DNA of 64,000 nucleotides from Candidatus Bathyarchaeota archaeon (GTDB taxonomy: Archaea > Thermoproteota > Bathyarchaeia > Bathyarchaeales > Bathycorpusculaceae): NCBI GenBank assembly GCA_963775465.1, contig CAVZIW010000002.1, forward strand, positions 1 to 64,000, read 5' to 3'. Both the position numbers and the translations under genes were made by a program. This document shows, in pieces, positions 1 through 64,000 of this stretch. The notes under the pieces are model-generated. The model was given only the letters and a program-made list of their open reading frames with translations. It was not told the origin of the DNA and searched no databases. How positions within the stretch are numbered: the first letter of the stretch is position 1; every line of letters starts with the position of its first letter.

Positions 1-77
1 CTATCGCCCGTGGAAAATCACCCGCATCTTTCCCTTTTTTTGCTTTGACCGATTAGGCTCTCTATTGCCTTCGGTGC

Positions 78-1014
78 ATGACTAATAATTCTCATTCTCT
101 TAACCTCGAATTACCCATAGTCAGTTCACTTAAACGTCTTACGTTCCATTCTCTATGAAAAAGAAACCACTCAAGAATTAGTTTCGGAAAAATATTTTGA
201 TTGGGTTTCTGATAATCAATATTTGATTTTTGAGCAAAAAAGATACCGTTCACCCATTCGCCAAATTGCTTCTCTTGTTCCAAAGAGAGGAAATCCTAAA
301 TATGCTTGGAAAGTTCGCAAGTGTTGGCGAGAATTTACATTTCCTTTTGAATACCAACAAAAGATAGATTCTGAAAGGAGTAACTTGGTTAATATTTATG
401 AAACTACCACTAACGTTCTCTTCCTTAGCTTAACATGGGACCCTAAAATTTGTGATTGGAAAACGGCATGGGATGCTGTCAGCTATTTCTGGAACTTATT
501 GCTAATCTCAGGCGTAAATATGGGCAGTTCTTACTGCGCGAGTTTACGAAAGTACTGAACAAGGCTTTCCACACATACACTGTATTCTGTATTTTCCAAA
601 TTATCAGTTTCCAACATTCCTAAAATGGAGCAACAAAAAGAAACGTCACATTTGGCGCATTCCCTTTCCAGAAGTTGAAAAGCTTCGGAGGATTATGGCA
701 TAGCTTTATCGACGTTCAAGGAATGGTAAATTTAGCTGACGGCATGAAATACCTTGGAAAATACCTCGCAAAAGGCACAGATTTAGAGAGCGGAGACCTT
801 TCAGGGAAAGGGTTAATCACATTTAGCAAATACATGGGCTTTCCGTAAACGTGCTTATTCTCTTGGAGTAAAATTTAAAGAAGCCATTTTTCAAAAATAC
901 GTCAGTCTCGACTTGACACGTATTAGCATAACTCAAACAGTTTCAGAACAAATGACACTTAAAAGCAAGCAATTACTAGACTTTTCAGCCTTCTTTAGTC
1001 AGACCGTTCTTTGA
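78..1014 (+). pseudogene. Rolling-circle replication initiator (HUH endonuclease), frameshifted
   Basis: Across frames: KRGNPKY, motif I FLSLT (~421-435), motif II GFPHIH (563-580), motif III YLGKY (750-764), then WAFRKRAYS. Confidence 0.8.
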
Positions 1015-1373
1015 AAAGTGGAAAAGGCGGAATTATGGAAAAATCAATGCTAAAAAACAATGGCGGCATCCCAAAAGGATGCTTTTCCTTTCGGTTTATG
1101 TGATTCACAGAAGGCTTTTTCAGATTGGTATTTCAAGTGTTGACTTGATTTGCCAAAATTAACGAAAGCTAATTATTTCAAAATATCTAAGAAACGAAAA
1201 ACATAATGGACTAAAGTTGACTTAAGTTTCTTGCTATAATTTGGAAACTAATGCCCTATCACGATTTTCTCAAAATGATCTTGTGATATCCTACGTCTAG
1301 ACAATATTTTAGGAATTAAATTATACCCAAAGCGTTAAATTAAGTTAGACCAGTAAAAGGGTCAGGGATTAGG

Positions 1374-1560
1374 GTGGAACCAGAAGAAGTAACAGCATTG
1401 TCTGAAAAAGACCTTTCTCTAAAGACTACAGTACAAACGAATATTGTAAAATTTTTCAAATTGAAGGCTAAATACAAACTCCTAAATGAGAAATAAGAGC
1501 TGAAGACAACGCGTTGCTAATCACTGTAACTCCAGTTAAAAAAATCCAGCGATGTGTAAA
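1374..1560 (+). pseudogene. Degenerate AbrB/SpoVT-like small DNA-binding protein
   Basis: SLKTTVQTNIVKFFKLK, then after a frameshift (TGA)EIRAEDNALLITVTP; resembles the archaeal SLRTTVP..IV..F.L....L.WEI pattern. Confidence 0.4.
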
Positions 1561-1673
1561 AAATGACCGCCGTAACTTTAAACGTTAATAAGCAAAGTAC
1601 AATTGGTAACCTGATTTTTAGAAACAAGACACTGCAAGGGTCAGAAATCGTTTTTGACTATACAATTTGTTTT

Positions 1674-3978
1674 TTGAGTCAACTTGGGCTATCTGAGGCT
1701 GACATAAATTTTCAAGCAATAAAAATGCTAACGTCAATAGGTTGGAAAGATGTATCAGAAATTAAACAACAGAAAACAAACATCTCTGAAATTGATGACT
1801 GCTTAAAATCAAAAACCGTTGCCTCCAAAAGAAAAGGACACGCAGACATCTACCTCCTAATAAATGACAAACTAAAAGTAATAATTGATAACAAAAGTCC
1901 AAAAGAATTAGTTAGCGATGGTATTAGAGATGCCATCTTCTACGCCGATTGCCTCAGAAAAGAAATACGATATACGTATTGCAATGAGTTATAATGGATC
2001 ACAGTGTATTCTCAGGGTTTTTGACTCCGACCTTATGCAATGGGTTCCTTTCACGGTAGATGGTAAAGAAATTAACGCTTTTCCATCTAAAGAACTGGTA
2101 GAAATCGTCTATAGATATAGGGATATCAACAGCATAATAATAACTGAAGATAATGAAGCAATAAATATCAGCAATATAATCAGTGAACTAAAAGAAATAT
2201 ATCGAAATATCCCACATATTCAAAATGATAATCAAAAGACTATTGATTTCACGATAGCATTCATCGCATTAAAATCAATTCTATAAAAACACGGCTCTGA
2301 ACTAGGAAAGGCATGGTCTGAACTCAAAATAGCAGAACAGAAGAAACTAAAAGCTCAAATCCAAGTGTATGTTGACGATATTATAGAAAATTTAGAAAAT
2401 GGGTATGAAGAAATTTTTAGAATTCAGGAAGACGCAAAAGGGAAGATAAAAGCGTTCGATTTCTTAGAAACCATAAAACAGTTTCCTAATGAAGTCAATG
2501 AGGGCGAAAAAGGTCATTTAGTGCAAATATTTGAAACGCTTGATAAGCTGCCCCATTTGCATTCGTCCAAATTTGACCTATTTGGAGAAGTGTATCAATC
2601 ATTAATGGATAAGTTCACCCAAAAGGTTTTCGGACAATTTTTTACGCCAAGGCACTTGATAAAGACGGTCGATGACTTTTCTATGAAGGTGAATTGGAAA
2701 GCCTGATAGGAGATATAAAAGACGGAAAGTTAGAAAAACCAAAAACTATATGCGACCCTGCATGCGGAACTGGAGGGTTCTTAAATTGAGTCTTTCAAGT
2801 TCTTCGCTACAAATACCACTGGAATTGACCCAATAGAATTAGCAAAAAAGAGTATTTTCGGCTTTGATATTTACCCTGCAAATGCCGTTAGATCAAGAAT
2901 AAATATGTACCTTGCGGGAGACGGCTTTTCCCGAATCGATTCGTTGAATTCACTAAAAGACCTTAAACCCCAAAAAGAACGCTTCGATTACATTATTACC
3001 AACATTCCTTTTGGAAAAGGTGACTTCTGCGTTTATCCGTCTATAATTGCAAACAAAAGAAAAGAAATTAACTTCTTAATAAAAGTGGTACAGTTGCTGA
3101 AACCTCATGGAAAAGGTCTTGTTGTCGTCCCTGATGGGGTACTTGAAGCACCGACATTAGCACCACTAAGAAAGTGGGTAATTGAGAATTGTCTATTAGA
3201 AAAGATAATCGGATTACCTAAGCATATGTTTGCACCCTACACTCACGAAAAAACATATGTTTTGTTTCTCCGAAAAAGACCCACTCCTATCCTTAACCTT
3301 GATGAAATTAAGACCGAAAGAGTGTGGATGTACATCGTGGATACTGATGGGTACGCCAATTCTGACAAGAGATTTAGAACAGGTCAAAAAGCGGAAAACG
3401 GGATTTGGAAGCACGATGAATTGTCATTGTGGCGAGACACAAAGGGTGCATTTCATGTTTCGAGGATAGAGGAAAGTTGGAAGAAGAAACTTCCAGATGA
3501 TTATGAGAAAAGCGTAGACGAATGGGACTGCGAAATCAAAGGGAAAAAATATGGCTATTTGGATATGGCGACAGTTTTCTCAGAAAAACGCCCATCATAT
3601 CGAGCAATTAGCTACTCAAAAGTTTTAGAGCGATTAAGAAAGAAAGCCCAATCCATACCCCTCAAAAACATCGCAGAGTTATTTGAGGATGAAAAACAAG
3701 AAACGGAACCGCCATTAAGAACGTTAAAACCAGAATATGAGGAAATACTTGAATCTGAAAAAATAATTTACGAACCATTTGATGACAGGTTCTACGATGA
3801 AAACACCGTTACTGTTGAATTGCTGCTAAACCTTCTTCCTGAAAAATACTTGCGCCCTCAAAAAACCGAAACAATAAGCTTTGACGATTTCCTGATTGAA
3901 AACAAGTCAGTCATTGAGAATTTAAAACAAGATGTAAAGTCAATAGTAACACAAATTGAGAGATTCGAGCAGAATTGA
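1674..3978 (+). pseudogene. Fused restriction endonuclease / N6-adenine methyltransferase (BcgI-like type IIB / type I-related), disrupted
   Basis: N-terminal ADIYL..IIDNK nuclease motif, GQFFTP, DPACGTGGF (2754-2780), NIPF; frameshifts near 1970, 2670 and 2785, in-frame TAA at 2284. Confidence 0.8.
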
Positions 3979-5000
3979 TAAAGCAAAAAATCCAAAAATT
4001 ATTTCATATATGGCAAGGGCATCAGATTACAGATGAAGAAATATACAATTCTAAAACGGGTAAATATCCAATTTTAACAGGACATAATGAGGTAAAGGGG
4101 CTAACAGATCATCCTTATATAGCCAAAGTTCCGTGCATAACCATACCCTCCAAAGGTGTCGTTAACAGTCTCTATCTGCAAATTGAGCCATTTGATGCTA
4201 ATAACACAATTGCCTTAATTCCAAAAGATAGGAAAACCATCGATTTGGAATACTTCATATTTGCTCACTTAAGGTACATCACGAGTTTTATTTCTTCAAC
4301 AAGTACCAACAATTATCTTAACAAGGAAATTCTCAGAGATGTTGAAATTGACTTACCCAACTTTCCTGATCAGACTAAAATTAGGGATGAATACAAAAGA
4401 CTGTCTGCGCTCAAGAAATCAATTCAAAGTCAAACTGAAATTCTCAATCGACAAGTTTCTAGGAGTGTTCGGACATTAGGCGAGCCAGTTACGGTAGACG
4501 ATGTTTTTTCTTTAAAGGTTGGTTCCGATGATAAAATGACCGAAAATTACGCTTACGATAATAAAGGCAATATCCCAATATATTCAGAGCGCCGCAGAAA
4601 CAACGGAATATTCAGGTACACCAAAAGGATTGACTACTCTTTCAAAGATTATATAACATGGTCAATCTCGGGCAAGGCTGGTACTTTACATCTGAGACAT
4701 GGACCATGTTGTCTCACAAGAGATTGCGGTATAATGATACCGAGAGATAAGAAGAGAATTAATCTTGAATGGTTTATCTTGACTCAAGAAAGTTCTTTAA
4801 TGGATTTTGCGATAGGCAGGGGTGGACTAGGACGACTCAAGAAGAACTTGATTGAGCTGTACTCTTTTGAATTGCCGAAAAGAGTTATTCAAAATCAAAT
4901 AGTCGATGAATACAATAAGATAATTACAATAAGGAACAAGTTGGAAACACTGAATCAAATGGTCGATACACAACTTGAAAAAGTTGTTCTCTCAGCATAA
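3975..5000 (+). CDS. Restriction-modification specificity subunit (HsdS/BcgIB-like, two TRDs)
   Basis: Two repeated TRD halves ending in LP...Q..I coiled coils; TTGA overlap with MTase stop. Confidence 0.8.
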   Translation: MIKQKIQKLFHIWQGHQITDEEIYNSKTGKYPILTGHNEVKGLTDHPYIAKVPCITIPSKGVVNSLYLQIEPFDANNTIALIPKDRKTIDLEYFIFAHLRYITSFISSTSTNNYLNKEILRDVEIDLPNFPDQTKIRDEYKRLSALKKSIQSQTEILNRQVSRSVRTLGEPVTVDDVFSLKVGSDDKMTENYAYDNKGNIPIYSERRRNNGIFRYTKRIDYSFKDYITWSISGKAGTLHLRHGPCCLTRDCGIMIPRDKKRINLEWFILTQESSLMDFAIGRGGLGRLKKNLIELYSFELPKRVIQNQIVDEYNKIITIRNKLETLNQMVDTQLEKVVLSA

Positions 5001-5287
5001 TTATTATTGTTGACACTTGAGTTGTTTATTGATGGTACACAGATAACGTCTTCGGCGTTTTAGTGTCTGGTATCACTTTTGTTTGAGGGGTAATTTTTTG
5101 TTGTTTCTTACCCCTTATACAGTACCACATTCCACCACAACTAACCAAAATAACAACCTGACCTAAAACATCCTTTTTTCAGAAGGTAACCATCTACAAC
5201 CTCTAAGGTCGATTGGACTAAAATTTAATCTAACTTTAACAATGACTTCCATCTATCATCAATCTTTCCTCAATTTTGTTAGTTGTT

Positions 5288-5383
5288 TGTCCCCTCTATG
5301 GGGTGTCAACCGCAAGCCAATAAATGAGGGGGGTTTCCCGCTTGCGGGGGGTGTACTCATTTTTGGCGAGGATTGACGGGGCA
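5288..5383. other. Long nested hairpin, candidate replication origin of the element
   Basis: GTCAA/TTGAC, GCCAA/TTGGC, AAATGAG/CTCATTT arms enclosing CCCGC-TT-GCGGG. Confidence 0.5.
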
Positions 5384-5549
5384 TGTCATTAAAGCCCATA
5401 TTTGCGTAAATTCAGTGTGGGTGTTTTTTGGGTCTTGGGGTGCCAAAAAACGCGGGCTTTTTGGTTCTTTTGTGCATACATAAAGAACTCCTTTTTGCTT
5501 AGCTTTTTTCTAAAAAGCGGTTTTCAATCAGTGGTCGCAGGGAATGAGT

Positions 5550-5596
5550 TACAGTAGGCGTCGGCGTAGGCGGGCGAAGCCAAGCCGAGCACTGTA
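5550..5596. other. GC-rich hairpin with GGC-GAA-GCC cap, single-strand-origin-like
   Basis: TACAGT/ACTGTA, TCGGC/GCCGA and GGC-GAA-GCC nested stems. Confidence 0.45.
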
Positions 5597-5710
5597 CCTA
5601 TCAATTCGACCAACAAATTGAGATCTGATTTCTCAAAAGTGAAATTCTCAAGCATTATTATAAGCAACATCTAAGCGTTAGTGCTTTTTGAAGAATAATA
5701 AGGTGAACGG

Positions 5711-6882
5711 ATGACGGAGTTGCAAATAAATGTAAAGGGTGGTGAAAAGACAAGTAGAGACTGCCCTAATTGTCAAAGCAAAAAGATTTTGAAAGATGGA
5801 TTAGAGAAACGGTTTATGGTTCAATTCAACGTTTTCTATGTAAAGAATGCGGTTTGAGGTTTAGTAAAGACTCATATAGAGAATCACCAATTACTGAAGA
5901 TAGCCAATTATGCGCTATAATAGAGGCGAAAAAATTGGACTCCGCAACAGAAACAAAGACTGTTGTGGGTGAATCTCCGCACAAATAGACTCAGACAACA
6001 AAATCCTTGAACACGCTTGGTGGCTAAAGAAAAACGGAAGAAGCGAAGCAACAATAGAAGGCAAGAGTAAAACTCTTAAAAACACTTGTAAAGCGAGGCG
6101 CAAACCTCTACGACCCAGAATCAGTCAAAGACGTCATAGCAAAACAAAATGGAGAACGGAAGAAAAAACAATGCGTCAGATGCATACTCAGCATTTCTAA
6201 AAATGGTGGGTGGCACATGGGAAGCCCAGCAATACAAAACAATCCGCAAACTACCATTCATTCCAAAAGAAACTGAAATAGACCAACTCATTGCAGGATC
6301 CAGTCAACGCATGGCAACTTTTCTGCAAATGCTAAAAGAAACAGGCGCAAGATGCGGAGAAATCTGGTGGCTCAAATGGGAAGATATAGACTTCGAAAGC
6401 AAAGTCGTAAACATAACGCCTGAAAAAAACAGCAACCCACGAGCAATTCGCTTAAGCCAAAAACTGCTTGAAATGCTTCAACAATTGCCAAAAAACTATG
6501 GTGACAGAGTATTTTCTTTTCCCAATATGCCTGTTGACCATCACGGAGTAAGCTTAGGTCGTCAACGAAAAAGATTAGCAAACAAACTCAAAAATCCACG
6601 TTTACTAAAAATACACTTCCACACCTTCCGATACTGGAAAGGCACAATGCTCTACCACAAAACCAAAGACACCTACTATGTTAAGCAACAACTCGGACAC
6701 AAAAACATCAAAAACACTGAACTATACGTTCAATTAAACAATGCCTACTTTCGATGGAGAAGACGAGTATATTTCAAAGGTCGCTAAAAACCGAGAAAGA
6801 CATATGCTTTCTGTTAGAACAAGGATTTGATTACATAACCGAGTTTGAAGGTGCGAAAATCTTTAGAAAACGCAAGCTTTAG
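5711..6882 (+). pseudogene. Tyrosine recombinase/integrase with N-terminal Zn finger, frameshifted
   Basis: AGGTGA SD; CPNC...CKEC; catalytic TGAR, PEK, HTFR, LGH, ELY; C-terminus EQGFDYITEFEGAKIFRKRKL; split over several frames. Confidence 0.85.
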
Positions 6883-6893
6883 CAGAAAGTTTA

Positions 6894-6932
6894 CACCCCC
6901 TGCTTGTTTATTTATATATGGTGCAGGGGGTG
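6894..6932. repeat. 10-bp inverted repeat spanning tRNA 3' end (att-like)
   Basis: CACCCCCTGC (6894-6903) / GCAGGGGGTG (6923-6932), 19-nt spacer. Confidence 0.6.
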
Positions 6933-7006
6933 GGATTCGAACCCACGAACGCCTACGCGATAGGGTCCTAAGCCCTACTCCGTTGACCTGGCTTGGAGAC
7001 CCCTGC
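6919..7006 (-). tRNA. tRNA-Leu(TAG), encoded CCA
   Basis: GCAGGGG acceptor stem, TAGGG-CTTAGGA-CCCTA anticodon arm, long variable arm, GTTCGAATC, ACCA end. Confidence 0.97.
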
Positions 7007-7403
7007 AAACGGTTGCGCAGTGTGAAATAGGTTAGGTTGCTTTAATATTTATTTGCCACAGGGGTTCTTTGTTTTTCTCTTTGTGTGGGTGTGGCGTCGT
7101 AAAAATTTACACCACACTTGTGGCTTTGGGTTTGTTTGCTTTTTTGGTTTAGGTTGTTTTTCCATTGCGTTCTGAGTGTGGGGAGAGGGGGTTGTTTAAT
7201 TCAGTCATCATTGCTTCTATGTATAGTAGTGTGAGTGTGAGTGTGTGGGCATGTTAGCGGCTCTATTCTTACGATATGAAGGATGCCGCGAGTCTAACGT
7301 AAAGGTTCAATTTTTTGTTTGACGTTTTTCTTTCCTTGACGACATCTGAACCGCAAGCATTTTATTTCCTATCGCATGTTGTTTGTGGGAAGAATAAAAA
7401 ATT

Positions 7404-7480
7404 GCCTTCGTAGCCTAGCCCGGTGGGGCGTTACCTTGGTAAGGTAATGGTCGCGGGTCCAAATCCCGCCGAAGGCTCCA
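7404..7480 (+). tRNA. tRNA-Thr(GGT), encoded CCA
   Basis: GCCTTCG/CGAAGGC acceptor, TTACC-TTGGTAA-GGTAA anticodon arm, T-loop GTCCAAATC, TCCA end. Confidence 0.95.
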
Positions 7481-7554
7481 AACTTATAAGAAATGTCTTT
7501 TGTGAAAAGCTTCTTATGTTAAAGCAACGAGTTATCTTTCTGAAGAGAGGAATC

Positions 7555-8817
7555 ATGCTTAACTTCTCACCTCAGAAACGTGAGCTTATTTTTTTAGCAG
7601 TTTTGATTGCTGTAGCCTTCGTAGTTAGAGTTCTCCTGTTTCCTCTGCAAGGTTACCATAACGATCTGGTAACGTACCAGTATTGGTTTAACACAGCAGC
7701 CGAAAATGGAATCCGACCCTTCTATAATGTGGTCCTTCAACAAGTAGGCTGGATTGATTATCCCCCGTTTAATGTTTACATTTTCTGGATCTTTGGCACT
7801 TTATCCAAAGTTACGTCAGCTTGGGGTATAGATGCAGCAAACATCGTAAAGTTGGCTCCAAACATCTTTGATATGGCGACCGCAGCGTTGATCTACTTTT
7901 TCCTTAGAAAACAATTAAGTACTAAACAGAGTCTCATAGGAACCGCTCTATATGTCTTTAACCCCGCAATAGTCTTCAATGCGGCAGTATGGGGTCAGTT
8001 TGACGCAATCTACACATTCTTTTTGGTTATTTCGCTGATGTTAGCGCTTAAAAGTAAACCCAAACTTTCCGCCGCTGCTTTTGCTATAGCTGTTTTAACT
8101 AAACCGCAAGCCATTGCAATGTTACCCGTTGTCGCCTATCTGATTCTCAGAAAAAATGGTCTAAAGAACACGCTGATCTCGGTAGCGGTGTTTGCAGCGA
8201 CAGTTTTTGCTGTAATTCTGCCATTTGACTGGAATGGCAACCCGCTAACTTTCCTGAGTAACATCTACTTTGGCGCATATGGTGGATATGCATACACATC
8301 GATTAACGCCTTTAACTTCTGGGGCATGTTCGGATTATGGTTACCTGACGCTAACTTCTTCTTAATCGGTTGGATAATGTTTGGAGCATTCGTTATTTTC
8401 TCAATTTATGTCTTGCATAAACGTTTTAACGTTTCAGGAAACACTCTAGCAATCTTCTGCGCTTTCATGCTTTTATTTGCATTTTTCATGCTGCCCACGA
8501 GAATTCATGAAAGGTACCTCTTTCCGGCAATAAGCATGTTAGTTCTACTGTTTCCCATTGCAAAAAGAACCCGCATCTTCTACTTTGTGTTAACAGCCAC
8601 TTTATTTGTTAATCAAGCATACGTGCTGTCCTATCTCAACTCGCCTAATCCATTTATTCCGAGTGGAGATTTAGTTGTTCTAGCGGTAAGCGTTATTAAT
8701 TTAATGACGTTCCTTTATGGTTCAGTCATCATGTGGGCTGAACTTAAAGCAAGATCCTTGCTTAAGCCCTCAGAGATTCCTCCACAGAAAAACGCCCAGA
8801 ATGGTGAGTTAACATAG
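7555..8817 (+). CDS. GT-C fold membrane glycosyltransferase (mannosyltransferase-like)
   Basis: Multi-TM; DYPP, WGQFD, HERY motifs; start moved to ATG 7555 because the longer ORF overlaps tRNA-Thr. Confidence 0.8.
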   Translation: MLNFSPQKRELIFLAVLIAVAFVVRVLLFPLQGYHNDLVTYQYWFNTAAENGIRPFYNVVLQQVGWIDYPPFNVYIFWIFGTLSKVTSAWGIDAANIVKLAPNIFDMATAALIYFFLRKQLSTKQSLIGTALYVFNPAIVFNAAVWGQFDAIYTFFLVISLMLALKSKPKLSAAAFAIAVLTKPQAIAMLPVVAYLILRKNGLKNTLISVAVFAATVFAVILPFDWNGNPLTFLSNIYFGAYGGYAYTSINAFNFWGMFGLWLPDANFFLIGWIMFGAFVIFSIYVLHKRFNVSGNTLAIFCAFMLLFAFFMLPTRIHERYLFPAISMLVLLFPIAKRTRIFYFVLTATLFVNQAYVLSYLNSPNPFIPSGDLVVLAVSVINLMTFLYGSVIMWAELKARSLLKPSEIPPQKNAQNGELT

Positions 8818-10676
8818 ACTTCAAACTCAACCTTGCCAGGAAAGACATTATTACAATGGTCTTGCTATCGATAGTGTTTTTTGGAATCGCAACCTGGAAC
8901 GTAGGCGAAATTAACTTTCCCACCACCAATTGGCAAACTACAACAACTCATAGCTTTTATATCGATTTGGGTTCAACTCAACATGTTAAGTCGATTTACT
9001 TTTGGGTTGCAAGTGGTAATGCTTCAGCCGACATTTCTACTGGCTCTCCTGGAAACTGGACTTATGAAAAACAATTCAGCCTTCAATCTAGAGCAACAGA
9101 TTACATGGTTCAACCCAGCTTAGATTTAGACGTAACAACACGATACTTAGAATTCAACCTAACCGCTGTCGAATACGATTCGCGACCTAACTTCTACTGG
9201 TCAGTTCCAAACCCCACTGACAAACAACCTTCCCCCTACATAGAAATCTCCGAAATAGGCATATCAAACCCAAACAACACACAAATTACAATCGTTGAGA
9301 TAACAGGTGAAAACAACACTGACGCAACCTTGACTAAATTGATCGACGAACAGGATTTACTCCAAATCCCGCCGACATACATGTCAAAAATGTATTTTGA
9401 TGAAGTCTATTTTGCCCGTTCAGCGATAGAGTTCGTCAACCACCAAATCCCCTTGGAAAGAACCCATCCTGACCTTGGCAAACTTATCCAAGCAATAGGC
9501 GTAGCAATGCTGGGTCCTACACCGTTTGGCTGGCGTATCATGGGTGTAATATTTGGTTCACTTATTGTTGCACTAATGTACCTTTTAGGCAAGAAACTCT
9601 TCGGAACCTGGATAGGCGGATTCTCCGCAGCGTTTCTAATGACTTTCGACTTTATGCATTTTACAATGGCTCGAATCGGCACAGTAGACACCTACCTCAT
9701 ATTTTTCACTCTGCTTTCACAATTATTTTTCTTAATTTACTTCATGAAAATTATCAAAGATGGCTGGAAGAAAACATCCATTTTGCCATTAATGTTAGCA
9801 GTGGTCTTCTTCGCTCTTGGATTCTCCACAAAGTTCGGTTTTCCTCTTTTCCCAGCTTTAGGCTTACTTGCTTTGCTTGCTGCAGTTCGACTTAAAGAAG
9901 TTTGGAGACAAAAAAGCAGCCTATCCGACAAATACCTCGCGTTCTTTGACCACCCATTCTTGCTCCTGATCGCTTCTATTGGTATTGTAGCATTAATTTA
10001 CTTTGCAGTCTACATTCCTGACATGCTTTTAGGCGACTCTTTCCCAACAATTGTAAATCTCCAATTCGCAATGCTGGGATTCCACTCAGGTTCTGTTGTT
10101 GACACCTCTTCGGCTCCTTGGTGGTCTTGGCCCTTAATGTTTCGACCCGATGGCATGAATGTTCCTCGATGGTTCGACATAACTTACCTGCCAAACAACG
10201 TAGTTTCGACAATAAGTGTCTTCGGAAACCCCGTTGTCTGGTGGGTAGGTTTTACCGCCATGATTATCCTTGCATTCAATGCATTTCACATCGAAGCTGT
10301 ACTTACAAATCTGAAAAACCGACTCTCCAAGTCATCTCTAAACAAACAAATTAGTATTCGGGGCGAAGGTTGGGACGTACCAGCCATTTTCATAGCGGTT
10401 GTGTTCATTTTCTCATGGCTCCCTTACGTTTTCATAGGTAGAGCCACCTACATATACCACTTCTACATCAGCGTGCCCCTCATTTGTCTCTCAACAACCT
10501 ATTTTATTAACAAATACTGGAATACACGAAAAGGAAAAGTTGCCGCACTAATCGTATTTGCTGCCGCAGTAGCAATGTTTATGTTGTTTTATCCAGTAAT
10601 TTCAGGAGCACCAGTTTCAACTTCATTCATCAACGATTATCTTAGATGGTTCCCAAGTTGGGGTGCCTACGCATAA
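8814..10676 (+). CDS. Dolichyl-phosphate-mannose protein mannosyltransferase (PMT/GT39-like) with extracellular beta-sandwich insert
   Basis: YFDEVY, HPDLGK, PFGWR, WWSWP, GNPVVWW, YIYHFY; start ATA 8814 or ATG 8856. Confidence 0.85.
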   Translation: MDFKLNLARKDIITMVLLSIVFFGIATWNVGEINFPTTNWQTTTTHSFYIDLGSTQHVKSIYFWVASGNASADISTGSPGNWTYEKQFSLQSRATDYMVQPSLDLDVTTRYLEFNLTAVEYDSRPNFYWSVPNPTDKQPSPYIEISEIGISNPNNTQITIVEITGENNTDATLTKLIDEQDLLQIPPTYMSKMYFDEVYFARSAIEFVNHQIPLERTHPDLGKLIQAIGVAMLGPTPFGWRIMGVIFGSLIVALMYLLGKKLFGTWIGGFSAAFLMTFDFMHFTMARIGTVDTYLIFFTLLSQLFFLIYFMKIIKDGWKKTSILPLMLAVVFFALGFSTKFGFPLFPALGLLALLAAVRLKEVWRQKSSLSDKYLAFFDHPFLLLIASIGIVALIYFAVYIPDMLLGDSFPTIVNLQFAMLGFHSGSVVDTSSAPWWSWPLMFRPDGMNVPRWFDITYLPNNVVSTISVFGNPVVWWVGFTAMIILAFNAFHIEAVLTNLKNRLSKSSLNKQISIRGEGWDVPAIFIAVVFIFSWLPYVFIGRATYIYHFYISVPLICLSTTYFINKYWNTRKGKVAALIVFAAAVAMFMLFYPVISGAPVSTSFINDYLRWFPSWGAYA

Positions 10677-19677: not shown

Positions 19678-20913
19678 ATGGGTTTGACGCAAAAAACTAG
19701 GCTAGTGGTTTTCGATGTTGAAGGAGTGCTAATTCCTAAAAACCGATTCTTTTTTGAAGTAGGCAAAAGTTTAGGTCTTCTAAAATTGATCAAGATTCTT
19801 TTCTTCGGATTTCTATACGAATCAGGTATTTTAAAGCTTGATTCAACGTTTAAGCACATTTTTAAAGATTTGAAAGGTATAAAGTTAGAAACTTTAGTAA
19901 CCATCTTCAGCAAAATCCCTGCTACACCATACCTCCAGAGTTTTTTCTGTCAACTCAAATCCCGAAACTGCAAAATTGCCCTAATAAGTTCAGGACTTCC
20001 ATCAATTATCGTTAAGAAACTATCCGATATCCTTGGTGCTGATTATGCTTATGGAATCGAAGTTGAAACCAACAATGGAAAACTAACCGGTCAAATAGCG
20101 GGCGATGCAATTGAGAAGAGTGGAAAACTCAAGATTTTGCTTGAAATTCTCAATCAAGAAAGTTTGCAAATAGCTGATTGCATAGTTGTCGCAGATGATC
20201 GCAATAACAGTTGTATTTTTATGCCAGAGGTGCTAAAAATCGGCTTCAACCCGGATTTCATAATTAGAGTCAAAGCAGACAGAGTCGTAAATGGCAAGCT
20301 CTCATCGGTTCTGCCCATCATCGATGGGGAAGCTCATCAACGCTCTTTTCCATCAGCTAATGATTTAGTCAGAGAAGACATTCACGCGGCAGGTTTTTTT
20401 ATGCCTGTCATCGCTGGTTTAATCGGCATCCCCATTGTTGCTTCAATTATACTGCTAATAGCCATCATTTACACCACATCTGAAATCTTTCGTCTAGATG
20501 GACGCGAATTGCCCTTTGTTTCCACAATTACTCGCCACGCTGCTTCCCAATCGGAACTTTATGGATTTGCAGCAGCACCACTATACTTCGCGGCGGGAAT
20601 ATTGGCTACTCTGGTTCTTTTCCATTCCAACGCTGGAGCTGCAGCAATAGCCATTTTTTGCTTAGGTGATAGCACTGCTTCATTATTCGGGGGGCTTATT
20701 TCAACTTCTTTGCCGTTTAATAAAGGTAAAACTTGGGAGGGTTCATTGGCTGGGTTTTTCTTTGCTTTTTTGGCTGGAACCTTTTTTGTGTCTCCACTTT
20801 TGGCGTTGGTTGGAGCAGCGATTGCTATGACTATTGAAGTCTTGCCTCTACCAATAAACGATAATATTCTTGTGCCAATAATAACGGGCTTAGCGCTGAC
20901 GTTACTTATCTAA
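19678..20913 (+). CDS. HAD (SerB-like) phosphatase fused to CTP-dependent dolichol/phytol kinase-like membrane domain
   Basis: FDVEG, ISSG, K, ADD; C-terminal GDSTASLFG, KTWEGS, NDN. Confidence 0.8.
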   Translation: MGLTQKTRLVVFDVEGVLIPKNRFFFEVGKSLGLLKLIKILFFGFLYESGILKLDSTFKHIFKDLKGIKLETLVTIFSKIPATPYLQSFFCQLKSRNCKIALISSGLPSIIVKKLSDILGADYAYGIEVETNNGKLTGQIAGDAIEKSGKLKILLEILNQESLQIADCIVVADDRNNSCIFMPEVLKIGFNPDFIIRVKADRVVNGKLSSVLPIIDGEAHQRSFPSANDLVREDIHAAGFFMPVIAGLIGIPIVASIILLIAIIYTTSEIFRLDGRELPFVSTITRHAASQSELYGFAAAPLYFAAGILATLVLFHSNAGAAAIAIFCLGDSTASLFGGLISTSLPFNKGKTWEGSLAGFFFAFLAGTFFVSPLLALVGAAIAMTIEVLPLPINDNILVPIITGLALTLLI

Positions 20914-21170
20914 CATGTCTTATTTTCTTGCGAATTGATAAGATCGATTTTTTGCTGGCGGCTCAGTTTTTTTATTGTACGTTCCCTTTTCATTGCCTGG
21001 CTTCTTGAATCAAGATCTTCCACATACGCAATTTTTTGGGGTTTATGAGATTTAGTGTATTTTGCACCCTTTCCATTTTCATGCTGTTTTGTCCGTTCAG
21101 CCAAATTCTTGGTGTAACCAGTGTAGAAACTTCCATCTGTACATTGTAGTATGTAAACGTAGAACACCAT
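20910..21170 (-). CDS. GIY-YIG nuclease (UPF0213)
   Basis: FYVYIL..DGSFYTG..R..QH..G.GAKYT. Confidence 0.9.
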   Translation of the reverse strand: MVFYVYILQCTDGSFYTGYTKNLAERTKQHENGKGAKYTKSHKPQKIAYVEDLDSRSQAMKRERTIKKLSRQQKIDLINSQENKTC

Positions 21171-21180
21171 TTGGCGCTTA

Positions 21181-21858
21181 TTACTCCATGACATTATTTG
21201 GGACGTAATCGTAGACTACGCCTTTCTGCATAGCCCTTCTAAGGTAAGCTTCAGGGTCAATTTCTTGCACTTTCGCTCGGTCAACATCTATAATGTATAT
21301 TTCTTGTATGCGTGCATTGCGTATTTCTTCATCGGTAATCAGCGGTTTTTGGTAGTATACATCACAGAGTCGTTTGATTTGGGCGATCTCTTGGTCTGAA
21401 CGGTTTCTAGGCGGCTTAGCTAACGTCTGCGGAAAAGGTAGAATGTAATGTGGGGGAACTCCTAACACGAATTTTCCTGAGAAACTGCTGTAGCGGATTA
21501 TTTTGCTAGCTAGTCTTGCTGTAGTATAAGTCAATGGTGCGAGAGCGTTTTCAGGTGGTATGTACCCCGTTTCTATTTCCACGACAAGGTTTCCGTAGCC
21601 CTTTATGGCATATAAGTCGCAAGTTAAAATATCATTGAGAGGATATTCGATTTGGACTTCGAAACCCTTCTGGATGAGGTATTTGGCGCACACCAACTCC
21701 ATAACGGAGTGGTTGATTTTAACGACATTTTCCTTCTGCAGTTTGATTAGCCAATCTTTTAGCATGTTAAGTTTGTTTTCAACTTCCGAGCTACTATCTG
21801 AGGTTAATCTGCAAAGGAGCGTAGTTAGATCTTGCTCAAATTTTTGCCTGTTGCTCAT
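21181..21858 (-). CDS. Conserved archaeal protein, PD-(D/E)xK-like fold
   Basis: HSVMEL...EYP...CDLYA..VVEIETG. Confidence 0.65.
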   Translation of the reverse strand: MSNRQKFEQDLTTLLCRLTSDSSSEVENKLNMLKDWLIKLQKENVVKINHSVMELVCAKYLIQKGFEVQIEYPLNDILTCDLYAIKGYGNLVVEIETGYIPPENALAPLTYTTARLASKIIRYSSFSGKFVLGVPPHYILPFPQTLAKPPRNRSDQEIAQIKRLCDVYYQKPLITDEEIRNARIQEIYIIDVDRAKVQEIDPEAYLRRAMQKGVVYDYVPNNVME

Positions 21859-22111
21859 TCCGTTTTACCTGCTAATACTATCAGCTTGTTAATCATATTA
21901 CCTGACTATTTGTTTTAAGGATATAAAAATGAAAATACATAAATTGATTGACTGATAGCCCGAAAAACTTAGCAAAAGATTTTTCAGCATTAACTATTTC
22001 TGGACTGCATACTTTAAGCTGCGATTGATAGATTTCGCTAACAGTTTGAATAACATATGTCGAAGCTTTCTGTTTACTTAAGCTTGATCTTGACTTGCCA
22101 CTTTTTATTTG

Positions 22112-22291
22112 TTAAACAACAGAGAGTACTAACCTTGTATTTGGCACGTCAACCTCAACGATTCTGTAGCCTTTAAACTCTTTAGATTCACCAATGATAT
22201 TTTTGACTATCACGTTGTCGTCTTCAACTTTAGAGTATATTACATCTCTGAATTGGATTTTACCGTCTAAGATTATGTTAAATTCACACAT
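22112..22291 (-). CDS. CooT-family small nickel-binding protein (59 aa, not in ORF track)
   Basis: MCEFNIILDGKIQFRDVIYSKVEDDNVIVKNIIGESKEFKGYRIVEVDVPNTRLVL. Confidence 0.8.
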   Translation of the reverse strand: MCEFNIILDGKIQFRDVIYSKVEDDNVIVKNIIGESKEFKGYRIVEVDVPNTRLVLSVV

Positions 22292-22440
22292 GCTAAATCA
22301 CAATAGTGGAAAAGCAAAATCTTGGTTATAAGGGCTCCCACGAAAATAATAATGCATACTGTAAAAAACAACTCCAATAACTCTTTTTGGTAAAACCGCA
22401 AAATAAACAAGTTATAATCAAGCTAAAGTTAGCTGCTTTC

Positions 22441-22851
22441 TTACCAGCTTCGAAGCACAATCATTGTATTGGTTTTCATGATGCCTTCAACTCGGCGAAT
22501 TTTCTCTATACACTCATTGACTTCCGTAACACTCAATCCGCTTATTACTGCCACGATATCGTATTCACCTGTCACTTCGTAAATTGTTTCAACATTGGGC
22601 ATGGCTTGGATTTTCTTGGAAACCTCTACCGTTGGATAAGCTGGGTTGGTTGCCAGCAATGTTATTGCTTGGGCGCCTTCACCAACACCTATTTTAACCG
22701 TGAATTTTCTAATTACGTTTTCATCGGACAGCGTTTTAATTCTTTTTCGTACGGCGCCTTCTGATAACCCTACTTTGGTGCCTATGTCGCCGTACCCTGA
22801 TCTAGCGTCATCTTTCAAAAGTTTTAATATTTGCTTGTCTTTCTCATCCAT
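22441..22851 (-). CDS. lysM: Lrp/AsnC regulator LysM
   Basis: MDEKDKQIL, SEGAVRKRI HTH, YEVTGEYDI; divergent from lysW. Confidence 0.85.
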   Translation of the reverse strand: MDEKDKQILKLLKDDARSGYGDIGTKVGLSEGAVRKRIKTLSDENVIRKFTVKIGVGEGAQAITLLATNPAYPTVEVSKKIQAMPNVETIYEVTGEYDIVAVISGLSVTEVNECIEKIRRVEGIMKTNTMIVLRSW

Positions 22852-23012
22852 TATTTTAGCCGTTTGTTTAATAGTTTTGAAAAATTTAACGTTTTCCATA
22901 TTTAACATTCAATGCAGAATACGCTTTTCGCCATTTCTAATGCGATTAGTGCGATTTTCCTCAACGTGTTATGGGAAAGCTTGCACCAAATGGAACATTA
23001 AAAGTCCAACTT

Positions 23013-23040
23013 GTTACAAATTAGTCGCAATGTTTAAAAA
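23013..23040 (+). promoter_or_regulatory. Operator-like motif plus TATA box upstream of lysW
   Basis: GTTAC-N6-GTCGC-N4-TTTAAAAA. Confidence 0.55.
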
Positions 23041-23091
23041 TGAAGGTGAATTTATCAGAAAGACATTTCCAAAAAACAAAAGTGACGAAAA

Positions 23092-23298
23092 ATGATTAAA
23101 CCCATAAACTCAAACCAGCCAAACGCAAAAGCAAAATGCCCAGACTGTGATGCAGATCTTGATGTTCCATGTGACACCGAAAAGGGTGAAATTCTAAGTT
23201 GCCCAGGTTGCGGCTTGGAACTAGAAGTTAAGCAGGTAAGTGGCGGATGCGTTGACCTTCAAGAATTAACTATTGAAGGCGAAGACTGGGGCGAATAA
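23092..23298 (+). CDS. lysW: Amino-group carrier protein LysW
   Basis: CPDC...CPGC, C-terminal EDWGE. Confidence 0.97.
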   Translation: MIKPINSNQPNAKAKCPDCDADLDVPCDTEKGEILSCPGCGLELEVKQVSGGCVDLQELTIEGEDWGE

Positions 23299-23370
23299 AC
23301 AGTATCTACAACCTTCTCCTTACACATTGAACAATCTTTTTAACAAAAAATAAATTCTGAGGACAAAGCG

Positions 23371-24556
23371 ATGAGCATCGCACTTCTCTATGAACGCTCC
23401 GAAAGCGATGAAAATGGCATAAAACTCACCGCCCAAGACCTTGGAATAGACTTAGTTTTTATTCCTTTTCGAAAAATTGCTCTTTCAATTTCTAAAGAAG
23501 GTTTTAGTGCTAAAACCAAAGGCAAAGACTACACCTCGACAATTCAAGACACAGCTGTTGTTCTTAATCGAGCTCAGAGTAAGAATCGTCGACTCCAAGC
23601 TTCCTACATTATGGAGCAACTAGGCAAAAAAACCTTAAACTCCTCCCAAATAGAGTTCATTTGCTACAGCAAACTCCGAACTCTCCTTAATCTACACAAT
23701 GAAGATATTCCTATCCCAAAAACCATCTTCGTACCCTGTGATGCAACCGATACCCTAAAAAACGGCAGAGAAATTCACAACCAAAAAGACATCGCTGACC
23801 TATTCGAGCAAGAAATCCCCCTATCTCAAGGTATTGTAATCAAAGCCGACGCAGGCACTCACGGAAAAATGATAATGCTCTCTCAAAACCGCGAAGAACT
23901 AGAAGCGCATATCAAAGAAACAAAACCCACGATCATTAATCCGATTGGTGTGGTCGCCCAGGAACTTGTTCAAAAATGGTTCTACGATTTACGAATAATC
24001 GTTTCCAAAGAGAAAGGTAAACAACCTATTTGTTTCCAAACGGCAATGGCTCGAGCAGGCTTCAAAGATTTCCGAACAAACACTTTTCTTGGCAACTTAG
24101 TCTTCCACGCAAAATTGCCTTTGGATATTCAGGAGTTGGCCGTTAAATGCGGCAAAGCTCTCAGCAAAGATAACGATGCTTGGATCTTCGCGTTAGATGC
24201 AATGGTAAACGTTGGTGAAAACAAAAACACCGATGATGCTTATCTGAAAGAAGAATTGGATAAAGCTACACAAGCGTTTCAATCCAGTTCAGAAAGTAAA
24301 GTCAGACGAAACGCGGCTAACGGACTTCCAAGGTTGGACTGGAAAATTAGAAAAAGCATTTGAAACCTACAAGAATACATCAGCATACGAAAACATTAAA
24401 GACATTATTGAAGAAAGTGTAGAAAAAAATGAGAGTGCGCTGGTGTTCCATGAGGCGAATTCTTGCCCAGAATTCTGGGAGAATACCCGACTCGCGACAG
24501 GGCTCAACGTGGCAATTCCTTTGTTGAAGGGGGCTAAGAGCCTAATCGACAATTAA
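23371..24556 (+). CDS. lysX: LysX/ArgX-like ATP-grasp ligase with frameshift near 24280
   Basis: YDLRI, FRTN, ALD; after shift HEANSCPEF...LNVA to TAA 24556; position in lysW cluster. Confidence 0.75.
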
Positions 24557-24577
24557 AATAACAAAAGAGGGAAAAAA

Positions 24578-25630
24578 ATGAAAATAGGAATAATTGGCGG
24601 TTCAGGATATGTTGGAAGCGAACTACTGCGACTGCTCTTGATGCATCCAGAAGTAGAGGTTACTATGGTTACTTCACGACAAAGCGCAGGAGAATATGTC
24701 TTTAACGTTCATCCAAACCTAAGAGGCTTAACACAACTAAAATTTGTTCCTCAAGACATGGCTGAATTACAAAATAACTGTGAATTAATTTTTACCGCTA
24801 CTCCACACGGTGGATCAGTAAACCTTGTCCCCAAACTTCTAGAGGTAGGTCTAAAAGTCATAGACATGAGCGCCGATTTCCGATGTACAAACCCTAAAGA
24901 CTACGAAACTTATTATGGCTGGATACATGCCCACCCAGAACTACTCAAAGAAGCCGCTTATGGACTCCCAGAGCTGCATCGCGAAGAGATAAAAAAAGCA
25001 AAACTAGTAGCTTGCCCCGGCTGCATGGCAACAAGCGCCATTCTGGGCTTAGCGCCTATTGTAAAAGCCGGGCTAGTGGATAACAGTAAACTTGTAGTTG
25101 ATCTCAAAGTAGGATCTTCAGGTGCAGGAAGTAAACCAACCCTCGCATCGCACCACCCGGAACGCTCCAGCGGAGCGCGCCCCTACCAAGTTTGCGGGCA
25201 CCGACACATCGCTGAAGTTGAACAAGAACTAAACGGTCTAACAAATGAACCAGTCAAAATCTCTTTTACTCCACATGCCGTAAACATGGTACGAGGTATC
25301 TTAGCCACAATTCACACCTTCCCCAAACAATCAGTCACTAGCAAAGATCTCTGGAAAGCACTCCGCGGAATGTACGGCAATGAACCTTTCGTTCGCTTAG
25401 TTAAATATCAAAAAGGCCCCTATCAACTGCCCGACCCCAAAATCACCATAGGCACAAACTTCTGCGACGTCGGCTTCGAAATCGACGAACATGCCAACCG
25501 CCTTATAATGTTCTCAGCCATCGACAACATGACAAAAGGCGCAGCAGGACAAGGCGTTCAATGCCTCAACCTACTTATGGGAATAGACGAAACCACAGGT
25601 CTTAAAAGCACTGGGTTCCATCCGGTCTGA
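24578..25630 (+). CDS. lysY: LysW-phosphate reductase (LysY/ArgC)
   Basis: GGSGYVG, ACPGC, GSSGAG, DNMTKGAAGQ. Confidence 0.93.
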   Translation: MKIGIIGGSGYVGSELLRLLLMHPEVEVTMVTSRQSAGEYVFNVHPNLRGLTQLKFVPQDMAELQNNCELIFTATPHGGSVNLVPKLLEVGLKVIDMSADFRCTNPKDYETYYGWIHAHPELLKEAAYGLPELHREEIKKAKLVACPGCMATSAILGLAPIVKAGLVDNSKLVVDLKVGSSGAGSKPTLASHHPERSSGARPYQVCGHRHIAEVEQELNGLTNEPVKISFTPHAVNMVRGILATIHTFPKQSVTSKDLWKALRGMYGNEPFVRLVKYQKGPYQLPDPKITIGTNFCDVGFEIDEHANRLIMFSAIDNMTKGAAGQGVQCLNLLMGIDETTGLKSTGFHPV

Positions 25631-25635
25631 TCGCT

Positions 25636-26445
25636 ATGTTGCTTGTCATTAAAATGGGTGGAAGTATTCTCAAAGAAGGCGCCTCTAGCGAATTAATCAA
25701 CGACCTTAAAGAAGTATCAAAAGCCAACAAAATTGTGCTTGTTCACGGAGGAGGCGCCGAAGTCACAGAAATTGCCAGTAAACTAGGCAAAGAACAGAAA
25801 TTCATAACGTCCCCCGAAGGATTTCGCAGCAGATACACCGACAAAGAAACCATCGAAATCTACACTATGGTTATGGCAGGCAAAATGAACAAACAAATAG
25901 TTTTGGCGCTTCAGAGTCAAGGTTTACCAGCAGTTGGTCTAAGCGGTCTTGACGCTGCCATCCTCAAAGCTGAACGAAAAACTCGACTCATCATTGTTGA
26001 TGAACGTGGTAGAAAAAAAGTCATTGACGGAGGATACACAGGCAAAATTACCGAAGTTAACACTGATCTTCTTAATTTATTACTGGAAAAAGACTACATT
26101 CCAATAGTTACTCCGATTGCACTTAGCCAAGACAACGAGCCCCTTAATGTGGATGGTGACCGAACTGCAGCTATAGTCGCAGGCGCACTAAAAGCCGATA
26201 AACTAATTCTCCTCACAGATGTCGAAGGATTGATGCTCAAAGGAGAACGTGTACCCAAAATTTCCCCAACAGAAGTTAGAGAAGTCCTCTCTATAATCGG
26301 AGGAGGCATGAGCACCAAAGTTCATGCAGGATTGGAAGCCTTAAACCAAGGAGTCAAAGAAGTTCTAATCACCTCAGGAATAGTAGAACAACCCATAACC
26401 TCCGTTCTTAATCATCAAGTTGGTACAGTGATAACCAGTGAATGA
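25636..26445 (+). CDS. lysZ: LysW-aminoadipate/glutamate kinase (LysZ/ArgB)
   Basis: KMGG, VHGGG, SRYTD, NVDGD, GGGM. Confidence 0.93.
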   Translation: MLLVIKMGGSILKEGASSELINDLKEVSKANKIVLVHGGGAEVTEIASKLGKEQKFITSPEGFRSRYTDKETIEIYTMVMAGKMNKQIVLALQSQGLPAVGLSGLDAAILKAERKTRLIIVDERGRKKVIDGGYTGKITEVNTDLLNLLLEKDYIPIVTPIALSQDNEPLNVDGDRTAAIVAGALKADKLILLTDVEGLMLKGERVPKISPTEVREVLSIIGGGMSTKVHAGLEALNQGVKEVLITSGIVEQPITSVLNHQVGTVITSE

Positions 26446-27649
26446 CAACGAAATAAAAGACATTGAAAACCGTTATCTGGCAAACGTATTCTCCAAAAAA
26501 CCAGTCGTTCTCACTCGAGGCAAAGGCTCTCTTGTTTGGGACATAAATGGTAGAGAATACATAGATAGCACAAGCAGCTACGGTGTTGCTGCACTAGGGC
26601 ACTGTCACCCCAAAATTGTCGAAGCAATAAACGCTCAAACAACCCAACTCATAACCTGCCACAGCTGCTACTACAACGATAAACGAGCAGAATTCATAGA
26701 GAAACTAATCAAAATCACACCTAAAGGCTTAGACAAAGCGTTTCTCTCCAACAGCGGTTCAGAAGCCGTTGAATGCGCTATAAAACTAGCACGCAAAGCC
26801 ACAGGAAAAACTGAAATCATCGCCCTTATGGGTTCCTATCATGGTAAAACAATGGGTGCTCTATCCGCAACATGGGACAAGAAATACCGTGCACCCTTCA
26901 TGCCTCTAGTACCCGACATAAAACATGTTGCACCAGATGACGCCGCTAAAATAGAGAATACAATAACTGAAAAAACAGCTGCAGTTCTCATGGAGCCGAT
27001 CCGCGGAGAAGGAGGAATTCGCGTTCCGCCAAACGGTTACCTTCAAAGAGTGCGAGAAATCTGCAAAAAAAACGACGTTCTACTAATACTAGATGAAGTT
27101 CAAACTAGTTTTGGACGCACAGGTAAACTATTTGGTTGCGAAAACTGGGATGTCACACCAGACATCATGTGTTTAGCTAAACCTTTTGCTGGAGGATTAC
27201 CCATAGGCGTCACAGTCGCAAAAGAAAATATCATGTCGACCTTTAAAGTTGGTGAGCACTCAACAACCTTCAGCGGAAGTCCAATCGTGTGTGCTGCAGG
27301 ATGTGCTGCTATTGACGTACTATTTGAAGAAAAACTCGCTGACAAAGCAGCCTCAGACGGCAAATACTTTAAAAACAAGCTAGAAGATTTGGCGACAAGA
27401 CATAAAATAATAAAAGAAATCCGAGGCTTAGGTTTAATGCTCGGCATAGAACTCCGTTACGACGTCTATGGTGTAATAACAAAGATGTTGAACAACGGTA
27501 TTCTAGTTATAGACGCAGGTCGAACAGTTATTCGCATGTTGCCGCCTCTAATTATTACAAGGCCACAAATAGATCTAATTATAACAGCGCTAGATAAAGC
27601 GTTGAGGGAAGAAGAAAATGAGCGAGGCAGCAGTACGATTCCTAACTAA
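26438..27649 (+). CDS. lysJ: LysW aminotransferase (LysJ/ArgD), class III PLP
   Basis: NSGSEA, YHGKT, DEVQT, LAK. Confidence 0.92.
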   Translation: MNDNEIKDIENRYLANVFSKKPVVLTRGKGSLVWDINGREYIDSTSSYGVAALGHCHPKIVEAINAQTTQLITCHSCYYNDKRAEFIEKLIKITPKGLDKAFLSNSGSEAVECAIKLARKATGKTEIIALMGSYHGKTMGALSATWDKKYRAPFMPLVPDIKHVAPDDAAKIENTITEKTAAVLMEPIRGEGGIRVPPNGYLQRVREICKKNDVLLILDEVQTSFGRTGKLFGCENWDVTPDIMCLAKPFAGGLPIGVTVAKENIMSTFKVGEHSTTFSGSPIVCAAGCAAIDVLFEEKLADKAASDGKYFKNKLEDLATRHKIIKEIRGLGLMLGIELRYDVYGVITKMLNNGILVIDAGRTVIRMLPPLIITRPQIDLIITALDKALREEENERGSSTIPN

Positions 27650-28745
27650 CTTATTAGGCATTTACAGCCCATCAGGAAAAGAAGAAGAAATAGCCAATTT
27701 TTTGGCTGAAAAAATGGAAAAAATGGGCTACGAAGTCGGCATCGACGCTATAGGCAATGTAATTGGCGTGATGGGAGAAGGCGAACCCGTAATTTTCTTA
27801 TGCGGACACATGGACACCGTAGCTGGGCATATGCCACTTCGAATTGAAGAAGGAAAAATATTTGCCCGCGGCGCAGTAGACGCCAAAGGTCCACTTGCCG
27901 CAATGGTTGTTGCAGCCTCTGCCGCCGCCAAAGAACCGGGCTTCAAAGGAAAAATTTTAGTTGCAAGCGTAGTTGAAGAAGAAGCTACCAGCCGTGGAGT
28001 TAGGCACTTGATTACTCAAGGTATCAAAGCAGACTACGCAATATTTGGAGAACCAAGCGGAGTAGAAAACGTGACCATAGGCTACAAAGGTCAGATTCAA
28101 CTCAAAATAGTTATAAAAACTCAAACTGGACATGCTTCAACACCATGGTTATATGATAATGCTTTGGAAAAAGCCTATGAACTCTGGAAACAAATAAAAA
28201 ACGCCTCTTCATATCCATCTCTGGACCCATCGGCAAGTCCCTACAACGCAGTCACAGCTTGCTTAATCAAAGTTGTAGGGGGCAGACCTACTTCAGTCGT
28301 TCCCTTCGAATCTGAAATGAACATAGATGTTCGAGTGCCAATACAATTCTCAACGTCGAAAGTTTTTGAGCAAATAAATAAGATAATTACCAGATACAAA
28401 ACTGCAAATCAAAACGTGTCAGTAAGAGCTACAGTTCTTGATACCGTTGAGCCGTTCGAAGTTAACAAAGCTTCACCACTCGTTCATGTGTTGGCATCTT
28501 CTGTTAGAAAAGTACTCAACAAACCAGCTACATTGCTTCATAAAACTGGAACAGGCGATATGAACATCCTTGGAAAAGCCATGAACCTTCCTATAGTCAC
28601 ATACGGACCTGGAGATTCACACCTCGACCATACCATTGATGAACACATTAAAATAAAAGAATACTTAGACTCGATCGAAGTCTACAAAGAAACAATTATC
28701 CGACTAGCAGAGTTTCACAACAAAAGCGGAAAATCCACAAATTAA
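27618..28745 (+). CDS. lysK: LysW-lysine/ornithine hydrolase (LysK/ArgE)
   Basis: GHMDTV, GAVDAKG, EEE, GTGDMN, YGPGD. Confidence 0.92.
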   Translation: MSEAAVRFLTNLLGIYSPSGKEEEIANFLAEKMEKMGYEVGIDAIGNVIGVMGEGEPVIFLCGHMDTVAGHMPLRIEEGKIFARGAVDAKGPLAAMVVAASAAAKEPGFKGKILVASVVEEEATSRGVRHLITQGIKADYAIFGEPSGVENVTIGYKGQIQLKIVIKTQTGHASTPWLYDNALEKAYELWKQIKNASSYPSLDPSASPYNAVTACLIKVVGGRPTSVVPFESEMNIDVRVPIQFSTSKVFEQINKIITRYKTANQNVSVRATVLDTVEPFEVNKASPLVHVLASSVRKVLNKPATLLHKTGTGDMNILGKAMNLPIVTYGPGDSHLDHTIDEHIKIKEYLDSIEVYKETIIRLAEFHNKSGKSTN

Positions 28746-28849
28746 TTGTTTTCGAAGTGGTAATTCTTCGGCATTTACTTGGTTTTCATTTCTTATTTTT
28801 ACAATACTGAATTGATTGTCAACTTGCCTGCTTGCTTAGGAAAAACCTT

Positions 28850-28866
28850 TTTGCATAGTATGCAAA
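28850..28866. promoter_or_regulatory. Palindromic operator candidate upstream of antiporter
   Basis: TTTGCATA-G-TATGCAAA perfect inverted repeat. Confidence 0.5.
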
Positions 28867-28921
28867 TCAAAACACACAACGAATATGCGTTTAGACGCTG
28901 AACCAGAAACGAGGATTAAAA

Positions 28922-30466
28922 ATGGCTGCTAACATAGAGTTAATTATAGCCGTATTCCTACTCGCCTCTTTTGTAGCAGCCATTATATCATTGCGGTTTA
29001 AAACTCCTTATACCCTTGTTTTGGTTCTAATCGGTGTCGGTGTGACAGCTATTGCAACCTTGCTTACCTTCAACGGAAGCCCTTTTCAAGGAATCTCAAC
29101 CGCAATAATAGACCAAATCCGATCTTTTGATAATCTGCTTCTTGAAGGAGGAGGAAGCGGCTTTTTTGTCGGAATAGTGGTGCCGCCGCTTGTTTTTGAA
29201 TCCATGATGCATATTCGAGCCGGAGATTTGCGAGCTGTAATTAGACCATCAGTTGCATTAGCTACACTTGGCGTTATAATCGCTACCTTAGTAGGAGGCT
29301 TAGTGCTTTGGCTTGTTGGGCTGCCTTTCTACGTTGCTTTCTTGTTTGCTGCGTTAATAGCCCCCACAGATGTCGTTACCATCTTGGAAGTCTTCCGCAG
29401 GATAAAAGTGCCCCCAAAACTCACTATTCTTCTAAATACAGAAGCTGCTTTCAACGACGCAACGGCTATAGTCGTCTTCACGATAATCCTTTCAACAGCA
29501 GCTTTACATCAAGCTGGGTTTCTTGAAGCAGCAGGTAGTTTTGGTTTCACACTTATCGGTGGTCTACTGGTAGGCTTGGGTATAGGCTTCGTAGCAGAAT
29601 TGTTGTCTAGTTTAATTGAAGATAGAGTAGCTGAATGTATACTTACGATCTCTGCTGTCTATGGCTCTTTTGCACTCGCCACCGGTATAGGTGCTTCAGG
29701 CATTATCGCTGTTGCAGTAACTGGGCTATACTTCGGTAATTTCACGATGCGAACCGCTATGGAATCTGCGACCAGACATACAATAAAGATGTTTTGGGAA
29801 GTAATTGCTTTTCTCGCAAACTCAGTTGCGTTCTTATTCATTGGTTTCCAAAGTGATTTGCCTACCCTTTGGGAATCGGTTGGGCTTATAGCTGCAGCGT
29901 TTTTAGCTGTGACTATTGCTCGCGCCGCGGCTGTTTATCCGATATTCGCTTTCTTTAGCCGAAGAGGTGAAAAAATACCTATAGTATGGAGCAGTATTGC
30001 TTTTCTAGGCGGTGTCAGAGGAGCTTTGTCGATTGTGCTTGCAGCAACGATTACCACTTCTGCAGTCATCTCGTTAACTGATATATCTATAATACGCACC
30101 ATGGCTTTAGGTGTCGCATTCGTATCAATAACGATTCAAGTGCCAATATTATCTCGGTATGTCAAGAGCAAATTCAAACATGATCAATCTGAACCCGAAG
30201 TCAAAGTGGAAGAGAAACTCTGCGCTATTAGTGCTTCTATCGAAGAAACATGCCACCTTAGAAACGAAAGCAAAATCTCCGCAGAAGAGTTCACTTACAA
30301 GTTGGAAGAAAATAAAGACAAGTTGGAAGAAGCCCTTCATGAATCTCCTGTAATGCTTGAAACCAAGCAAATTATCCAGGATCGAATCTCGATGGTTTCA
30401 TCGCTTGTGAAGAAGCAACCAAGAACGCGGACAAAAAAGGGTAAAAAAACTAAAAAGAAACAATAA
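28922..30466 (+). CDS. Na+/H+ antiporter (CPA1, NhaP-like)
   Basis: PTDVV, EAAFND, GGVRGA; multi-TM. Confidence 0.9.
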   Translation: MAANIELIIAVFLLASFVAAIISLRFKTPYTLVLVLIGVGVTAIATLLTFNGSPFQGISTAIIDQIRSFDNLLLEGGGSGFFVGIVVPPLVFESMMHIRAGDLRAVIRPSVALATLGVIIATLVGGLVLWLVGLPFYVAFLFAALIAPTDVVTILEVFRRIKVPPKLTILLNTEAAFNDATAIVVFTIILSTAALHQAGFLEAAGSFGFTLIGGLLVGLGIGFVAELLSSLIEDRVAECILTISAVYGSFALATGIGASGIIAVAVTGLYFGNFTMRTAMESATRHTIKMFWEVIAFLANSVAFLFIGFQSDLPTLWESVGLIAAAFLAVTIARAAAVYPIFAFFSRRGEKIPIVWSSIAFLGGVRGALSIVLAATITTSAVISLTDISIIRTMALGVAFVSITIQVPILSRYVKSKFKHDQSEPEVKVEEKLCAISASIEETCHLRNESKISAEEFTYKLEENKDKLEEALHESPVMLETKQIIQDRISMVSSLVKKQPRTRTKKGKKTKKKQ

Positions 30467-30570
30467 CGGGTTTGGTTATCCTGCTGCTAAAATCAGCATT
30501 TATAGTTTTACTAAAAATAATAAATTTAATTAACAAAAATACTATTACAAAGTGACAAAAGGTTGGAAGT

Positions 30571-30891
30571 GTGCATATGGTCTTTGTGCCCTCAATAAAA
30601 GAGAGCAAACTTAAAGATGGCAAAATGAAATCTGTGTGGGTTAAAGGAAACTCTATTCTTCTGGCGAAAGTTGATGGACAAATTTTCGGGGTTTCAAATA
30701 AATGTCCACATATGGGCTGTGAACTTCAAGGTGGTATTCTTAATGGTTTTGTTGTGATGTGTCCGTGTCATGGTTGGAAATTCGACTTACGCAACGGCCA
30801 ATACATCGAAATTCCTGAAGTTACACTGACAACTTATCGTTGCATTGTTCAAAATGATAAGATTTATGTAGAAATCAAAGAAGACGAGTAA
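30571..30891 (+). CDS. Rieske 2Fe-2S ferredoxin
   Basis: CPH...CPCHGW. Confidence 0.9.
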   Translation: MHMVFVPSIKESKLKDGKMKSVWVKGNSILLAKVDGQIFGVSNKCPHMGCELQGGILNGFVVMCPCHGWKFDLRNGQYIEIPEVTLTTYRCIVQNDKIYVEIKEDE

Positions 30892-30896
30892 CTTAC

Positions 30897-31586
30897 TCAT
30901 TTACTATTGCAGATTTTTAATATTTCCTTAAAATCGGTCAGTTCATAATCAGGTTTCCCAGGAATCAGCTTCTTTTGTCCATATTTAGACAAAACTGTTT
31001 TTAAACCAACTTTTTTTGCAGGTTTAATGTCTCTCTCCACCGAGTCACCTACCATAAGAATTTCTTCCTCTGCTATATTCGGTAACTCTTTTCTAAGCAT
31101 TTCGAGCGCCAACACCAGTGGCAAACCAGTGCTTTTCAAACTATTTGTATCTTCATACCCGACAACAAAACTAAAAAATTGTTCAATACCCATTCCCATC
31201 AATCTTTGGTACGCTTTGGTTTTGGGTGCATCCGTGACGATTGATAGGAAAATTCCTTTTTTCTTCAATTTGCTCAGAGTCGGTTTTACATTGGGGTAAG
31301 GTTTCAGACATTTGCTTTTTGCATCCAGGTAAGCGTTTATGGCTGCTGCAAGAATTTTATGGTTAAATTGACCGATACCTTTTAAAAATTCTGAAAATGC
31401 GATGTTGGATTCGATTCCTACGTCAAAATACTTTTTTATTAACTGCTCGTATGCTTCTAATTCGTCCATTTGCAATCCAGCCACAACCATTGCGTGAATG
31501 GCTGCTTTGCACGATTCCTCCTTCATCTGCAAGAAATCAACTAAGGTATTGTCGAGATCAAAGAATATTGCTTTGATATTGGGCAT
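30897..31586 (-). CDS. HAD-family hydrolase
   Basis: FDLDNTL, VTD, MVGDS..RDI. Confidence 0.9.
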   Translation of the reverse strand: MPNIKAIFFDLDNTLVDFLQMKEESCKAAIHAMVVAGLQMDELEAYEQLIKKYFDVGIESNIAFSEFLKGIGQFNHKILAAAINAYLDAKSKCLKPYPNVKPTLSKLKKKGIFLSIVTDAPKTKAYQRLMGMGIEQFFSFVVGYEDTNSLKSTGLPLVLALEMLRKELPNIAEEEILMVGDSVERDIKPAKKVGLKTVLSKYGQKKLIPGKPDYELTDFKEILKICNSK

Positions 31587-31949
31587 GATAGGTTACCTTT
31601 ACTTGAAAGGTTGAATTTACGTTTTCTGCTCAGCTTTGTTTTTGATAAAACAACTTAAACTAATCCTGGCAATTTATGTGGTAATGACTGAATATTAGAA
31701 CTCCGCCTGTTTCGCCGTAAATACAAAGAATTTTCGCTGTGATATTGTTGGTTTTCGATTGTTCCTATAATTAAGATAGATCTAACTACTCTACTTCCGA
31801 TTTTATCTGGAAACAAAACAATTACAAGATTGAATTTGAAAAACTCCAAAGCACCTAAAAATGCGCTTTCTATGTAAATTAAGGGTAAATACAATAATGC
31901 ACACGTAAGTTAAAGACAACAGCAGTAACCAAAAGTTGGCGGCAAGTCA

Positions 31950-34900
31950 GTGAGCGATGAAAACTTCAGCATGGAAATTTCAGATGTTGATCATGATTCA
32001 AGTGATGATTCTTTAACTGCCTCAGGAATAGCGGAATACATTCGCTTCAACTGTTGCCCACGATTTTTCAAACTAAAATTCGAAGGAAAAGAAATAAAGA
32101 AACGCCGATGGCCTGAAGCATTCAAACCAATCAGTCCCCTACTCTATGGCGCAGGCAAAGCCCTTGAAGAAAAAAAGGTAGCTGAACTCCGAGAAAGAGG
32201 CGCCGAATACATTGATTTCACAAAATACGACCCTCATACCAACGGTTGGAGAAAAGCCGTTGACTCCATGAACAATCTGCGTTATGTTATTGAGCATCAA
32301 ACATCTGAAGGAGAAAAAATTGATAGTCGACCTGTTTTGCTCTATCAGGTTCCAATGATTGGCCAGATTGGCGTTTGGAATGTTAAGGGCATTGCTGATT
32401 TGATTGCTATCTGGCCACTCAAAGATGGCAAAGTAAAAGTTAGGATTTTTGAGCTTAAAGCTTCTTGGAAGGAGCAGACTGCCCATCGAATCCAAGTTGC
32501 AATTTATGTTTTGTTACTTTCCAGAGAATTAGGTGAATTGAAGTCCAAAGTCGAGCTCGAAGGCGGAGTTATCAATAGAGAAACAGATCTTAAAAAGCTC
32601 GATGCTGATAGCCTTCCTAAGTTTAAACTAAGCCCCCTTGTTCAGGATGTTGAGCGTTTGCTTGCTAAGAACGGCGAATTGAACCGCATTCATAACACTC
32701 AGTTAGAGAATGTAGAGTTTCAGCTTTGCTGGAGATGCGAAAACTGCGGATTTAACGAATGCTGTATAGTTTGTGCAGTAGAAAATGAGACGATTGCTTT
32801 GCTTAATTTGAGCAGAGGCGAACAGAAAGCGCTTGGACATTATGGAATCAAGTATTTAGAGGATTTGGCAAAACTAAAATTCCCTTCAGAATCATCCAAT
32901 TCGCGACCCTTCGATTTCAAAGACATTTCCGCACGAGACCCAGCTAAGGTTCATGAGATTTCAACGGACCCCGTGGTCGGAGCTAAGCTAGATTGGTTGA
33001 TTGAGCGAGCCCAATACATGCTCGGTGGCATTCGACCCAGCAGTATGTTTGCGGGAAAAAACAGATGGATGCCTTGGCTGAGTGGAACAGGCTACGGCAG
33101 CCTCCCTGAAGATAGCCCAGTTGCAGGAACAGACACAGCCCTTATGTCGCGCCCTGAAAGTATGATTCGTGTTTACCTTTTCGTCGAATGGGACTACATG
33201 TTAGACGTTGTTTCCTTAATTAGTGCCCGTGTAAGCTGTACACGCTACAGAGCCGAACCAATTAGTGTGTCTAAAGTAATTGCCAATCTTCCAGACGACC
33301 ACCAAAAGTGTCTAGACGAAGAAAAAAAACTACTAGAGGACTTCTTCAAGGAATTGACGGAAGCAATAACCAAAGTGGCAAATGAAGTCGGCAGTCCCGA
33401 TGAAGCACCCATCCACCTTTACTTCTTTAGCCGGCAAGAACGTGACATGTTAATGAAAAGCGTTTGTCGTCAACCCTCCGTTATGGGTGCTCGAGCAGTC
33501 CGCGACCTTTTAGGGCTCAGACAAGCAATCGACCAGCCCATGTTCTCCATTATCCAAGACGAAGTACAACATAGAAAGGCACTAAAATTTCACAGCTATG
33601 GTCTTTTGCCAATTCTTGAGCAATCAAACTATTTTGACCGAAACAACTGGAGGGTAAAACGCGAAGATGGCTCGATAATTGATTTAAAATTGGTTTTCCG
33701 GGATGGACTATTTAATTACGCTTTGCCTTACCACAGAAACCCCGATGGATCAATAACTTTTCTAAAAGACGGTCAATATGACGGTTACTATCCAGCACGC
33801 GCCCGCTTCGGCGACCAAATACCCATAGAATATTTATGGGCAGCAAAGGGACGACTGGACAACTTTACCGATGTAAAGGGTCCAGCCAAGATTCTTTTGG
33901 ATAAACGCAAATGGTGTGATTACCCCCAAAAAACCCATCGAATAACCGATGAAGAACTCACCCTTATGGGCTCCAAAATCTGCATGGCACTTGAACATAT
34001 TGAACGATCCCTATCAATACGTAACAGACGACTAGGAAAAAAACCCATTCCTATTCCAACAATCTCCAGTTTTTCCCTAGGCGACTCAACTCTAGAGCGA
34101 AGTTGCAGAGAATTCCTAGACTTAGAATACTTCTCCAAACGTCAAGAAATGTATCAACACTACGCTCTACTTCCTTACCAGCGAGTTGCTTCAGGCAGAT
34201 CATTGATTTTTGAGTGCGCTAGCGTGTTTGAATCTGAGAAGGAATTCGTTGTAAAAGGTAAACTTGTTTACGAAGGCATTGGCTTGCCCAAAGCTGACTG
34301 CATAGCCAACGCTTGCCGAGTTAAAGGCGCAGACGGTTCCAGTTCAGGCGACTGGATGGTTCTATCAGAACTTCATCGAAATGAACAGGGTCAATTTGAG
34401 GAAAATCAGAGGCGTTCCCCTTCAGAAGTAGAAAAATCAGCACGCGCTATAGTTCAAAAAGTTGACATTCCAAAACTTGAGGTCACCGTCAAAGTTCTGA
34501 CTTATCCGAGAAGCAAAGGCAGCAAATACAGCGCTTGGCACAACCTTCCTACACTTGACCCCGAAAAAGCCCAAAACAACAAGTTCTCACAACTGTTTGA
34601 AATAGGTCGGTTCTACATTTTAGATGAATTAGCAGATGATATTATTTCTGATCGTGCAGCCAAATGCCTCGACTACCATGGAACAAATGTTCTTTATTGT
34701 CTATTAGCAAGCTATTTGGCAGGAAAACTGGGAGATTCAACACACACCGCCCTTTCAAAGGTGGAGGCTGCATCTTTTCTGCGTTGGGTTAAAGGTAGAC
34801 GTTATCCGCCTAAAGATGAACAAGCCCGATTCGTTGACCGCGTTTTCAGCAAAGAGCCGATTGTTATGTTGCAGGGGCCGCCTGGAACGGGAAAAACCGA

Positions 34901-36290
34901 GACACTGCAGCTGGCAGTTTTAGCTCACGTTGCAGCTCACAAGGAATCGAGATGCCGCGTATTGATGGTTGCCCCAACCCACAAAGCAATCCAGGAATTC
35001 GTTGCTAAACTTGCCCGCTGCTGGCAAGAGTACACAAATTCGGGTGGTAAAGACCTCAAAGACTTAAAGATTTTCCGAGTGCTTAGTAGCAATGTTGCCT
35101 CTGCCAAACCCATTGAGGGAGTCACTTATATCAATTATAATGAAGACCAACAAACTGTCGAAGAAATCTCTGACTGTTTAATGAATCAATCAACCTTAAA
35201 TGCAGACGTTATGGGGTCTTATCCTCTTGTTCTTTGCTTAACGCCGCCTGGTTTGTATGGTTTGATGAAGAAGATAGGTGATAAAGAGCCACCTTGGAGT
35301 CAAGGATTCTTTGACATGTTAGTGGTTGACGAAGCCAGCATGATGCGTCTACCCGAACTCATCCTTTCAGGTAGCTTTCTGTCAAAAAACAGTCAAATCC
35401 TTGTTGCTGGTGACCACCGACAGCTACCCCCAATAGTAGCTCATAACTGGGAAAAAGAAGATCGCCGTACCCTGGAAGAGATGGCATCCTTCCTTTCTGC
35501 TATGGATTTTCTGCGTCTACTTCGTAATGAAGATCTGGGCATTGAACGGATTAAATGTCAAAATCCAGCTGATATTCCCGCTGAACGTCTATGTGAGAGC
35601 CATAGATGCCATTCGGTTGTTGCAAACTTTCTTAAGGAATGGGTATATGAGAAGGACCAGATCGATTTTCACTCAGATCAAAAAGGCACAATACCGCTTT
35701 CTTCTCCCAATACAAACGGGTTAAAGACTGCTCTGGAACCCGATAACGTTTTTGTGCTTATCGTTCATGATGAAGCGGAGAGTTTCCAGTCAAACCAGGT
35801 TGAAGCTTCCATTGTGCTGGCTTTAGTGCAAAATGCCCAAACTGAGAGCATAGGGATCATAACACCTCATAACGCTCAGAAAGGATTACTCAAAAACGTG
35901 TTAGTTGAGAACGGCAAAGACACTCGAGTTGACACAGTGGAACGCTATCAAGGCGGCGAAGCAGACTTAATAATCATCTCTTCAACTGTTAGTGATCCTG
36001 ATTATGTCCGAAGCGAAAGTGACTTCTTGCTCAATCTTAACCGCATCAACGTAGCAATCTCTCGCATGAGAAAGAAACTTGTCATAGTTGCGAGCCGATC
36101 TATTTTCGAATTCATGCCCCAAAATGCCAGAGATTACGATAAAGCGCTTCTCTGGCGTGGGATTTCTGAAACTGTTGGCTTTACTGCAGATTCGAAACCT
36201 GATTGGAGTGGCGATTTATCGGCATTCATTGGGAAAATGGCTAATTCCCACGCTAGAGTTGAAGTTTACGTTAAATCGCAGAAGACATAA
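31950..36290 (+). CDS. PD-(D/E)xK (Cas4/RecB-like) nuclease fused to SF1 Upf1/Dna2-like helicase
   Basis: NCCPR, ADL..ELK..Q...Y, CENC....C; GPPGTGKT, DEAS, GDHRQL, TVERYQG, NRINVAISR. Confidence 0.85.
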   Translation: MSDENFSMEISDVDHDSSDDSLTASGIAEYIRFNCCPRFFKLKFEGKEIKKRRWPEAFKPISPLLYGAGKALEEKKVAELRERGAEYIDFTKYDPHTNGWRKAVDSMNNLRYVIEHQTSEGEKIDSRPVLLYQVPMIGQIGVWNVKGIADLIAIWPLKDGKVKVRIFELKASWKEQTAHRIQVAIYVLLLSRELGELKSKVELEGGVINRETDLKKLDADSLPKFKLSPLVQDVERLLAKNGELNRIHNTQLENVEFQLCWRCENCGFNECCIVCAVENETIALLNLSRGEQKALGHYGIKYLEDLAKLKFPSESSNSRPFDFKDISARDPAKVHEISTDPVVGAKLDWLIERAQYMLGGIRPSSMFAGKNRWMPWLSGTGYGSLPEDSPVAGTDTALMSRPESMIRVYLFVEWDYMLDVVSLISARVSCTRYRAEPISVSKVIANLPDDHQKCLDEEKKLLEDFFKELTEAITKVANEVGSPDEAPIHLYFFSRQERDMLMKSVCRQPSVMGARAVRDLLGLRQAIDQPMFSIIQDEVQHRKALKFHSYGLLPILEQSNYFDRNNWRVKREDGSIIDLKLVFRDGLFNYALPYHRNPDGSITFLKDGQYDGYYPARARFGDQIPIEYLWAAKGRLDNFTDVKGPAKILLDKRKWCDYPQKTHRITDEELTLMGSKICMALEHIERSLSIRNRRLGKKPIPIPTISSFSLGDSTLERSCREFLDLEYFSKRQEMYQHYALLPYQRVASGRSLIFECASVFESEKEFVVKGKLVYEGIGLPKADCIANACRVKGADGSSSGDWMVLSELHRNEQGQFEENQRRSPSEVEKSARAIVQKVDIPKLEVTVKVLTYPRSKGSKYSAWHNLPTLDPEKAQNNKFSQLFEIGRFYILDELADDIISDRAAKCLDYHGTNVLYCLLASYLAGKLGDSTHTALSKVEAASFLRWVKGRRYPPKDEQARFVDRVFSKEPIVMLQGPPGTGKTETLQLAVLAHVAAHKESRCRVLMVAPTHKAIQEFVAKLARCWQEYTNSGGKDLKDLKIFRVLSSNVASAKPIEGVTYINYNEDQQTVEEISDCLMNQSTLNADVMGSYPLVLCLTPPGLYGLMKKIGDKEPPWSQGFFDMLVVDEASMMRLPELILSGSFLSKNSQILVAGDHRQLPPIVAHNWEKEDRRTLEEMASFLSAMDFLRLLRNEDLGIERIKCQNPADIPAERLCESHRCHSVVANFLKEWVYEKDQIDFHSDQKGTIPLSSPNTNGLKTALEPDNVFVLIVHDEAESFQSNQVEASIVLALVQNAQTESIGIITPHNAQKGLLKNVLVENGKDTRVDTVERYQGGEADLIIISSTVSDPDYVRSESDFLLNLNRINVAISRMRKKLVIVASRSIFEFMPQNARDYDKALLWRGISETVGFTADSKPDWSGDLSAFIGKMANSHARVEVYVKSQKT

Positions 36291-36344
36291 CAAGTCTTAA
36301 AAGCGAGCCCTAAGATAACGATTAAAAATAGAAAAGGTGTTGTC

Positions 36345-36950
36345 ATGGGGTTCCTCAAGAAATTTACAGATAAACTTACAGCTCCAGATTCTACTGTTCA
36401 TTTAAGATTTGACTGCTACTCAGTGTCGTTGGGTAACGACCTTCAAGGAACCCTTAATGTTACCTCAAAGGAAGATTTTGAAACCACCGAAGTACGATGT
36501 GAAATTGCTTGTGTTGAACGGGCTAAGGTCATTAAACAAGTCTATGACGCTAACTTGAAGCGGTCAATTCCACAAGTTGTGGAGGAATCGATTGTTATTT
36601 ACAGTGCCAAACCAGCCCTTTCAGGTCCTTCACGGTTTGTCAAAGGAGAAACCCGTGCAATCCCCGTTAATATTAATATCCCCTCGGGAGCGAGACCAAC
36701 TTATGCCGGGGTTGATAGACATGTTACATGGACCATAAAAGGCGTATTAGCAGTTGATGGTAGACCCGATAAAACAACCGAGATAAGCGAAATCCAAGTT
36801 CTAACTCCTGCTCCAACCATTCAAAGTCAAGTCGCAGTTCAGAAGGAAGTAGTTCGAACGATCGTAATGATTCCCTGCAAGTACTGTCAAGGACTAATGG
36901 AGCAAACTTTGACGGTGTGCCCTAACTGCGGCGCCAAAAGGACTGTTTGA
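36345..36950 (+). CDS. Arrestin-N/SpoOM-like protein with C-terminal zinc ribbon
   Basis: Beta-sandwich pattern (G.L.V.S.E.F...E; P....PTY.G....V.W), CKYC...CPNC. Confidence 0.65.
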   Translation: MGFLKKFTDKLTAPDSTVHLRFDCYSVSLGNDLQGTLNVTSKEDFETTEVRCEIACVERAKVIKQVYDANLKRSIPQVVEESIVIYSAKPALSGPSRFVKGETRAIPVNINIPSGARPTYAGVDRHVTWTIKGVLAVDGRPDKTTEISEIQVLTPAPTIQSQVAVQKEVVRTIVMIPCKYCQGLMEQTLTVCPNCGAKRTV

Positions 36951-37013
36951 TATAAAACAATTCTTTTCATATTCATGAAATTTTTCTTCTAAAATAGAGG
37001 AAAAAAACGAGAG

Positions 37014-38426
37014 TTAGTTTCTATATAGCATAAATTCTTCATGGATTGCTTTTACGACTGCTACTCCATCTTTTTCTTTGACCACAAACGAAATGTTCAG
37101 CTCCGAGCTACCTTGCGCGATCATGCGGATGTTAATGCACTTTTTAGCGACTATGCTAAAAATTTTTGATGCAACTCCCAAGGTACCTTTCATGTTGGCT
37201 CCCATGACTGCAATTACTGCAACGTCGTCTTCGGCTGTAACTTCACTGACTACTCCACCCCTCTCCAAGAGTGCGATTTCGAGGTTACTGATAGCTCTGC
37301 CTAAGACTGCGCGTCTAATTATCATCGAGATGTTTGCTTCAGAAACTGCGGTAGATATCATCATGACGTTAATGTTGTTCTTACCTAAAACATCGAAGAC
37401 TTTTGCGTAGCTTCCTGGAGCGCCTACCATTGCGGCCCCGTTAATGTTTATCATAGCAACATCTTTTATCATAGCAACTGCTTTCACAGGGGTTGCTTCA
37501 TTGGCTGCAGGCTCTTTAGTTATGAGTGTTCCTTCATTCTCAGGGTGGGCTGTGTTGCGGATTCTCACAGGAATGTTTTCTTTAATGACTGGCGCTAATG
37601 CCCGTGGATGCATTGCTTTGGCTCCAAAAATTGCCATTTCAGCTGCTTCCTGGTAACTCAATTGGGGTAGCATTCTTGCGGACGGGACAATTTTAGGATC
37701 CGTAGTCATGATGCCGTCAACATCGGTCCATATCCAGACCTCATCAACATGGAGAGCAACTCCAAGGATGGTTGCAGTGTAATCTGAACCTCCACGCCCC
37801 ACAGTAGTAACAATTCCATCCTGGTTTGCTGCAATAAATCCAGTAACGACCGGAATAATTCCTTTTTCAAAAAGCGGTCCAAGCCTTTCACCGATAAGGT
37901 GACATGTAAAATTCATTAGTGGGTCGGCTTCACCAAAGTTAGAGTCTGTAACAATGCCCGCTTCTTTGCCTGTGAAAACTTGGGTTTCAACTTCACAGTC
38001 TTTTATTGCACCCCAAACAATGGGTGCGGAAAGCCGCTCGCCAAAAGAGACAACGTAGTCTTTAGATTTCGGGGTAAGCTCACCAACATAACAGATGCCT
38101 GTTAGGACTTTTTCTAGTTCGGAGAGTGTTTTTTCCGTGATTTGTGTTACTTCTTTTTGGATTTGTTTGTCAGCTATTGCAGCTGATATAGCTTCTTTGT
38201 GTTTTTGGAGCAACTGAGTTGTAAAGTTTTCAATTTGTTTTTCGTCGCTTTTTTTGGCTTGACAAGCAGTTTCAAGAAGGCTGTTTGTTACTCCTGCTAA
38301 CGCAGAAACTACCACGGCAATTTTGTAATCATCTTTAGCGTACTTTGCGACTAAGTCAGCAACGTGACGTATGCTGCCGCCTGTTCCAACACTTGTTCCG
38401 CCGAACTTCATGACGATTTTCTTCAT
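37014..38426 (-). CDS. lysC: Aspartate kinase (two ACT domains)
   Basis: KFGGTSV, GERLS, GRGGSDYT, DVDG, QGSSE. Confidence 0.95.
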   Translation of the reverse strand: MKKIVMKFGGTSVGTGGSIRHVADLVAKYAKDDYKIAVVVSALAGVTNSLLETACQAKKSDEKQIENFTTQLLQKHKEAISAAIADKQIQKEVTQITEKTLSELEKVLTGICYVGELTPKSKDYVVSFGERLSAPIVWGAIKDCEVETQVFTGKEAGIVTDSNFGEADPLMNFTCHLIGERLGPLFEKGIIPVVTGFIAANQDGIVTTVGRGGSDYTATILGVALHVDEVWIWTDVDGIMTTDPKIVPSARMLPQLSYQEAAEMAIFGAKAMHPRALAPVIKENIPVRIRNTAHPENEGTLITKEPAANEATPVKAVAMIKDVAMININGAAMVGAPGSYAKVFDVLGKNNINVMMISTAVSEANISMIIRRAVLGRAISNLEIALLERGGVVSEVTAEDDVAVIAVMGANMKGTLGVASKIFSIVAKKCINIRMIAQGSSELNISFVVKEKDGVAVVKAIHEEFMLYRN

Positions 38427-38442
38427 TTTTTCTCTTGCTCTT

Positions 38443-39480
38443 TTAGTTTAGTAGTCTGTTTGCTAATTTACGTCTTATATCTAATAGGTCCCTTAAAACT
38501 GCACTGGCAGTCTCGATGCCTCCTGCGCCTCTGCCGATTAGGGTTTGATCCATTGCGTATTCAGTGGAGAAGGTTATGGCGTTCAAAACTCCCGTGACGC
38601 ACAATGGGTTGGTTATTGAAATTTCTGTAGGTTTAACTGTTATTTTGTTATCCTCTATTGAGCCTATCAGTTTGATAGTGCTGTCTTTTTTAGCGGCTTC
38701 TTCAAGCATCTGAAGGGATACATCCCTAATACCTGTTCGGTCCACATCTTTTAAGGTAATTTTTTTGTTCATTATCCAATTTGACAGAATGACTACTTTG
38801 CAGGCGGTATCAAATCCGTCTATATCCATGGATGGCTCTCGTTCAGCGTATCCTAGTTTCTGAGCGTTTGCAAGTGCATCTTGGAAAGAAACATGTTTTT
38901 GATACATTTCAGATAAGATGTAATTAGTTGTGCCGTTAAGTATGCCCTTTATTGCTAAGATTTTGTCTCCGGCAAGGCAGCGTTTTGCAAATTGCAGCAT
39001 GGGGGTTCCGCCGCCGACTGTACCGCTGAACCTCAGGTAAACATTATTGTATTCTGCAAGCTCAGTAAGGGCTGGCATGGCTAATGCTAAGGGTCCTTTG
39101 TTGGTTGTGACCACATGTTTGCCTGTTTTGAAGGCATTAGTTATGTGTGAAAGGGCTGGTTCTCCGTTTTTGATATTAACTGGTGTTACTTCTACAACTA
39201 CTTCTGCTTCCACTGATTCAATTACATCTAATGCTGATATGCCTGGGCGACCAAAATCGGGGTCTTTAGATATTGGATAGCCCTTTTGCTTGATTGCCTC
39301 GAGTTTTTCAGGGCCAAAACCACGTGGGTTTATTACTGCACCGTCTATGTCGGCGATGGCAACGATTTTCGGGTTAAACCCTGAGTCATTAACTTTTTCT
39401 TGTGTTCTACGTGCAAGAATGGTTGTTACGCCTTTTCCGACAACGCCGTACCCTACTAGAATTATCCTCATATATGTCAC
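38443..39480 (-). CDS. hom: Homoserine dehydrogenase
   Basis: GYGVVG, TNKG, GILNGTTN, GAGG.ETA. Confidence 0.95.
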   Translation of the reverse strand: MTYMRIILVGYGVVGKGVTTILARRTQEKVNDSGFNPKIVAIADIDGAVINPRGFGPEKLEAIKQKGYPISKDPDFGRPGISALDVIESVEAEVVVEVTPVNIKNGEPALSHITNAFKTGKHVVTTNKGPLALAMPALTELAEYNNVYLRFSGTVGGGTPMLQFAKRCLAGDKILAIKGILNGTTNYILSEMYQKHVSFQDALANAQKLGYAEREPSMDIDGFDTACKVVILSNWIMNKKITLKDVDRTGIRDVSLQMLEEAAKKDSTIKLIGSIEDNKITVKPTEISITNPLCVTGVLNAITFSTEYAMDQTLIGRGAGGIETASAVLRDLLDIRRKLANRLLN

Positions 39481-40727
39481 CTTGATAGAACTGCAACTTG
39501 GTGTTTTAAGCCCAAGGCGTTCTCTATAGCTGATATTTCTGCGTCAACCTCCACTGGTTTCTCGCTTTGTTTAATTGCTGTGTCAGGATCTTTTAAACCG
39601 TGACCTGTGGTGATGCAGACAATCCGCTCGTCTTTGCTTATGACGCCGTTATTTACAAGTTTTTTTAAGCCAGCGATGGATGAGGCGCTTGCCGGTTCTA
39701 CAAAGATGCCTTCGATTCGTGCAAGGATTTTTTGTGCGTCTAAGATTTCTTCGTCGGTAACTGTTTCAGCAGTTCCTTTCGACTCATGAATGGCGTTGAC
39801 TGCTTTTTTCCAGCTTACTGGTGCACCGATACGTATGGCAGTGGCGATGGTTTCAGGATGTTCAACAGGGACAATTCTGTCGCTGCCTTTCTTGATGGCT
39901 TGGGCGATGGGTGCTGAACCTGCAGCTTGTATGCCTGTCATCTTGGGCAGTTTCTTTATGTAGCCAAGTTTGTAGAATTCAGTTAAACCTTTCCAGACGG
40001 CGCTGATGTTTCCTGCGTTTCCAACGGGTATGACGATTCGGTCTGGAGGTTCACAGTTTAGTTGTTCGCAGATTTCATATCCGAGTGATTTCTGTCCTTC
40101 AATTCGAAACGGATTAATCGAGTTAAGTAAGTAAATATCCTTATGTTTGTCCGCAAGTTTAAGCACGAACTCCAGTGCTTGATCAAAGTTTCCTTTAACC
40201 TGAAGGACTTTGGCACCGTGAATCATGGCTTGGGAGAGTTTGCCGTAAGCGATTTTGCCCGAGGGTATAAGGACGGTGCATTTTATTCTTGCACGTGCAG
40301 CAAAAGCCGCTAGGCTTGCCGAGGTGTTACCCGTGGAGGCGCAGATCACATGTCTTGCACCTAATTCTAAGGCTTTGGTTACACCCACAGTCATACCTCG
40401 GTCTTTGAAGCTGCCGGTTGGATTTTCCCCTTCGTTTTTAACATAAAGGTTCTTGAGGTCTAGTTCTGCACCTAAATGCTCTGAGCGATGAAGACCCGTT
40501 CCACCTTCACCTAACGTGACTATTTGGGTGGCTTCGTGGATAGGTAGGAAGTCGCGATAGCGCCAAACAGAGAGTGGCTTACTTCTCCAATCGCTCTTTT
40601 GGAACGCTTCAGATAACTCTTCGAGACCAAACTTTATTTCCAATATATCTCCGCATTTCTTGCAGAAGTAAACAATTTCATCTATTCCGTAAGCCGTTTT
40701 GCAGTTTATACATTCTTGGTGTACCAT
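39477..40727 (-). CDS. thrC: Threonine synthase
   Basis: NPTGSFKDRG, ASTGNT, PVGNAGN, TGHGLKD. Confidence 0.95.
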   Translation of the reverse strand: MVHQECINCKTAYGIDEIVYFCKKCGDILEIKFGLEELSEAFQKSDWRSKPLSVWRYRDFLPIHEATQIVTLGEGGTGLHRSEHLGAELDLKNLYVKNEGENPTGSFKDRGMTVGVTKALELGARHVICASTGNTSASLAAFAARARIKCTVLIPSGKIAYGKLSQAMIHGAKVLQVKGNFDQALEFVLKLADKHKDIYLLNSINPFRIEGQKSLGYEICEQLNCEPPDRIVIPVGNAGNISAVWKGLTEFYKLGYIKKLPKMTGIQAAGSAPIAQAIKKGSDRIVPVEHPETIATAIRIGAPVSWKKAVNAIHESKGTAETVTDEEILDAQKILARIEGIFVEPASASSIAGLKKLVNNGVISKDERIVCITTGHGLKDPDTAIKQSEKPVEVDAEISAIENALGLKHQVAVLSR

Positions 40728-40819
40728 TTTGTTGAGTCTCCATTAGACAAGCGACTTTCCAACGTTTTGCAATCAAGATACAAAATTAAGGATTGTCACA
40801 TTATTAATTTTGCTGCCTT

Positions 40820-41398
40820 TTATCCAACCATGTTAGATAAAACTTCGTAAGTTTTGAGGCTATCTTTCTTCTCGACTACCAAAATGGTTTCGGTCCAGCA
40901 GGAAATAAACTCGATGATGTTAACATTTTGCTCGGCAAGTAAGGTGGCAAGGAAAGCGACAACTCCCGGAGTGGCTTCTAGCTCTTCAGGTGAATGAATG
41001 ACAATCATTGTGCAATTGTCGTGTTTAACAAGGGTGGATATTCGTTGGGGTAATTCGTTACGGTCTAGGAGATATACGAATTTTCCCAACAAGTCTACTT
41101 TCATGCCTGTTTGAGACTCCAGCTCTTTACTTGTTATCATGACTGATTTTCGGTCATAGACAGCTATGTTGCTTCGTTTTAGAAGTTGAAGGACTTTTTC
41201 TTCACGTTTTTGCTTATGTTTTTGAAGTTCTTCAGAATAGCGCCGTAGAGCAGCCTTAATTGCGCTCGTGTCATCGGATTCTAGCTCCTTTTGGATTTGG
41301 CGTGAGAGTTCGCTGAGGTTAACAATGCCTTTTTCAAGGGCTTCTAGTAAATATGGTTTGTTTCGCAGATGATCTCGCACTTTTTGGGCTACTGTCAT
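40820..41398 (-). CDS. ACT-domain transcriptional regulator-like protein
   Basis: N-terminal HTH-like VNLSELSR..AIKAALRRY; C-terminal ACT PGVVA..NIIEFISC; divergent from argG. Confidence 0.75.
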   Translation of the reverse strand: MTVAQKVRDHLRNKPYLLEALEKGIVNLSELSRQIQKELESDDTSAIKAALRRYSEELQKHKQKREEKVLQLLKRSNIAVYDRKSVMITSKELESQTGMKVDLLGKFVYLLDRNELPQRISTLVKHDNCTMIVIHSPEELEATPGVVAFLATLLAEQNVNIIEFISCWTETILVVEKKDSLKTYEVLSNMVG

Positions 41399-41440
41399 AG
41401 GGTCTTGAATGTATCAAATGGGACATTTAAATCTTATTAA

Positions 41441-41468
41441 GTGACAAAAAAGTCACAACCTTTAAAAA
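41441..41468 (+). promoter_or_regulatory. Palindromic operator plus TATA box upstream of argG
   Basis: GTGAC-AAAAAA-GTCAC-N4-TTTAAAAA. Confidence 0.6.
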
Positions 41469-41521
41469 TACAGCCCTCAAGGTAAGGGAAATAATTCAAA
41501 CTAAAAAATGAGGGAGCAAAA

Positions 41522-42739
41522 ATCACAGAAAAATTCGTTTTAGCATACTCCGGCGGGTTAGATACATCCGTTTTAATCAAATACCTCCAAGAAAAATGCA
41601 ACGGACAAGTAATCACAGTAACTGTGGACGTTGGGCAGCAAGAAGACATCAAAGCAGCTGAAGAAAAAGCCAAAAAACTTGGAGTGCTTAAACATTTTTC
41701 AGTAGACGCCAAAGAAGAGTTTGCTAAAGACTATATTTTTCCAGCTATCAAGGCTAATGCTCTGTACGAGGGTAAGTATCCCATTAGTACAAGTCTTTCT
41801 CGACCATTAATTGCTAAAAAGATGGTTGAAATCGCCGAAAAAGAAGGAGCAACAGGATTAGTGCATGGGTGTACTGGTAGAGGAAACGATCAAGTGCGTT
41901 TTGATATCTCTCTTAGTTCATTGGCGCCAGATATGAAAATTCTTGCCCCTATTCGTGAGTGGAGTTTGACACGTGAGGAAGAAATTGAATACGCTAGGAC
42001 TAAAGGTATTCATGTCTCTAATGCTGCTAAAAAATATAGTATAGACGCAAGCGTATGGGGGCGGGCTATCGAATGTGGGCTTTTAGAAGACGCAAGCCAA
42101 ACTCCTCCAGATGATGCTTTCGAATGGACCGTTGCACCTGAAAAGGCACCCGATAAACCTGAAATCATAACTATAACGTTTGAGGTGGGTGTACCCATAG
42201 CAATTAACGGCAAAAAGATGGCTCCTCTTGACCTTATTGAGGAAGTTAATAAAATTGCAGGGAGAAATGGGGTTGGACGAATCGACCATATCGAAGATCG
42301 CATAGTTGGTCTGAAATCTCGTGAATTATACGAGTGCCCAGCAGCAACAGTAATTTTGGAAGCACACAAAGATTTGGAAAAAATGGTGATGACTCGCCAC
42401 GAAGTTCTTTTCAAAGAGCAAGTTGACGCCCAATGGGTATTCCTAGCTTACGCCGGCTTATGGGCTGACCCCTTAAAAGATGACCTAGACGCCTTCATCA
42501 ATAAATCCCAAGAAAATGTAACCGGTGAGGTTAAACTCAAACTCTTCAAAGGAGGCCTTATAGTAATCGGACGGAGTTCACCCATGTCTCTCTACGACAA
42601 AAACTTAGCCAACTATAACATCAAAACAAGCTTTAACCAGTCATATTCGCATGGCTTTATCGAACTTTGGGGGCTCCAAACAAGAATGTACAATTCGCTA
42701 AAGAAAGCCGGAAAAAAGTCAAAGGCAAAGAGATCCTAA
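41522..42739 (+). CDS. argG: Argininosuccinate synthase
   Basis: LAYSGGLDTS upstream of tracked ORF, HGCTGRGNDQVRF; start ATC 41522, or ATG 41508 with an indel. Confidence 0.95.
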   Translation: MTEKFVLAYSGGLDTSVLIKYLQEKCNGQVITVTVDVGQQEDIKAAEEKAKKLGVLKHFSVDAKEEFAKDYIFPAIKANALYEGKYPISTSLSRPLIAKKMVEIAEKEGATGLVHGCTGRGNDQVRFDISLSSLAPDMKILAPIREWSLTREEEIEYARTKGIHVSNAAKKYSIDASVWGRAIECGLLEDASQTPPDDAFEWTVAPEKAPDKPEIITITFEVGVPIAINGKKMAPLDLIEEVNKIAGRNGVGRIDHIEDRIVGLKSRELYECPAATVILEAHKDLEKMVMTRHEVLFKEQVDAQWVFLAYAGLWADPLKDDLDAFINKSQENVTGEVKLKLFKGGLIVIGRSSPMSLYDKNLANYNIKTSFNQSYSHGFIELWGLQTRMYNSLKKAGKKSKAKRS

Positions 42740-42777
42740 ATTCTTATAACCAGTAAGTTTGTTGAAGGGCGAGAAAA

Positions 42778-44244
42778 ATGTCAAAGATGCTGCATGGAGG
42801 ACGGTTGGGTAATGTCCGCGAAGATGTTGCTAAATTTTGTTCCTCCCGAAAAGATGACGTACGATTAGCTGAGGCTGTTTTAGAAATTAACAAGGTGCAC
42901 GTCGTCATGCTTATGGAAGAAAAAATAGTTCAGTGGTCAGAAGGAGCAAAAATCCTTTCGTCTCTTGACAAAATAGACAGCGAAAAACTTGACCCAAATG
43001 CAGAAGACGTTCATATGGCAATTGAAGAATCAGTGATTGCTGAGATAGGACCAGAAATTGGTGGAAACTTGCACATAGCCAAAAGCCGGAACGATCAAGT
43101 TACAACCGCCATTCGAATGGTGTTGCGCCAAGAGCTGCAAGAATTAATGCAACTAATCCTTAACATGCAGCAAAGCCTTCTAGAAGCAGCCAGTAAACAT
43201 ACCCAAACAATTATTTTAGAATACACTCACCTTCAACCAGCTCAACCTGTCACGTTTGCACACTATTTGCTGTCGCATGCTACTGCTTTAGGACGTGATT
43301 TAGAGCGGCTGCAAAGCGCTTACAGCCGAGTTAACCGGTGCCCGCTTGGGGCAGGTGCCTTGGCTACAACTAGCTTTCCAATTAACCGTAATAAAACAGC
43401 ATCGCTTCTTGGTTTTGATGCGGTAATGGAGAACTCCATAGATGCTGTTGGAAGCCGTGATTATATTGTTGAAACTTTAGCTGCACTTACTTTGCTTGCA
43501 ATAAACCTAAGTCGTCTAGCTGAGGATTTGATTGTTTGGAGCTCACCTGAATTTGGCACAATTGAGTTGCCTGATGAATTCACCTCAACCAGTAGTATTA
43601 TGCCTCAGAAAAAAAATCCTGAAGTACTTGAGGTCATTCGTGCACGGGCAAGCAATGCTTTGGGCGATTTTGTTGTTGCTGCTGCCGCCATTAAAAGTCT
43701 TCCAACAACTTACAATCTGGATTTCCAAGAGATAACACCGAAACTTTGGTCATCGATAGATAATCTCTCTGGTTCGCTGGATATGTTTGCCAAGTTAATC
43801 TCTGGAATCAAGGTCTCTAACAACGTTGAAGATAAAGCAGCATCAGGTTTTGTTGGTGCAACTGAGCTTGCGAACATGTTTGTACGCAAATACAATATTG
43901 CTTTCCGAACTTCGCATAAAATCGCAGGGGCTATAGTCAAGTCCTTAATAGATTCAAAAAAAACCTTAGTTGATGCTACTCCCGAACTTGTCCAGAAAAT
44001 AGCTTTAGACGCTGCAAACATCAAACTAACGATAAAAAGACAAGATTTGCTCGAATGCACAAATCCTCGCAAACTAGTCGAAACGTATAAAGTACTTGGA
44101 GGTCCATCTCCCAAAGAAGTTTATAGAGCAATAAAAGCACAAAATATGTCTCTGGCAAAGACGCGAGTAGACATCAACAAACTCAAGGAAAACCTCGCAG
44201 ACGCAAAAAGTACTCTAAACAAAACTGTAAAAAATTGCATTTGA
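42778..44244 (+). CDS. argH: Argininosuccinate lyase
   Basis: SRNDQ, YTHLQPAQ, SSIMPQKKNP. Confidence 0.96.
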   Translation: MSKMLHGGRLGNVREDVAKFCSSRKDDVRLAEAVLEINKVHVVMLMEEKIVQWSEGAKILSSLDKIDSEKLDPNAEDVHMAIEESVIAEIGPEIGGNLHIAKSRNDQVTTAIRMVLRQELQELMQLILNMQQSLLEAASKHTQTIILEYTHLQPAQPVTFAHYLLSHATALGRDLERLQSAYSRVNRCPLGAGALATTSFPINRNKTASLLGFDAVMENSIDAVGSRDYIVETLAALTLLAINLSRLAEDLIVWSSPEFGTIELPDEFTSTSSIMPQKKNPEVLEVIRARASNALGDFVVAAAAIKSLPTTYNLDFQEITPKLWSSIDNLSGSLDMFAKLISGIKVSNNVEDKAASGFVGATELANMFVRKYNIAFRTSHKIAGAIVKSLIDSKKTLVDATPELVQKIALDAANIKLTIKRQDLLECTNPRKLVETYKVLGGPSPKEVYRAIKAQNMSLAKTRVDINKLKENLADAKSTLNKTVKNCI

Positions 44245-44280
44245 CCAAAAACGATAAACTTAAAAATGTAAACTGATAGG

Positions 44281-45438
44281 TTGAATAGGGCTTTGGTCCC
44301 ACAAGATAGCACGTTCAATAAGAATAAAAAAGCAATACTGCTCCTTGAAGACGGAACGTCATTTATCGGTAAAGGGTTCGGTGCCATAGGAAAAATTTCT
44401 GGAGAAGTTGTTTTTTCTACCCAAATGGTTGGTTACCCTGAAGCCCTAACTGATCCATCGTACAAAGGGCAGATTTTAACTTTCACTTATCCAATGGTGG
44501 GCAATTATGGTGTTCCATCAGACGAGCAAAACCTTGGGCTTCCGCTTTACTTTGAGTCTGACCACATTCAAGTTCAAGGCTTAATTATCCATGAGCTCTG
44601 TCATGAACCGTTTCATTGGGCTTCAACTCGTACTCTTGACAGATGGCTTGCTGACGAGGGCGTTCCAGGTATCTACGGAGTAGATACAAGACGTTTAACA
44701 AAGAAATTGCGAACTCACGGTGTCATGCTTGGCATTCTGCAGACTTTCGAAGAGGGTATTAAGCCTGATTTGGATGCGTTGTTAGAGAATGGTAAAAACA
44801 TCGCTGACCCTAACCTTACAGACTTGGTTAAGGAAGTGTCAGTTAAGAAACCCATCACGTACAATGTAGATGGCAATAAAACTGTTGTGTTAATCGACTG
44901 TGGAGTCAAGTATAGTATCATTCGCAATTTATTGAAACGGGGAATAAACGTTGTCCGTGTGCCCTACGACACTTCTGCAAGTAAAGTATTGGGCTATTGC
45001 CCTGATGGTGTCTTTATAAGCAACGGTCCTGGCGATCCCAAAAAATGCGTAAAGACGATTGATTCTATCCGTGAGTTATCCGAAAAAGTTCCTTTAATGG
45101 GAATCTGTCTTGGTGCCCAAATCCTCTCTTTAGCGCTAGGAGGAGACACTTACAAACTTAAATTCGGTCATCGCGCTCAGAATCAACCTGCGCTTGATCT
45201 AAACAACAACCGTTGCTATATTACAACTCAAAATCATGGTTACGCAATAAATTTGGCTTCGTTAAAGGAAACGCCTCTTGAACCCTGGTTTGTAAACCCG
45301 AATGATAAGACAACTGAAGGTATCAAGCATAAATCCAAGCCAGTTTTTGCTGTGCAATGGCATCCTGAAGCCTCACCAGGACCTTACGATACGGAAATGT
45401 TGTTTGACAAGTTTGCCAAGACCTTGGAGGCGCCCTAG
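44281..45438 (+). CDS. carA: Carbamoyl-phosphate synthase small subunit
   Basis: LTDPSY, SNGPGDP, GICLG, QWHPE. Confidence 0.96.
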   Translation: MNRALVPQDSTFNKNKKAILLLEDGTSFIGKGFGAIGKISGEVVFSTQMVGYPEALTDPSYKGQILTFTYPMVGNYGVPSDEQNLGLPLYFESDHIQVQGLIIHELCHEPFHWASTRTLDRWLADEGVPGIYGVDTRRLTKKLRTHGVMLGILQTFEEGIKPDLDALLENGKNIADPNLTDLVKEVSVKKPITYNVDGNKTVVLIDCGVKYSIIRNLLKRGINVVRVPYDTSASKVLGYCPDGVFISNGPGDPKKCVKTIDSIRELSEKVPLMGICLGAQILSLALGGDTYKLKFGHRAQNQPALDLNNNRCYITTQNHGYAINLASLKETPLEPWFVNPNDKTTEGIKHKSKPVFAVQWHPEASPGPYDTEMLFDKFAKTLEAP

Positions 45439-45439
45439 T

Positions 45440-48400
45440 TTGCCCAAGTTTGATTGGATAAAGAAAGTCCTGGTTCTTGGCAGTGGCGCTATCAAAATTG
45501 GGGAAGCAGCCGAATTTGATTACAGCGGTAGCCAATGCTTGAAGGCTCTGCGTGAAGAAGGCATCAAGACTGTTCTTATTAACCCTAATATCGCTACGAT
45601 TCAAACTGATCCACGCTTGTCGGGAAAAGTGTACTTGTTGCCAGTTACGCCTGAATTTGTTGAAAAGGTCATCGCCAAGGAACGTCCAGACGGTATTCTT
45701 TTAGGCTTTGGTGGACAAACCGCTCTCAATTGTGGTCTAGAACTTGAAAAAACTGGGATTCTCCAAAAATACAATGTTAAAGTTCTAGGAACTCCAGTGC
45801 AGGCAATAGAAGATACGGGTGATCGTGAACGGTTCCGCCAAGCAATGCAAAAAGCAGGTGTTCCTTATCTGAAAAGCAGGGCTGCAACCAGCGTTAAGCA
45901 AGCGTTGGATATTGCGGATGAAATCAACTATCCCGTTATGGTTAGGGTAGCTTATACTTTGGGCGGTAAAGGTGCAGGGGTAGCACATAACCCTAAGGAA
46001 CTTAAAGAAATCGTAACAATCGGCATAGCGCAAAGCCGAATTAATCAAGTTCTTGTTGAAGAATATGTGGGTCATTGGAAAGAAGTCGAGTACGAAGTCA
46101 TGCGCGACTACGCCGATAACTGCTTAACTGTCTGTAACATGGAGAATTTTGACCCAATGGGGATCCACACCGGTGACTCCATTGTAGTTGCTCCATCACA
46201 GACTATGACCAACCGAGAATACCATCAAATACGCTCGATTTCCATAAACGCGATACGAAGTCTTGGTATTGTGGGTGAATGCAATATTCAATGGGCGCTG
46301 CATGCTAAGTCTGAGGAATGCCGGGTCATAGAAGTCAATTCACGTATGTCCCGTAGTTCTGCTTTAGCAAGCAAAGTCACCGGGTACCCGCTCGCATACA
46401 TCGCAACCAAACTCACTTTAGGCTACACCTTGCCCGAACTAATCAATAAAGTCACTGAAGTCACGACTGCTTGCTTTGAACCTGCTCTAGACTATATAAC
46501 AGTCAAGATTCCACGTTGGGACTTGCAGAAATTCAAAAACGCCGATCGTCATGTTGGTCCACAAATGCGAAGTGTAGGTGAGGTTATGGCGATTGGTCGC
46601 TGTTTTGAGGAGGCGTTGCAGAAAGCTGTTCGTATGCTCGACATCGGCAAGATTGGTTTGGTCTGCAACCCTGAAGATTGTGAAGCTGAGTCAGAAGAGC
46701 AACTTAGAAATGAAATGGCTCATCCTACTGACGAGCGTCTTTACAAGATTGCCAAAGCCCTCAAAATAGGGCTCTCGGTTATGGAAATCTATCGTATTAG
46801 CGGCGTTGACCCTTTCTTCCTCTATAAAATTCAAAACATTGTCGATATGGAAACTCAACTGTGTCATCTAAACTTAGCTGAAGAGTCTTCAGTTGAAGTT
46901 ATCCGTGAAGCTAAACGTTTAGGCTTCTCCGATGAGCAGATTGCTAAATGCCAAAAAACCAAAGAAGATACTATCCGCGCTTTTCGCAAAAATGCCAGTA
47001 TCCTTCCTGTTGTGAAACAGATTGATACGTTGGCTGCGGAATGGCCTGCAAAAACAAACTATCTCTACATGACTTATGGTGGAGATGAAGACGATATCGA
47101 ATTTGGTGACCACGCCAGTAAAGTCATTGTTTTAGGCGCAGGTGTGTTCCGAATTGGTTCCAGTGTCGAATTCGACTGGTGTGGTGTCAACACCATTTGG
47201 GCATTAAAGAAAAATGGCATTAAAGAAGCCATCATGGTTAACTATAACCCTGAAACTGTCTCTACTGACTACGACATATCTGACAAGCTTTACTTTGAAG
47301 AATTGACCAAAGAACGTATCTTAGACATTTACGAAAAAGAAAACCCGCTGGGTATCATTACCAGTGTTGGAGGTCAAATTCCAAATAATTTGTCTATTCC
47401 TCTTTCAGACGCGGGTGCGAATATTTTAGGTACCTCGGCTCAAGACGTAGACTTGGCAGAAGACCGCTCCAAATTCAGTGCACTTCTCGATCAGTTGAAA
47501 ATCTCTCAACCACCTTGGAGCAAACTGCAATCTATTGCAGAAGCCAAACGATTTGCGCAGAAAATCGGATACCCCGTTATTGTACGTCCCAGCTATGTTC
47601 TGTCGGGTTCGGCTATGCGGGTTGCTTATAACGAATCTTCTCTAGAGAATTTCCTGAACTTGGCAGCCAAAGTTGGACGCGATCACCCTGTAGTAATTAG
47701 CAAGTTTATTAACCGAGCCAAAGAAGTCGAAGTCGACGGTGTATCCGATGGAGAAAATGTATTCATAGGCGCAATCATGGAGCATGTCGAGAATGCAGGC
47801 GTCCATAGCGGTGATGCGACCATGACTATTCCACCTCAGGCGCTCAAAGTTGAAGTGCAAAAAGACATCGAAACAGCTACCATTAGCATCGTTAAAGCTC
47901 TTAAAATCCATGGCCCCTACAATATTCAGTACCTGGTCAAAGACGACGTTGTTAACGTTATCGAATGTAACCTTCGGGCATCGCGTTCCATGCCTTTTGT
48001 GAGCAAATGCCGCGGCATAAATATGATTGAATTGGCTACATTGGCGATGCTTGGTAAAAAAATTGACGGTGTTAAGTTGTCTCCTATGAAGGTTGCTCCT
48101 CATGTAGGGGTTAAAGTTCCTCAGTTTAGTTTCATGCGGTTAAGTGGGGCTGACCCTGTTTTGGGCGTGGAAATGCTCAGTACCGGTGAGGTCGCTTGTT
48201 TAGGAGAAAATTTCTCTGATGCTTTTAGCAAGGCGTTGCAGTCGGCTGAATTTAATATTCCGGCTAAAGATGGCGCTGTTCTTCTTAGTGTGGGTGGCGA
48301 CGAACAACGTAAAGCACGTGTGGTGCCGATTGGGAAGGCGTTTGCAGAGATGGGCTTTAAAATCTACGCAACAAAAAATACTGCGATAGTGCTCAGCGCT

Positions 48401-48715
48401 AACGGCATCGATGCAATTGTTCTCCACAAAGTTCGAGACCCCGAAGTTGCCCCAAACATACTTGACTGTTTGCAAGAACATAAAATTGATCTAGTAATCA
48501 ACGTGCCGATTGCGAATAGACGTTCAAACTTCTCTGCCATCTTAACTGATGGCTACATCATAAGGCGCCAAGCAGTAGAATTTAATGTTCCAGTAATTAC
48601 CAATTTGCAGCTTGCAGTTGCGCTTGTTGAGGTTCTAAAGACAAAAGGCAAAAACGGCAACAGCATTCGCAGTCTTAACGAATACATGGACGATTTACCC
48701 TGGAAGCACTGGTAA
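45440..48715 (+). CDS. carB: Carbamoyl-phosphate synthase large subunit
   Basis: KKVLVLGSG..IGEAAEFDYSG, duplicated ATP-grasp, MGS domain; TTG start after GGAGG. Confidence 0.97.
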   Translation: MPKFDWIKKVLVLGSGAIKIGEAAEFDYSGSQCLKALREEGIKTVLINPNIATIQTDPRLSGKVYLLPVTPEFVEKVIAKERPDGILLGFGGQTALNCGLELEKTGILQKYNVKVLGTPVQAIEDTGDRERFRQAMQKAGVPYLKSRAATSVKQALDIADEINYPVMVRVAYTLGGKGAGVAHNPKELKEIVTIGIAQSRINQVLVEEYVGHWKEVEYEVMRDYADNCLTVCNMENFDPMGIHTGDSIVVAPSQTMTNREYHQIRSISINAIRSLGIVGECNIQWALHAKSEECRVIEVNSRMSRSSALASKVTGYPLAYIATKLTLGYTLPELINKVTEVTTACFEPALDYITVKIPRWDLQKFKNADRHVGPQMRSVGEVMAIGRCFEEALQKAVRMLDIGKIGLVCNPEDCEAESEEQLRNEMAHPTDERLYKIAKALKIGLSVMEIYRISGVDPFFLYKIQNIVDMETQLCHLNLAEESSVEVIREAKRLGFSDEQIAKCQKTKEDTIRAFRKNASILPVVKQIDTLAAEWPAKTNYLYMTYGGDEDDIEFGDHASKVIVLGAGVFRIGSSVEFDWCGVNTIWALKKNGIKEAIMVNYNPETVSTDYDISDKLYFEELTKERILDIYEKENPLGIITSVGGQIPNNLSIPLSDAGANILGTSAQDVDLAEDRSKFSALLDQLKISQPPWSKLQSIAEAKRFAQKIGYPVIVRPSYVLSGSAMRVAYNESSLENFLNLAAKVGRDHPVVISKFINRAKEVEVDGVSDGENVFIGAIMEHVENAGVHSGDATMTIPPQALKVEVQKDIETATISIVKALKIHGPYNIQYLVKDDVVNVIECNLRASRSMPFVSKCRGINMIELATLAMLGKKIDGVKLSPMKVAPHVGVKVPQFSFMRLSGADPVLGVEMLSTGEVACLGENFSDAFSKALQSAEFNIPAKDGAVLLSVGGDEQRKARVVPIGKAFAEMGFKIYATKNTAIVLSANGIDAIVLHKVRDPEVAPNILDCLQEHKIDLVINVPIANRRSNFSAILTDGYIIRRQAVEFNVPVITNLQLAVALVEVLKTKGKNGNSIRSLNEYMDDLPWKHW

Positions 48716-48816
48716 CCAAAAATATCTTACACCTCATTTCTTTACTGTATCAGTGCTCTCTTACGTAAAAAATATATCTTTGAGTTTCCTTTTCGAATGC
48801 GTCAAGGTAACCTGCT

Positions 48817-50319
48817 TTGTCTAACCAAGCAAAGACTCGGACAGTAGAGGAAATTAATGCGAAAATTCGCAAGGGCGACGCTCAAATTTTAACCGTTGAG
48901 GAAATGAAGAAACTCGTGGACAGCAGTGGAGTAGAGGTTGCTTTTCGAGAAGTAGATGTAGTTACTACAGGTACATTTGGCGCTATGTGTAGTTCAGGCG
49001 CTGTGGTTAACGTAGGTCACTCTGATCCGCCGATAAAGATTGACAATGCTTGGATGAACAACGTGCCTGTATGCCACCCTGGTGCTGCAGTGGACTTATT
49101 CATTGGTGCCACAAACATGTCTGAGAAAATACCCTTCGAATATGGTGGTGGACATGTAATAGAAGATTTAGTCGCTGGAAACGAAATAGAACTCCGAGCA
49201 ACATCTTATGGGACTGATTGTTACCCTCGAACTTCTATTAAAACAACCTTGACAAAGGATGATTTGAACCAGTTTTATCTGATTAACTTCCGCAATGGAT
49301 ACCAACGTTACAACTGCGCGGTCAATGGAAGTGAGGAAATCATCTACACCTATATGAGTAAACTTTTGCCAAGGTTGCGAAACGCCACGTACTCTGGTGC
49401 GGGAGAACTCAACCCTTTGATGAATGACCCTGACTACGAAACCATGGGTATGGGTACTCGCATTTTCCTTGGAGGCGCTCAAGGTTACATTATTGGCGAA
49501 GGCACTCAGCATAGCCCTAAAAACCTAAGTGGAACTTTGATGGTCAAGGGAGATGCGAAAAAGATGTCGCCCGAGTTCTTGCAGGGTGCTGCCTTCACTG
49601 GGTATGGAACATCTTTGTATGTAGGTTTAGGTGTCCCGATTCCAATTTTAAACGAGGGATTGGCACGCAAGACTGCCATCCGTGACAGCGAAATTATGAC
49701 GGATATTGTTGATTACAGCGTACCCCGACGTGACCGCCCTAAGCTTGGTCAAGTCAGCTATGCAGAACTCAAATCAGGGTCCATTAACATTAATGGAAAG
49801 AAAATCCGCGTAAGCTCGCTTTCAAGTTTGAAAATGGCAAAGAAGGTTTCCCAAACGCTCAAAGAATGGATCGATGAAGGAAGCTTCTTTTTGACTTCAC
49901 CTGTGGAGCGTTTGCCAACGAACAGTACGTTTAAACCTATGCGTCAGACCGAGGAAATTCCTTTCGTGGTTAGCGTTATGCATCCAGCCATTACATGCAC
50001 TGAAAACGAAGAAATCCAAGTCATAGCCAAACTCATTGTTACAAATTCAGTTAACCACATAGTTGTTGTCGATGATGCAGGCAAACTTTTGGGTATCGTT
50101 ACTTCTTGGGACGTAACTAGAGCTATGGCGGAGGGCAAGAAAGCATTGGCTGACATAGAGACTCGCAGCGTTGTAACAGCCAAACCTGAAGAACCCCTTG
50201 AGATAGCCTCTAAACGCATGGCGCAGCACAACATCTCAGCTTTGCCTGTAATAAACATAGAAAGGAAGGTTCTTGGTATCGTTACAACTGAAGATGTGGC
50301 TAAATTGTTAGGAAGGTAA
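48817..50319 (+). CDS. L-aspartate-semialdehyde sulfurtransferase (homocysteine synthesis, DUF39 + CBS; MA1821/MJ0100-like)
   Basis: VDVVTTGTFGAMCSSG, YGGGHVIE, C-terminal CBS pair. Confidence 0.9.
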   Translation: MSNQAKTRTVEEINAKIRKGDAQILTVEEMKKLVDSSGVEVAFREVDVVTTGTFGAMCSSGAVVNVGHSDPPIKIDNAWMNNVPVCHPGAAVDLFIGATNMSEKIPFEYGGGHVIEDLVAGNEIELRATSYGTDCYPRTSIKTTLTKDDLNQFYLINFRNGYQRYNCAVNGSEEIIYTYMSKLLPRLRNATYSGAGELNPLMNDPDYETMGMGTRIFLGGAQGYIIGEGTQHSPKNLSGTLMVKGDAKKMSPEFLQGAAFTGYGTSLYVGLGVPIPILNEGLARKTAIRDSEIMTDIVDYSVPRRDRPKLGQVSYAELKSGSININGKKIRVSSLSSLKMAKKVSQTLKEWIDEGSFFLTSPVERLPTNSTFKPMRQTEEIPFVVSVMHPAITCTENEEIQVIAKLIVTNSVNHIVVVDDAGKLLGIVTSWDVTRAMAEGKKALADIETRSVVTAKPEEPLEIASKRMAQHNISALPVINIERKVLGIVTTEDVAKLLGR

Positions 50320-50323
50320 ACAT

Positions 50324-50752
50324 ATGGGAAGAATACTGATACGCTTTAACGAGGAACAAGTCTCAGAGCCGATTGCTTCACAAATTATAATTGAGCACAA
50401 AGTGCCGATGGCAATCTTAACAGCACACATTAACTCGAAGGGCGGGGAAATTCTTGCTGAAGTTCCCGATGACCAACTTCAAAAAGTCGTCGATGCATTC
50501 CGTAAACGGGGCGTTGCTATTATGGTGCCTAAACTCATCGAAGTAGATTCAGAAAAATGCTTCAGTTGCGGCAGTTGCGTAGCACTTTGCCCTGTTGAAG
50601 CAATTACCTTAGCACCGGATTCGACTGTACAGTTTGATAAAGTAAGATGTATGGGTAGCGCTTGCGGAATCTGCGTGGATGCTTGCCCTGCTCGAGCTAT
50701 TAAATCTGTCAAGCAAAACGGTGTCGACCTAATCAGGTTAAAGAAAAGTTGA
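50324..50752 (+). CDS. NIL domain + 2x[4Fe-4S] ferredoxin (MA1822-like partner)
   Basis: NIL domain, CFSCGSCVALCP, CGICVDACP. Confidence 0.85.
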   Translation: MGRILIRFNEEQVSEPIASQIIIEHKVPMAILTAHINSKGGEILAEVPDDQLQKVVDAFRKRGVAIMVPKLIEVDSEKCFSCGSCVALCPVEAITLAPDSTVQFDKVRCMGSACGICVDACPARAIKSVKQNGVDLIRLKKS

Positions 50753-51453
50753 CTGGCAACCTTCTGAGAGAAAATTTTCTTTTCAAAGAATCTCAATGCA
50801 CGATAATTTCTGATCAGGAAAAAGCCATTAGAATAGCTGTTGCCTCAATAAAGCAAAATTATCGAGAACTTGAACTCTACACGAGGGCAAACCCCAAATT
50901 TGTCCACGCTCTATCCCCTCTTCCTATACCTGATGAACCAGTAGTGGCCAAGCTGATGGCAGAGTTTGCCCAAAAGGCAGGTGTCGGTCCCATGGCTGCC
51001 GTAGCCGGAGCCATAGCAGATTTGGCTGTCAAAGACATGTTAAATGGAGGGTGCAAGGTAGCGGTGGTTGAGGATGGAGGCGAAATATCAGCCAACTCAA
51101 ACCAACCAATCGATATAGCAGTTGCTGCTGGTGAAGAGCCACTATCGAAACGTTTTGGATTTAGATTAACAGAGTTTCCGATAGGCGTTGCCACTAGCTC
51201 AGGACGCTTTAGTCACGCTATCAGTTTTGGGGATGCAGAGGCAGTGACGGTTTTTTGTAATAATGCAACTTTGGCAGATTCTGCAGCGACAGCAATCGGT
51301 AACACTGTGAAAGGCGAAGATGCCCACGTAGGAATTCAAGCAGGAATCGACAAAGCATTGTCAATTGAAGGTGTCCAAGGAGTATTCATCCTTTACAAAG
51401 GACAAGTTGGAACAGCTGGGAAAATTCCCCAAATAATAAAAATTCACGCTTAA
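50749..51453 (+). CDS. UPF0280 / ApbE-like protein
   Basis: VGPMAAVAG, DGGEI, TSSG, SFGDA. Confidence 0.88.
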   Translation: MTGNLLRENFLFKESQCTIISDQEKAIRIAVASIKQNYRELELYTRANPKFVHALSPLPIPDEPVVAKLMAEFAQKAGVGPMAAVAGAIADLAVKDMLNGGCKVAVVEDGGEISANSNQPIDIAVAAGEEPLSKRFGFRLTEFPIGVATSSGRFSHAISFGDAEAVTVFCNNATLADSAATAIGNTVKGEDAHVGIQAGIDKALSIEGVQGVFILYKGQVGTAGKIPQIIKIHA

Positions 51454-51590
51454 GTTAGCTTTTCCTAATTTAGCCTCTTAAGCAAGGCAAGTAACTTGGC
51501 TAAGGCAACAACAAACGAAATTCCCATGAAACAAGAGTATTCTTGATTCCCACGAGCTCTGGAGCAGCGCCTTAAAGTTTACTTCAAATC

Positions 51591-51605
51591 CGAAACGCTT
51601 ATATT
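51591..51605 (+). promoter_or_regulatory. BRE/TATA promoter of leader plus aro operon
   Basis: CGAAACG-CTTATATT about 35 nt upstream of the leader ATG. Confidence 0.55.
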
Positions 51606-51639
51606 TTCAGGGACCTGACTGATTTGCAGGTTCGAAGCA

Positions 51640-51729
51640 ATGTCCAATCTAAGAAACACAGCGGTAAAAGCGGCTTCCCTGTTACACAGCTTCGAATACG
51701 GTTTTTATTATTTCGGTTATTTTACTTAA
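51640..51729 (+). CDS. Putative Phe/Tyr-rich leader peptide of the aromatic amino-acid operon (29 aa)
   Basis: MSNLRNTAVKAASLLHSFEYGFYYFGYFT*: 4 Phe + 4 Tyr in 11 consecutive codons; ends 59 nt before first aro-operon gene. Confidence 0.75.
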   Translation: MSNLRNTAVKAASLLHSFEYGFYYFGYFT

Positions 51730-51767
51730 GCCCAGAACTAAAAAATTTTTTAATAAAAGTTCTGGGC
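51730..51767 (+). promoter_or_regulatory. Attenuator-like hairpin after leader stop
   Basis: GCCCAGAACT / AGTTCTGGGC perfect 10-bp stem, loop with A6-T6. Confidence 0.7.
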
Positions 51768-51788
51768 AAAGCAAGGATGTAAAAACAA

Positions 51789-53033
51789 ATGGCAAAACTT
51801 TCCTCTAACCCAACTATAGTCGTTAAATTTGGCGGTTCTAGCCTATCTGACCACGAAAGACTCTTAAAAGCAGTTAGGGCAGTTGTAAACGAAACAAAAA
51901 AAGGCGTCAAAATTGCGGTAGTAGTTTCCGCCATGGGCAAAACCACCGATGTCCTAATGAAAACTGCCAAAAATACTTCAAACGGCAAACTAGCTAAGCA
52001 CGAGTTAGACGATATTCTTTCTATGGGGGAACGTACTAGTGTTCGCATCTTCGCCACCGCCCTTCGAAACAACGGTATTGACGCCTGCTATTTTGACCCC
52101 ATGGACAGCAAATGGCCTATCGTAACTGATGACTCATTTCAAAACGCTAATCCCATCGTCAAAGAATGTGAGAAGAACATCAAAGAATGCATACTTCCCC
52201 TTGTGAAGGCAGGTACTGTTCCGGTTATCGCTGGGTTTGTGGGTAAAACTAAAGATGGAAAAATCACAACACTTGGCAGAGGCGGCAGTGATACTTCCGC
52301 ATTCATTTTGGCTCAAGGTCTGGACGCCAATCAAATTGTCTTGGTCACAAACGCAGCTGGAATAATGTCAGGTGACCCCAAAATAATTGCTGCTCCTCAA
52401 CTTCTTCCAACAATTAACGTTACTACTCTTGTAGGATTGGCAGATTCAGGAGCCAAATTCATTCACAGTAAAGCTCTGAAGTATAAACCTAAAGATATAG
52501 ACATCAAAGTCATAAGTAATGCGCACGGCGATTTGAGTCATTCTGGGACAATCATTACGGGTGGATTAGCAACAGAACTTGACGCTGAAATTGCTCACCC
52601 AACCCAAGTTGTAGAAATTACTGTTATCGGCAATGGCTTGTCGGCAAACCCTGAAATAATCAATGCCTTGGTGGAAAAAGTTAGAGCTCACTCTATGCTA
52701 CTTGGAATGTCCATGAACACCAACTCAATCATCCTTTATGTTCCTCAAGAAAGGAGCATTGATACTCTCTTTAATCAAATTCACAAAATAACAATTGGTA
52801 ATAAGGAAACGATAGCAATGGCGGTCAAAAAGGATCTAGTGTTTATAAAAACCAGCGGAGTTGGTTTGGAGGAGACGCATGGAATAATAGGAAAAATCAG
52901 CGAGGATTTGCGTGTTAGCGGCATAAATATTTCTGGTATACTTACAATTACTTCTAGCATTCTTTTATTTGTGGATTGGAATGAAAAAGAGAAAGCATTA
53001 AAGTTAATTAAAAGCTCTCTCAAACAAAGTTAA
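51789..53033 (+). CDS. Second aspartate kinase (heads aro operon)
   Basis: KFGGSS, VVSAMG, GER, GRGGSDTS, ACT-like C-terminus. Confidence 0.9.
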   Translation: MAKLSSNPTIVVKFGGSSLSDHERLLKAVRAVVNETKKGVKIAVVVSAMGKTTDVLMKTAKNTSNGKLAKHELDDILSMGERTSVRIFATALRNNGIDACYFDPMDSKWPIVTDDSFQNANPIVKECEKNIKECILPLVKAGTVPVIAGFVGKTKDGKITTLGRGGSDTSAFILAQGLDANQIVLVTNAAGIMSGDPKIIAAPQLLPTINVTTLVGLADSGAKFIHSKALKYKPKDIDIKVISNAHGDLSHSGTIITGGLATELDAEIAHPTQVVEITVIGNGLSANPEIINALVEKVRAHSMLLGMSMNTNSIILYVPQERSIDTLFNQIHKITIGNKETIAMAVKKDLVFIKTSGVGLEETHGIIGKISEDLRVSGINISGILTITSSILLFVDWNEKEKALKLIKSSLKQS

Positions 53034-53034
53034 G

Positions 53035-53835
53035 GTGGAAAGTATGAACGAAGGTAAAACCCGCAGACTAAAAAGAATCATGCAAAAAGATAACCGTACA
53101 GTTATCGTGCCCATGGATCATGGTGTAACCATTGGACCAATTCAAGGCTTAACCGACATGCAAACCATAACTAACCAGCTAGTAAAAGGTGGAGTTGACG
53201 CTATACTTGTCCACAAAGGCATAGCTAAACGCGTTGACACAGCAAACGCAGGTTTAATCGTCATGCTTTCAGGGATGTCCAACCGTAGTCCGAACGTAAA
53301 CGGAAAAGTCCAAGTTTGTAGCGTGAAGGAAGCCATACACATCGGCGCAGATGCAGTAAGCGTTCATGTGAACATTGGAGCACAAGACGAAAATAAAATG
53401 CTTAAAAACTTAGGCAAAGTTTCTGAAGAATGCGACGAATTCGGTTTACCATTGTTAGCCATGATGTATCCGCGGGGTCCAAAAATCCAAAATGAACATG
53501 AACCAGAGGCAGTAGCGCATGCTGCAAGAATCGGTGCTGAACTTGGTGCAGACATCATCAAAACTAACTACACAGGTGACATAGAAACCTTCAAGGCAGT
53601 TGTTGAAAGCTGTCCTTCTCCAGTTGTAATAGCTGGAGGACCAAAATGTAAGTCTCCTGAAGAGATCCTTCAGACCACATGCGACGCAATAAAAGCTGGA
53701 GCTGCTGGTCTCTCGATAGGCAGAAACGTGTTTCAGTGTGAAAGCCCAACACAAATTTCCAAAGCCCTATGTGCTATAGTTCACCAAAACGCGAGCGTTG
53801 AGCAGACGCTAAAATTTCTCGGTGATAAGCGTTGA
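53035..53835 (+). CDS. aroA': 2-amino-3,7-dideoxy-D-threo-hept-6-ulosonate (ADH) synthase
   Basis: PMDHG, MMYPRG, GADIIKT, class I aldolase; adjacent to DHQ synthase II. Confidence 0.9.
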   Translation: MESMNEGKTRRLKRIMQKDNRTVIVPMDHGVTIGPIQGLTDMQTITNQLVKGGVDAILVHKGIAKRVDTANAGLIVMLSGMSNRSPNVNGKVQVCSVKEAIHIGADAVSVHVNIGAQDENKMLKNLGKVSEECDEFGLPLLAMMYPRGPKIQNEHEPEAVAHAARIGAELGADIIKTNYTGDIETFKAVVESCPSPVVIAGGPKCKSPEEILQTTCDAIKAGAAGLSIGRNVFQCESPTQISKALCAIVHQNASVEQTLKFLGDKR

Positions 53836-54852
53836 AGGAACTCTGGGTAGAAATCACACAAGATCAAAAAGGAGGAATGCAGTCTCTAATTACTCAATAC
53901 TGCGATGCAGTCGTCGAAGGGGACCAAGCTACTTTTTTAGCAAACAAAGAAAGCCTCCGAGTAATCTCTCTCTCAGCTAATAATTTGGAAAAAATCAAAT
54001 CAGGCAGTGAAATTGTAAGAATTTGCATTGAGGATAAAGCAACAGAAGACCTGATCGTGAAAGCTGCAGACTTAGGTGCGAGATACTTAATCATCAGTTG
54101 TGCTAATTGGCGTGTAATTCCTCTTGAAAATCTTATCGCAAGAATAAAAAGTAAGAGCAAATTAATAGCCGAAGTAACCAACGCCGAAGAAGCAAAAGTG
54201 GCAGTGGATACTCTTGAATTGGGAACTAACGGCGTTTTGCTTAGAACTTCAGATCCCGAAGAACTAAAAAAAACCATTGCTGTAGTTAAGCCCGATGCCT
54301 TGAATCTTGATATGGCTGAGGCCAAAATTATTACAACTAAACCCATCAGTAATGGAGCACGAGTTTGTGTGGATACCTGCGATATGATGAGCGCAGGTGA
54401 AGGGATGCTTGTCGGTAGCCAAAGTGCGGGTTTGTTTTTGGTAGAAGCGGAGGTTCATGAAAATCCATACGTAGCTTCCCGACCCTTCAGGGTGAATGCA
54501 GGTTCGTTATCTATGTACACATTGGGCAATTTGGAAACTACACGTTACCTTCAAGAGTTCAAAGCTGGAGATGAAGTTGTAGTAGTTAATCGTGAAGGCA
54601 AAACCCGAAAAACCAACGTTGGTAGAATAAAGATAGAAATTAGACCGCTTATCCTTGTTGAAGCCCAAGTGAACGGCAAAATCATAAAAACTATCCTGCA
54701 AAATGCCGAAACAATCCGAGTTGTTACACCCAAAGACTCTAAACCCGTGACAGACCTAAAACCGGGTGATGAAGTCGTCGTGCATCTCAGCCGCGAAGGG
54801 AGGAAGACACTTCGGCATATCAGTGCCTAAAGAAACGGTGATTGAGAAGTGA
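53832..54852 (+). CDS. aroB': 3-dehydroquinate synthase II, +1 frameshift near 54790
   Basis: WRVIPLEN, RVCVDT, RPFRVNAG, LQNAETI; shifted GGRHFG...ETVIEK* overlaps aroD GTG. Confidence 0.92.
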
Positions 54853-55532
54853 GTGTGAGAATCTGTGTTTCGATTCTCCCAAAAGAAATGACAGAAGCCC
54901 TAAATCTAATTGAAAAGGCAGAGAAGGCTCATTCTGACTTTATCGAAATTCGACTCGACTGCTTTGAAGAATCGCGAAACCTCAAAGATCTCAAAGAAAG
55001 CACAAGAATTCCCTTGATTGCCACAAATAAACTTGTAAACGAAAAAGGCTTTTTTGCAGGAACAGAGGCTGAACGTCAGCAAACCCTTCTAAATGCCGCC
55101 GTTAACGGTTTTGAATACATTGATGTTGATTCTTCAAGCTCAAAATGTGCTGAAACCATACGTCAACTCAGAGAATTTGGAGCAAAACCAATTGTTTCAT
55201 ACCACAATTATAATGGCGTTATAGATACTTTCAAAATGGAAAAGATTCTTAACGAACATATCGCTCAAGGCGCGGCAGTTTGCAAAATCGTTACTACCGC
55301 AAAACAGTTTGACGATAATTTACCTGTTTTAAGTTTTGTTTCTTTTGCTTCAGCTAAGTCTAAGCTGGTTTGTTTCTGCATGGGTGAAAAAGGAAAAATC
55401 TCTAGACTTCTTTCGCCCATGTTTGGTGCTTACTTTACATTTGCTTCGCTGGAAGGTGATTCAACCGCTCCGGGGCAAATGAGTATTGCCGAAATGCGTA
55501 AAGCCTACGCTTTATTGGGAGTTAAGCAATGA
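54849..55532 (+). CDS. aroD: 3-dehydroquinate dehydratase type I
   Basis: EIRLD, SYH, CKIV, MG..G..SR, TAPGQ. Confidence 0.93.
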   Translation: MSVRICVSILPKEMTEALNLIEKAEKAHSDFIEIRLDCFEESRNLKDLKESTRIPLIATNKLVNEKGFFAGTEAERQQTLLNAAVNGFEYIDVDSSSSKCAETIRQLREFGAKPIVSYHNYNGVIDTFKMEKILNEHIAQGAAVCKIVTTAKQFDDNLPVLSFVSFASAKSKLVCFCMGEKGKISRLLSPMFGAYFTFASLEGDSTAPGQMSIAEMRKAYALLGVKQ

Positions 55533-56386
55533 ATATTTCGGGAAAAACACGCATCTGCGGAGTCATAGGTGACCCCATAGAACACAGCTTAAGCCCTCTA
55601 ATTCACAATGCTGCATTTCAGGAACTTAAGATAAATTATGTATATTTAGCTTTCAAAGTCAAGCCAGCTGAAGTTGCCAACGCAGTGAACGGTATGCGCG
55701 CCTTAAACATTCGCGGTTTGAACGTTACAATGCCCCATAAGAGCGCTGTAGTAAAACATTTAGATAGAGTTGATTTGTCAGCGCAAATCGTAAACTCTGT
55801 TAACACAATCTTGAATAAAGAAAATCTTCTTTTCGGGTTTAACACTGATGGTTTGGGTGCCCTTAGAGCTTTAAAAGAAAACGGAGTTGAACTTAAAGGT
55901 AGAAAAGTTCTTTTGTTAGGGGCTGGAGGCGCTTCACGAGCTATTGCTTACGCATTGGCAAAAGAAGCTGATGAAATTGCCGTTTTGAATCGCACAGTTA
56001 AACCTGCCCAAGCCTTGGCTAAAGTTTTGGAGAGAGCACTTACCAAAAAAGTCACCGTGGGTACTCTTTCACATAGCGATATAGCTCTTAATCTTAGAGA
56101 TTCAGATATTCTTGTTAACGCAACATCCATGGGTATGAAACCTCACTTCGACGATAGTCCCGTGCCTTCTAAATTGTTAAGACCTGATTTGGCAGTTATG
56201 GATATTGTTTACAATCCACTTGAAACAAAGCTTGTAAAAGAAGCAAAGATTGCTGGAGCTAAAGTAATTAATGGTGTGGAAATGCTCATTTATCAAGGGG
56301 CCGCATCACTTGAGCTTTGGACAGGTAAATCTGCTCCTGTTGAAGCAATGCGACAAGCATCGTTAAAACACTTAATGAAGGTATAA
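55529..56386 (+). CDS. aroE: Shikimate dehydrogenase
   Basis: HSLSP, NVTMPHK, NTDG, GAGGA, DIVYNP. Confidence 0.96.
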   Translation: MNISGKTRICGVIGDPIEHSLSPLIHNAAFQELKINYVYLAFKVKPAEVANAVNGMRALNIRGLNVTMPHKSAVVKHLDRVDLSAQIVNSVNTILNKENLLFGFNTDGLGALRALKENGVELKGRKVLLLGAGGASRAIAYALAKEADEIAVLNRTVKPAQALAKVLERALTKKVTVGTLSHSDIALNLRDSDILVNATSMGMKPHFDDSPVPSKLLRPDLAVMDIVYNPLETKLVKEAKIAGAKVINGVEMLIYQGAASLELWTGKSAPVEAMRQASLKHLMKV

Positions 56387-56389
56387 CCT

Positions 56390-57262
56390 GTGTCGGGAAA
56401 AGCTACGGCGTTAGTTCATGGGGCTGCAACAATCGTCAATGCGATTGCGTTAGGAAAGGGTGCAGCGTTTGGGGTTGATTTGTGGACTAAGGCAGAAGTC
56501 AAACTAACTGATGAGCCAGGTGTTATTTTGGCAGAGATTGTGTCTGACCATAAAGAAAGCACGCTTTTGATCGAAAAAACGGCTGTAAGGGTTTTGCAGC
56601 ATTTTAGTTTGGAGAAGAGTTTTGGTGTAAAAGTAAAAACTCAATCGAATATCCCCATTGCACGTGGACTAAAGAGTAGTAGTGCAGCTGCAAATGCAAC
56701 AGCTCTTGCCGTCGTTGCGGCTTTGGAAAAACTTCGAGATGACTTAGAAATTGTTAAAATCGGTGTGGAAGCGGCTTTTGCCGCAAAAGTCACCGTAACA
56801 GGAGCGTTTGATGATGCCTGTGCTTCATACTTTGGTGGGGTTGTAATAACGGATAACTTGAACAAAAAAATAATCAAGCAGATGCAGCTGACGGAAGATT
56901 TTTCTGTACTTTTCCATGTGCCCCCCCAGAAAGTTTACACTGCTGACTCAAACTTGAATCGACTTCAAACTGTCAAACCGCTTGTGGAAATGGCGTTCAA
57001 GTCCGCTTTGGAAGGTAAAGTTTGGGAAGCCCTAACTCTTAATGGATTAGTTTACTCCTCAGCCTCCAATCTAAACCCAGCAATCGCTATAGACGCTTTA
57101 GCAGCTGGAGCTGTGGCGGCTGGTCTTTGTGGCAAAGGACCTGCTGTTACCTCTGTGGTTTCAAAGGATAAAGTTGATTCGGTAAAAGCTGCCTTGAAAA
57201 ACTATGAAGGCGAAATCTTGCAGACAAAATTGAACCGTGAAAAAGCAAAGGTGATAACATAA
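56390..57262 (+). CDS. aroK: Archaeal GHMP shikimate kinase
   Basis: TIVNAIA.GKG, GLKSSSA, TGAFDDA, G.GPA. Confidence 0.93.
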   Translation: MSGKATALVHGAATIVNAIALGKGAAFGVDLWTKAEVKLTDEPGVILAEIVSDHKESTLLIEKTAVRVLQHFSLEKSFGVKVKTQSNIPIARGLKSSSAAANATALAVVAALEKLRDDLEIVKIGVEAAFAAKVTVTGAFDDACASYFGGVVITDNLNKKIIKQMQLTEDFSVLFHVPPQKVYTADSNLNRLQTVKPLVEMAFKSALEGKVWEALTLNGLVYSSASNLNPAIAIDALAAGAVAAGLCGKGPAVTSVVSKDKVDSVKAALKNYEGEILQTKLNREKAKVIT

Positions 57263-58560
57263 CGGCAACAGTCACGATCAGAAAAGCTCGAAGACTCAAT
57301 GGACAAATTTGCGCACCTTCCTCTAAATCATACACACAAAGAATGACTATAGCTGCTGCGCTTTGCTATGGGGTTTCTAAGGTTTCTGATCCCTTATTGT
57401 CCGAGGACACCGAAGCCACACTCCGAGCCATAACCGCTTTAGGTGCAAAAGTGAAAACCTCAGAGGGTTGTTGGACTATAGAGGGTGCAAAGACTCTTAA
57501 AGGCTCAAATGAGCCAATTGACTGTGGAGAATCAGGCACAACGCTTCGTTTCATGATTCCAATAGCTGCGTTAGCCAATGGCTCTTCGACTTTGGTTTTT
57601 AGAGGTTCTCTCGATAAACGCCCAGTGGAACCCTTGCTTACAAGCCTCAAAGAACTCGGAGCAAAAGCGGATGCTGGAAATCTGGATGCCAAAGACGCTG
57701 TTTTTGTGGAGGGTGGCGGAATTGTTGGTGGGGAAACTTACATTGCTGGGGATGTGAGTTCTCAGTTTATTTCTGGTTTGATGTTTGCGTGCCCACGAGC
57801 TGAAGTGGACACAGAAATAATGTTGACTTCACCTTTAGAGTCTGCAGACTATGTCAAGATGACAGAGGCTGTTCTATCTAATCACGGAATCAAAGTGCCA
57901 GCACACGAAAAACACATACATATCCCCGCAAAACAAACCTACCTGCCTTCCGATGGTATAGTTCCGGGCGATTTCTCTTCAGCTGCTTTCCTTCTTGCCG
58001 CTGCAGCCATAACAGAATCTAGAATTCAAGTAAATAACCTCAACTACGGCAGAATCCAGGGAGATCAAGCAATTATTGGGGTCCTAAAGCAAATGGGTGT
58101 TGAGGGGAAAGTGTGTGAGGAAAGCGTTGAGATTGAAGGCTCAGGCTATCTGCTTAAACCTGTAGAAGTTGATGCTAAGAATATTCCTGACCTTGTACCT
58201 GTTATTGCTGTCTTGGCATGTTATGCGCAAGGGCTTACTCACATTTTTGGAGCTCATAGACTTCGTTTAAAAGAGTCTAACCGCCTTGAGTCGCTATACC
58301 TTGAGTTAACAAAAATGGGTGCACAAATCACCCTCAACGATGATGGTTTACTTATACAGGGTGGCTCACTTCTGCATGGTGCAACAATAGACCCACATAA
58401 TGACCACCGAATTGCAATGGCTTGTGCAGTTGCTGCTTTACGTGCAGAAGGAGAAACAACGATTCAAAATGCTGACTGTGTCAGAAAGTCTTATCCACAA
58501 TTCTTCACTCATCTAAAGCAAATAGGAGTAGATTTAGTTGGCAGGAAATTCGATAGGTAA
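57259..58560 (+). CDS. aroA: EPSP synthase
   Basis: APSSKSYTQR upstream of tracked ATG, GESGTTLRF, SSQF, KESNR, DHRIAM; apparent ATA start. Confidence 0.95.
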   Translation: MTATVTIRKARRLNGQICAPSSKSYTQRMTIAAALCYGVSKVSDPLLSEDTEATLRAITALGAKVKTSEGCWTIEGAKTLKGSNEPIDCGESGTTLRFMIPIAALANGSSTLVFRGSLDKRPVEPLLTSLKELGAKADAGNLDAKDAVFVEGGGIVGGETYIAGDVSSQFISGLMFACPRAEVDTEIMLTSPLESADYVKMTEAVLSNHGIKVPAHEKHIHIPAKQTYLPSDGIVPGDFSSAAFLLAAAAITESRIQVNNLNYGRIQGDQAIIGVLKQMGVEGKVCEESVEIEGSGYLLKPVEVDAKNIPDLVPVIAVLACYAQGLTHIFGAHRLRLKESNRLESLYLELTKMGAQITLNDDGLLIQGGSLLHGATIDPHNDHRIAMACAVAALRAEGETTIQNADCVRKSYPQFFTHLKQIGVDLVGRKFDR

Positions 58561-59641
58561 AGAATTTGTTGTTACCACGTTTGGCGAAAGCCACGGAAGC
58601 GTTATCGGCGTTATTGTGGACGGTTGCCCCGCAGGATTACCGCTAGTCGAAGCTGATTTTCAAGAGGAGCTCGATCGTAGGATTCCGGCTGAAACAAAAA
58701 TTGTTTCTGCACGTATCGAGAAAGATATTGCCAAAATATTCAGCGGTGTTTTCAATGGTCTCACAACTGGTGCCCCCATCACTTTGATGGTTGAGAATAA
58801 AGACGTGAAATCTGGTGATTACGAAGAAATCAAGGATTTGCCAAGACCTGGTCAAGCGGATTACCCTGCACGAATTAAATACGGCGGCTTTAACGATTAC
58901 AGAGGAGGCGGGCGTTTCTCTGGACGCATCACTGTTGCGTTAATCATGGCTGGCACAATAGCCAAGAAGCTACTCGGTCGATACAATATCGATGTTTTGG
59001 CCTACACACTGGCGATTGGTGACATTAAATCTGAAAAACATTTTAGTTCCGCAGAGATCAGGAAAAACCGGGATGCTGCTGCTACGAGGTGCCCCGATTT
59101 AATTTGTGCTGATAAGATGGAGCAAGCTATCGTGGAAGCTAAAAAAGAAGGTGACAGCTTGGGTGGTATAGTCGAATGTGTCGCAGTTAACATGCCTGTG
59201 GGAATTGGCGAGCCGTTGTTTGATACACTAGACGGTGACTTGGCTAAAGTGTTGTTCGCCGTTCCAGCCGTGAAAGGCGTTGAATTCGGTATCGGTTTTG
59301 CGTCGGCTAATCTTCGGGGTTCAGAAAACAATGATGCTTACAAATCAAGTAATGGTAAGGTTACAACTTTGACTGAGAATGCTGGTGGCATCTTGGGCGG
59401 TTTATCCAGTGGCATGCCAATACTGATAAGGGTAGCGATAAAACCTACTCCTTCTATCGCCAAGGAGCAGAAGACTGTTAACGTTTGTACTTTGGAGAAT
59501 GCTGCCTTAAGTGTTAAGGGAAGACATGACCCTTGTATAGTTCCAAAAGCTGTACCTGCTATCGAAGCAGCAGTTGCTATAACTTTAGCTGATCATATGA
59601 TTCGCTCAGGCTATATGCCGCAAGTTATAAAGGAGCACTAA
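58538..59641 (+). CDS. aroC: Chorismate synthase
   Basis: FGESHG, RPGQAD, GGRFSGR, GRHDPC. Confidence 0.96.
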   Translation: MAGNSIGKEFVVTTFGESHGSVIGVIVDGCPAGLPLVEADFQEELDRRIPAETKIVSARIEKDIAKIFSGVFNGLTTGAPITLMVENKDVKSGDYEEIKDLPRPGQADYPARIKYGGFNDYRGGGRFSGRITVALIMAGTIAKKLLGRYNIDVLAYTLAIGDIKSEKHFSSAEIRKNRDAAATRCPDLICADKMEQAIVEAKKEGDSLGGIVECVAVNMPVGIGEPLFDTLDGDLAKVLFAVPAVKGVEFGIGFASANLRGSENNDAYKSSNGKVTTLTENAGGILGGLSSGMPILIRVAIKPTPSIAKEQKTVNVCTLENAALSVKGRHDPCIVPKAVPAIEAAVAITLADHMIRSGYMPQVIKEH

Positions 59642-59644
59642 ACC

Positions 59645-59905
59645 TTGGATGATCTCCACGTGTTTCGCCGAAGAATAGATGAAATAGACGACCAAATCTT
59701 AAACGCTCTATGTGAAAGAGCCAAGATATGCAAAGCCATCGGTGCAGCCAAGAAAAAGAAGGGAAAACCCGTTCGCGATCTCTCAAGAGAAAATCAGTTA
59801 TTCAAACGAATAGCTGCAAAGGGAATTGAATTCGGTCTTGATGCAAGTCAACTTAAAGCGGTATACCGCGAAATAGTTAATATGTGCAGTTCAGTTCAAG
59901 AATAA
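59645..59905 (+). CDS. Chorismate mutase (AroQ)
   Basis: R..IDEID..I..L.ER....IG..K...VRD..RE. Confidence 0.9.
   Translation: MDDLHVFRRRIDEIDDQILNALCERAKICKAIGAAKKKKGKPVRDLSRENQLFKRIAAKGIEFGLDASQLKAVYREIVNMCSSVQE

Positions 59906-64000: not shown

Follow-up and report, generated by a model that had tools for sequence, protein, structure and literature searches.

A short leader ORF, rich at its 3' end in phenylalanine and tyrosine codons, precedes the operon for aromatic amino acid biosynthesis in Bathyarchaeia. The leader is a real, conserved feature. It is placed between a conserved BRE/TATA element and the first gene of the operon, and it recurs in about a dozen GTDB families whose leaders are unrelated in nucleotide sequence. 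We infer that the ORF is translated and that ribosomes stall within it; its translation probably gauges the amounts of charged tRNA-Phe and tRNA-Tyr, and so sets the expression of the aspartate kinase-aromatic operon. The initial annotation of this DNA had proposed a dual Phe/Tyr attenuator. A translated Phe/Tyr-sensing leader is supported by the conserved, frame-specific aromatic tract. Attenuation of the bacterial type is not supported, no terminator/antiterminator alternative having been found.

In the window (the whole stretch of 64,000 nucleotides that was analysed), the leader ORF occupies positions 51640-51729 of the + strand, to which all coordinates below refer unless otherwise stated. 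It appears in the ORF list with an ATG start and 29 codons plus a stop, and its translation is MSNLRNTAVKAASLLHSFEYGFYYFGYFT. Codons 1-17 contain no aromatic residue and the whole leader is devoid of Trp. The aromatic tract, codons 18-28 (51691-51723), comprises four Phe (codons 18, 22, 25 and 28) and four Tyr (codons 20, 23, 24 and 27). The stop codon ends at 51729 and the kinase ATG is at 51789, which leaves a spacer of 59 nt. These features agree with the initial annotation, which had opened a 29-codon ORF at ATG 51640, counted four Phe and four Tyr in codons 18-28 with none earlier and no Trp, and ended the ORF 59 nt before the operon; sequence, ORF list and translation concur on all of this. 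By itself, such an ORF is rare in its own genome, yet not unique. Among 25,693 small ATG ORFs of 10-70 codons, six carry at least eight F/Y per 11-codon stretch and 25 carry at least seven; when only intergenic small ORFs with a downstream gene within 300 nt are counted, 10 of 2,069 have at least six F/Y. It is the conservation in place that makes the leader ORF more than a product of chance. The G+C content of this genome is 40%. The leader ORFs of aro operons escape gene callers.

The BRE/TATA-like promoter that had been noticed upstream of the ORF is borne out by the alignment. The element, CCGAAACGCTTATATTTT in the sequence at 51590-51607 (+), is almost invariant among the aligned genus leaders and is present in other families too. 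Given the usual promoter spacing of about 26 nt, transcription is predicted to start near 51628-51630, approximately 11 nt before the leader ATG. Metatranscriptome contigs from three runs of one study, in small shares, yielded five pieces lying within 51809-53249, and these cover the kinase and ADH synthase genes only.

The operon extends from the aspartate kinase gene to the prephenate dehydrogenase gene (51789-61881, +), as delimited by Pfam domains and ORF coordinates. The first gene encodes a 414-aa amino-acid kinase bearing an ACT domain (AA_kinase plus ACT). It is followed, in this order, by a DeoC-type aldolase (ADH synthase), DHQ synthase II, DHquinase I (aroD), shikimate dehydrogenase (aroE), a GHMP-type shikimate kinase, EPSP synthase, chorismate synthase, a CM_2 chorismate mutase, a class I/II aminotransferase and prephenate dehydrogenase (tyrA), after which comes a GATase gene. 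The Pfam domains confirm the gene list of the aspartate kinase-shikimate pathway-tyrA operon as it had originally been read. The archaeal route to dehydroquinate (the ADH synthase pathway) uses aspartate semialdehyde, and for this reason aspartate kinase is a sensible first gene. Prephenate dehydratase is absent from the aromatic operon. Control of pheA by the leader was considered and excluded, pheA being located at C2:63960-64781 on the - strand, at the end of a leuA/B/D/C-like operon. Within the same genome, scans for single-amino-acid enrichment brought up no other convincing case of an amino-acid leader, a scan for small ORFs followed by a hairpin gave no further leader, and no Trp-rich leader was found before the trp operon (C8, ~88 kb).

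The DNA upstream of orthologous aspartate kinase genes was compared in four sets of loci. Within the genus, an ATG ORF with an aromatic-rich tail is present at all 24 loci, the window included. These ORFs are 24-29 codons long, end 46-65 nt before the kinase gene and share the tail S-F-D/E-Y-x-F-Y-Y...; the leader ORF is also found at all three loci from two other families of the same order, where the kinases are 49-59% identical, and at none of three paralogous kinases of 35-37% identity in this genus/order set. Named records labelled Bathyarchaeia, with a kinase identity of at least 47%, have the leader ORF in 21 of 22 cases, several of these records being duplicates of genus-set genomes; in this set, locus L049 has no leader ORF. 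Aromatic-tailed upstream ORFs occur as well in a Brockarchaeota record (L055, tail AFFWTYY) and in a record labelled Micrarchaeota (L056); one Hadarchaeota record, one Nitrososphaerales record and the remaining named records showed no aromatic-tailed ORF upstream.

A class-wide sample of Bathyarchaeia, collected via DHQ synthase II, provided 22 loci with upstream DNA and an orthologous kinase of at least 43% identity, and 15 of them have the leader ORF. In the same sample, locus L140 has an in-frame aromatic run without an ATG, the aromatic ORF is missing at five loci of family f26 and at one f35 locus, and none of seven loci whose kinases, counted as paralogues, are only 37-40% identical carries the leader. 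Four of the five f26 loci have another conserved upstream element in common. In other classes of the phylum the leader ORF was found at 12 of 16 loci, the positives being distributed over families f56 (3/3), f60 (2/2), f45 (6/6; two strong leaders and four carrying 4-5 aromatic residues) and f64 (1/1, an ORF of 8 codons); it was not found in f50 (0/3) or f69 (0/1). The kinase gene is followed by those for ADH synthase, DHQ synthase II and aroD in all five other-class representatives checked. Locus counts of this kind overstate the support, because related genomes are not independent.

The initial annotation had suggested that, if the leader were functional, orthologous aro operons should retain a short ORF with F/Y clusters that vary synonymously. 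Such an ORF, with a cluster of F/Y and sometimes W codons, is indeed retained upstream of both related and distant operons, and there is synonymous variation within the clusters, accompanied by a variable N-terminus and an enrichment that is specific to the reading frame. The last 12 codons of 53 distinct tails contain 7.5 aromatic codons in frame, versus 1.3 and 1.6 in the other two frames and 2.8 predicted from base composition. Both synonymous codons are used for each residue (TTT 96 and TTC 80; TAT 148 and TAC 64), together with 8 TGG. Tails as different as YYYYYYYCFF, FFDFFYYYFYFE, FFGSFGYFGY, FGYFYFYYFGP and YFEFYFSGYWYMFNY illustrate that deep conservation is limited to aromatic composition and frame, residue order not being kept across lineages. 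The N-terminal part is free both in sequence and in length, and every copy retains an ATG and an open frame. Frame-specific content, use of both synonymous codons and a variable N-terminus are the signature of a codon-run leader, and not of a conserved peptide. The Trp codons present in the leaders of some lineages fit an operon that supplies chorismate for Phe, Tyr and Trp alike.

The leader ORF is closely followed by a hairpin, P2 (51730-51767, +), with arms at 51730-51739 and 51758-51767 and an 18-nt loop that contains A6 and then T6 (51746-51751). In the window, P2 starts at the first base past the leader stop codon. A table of the geometry of 59 loci shows that the hairpin begins 0-5 nt past the stop, that the last aromatic codon lies 1-3 codons and the first one 8-14 codons before it, and that 16-32 nt separate the end of the hairpin from the estimated kinase start at 49 loci; at the other ten, where the kinase start is an estimate, the distance is 0-7 or 43-55 nt. 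P2 is well conserved as a structure: 97.5% of cells are paired in the alignment of 40 main-clade leaders, the hairpin folds better than shuffled sequences in 13 of 16 lineage representatives (Fisher p 2e-13), and distant lineages have hairpins of unrelated sequence at the equivalent position. Behind it, the alignment places an SD-like AAGGATG at 51773-51779 (+), a putative Shine-Dalgarno sequence of the kinase gene. The corresponding position in relatives is GGGTG, GGAGG or GGGGG and, as read from the post-hairpin sequences, a purine-rich SD lies 2-13 nt behind the hairpin.

A second helix, P1, is formed in the MFE fold of the window between GTTCGAAGC (51630-51638, +), directly upstream of the leader ATG, and GCTTCGAAT (51689-51697, +), which comprises codons Ser17-Phe18-Glu19 and the start of the aromatic tract; the z-score of the whole leader is -2.2. 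The 5' arm is likely to form the extreme 5' end of the transcript. RNAalifold, applied to 40 leaders, predicts both the P1 core and P2, and 91.6% of P1 cells are paired. Changes in the seven P1 core pairs preserve pairing (A-U to G-U eight times, U-A to U-G five times), with the exception of two unpaired cells, and hardly any variation is seen at the synonymous sites of AGC-TTC-GA across the 40 leaders. Double changes were seen in only 3 of the 17 pairs of P1 and P2, covariation being limited by the high conservation of the sequence itself. Outside the main clade, pairing of the P1 type, between the leader start region and the tract, occurs in several lineages but is statistically weak (3/16 at p<0.05, Fisher 0.015). 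The P1 and P2 motifs were also considered as sites of a regulon, and this idea was rejected: the P2 motif has one copy in its own genome and GGTTCGAAGC has five, the other four lying outside leaders.

The arrangement was searched for known RNA elements. An Rfam 15 scan of 51000-52200 gave a best E of 6.4 (10.8 bits), all hits being far below the gathering scores, and a scan of 51300-52000 for the bacterial-type terminator consensus returned zero terminator-like sites. The T6 of the window sits in the P2 loop, not behind the hairpin. Nor was there a sign of mutually exclusive terminator and antiterminator helices, as upstream segments did not pair with P2 beyond what shuffled sequences do (1/21 at p<0.05, Fisher 0.18). 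As neither alternative helices nor an intrinsic terminator were found, the leader was not filed with the classical attenuator family.

How could such a leader work? A ribosome would read through the variable N-terminal part and then encounter eight Phe/Tyr codons among the last eleven. In the folded leader, the tract would span the gap between the 3' arm of P1 and the 5' arm of P2, while P1 would link the first aromatic codons back to the region where the leader starts. Under a shortage of Phe or Tyr, ribosomes would linger in the tract, and the folding of P1 and P2 would differ from that in the state where ribosomes run to the stop codon; because the tract fills the gap between the two helices, a lingering ribosome would have to alter the folding of one or both. 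The putative stall site does adjoin the helices: the tract begins within the P1 3' arm, and its last aromatic codon is 1-3 codons short of the stop. A ribosome that reaches the stop would cover the P2 5' arm and then depart.

Tentatively, we would place the output of this sensor at the start of the kinase gene, as a translational gate (translational attenuation of the kind seen in ermC or in mycobacterial poly-Cys leaders). In the off state both P1 and P2 would be folded. Ribosomes held in the tract would prevent P2 from closing, and likewise any duplex of the tract with the initiation region, and this would give a 30S subunit room at the kinase start. In a steric version, the hairpin, 2-13 nt before the SD, would deny standby room unless a ribosome opens it. 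The MFE fold of the window does pair the tract with the kinase initiation region (51701-51718 with 51770-51786). This pairing is, however, no better than in composition-matched shuffles (27 representatives, Fisher p 0.67), and the tract pairs no better with the initiation region of the kinase than with those of other genes (33rd percentile of 2,464), because U-rich codons and a purine-rich initiation region pair by composition. The mean modelled accessibility of the initiation region at 45 loci was 0.43 in the free RNA, 0.42 with a ribosome at the first aromatic codon, 0.52 with a ribosome in mid-tract and 0.50 with one at the stop, a small and inconsistent shift with ribosome position.

The main alternative output, rather unlikely in our estimation, is transcriptional: P2 would mask or expose the oligo-U run that it carries or that follows it. 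A ribosome at the stop codon would hold the P2 5' arm and leave the U-run and the 3' arm single-stranded, and termination would ensue, either intrinsically at oligo-dT or via the U-preferring factor FttA; a ribosome stalled upstream would let P2 fold and the polymerase read on. Archaeal termination uses oligo-dT tracts, and FttA favours U-rich nascent RNA and requires uncoupling from translation, according to a commentary (PMC13681488). A T-run of at least four lies inside P2 at 44 of the 59 loci and directly behind it at 7, and recurs where the hairpin sequences are unrelated (L154, L158, L053 and L137, for example). Main-clade leaders have an A-run opposite this T-run, which P2 would therefore sequester, and six lineages have a terminator-like succession of hairpin, T4-6 and SD. 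Yet T-runs are common in AT-rich spacers, the run is missing or short at 12 of the 59 loci (L023, L024, L039 and L044 among them), and neither the terminator scan nor the search for antiterminator pairing described above lends this output any support. Masking of the U-run could, moreover, act only on a factor, since the polymerase passes an intrinsic signal before it has made the 3' arm. What the leader senses might also be different. The nascent peptide could itself be the sensor, as it is for TnaC and the arginine attenuator peptide of fungi; its aromatic tail, acting with free Phe or Tyr inside the exit tunnel, would then arrest the ribosome at or near the stop. The S-F-D/E-Y-x-F-Y-Y tail conserved in the main clade and the many peptides that end in Pro-stop would fit such an arrest, and the stop codon is at the base of P2, or in a small loop in families f56 and f60, where an arrested terminating ribosome would control folding. 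We regard this as improbable: residue order is not kept across lineages, where aromatic content alone persists, the last position may be T, P, N, Y, F, E, G or K, and the conserved S-F-D/E codons double as the P1 3' arm, their synonymous sites being almost invariant.

Two further explanations were considered. Ribosomes starved at hungry codons might slip in the U-rich tract into an overlapping frame, pass the stop codon and P2, end near the kinase start and thereby switch the kinase on. In the window, neither of the two other frames meets a stop codon between the tract and the end of P2; reading in +1 would terminate 20 nt inside the kinase gene and reading in -1 at TAA 51780-51782. About ten genus members share this conserved TAA as the end of their -1 frame, 1-7 nt upstream of the kinase ATG. 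But with shuffled spacers the +1 frame would be expected to extend to the kinase start in 13.0 of 29 representatives, and the observed number is 18; for either frame, 15.6 are expected and 19 observed. Neither figure is above chance, and in many lineages both alternative frames are stopped early. We consider frameshifting distinctly improbable. Finally, the ORF could be incidental, or encode a functional small peptide, the conserved object being an element of the DNA or of a non-coding RNA, for instance a U-rich or triplet repeat bound by a protein, or a TTCGA inverted-repeat operator. The arms of P1 and P2 are conserved beyond what helices require, and those of P1 are inverted repeats of each other close to the predicted start of transcription, a place to which archaeal repressors bind. 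We consider this very unlikely. Lineages unrelated in nucleotide sequence keep the ATG, the open frame and the position of the stop, the enrichment of aromatic codons is confined to one frame, and the substitutions in P1 are of the kind that base pairing in the + strand RNA tolerates (A to G opposite U, C to U opposite G). Conservation does not extend to the first two thirds of the peptide, there is no Rfam family match (best E as given above), and a P2 motif that occurs once in the genome is not the operator of a regulon.

Leader-peptide attenuation is the textbook regulatory use of coupled transcription and translation, and it is taught as bacterial. In the openly searchable literature, no paper on amino-acid-sensing leader peptides in archaea was found. 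The accessible text of a Haloferax ribosome-profiling paper reports upstream small ORFs, which it leaves uncharacterised, and an introductory sentence of the uORF4u paper states, citing reviews, that uORFs act in archaea too. On balance, we favour the view that leader peptides serve as amino-acid gauges throughout at least one archaeal phylum, wired unlike those of bacteria: a single hairpin, P2, abutting the stop codon and a self-locking start helix would replace the terminator and antiterminator, and the output would be translation initiation or oligo-U/FttA termination. A conserved, phylum-wide example would show that archaea, too, use the ribosome as a metabolite gauge. The leader, of about 160 nt, would also be a defined test object for the interplay of the archaeal ribosome, RNA folding, oligo-U termination and FttA, which the above commentary, published in 2025 (PMC13681488), calls an open question. 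For annotation, the leader ORFs would show where the aromatic pathway of uncultured Bathyarchaeia has its regulated start.

The enterobacterial attenuators (pheL-pheA, pheM-pheST, trpL, hisL) consist of a leader ORF with a run of codons for the end product, followed by an RNA structure. The Bathyarchaeial leader resembles them in its short ORF, in the codons for the end products of the operon, in the RNA structure that follows and in a ribosome that would gauge charged tRNA. It differs from them in its archaeal host, in that no exclusive 1:2, 2:3 and 3:4 helices were found and the window is without a hairpin-plus-U terminator, and in that the regulatory codons extend to the stop, with the hairpin beginning at the next base. 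The first gene is also different, being an aspartate kinase that feeds the archaeal aspartate-semialdehyde route to dehydroquinate. Translational attenuation in ermCL and cat, and the Rho-dependent leaders mgtL and tnaC, respond to a drug, to the supply of proline or to free Trp, in part through specific nascent peptides. As in these systems, the position of the leader ribosome would decide downstream folding, and through it whether the next start is accessible or a termination factor is loaded. Here, however, only aromatic codon content is conserved, and the archaeal factor would be FttA and not Rho; unlike TnaC and the arginine attenuator peptide, the leader has no fixed critical residues across lineages.

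By analogy, the nearest experimentally studied design is the leaderless poly-Cys ORF of mycobacteria (Canestrari et al., bioRxiv 10.1101/834739), a case in which a design of this type functions in bacteria; the preprint also names ermC and cat. There, compensatory mutants showed that the Cys codons pair directly with the SD region, and the proposed output is translational, via structure near the next RBS. Measured against this description, the Bathyarchaeial tract is predicted to pair with the initiation region, but not above composition-matched controls, and a distinct hairpin is interposed between tract and SD. Both leaders would be nearly leaderless short ORFs that carry a run of cognate codons at their 3' end, with the matching biosynthetic operon downstream.

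The aromatic amino-acid operon does not hold every gene for phenylalanine synthesis in this genome. Just past the end of the window lies a leuA/leuB/leuD/leuC-like operon (contig C2, 63960-69108, minus strand), which is transcribed towards the aro operon and carries the prephenate dehydratase gene, pheA, as its last member; because of this placement, pheA falls outside control by the Phe/Tyr leader. On the 5' side of the leader, positions 48817-51453 of the window (plus strand) are occupied by a homocysteine-biosynthesis gene (HcyBio and CBS in Pfam), a gene for a NIL-ferredoxin, and an ORF of 234 aa, the last with no Pfam match.

The trp genes of the same genome were inspected as well. On contig C8 (88276-89707, plus strand), one part of the chorismate-binding (trpE) match lies in one frame (88312-88899) and the rest in another that overlaps it (88817-89074); a frameshift or assembly error at the trpE-trpG junction may account for the split. 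No Trp-rich leader was found upstream of this match. On contig C6 (254452-254550, minus strand), a 32-codon ORF has the C-terminal sequence ...LWGEKRQWE, with two Trp; a hairpin (-15.8 kcal/mol) comes after it, 4 nt ahead of a 357-aa gene.

Just ahead of the aspartate kinase gene, which opens the aro operon, a start-stop pair (window 51777-51782) overlaps the SD-like element and is located 1-7 nt upstream of the kinase ATG. It reads ATG TAA in the window and GTG TAA for the majority of its genus, and in about 10 genus members its TAA is the end of the -1 frame from the aromatic tract.

The aromatic-rich leader is replaced in family f26 (L153, L155, L156 and L160) by a different conserved element, which lies some 100-165 nt ahead of the kinase gene, is shared around ...TTTTCGGTGATGGCGTTTAC... 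and reads M-G-x-x-x-F-G-D-G-V-Y. At three other loci (L136, L138 and L143), where a more distant kinase, only 38-40% identical, likewise precedes ADH synthase, no aromatic-rich ORF was found upstream of the kinase; these loci have in common the motif GTTTTCAGGGGGCCTCGTTTTTA, about 100-130 nt upstream.

The hairpin following the leader stop codon also varies among lineages. L161-L165 come from families f56 and f60, which belong to other classes within the phylum. At these loci a small hairpin is built from GGTCCC (the two final sense codons), the TAA stop and the GGGGACC behind it, with the stop codon lying in its loop. This GGGGACC also serves the large post-stop hairpin as its 5' arm and, being common to both folds, makes them mutually exclusive. 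In family f14, L118 has a run of seven consecutive Tyr codons, and there and at L179 the post-stop hairpin has the arms GCTTCGA.../...TCGAAGC, followed by T5 and an SD. The word that forms this hairpin is the same one that, in the window's clade, forms P1, the helix pairing the leader start region (51630-51638) with the first aromatic codons (51689-51697).
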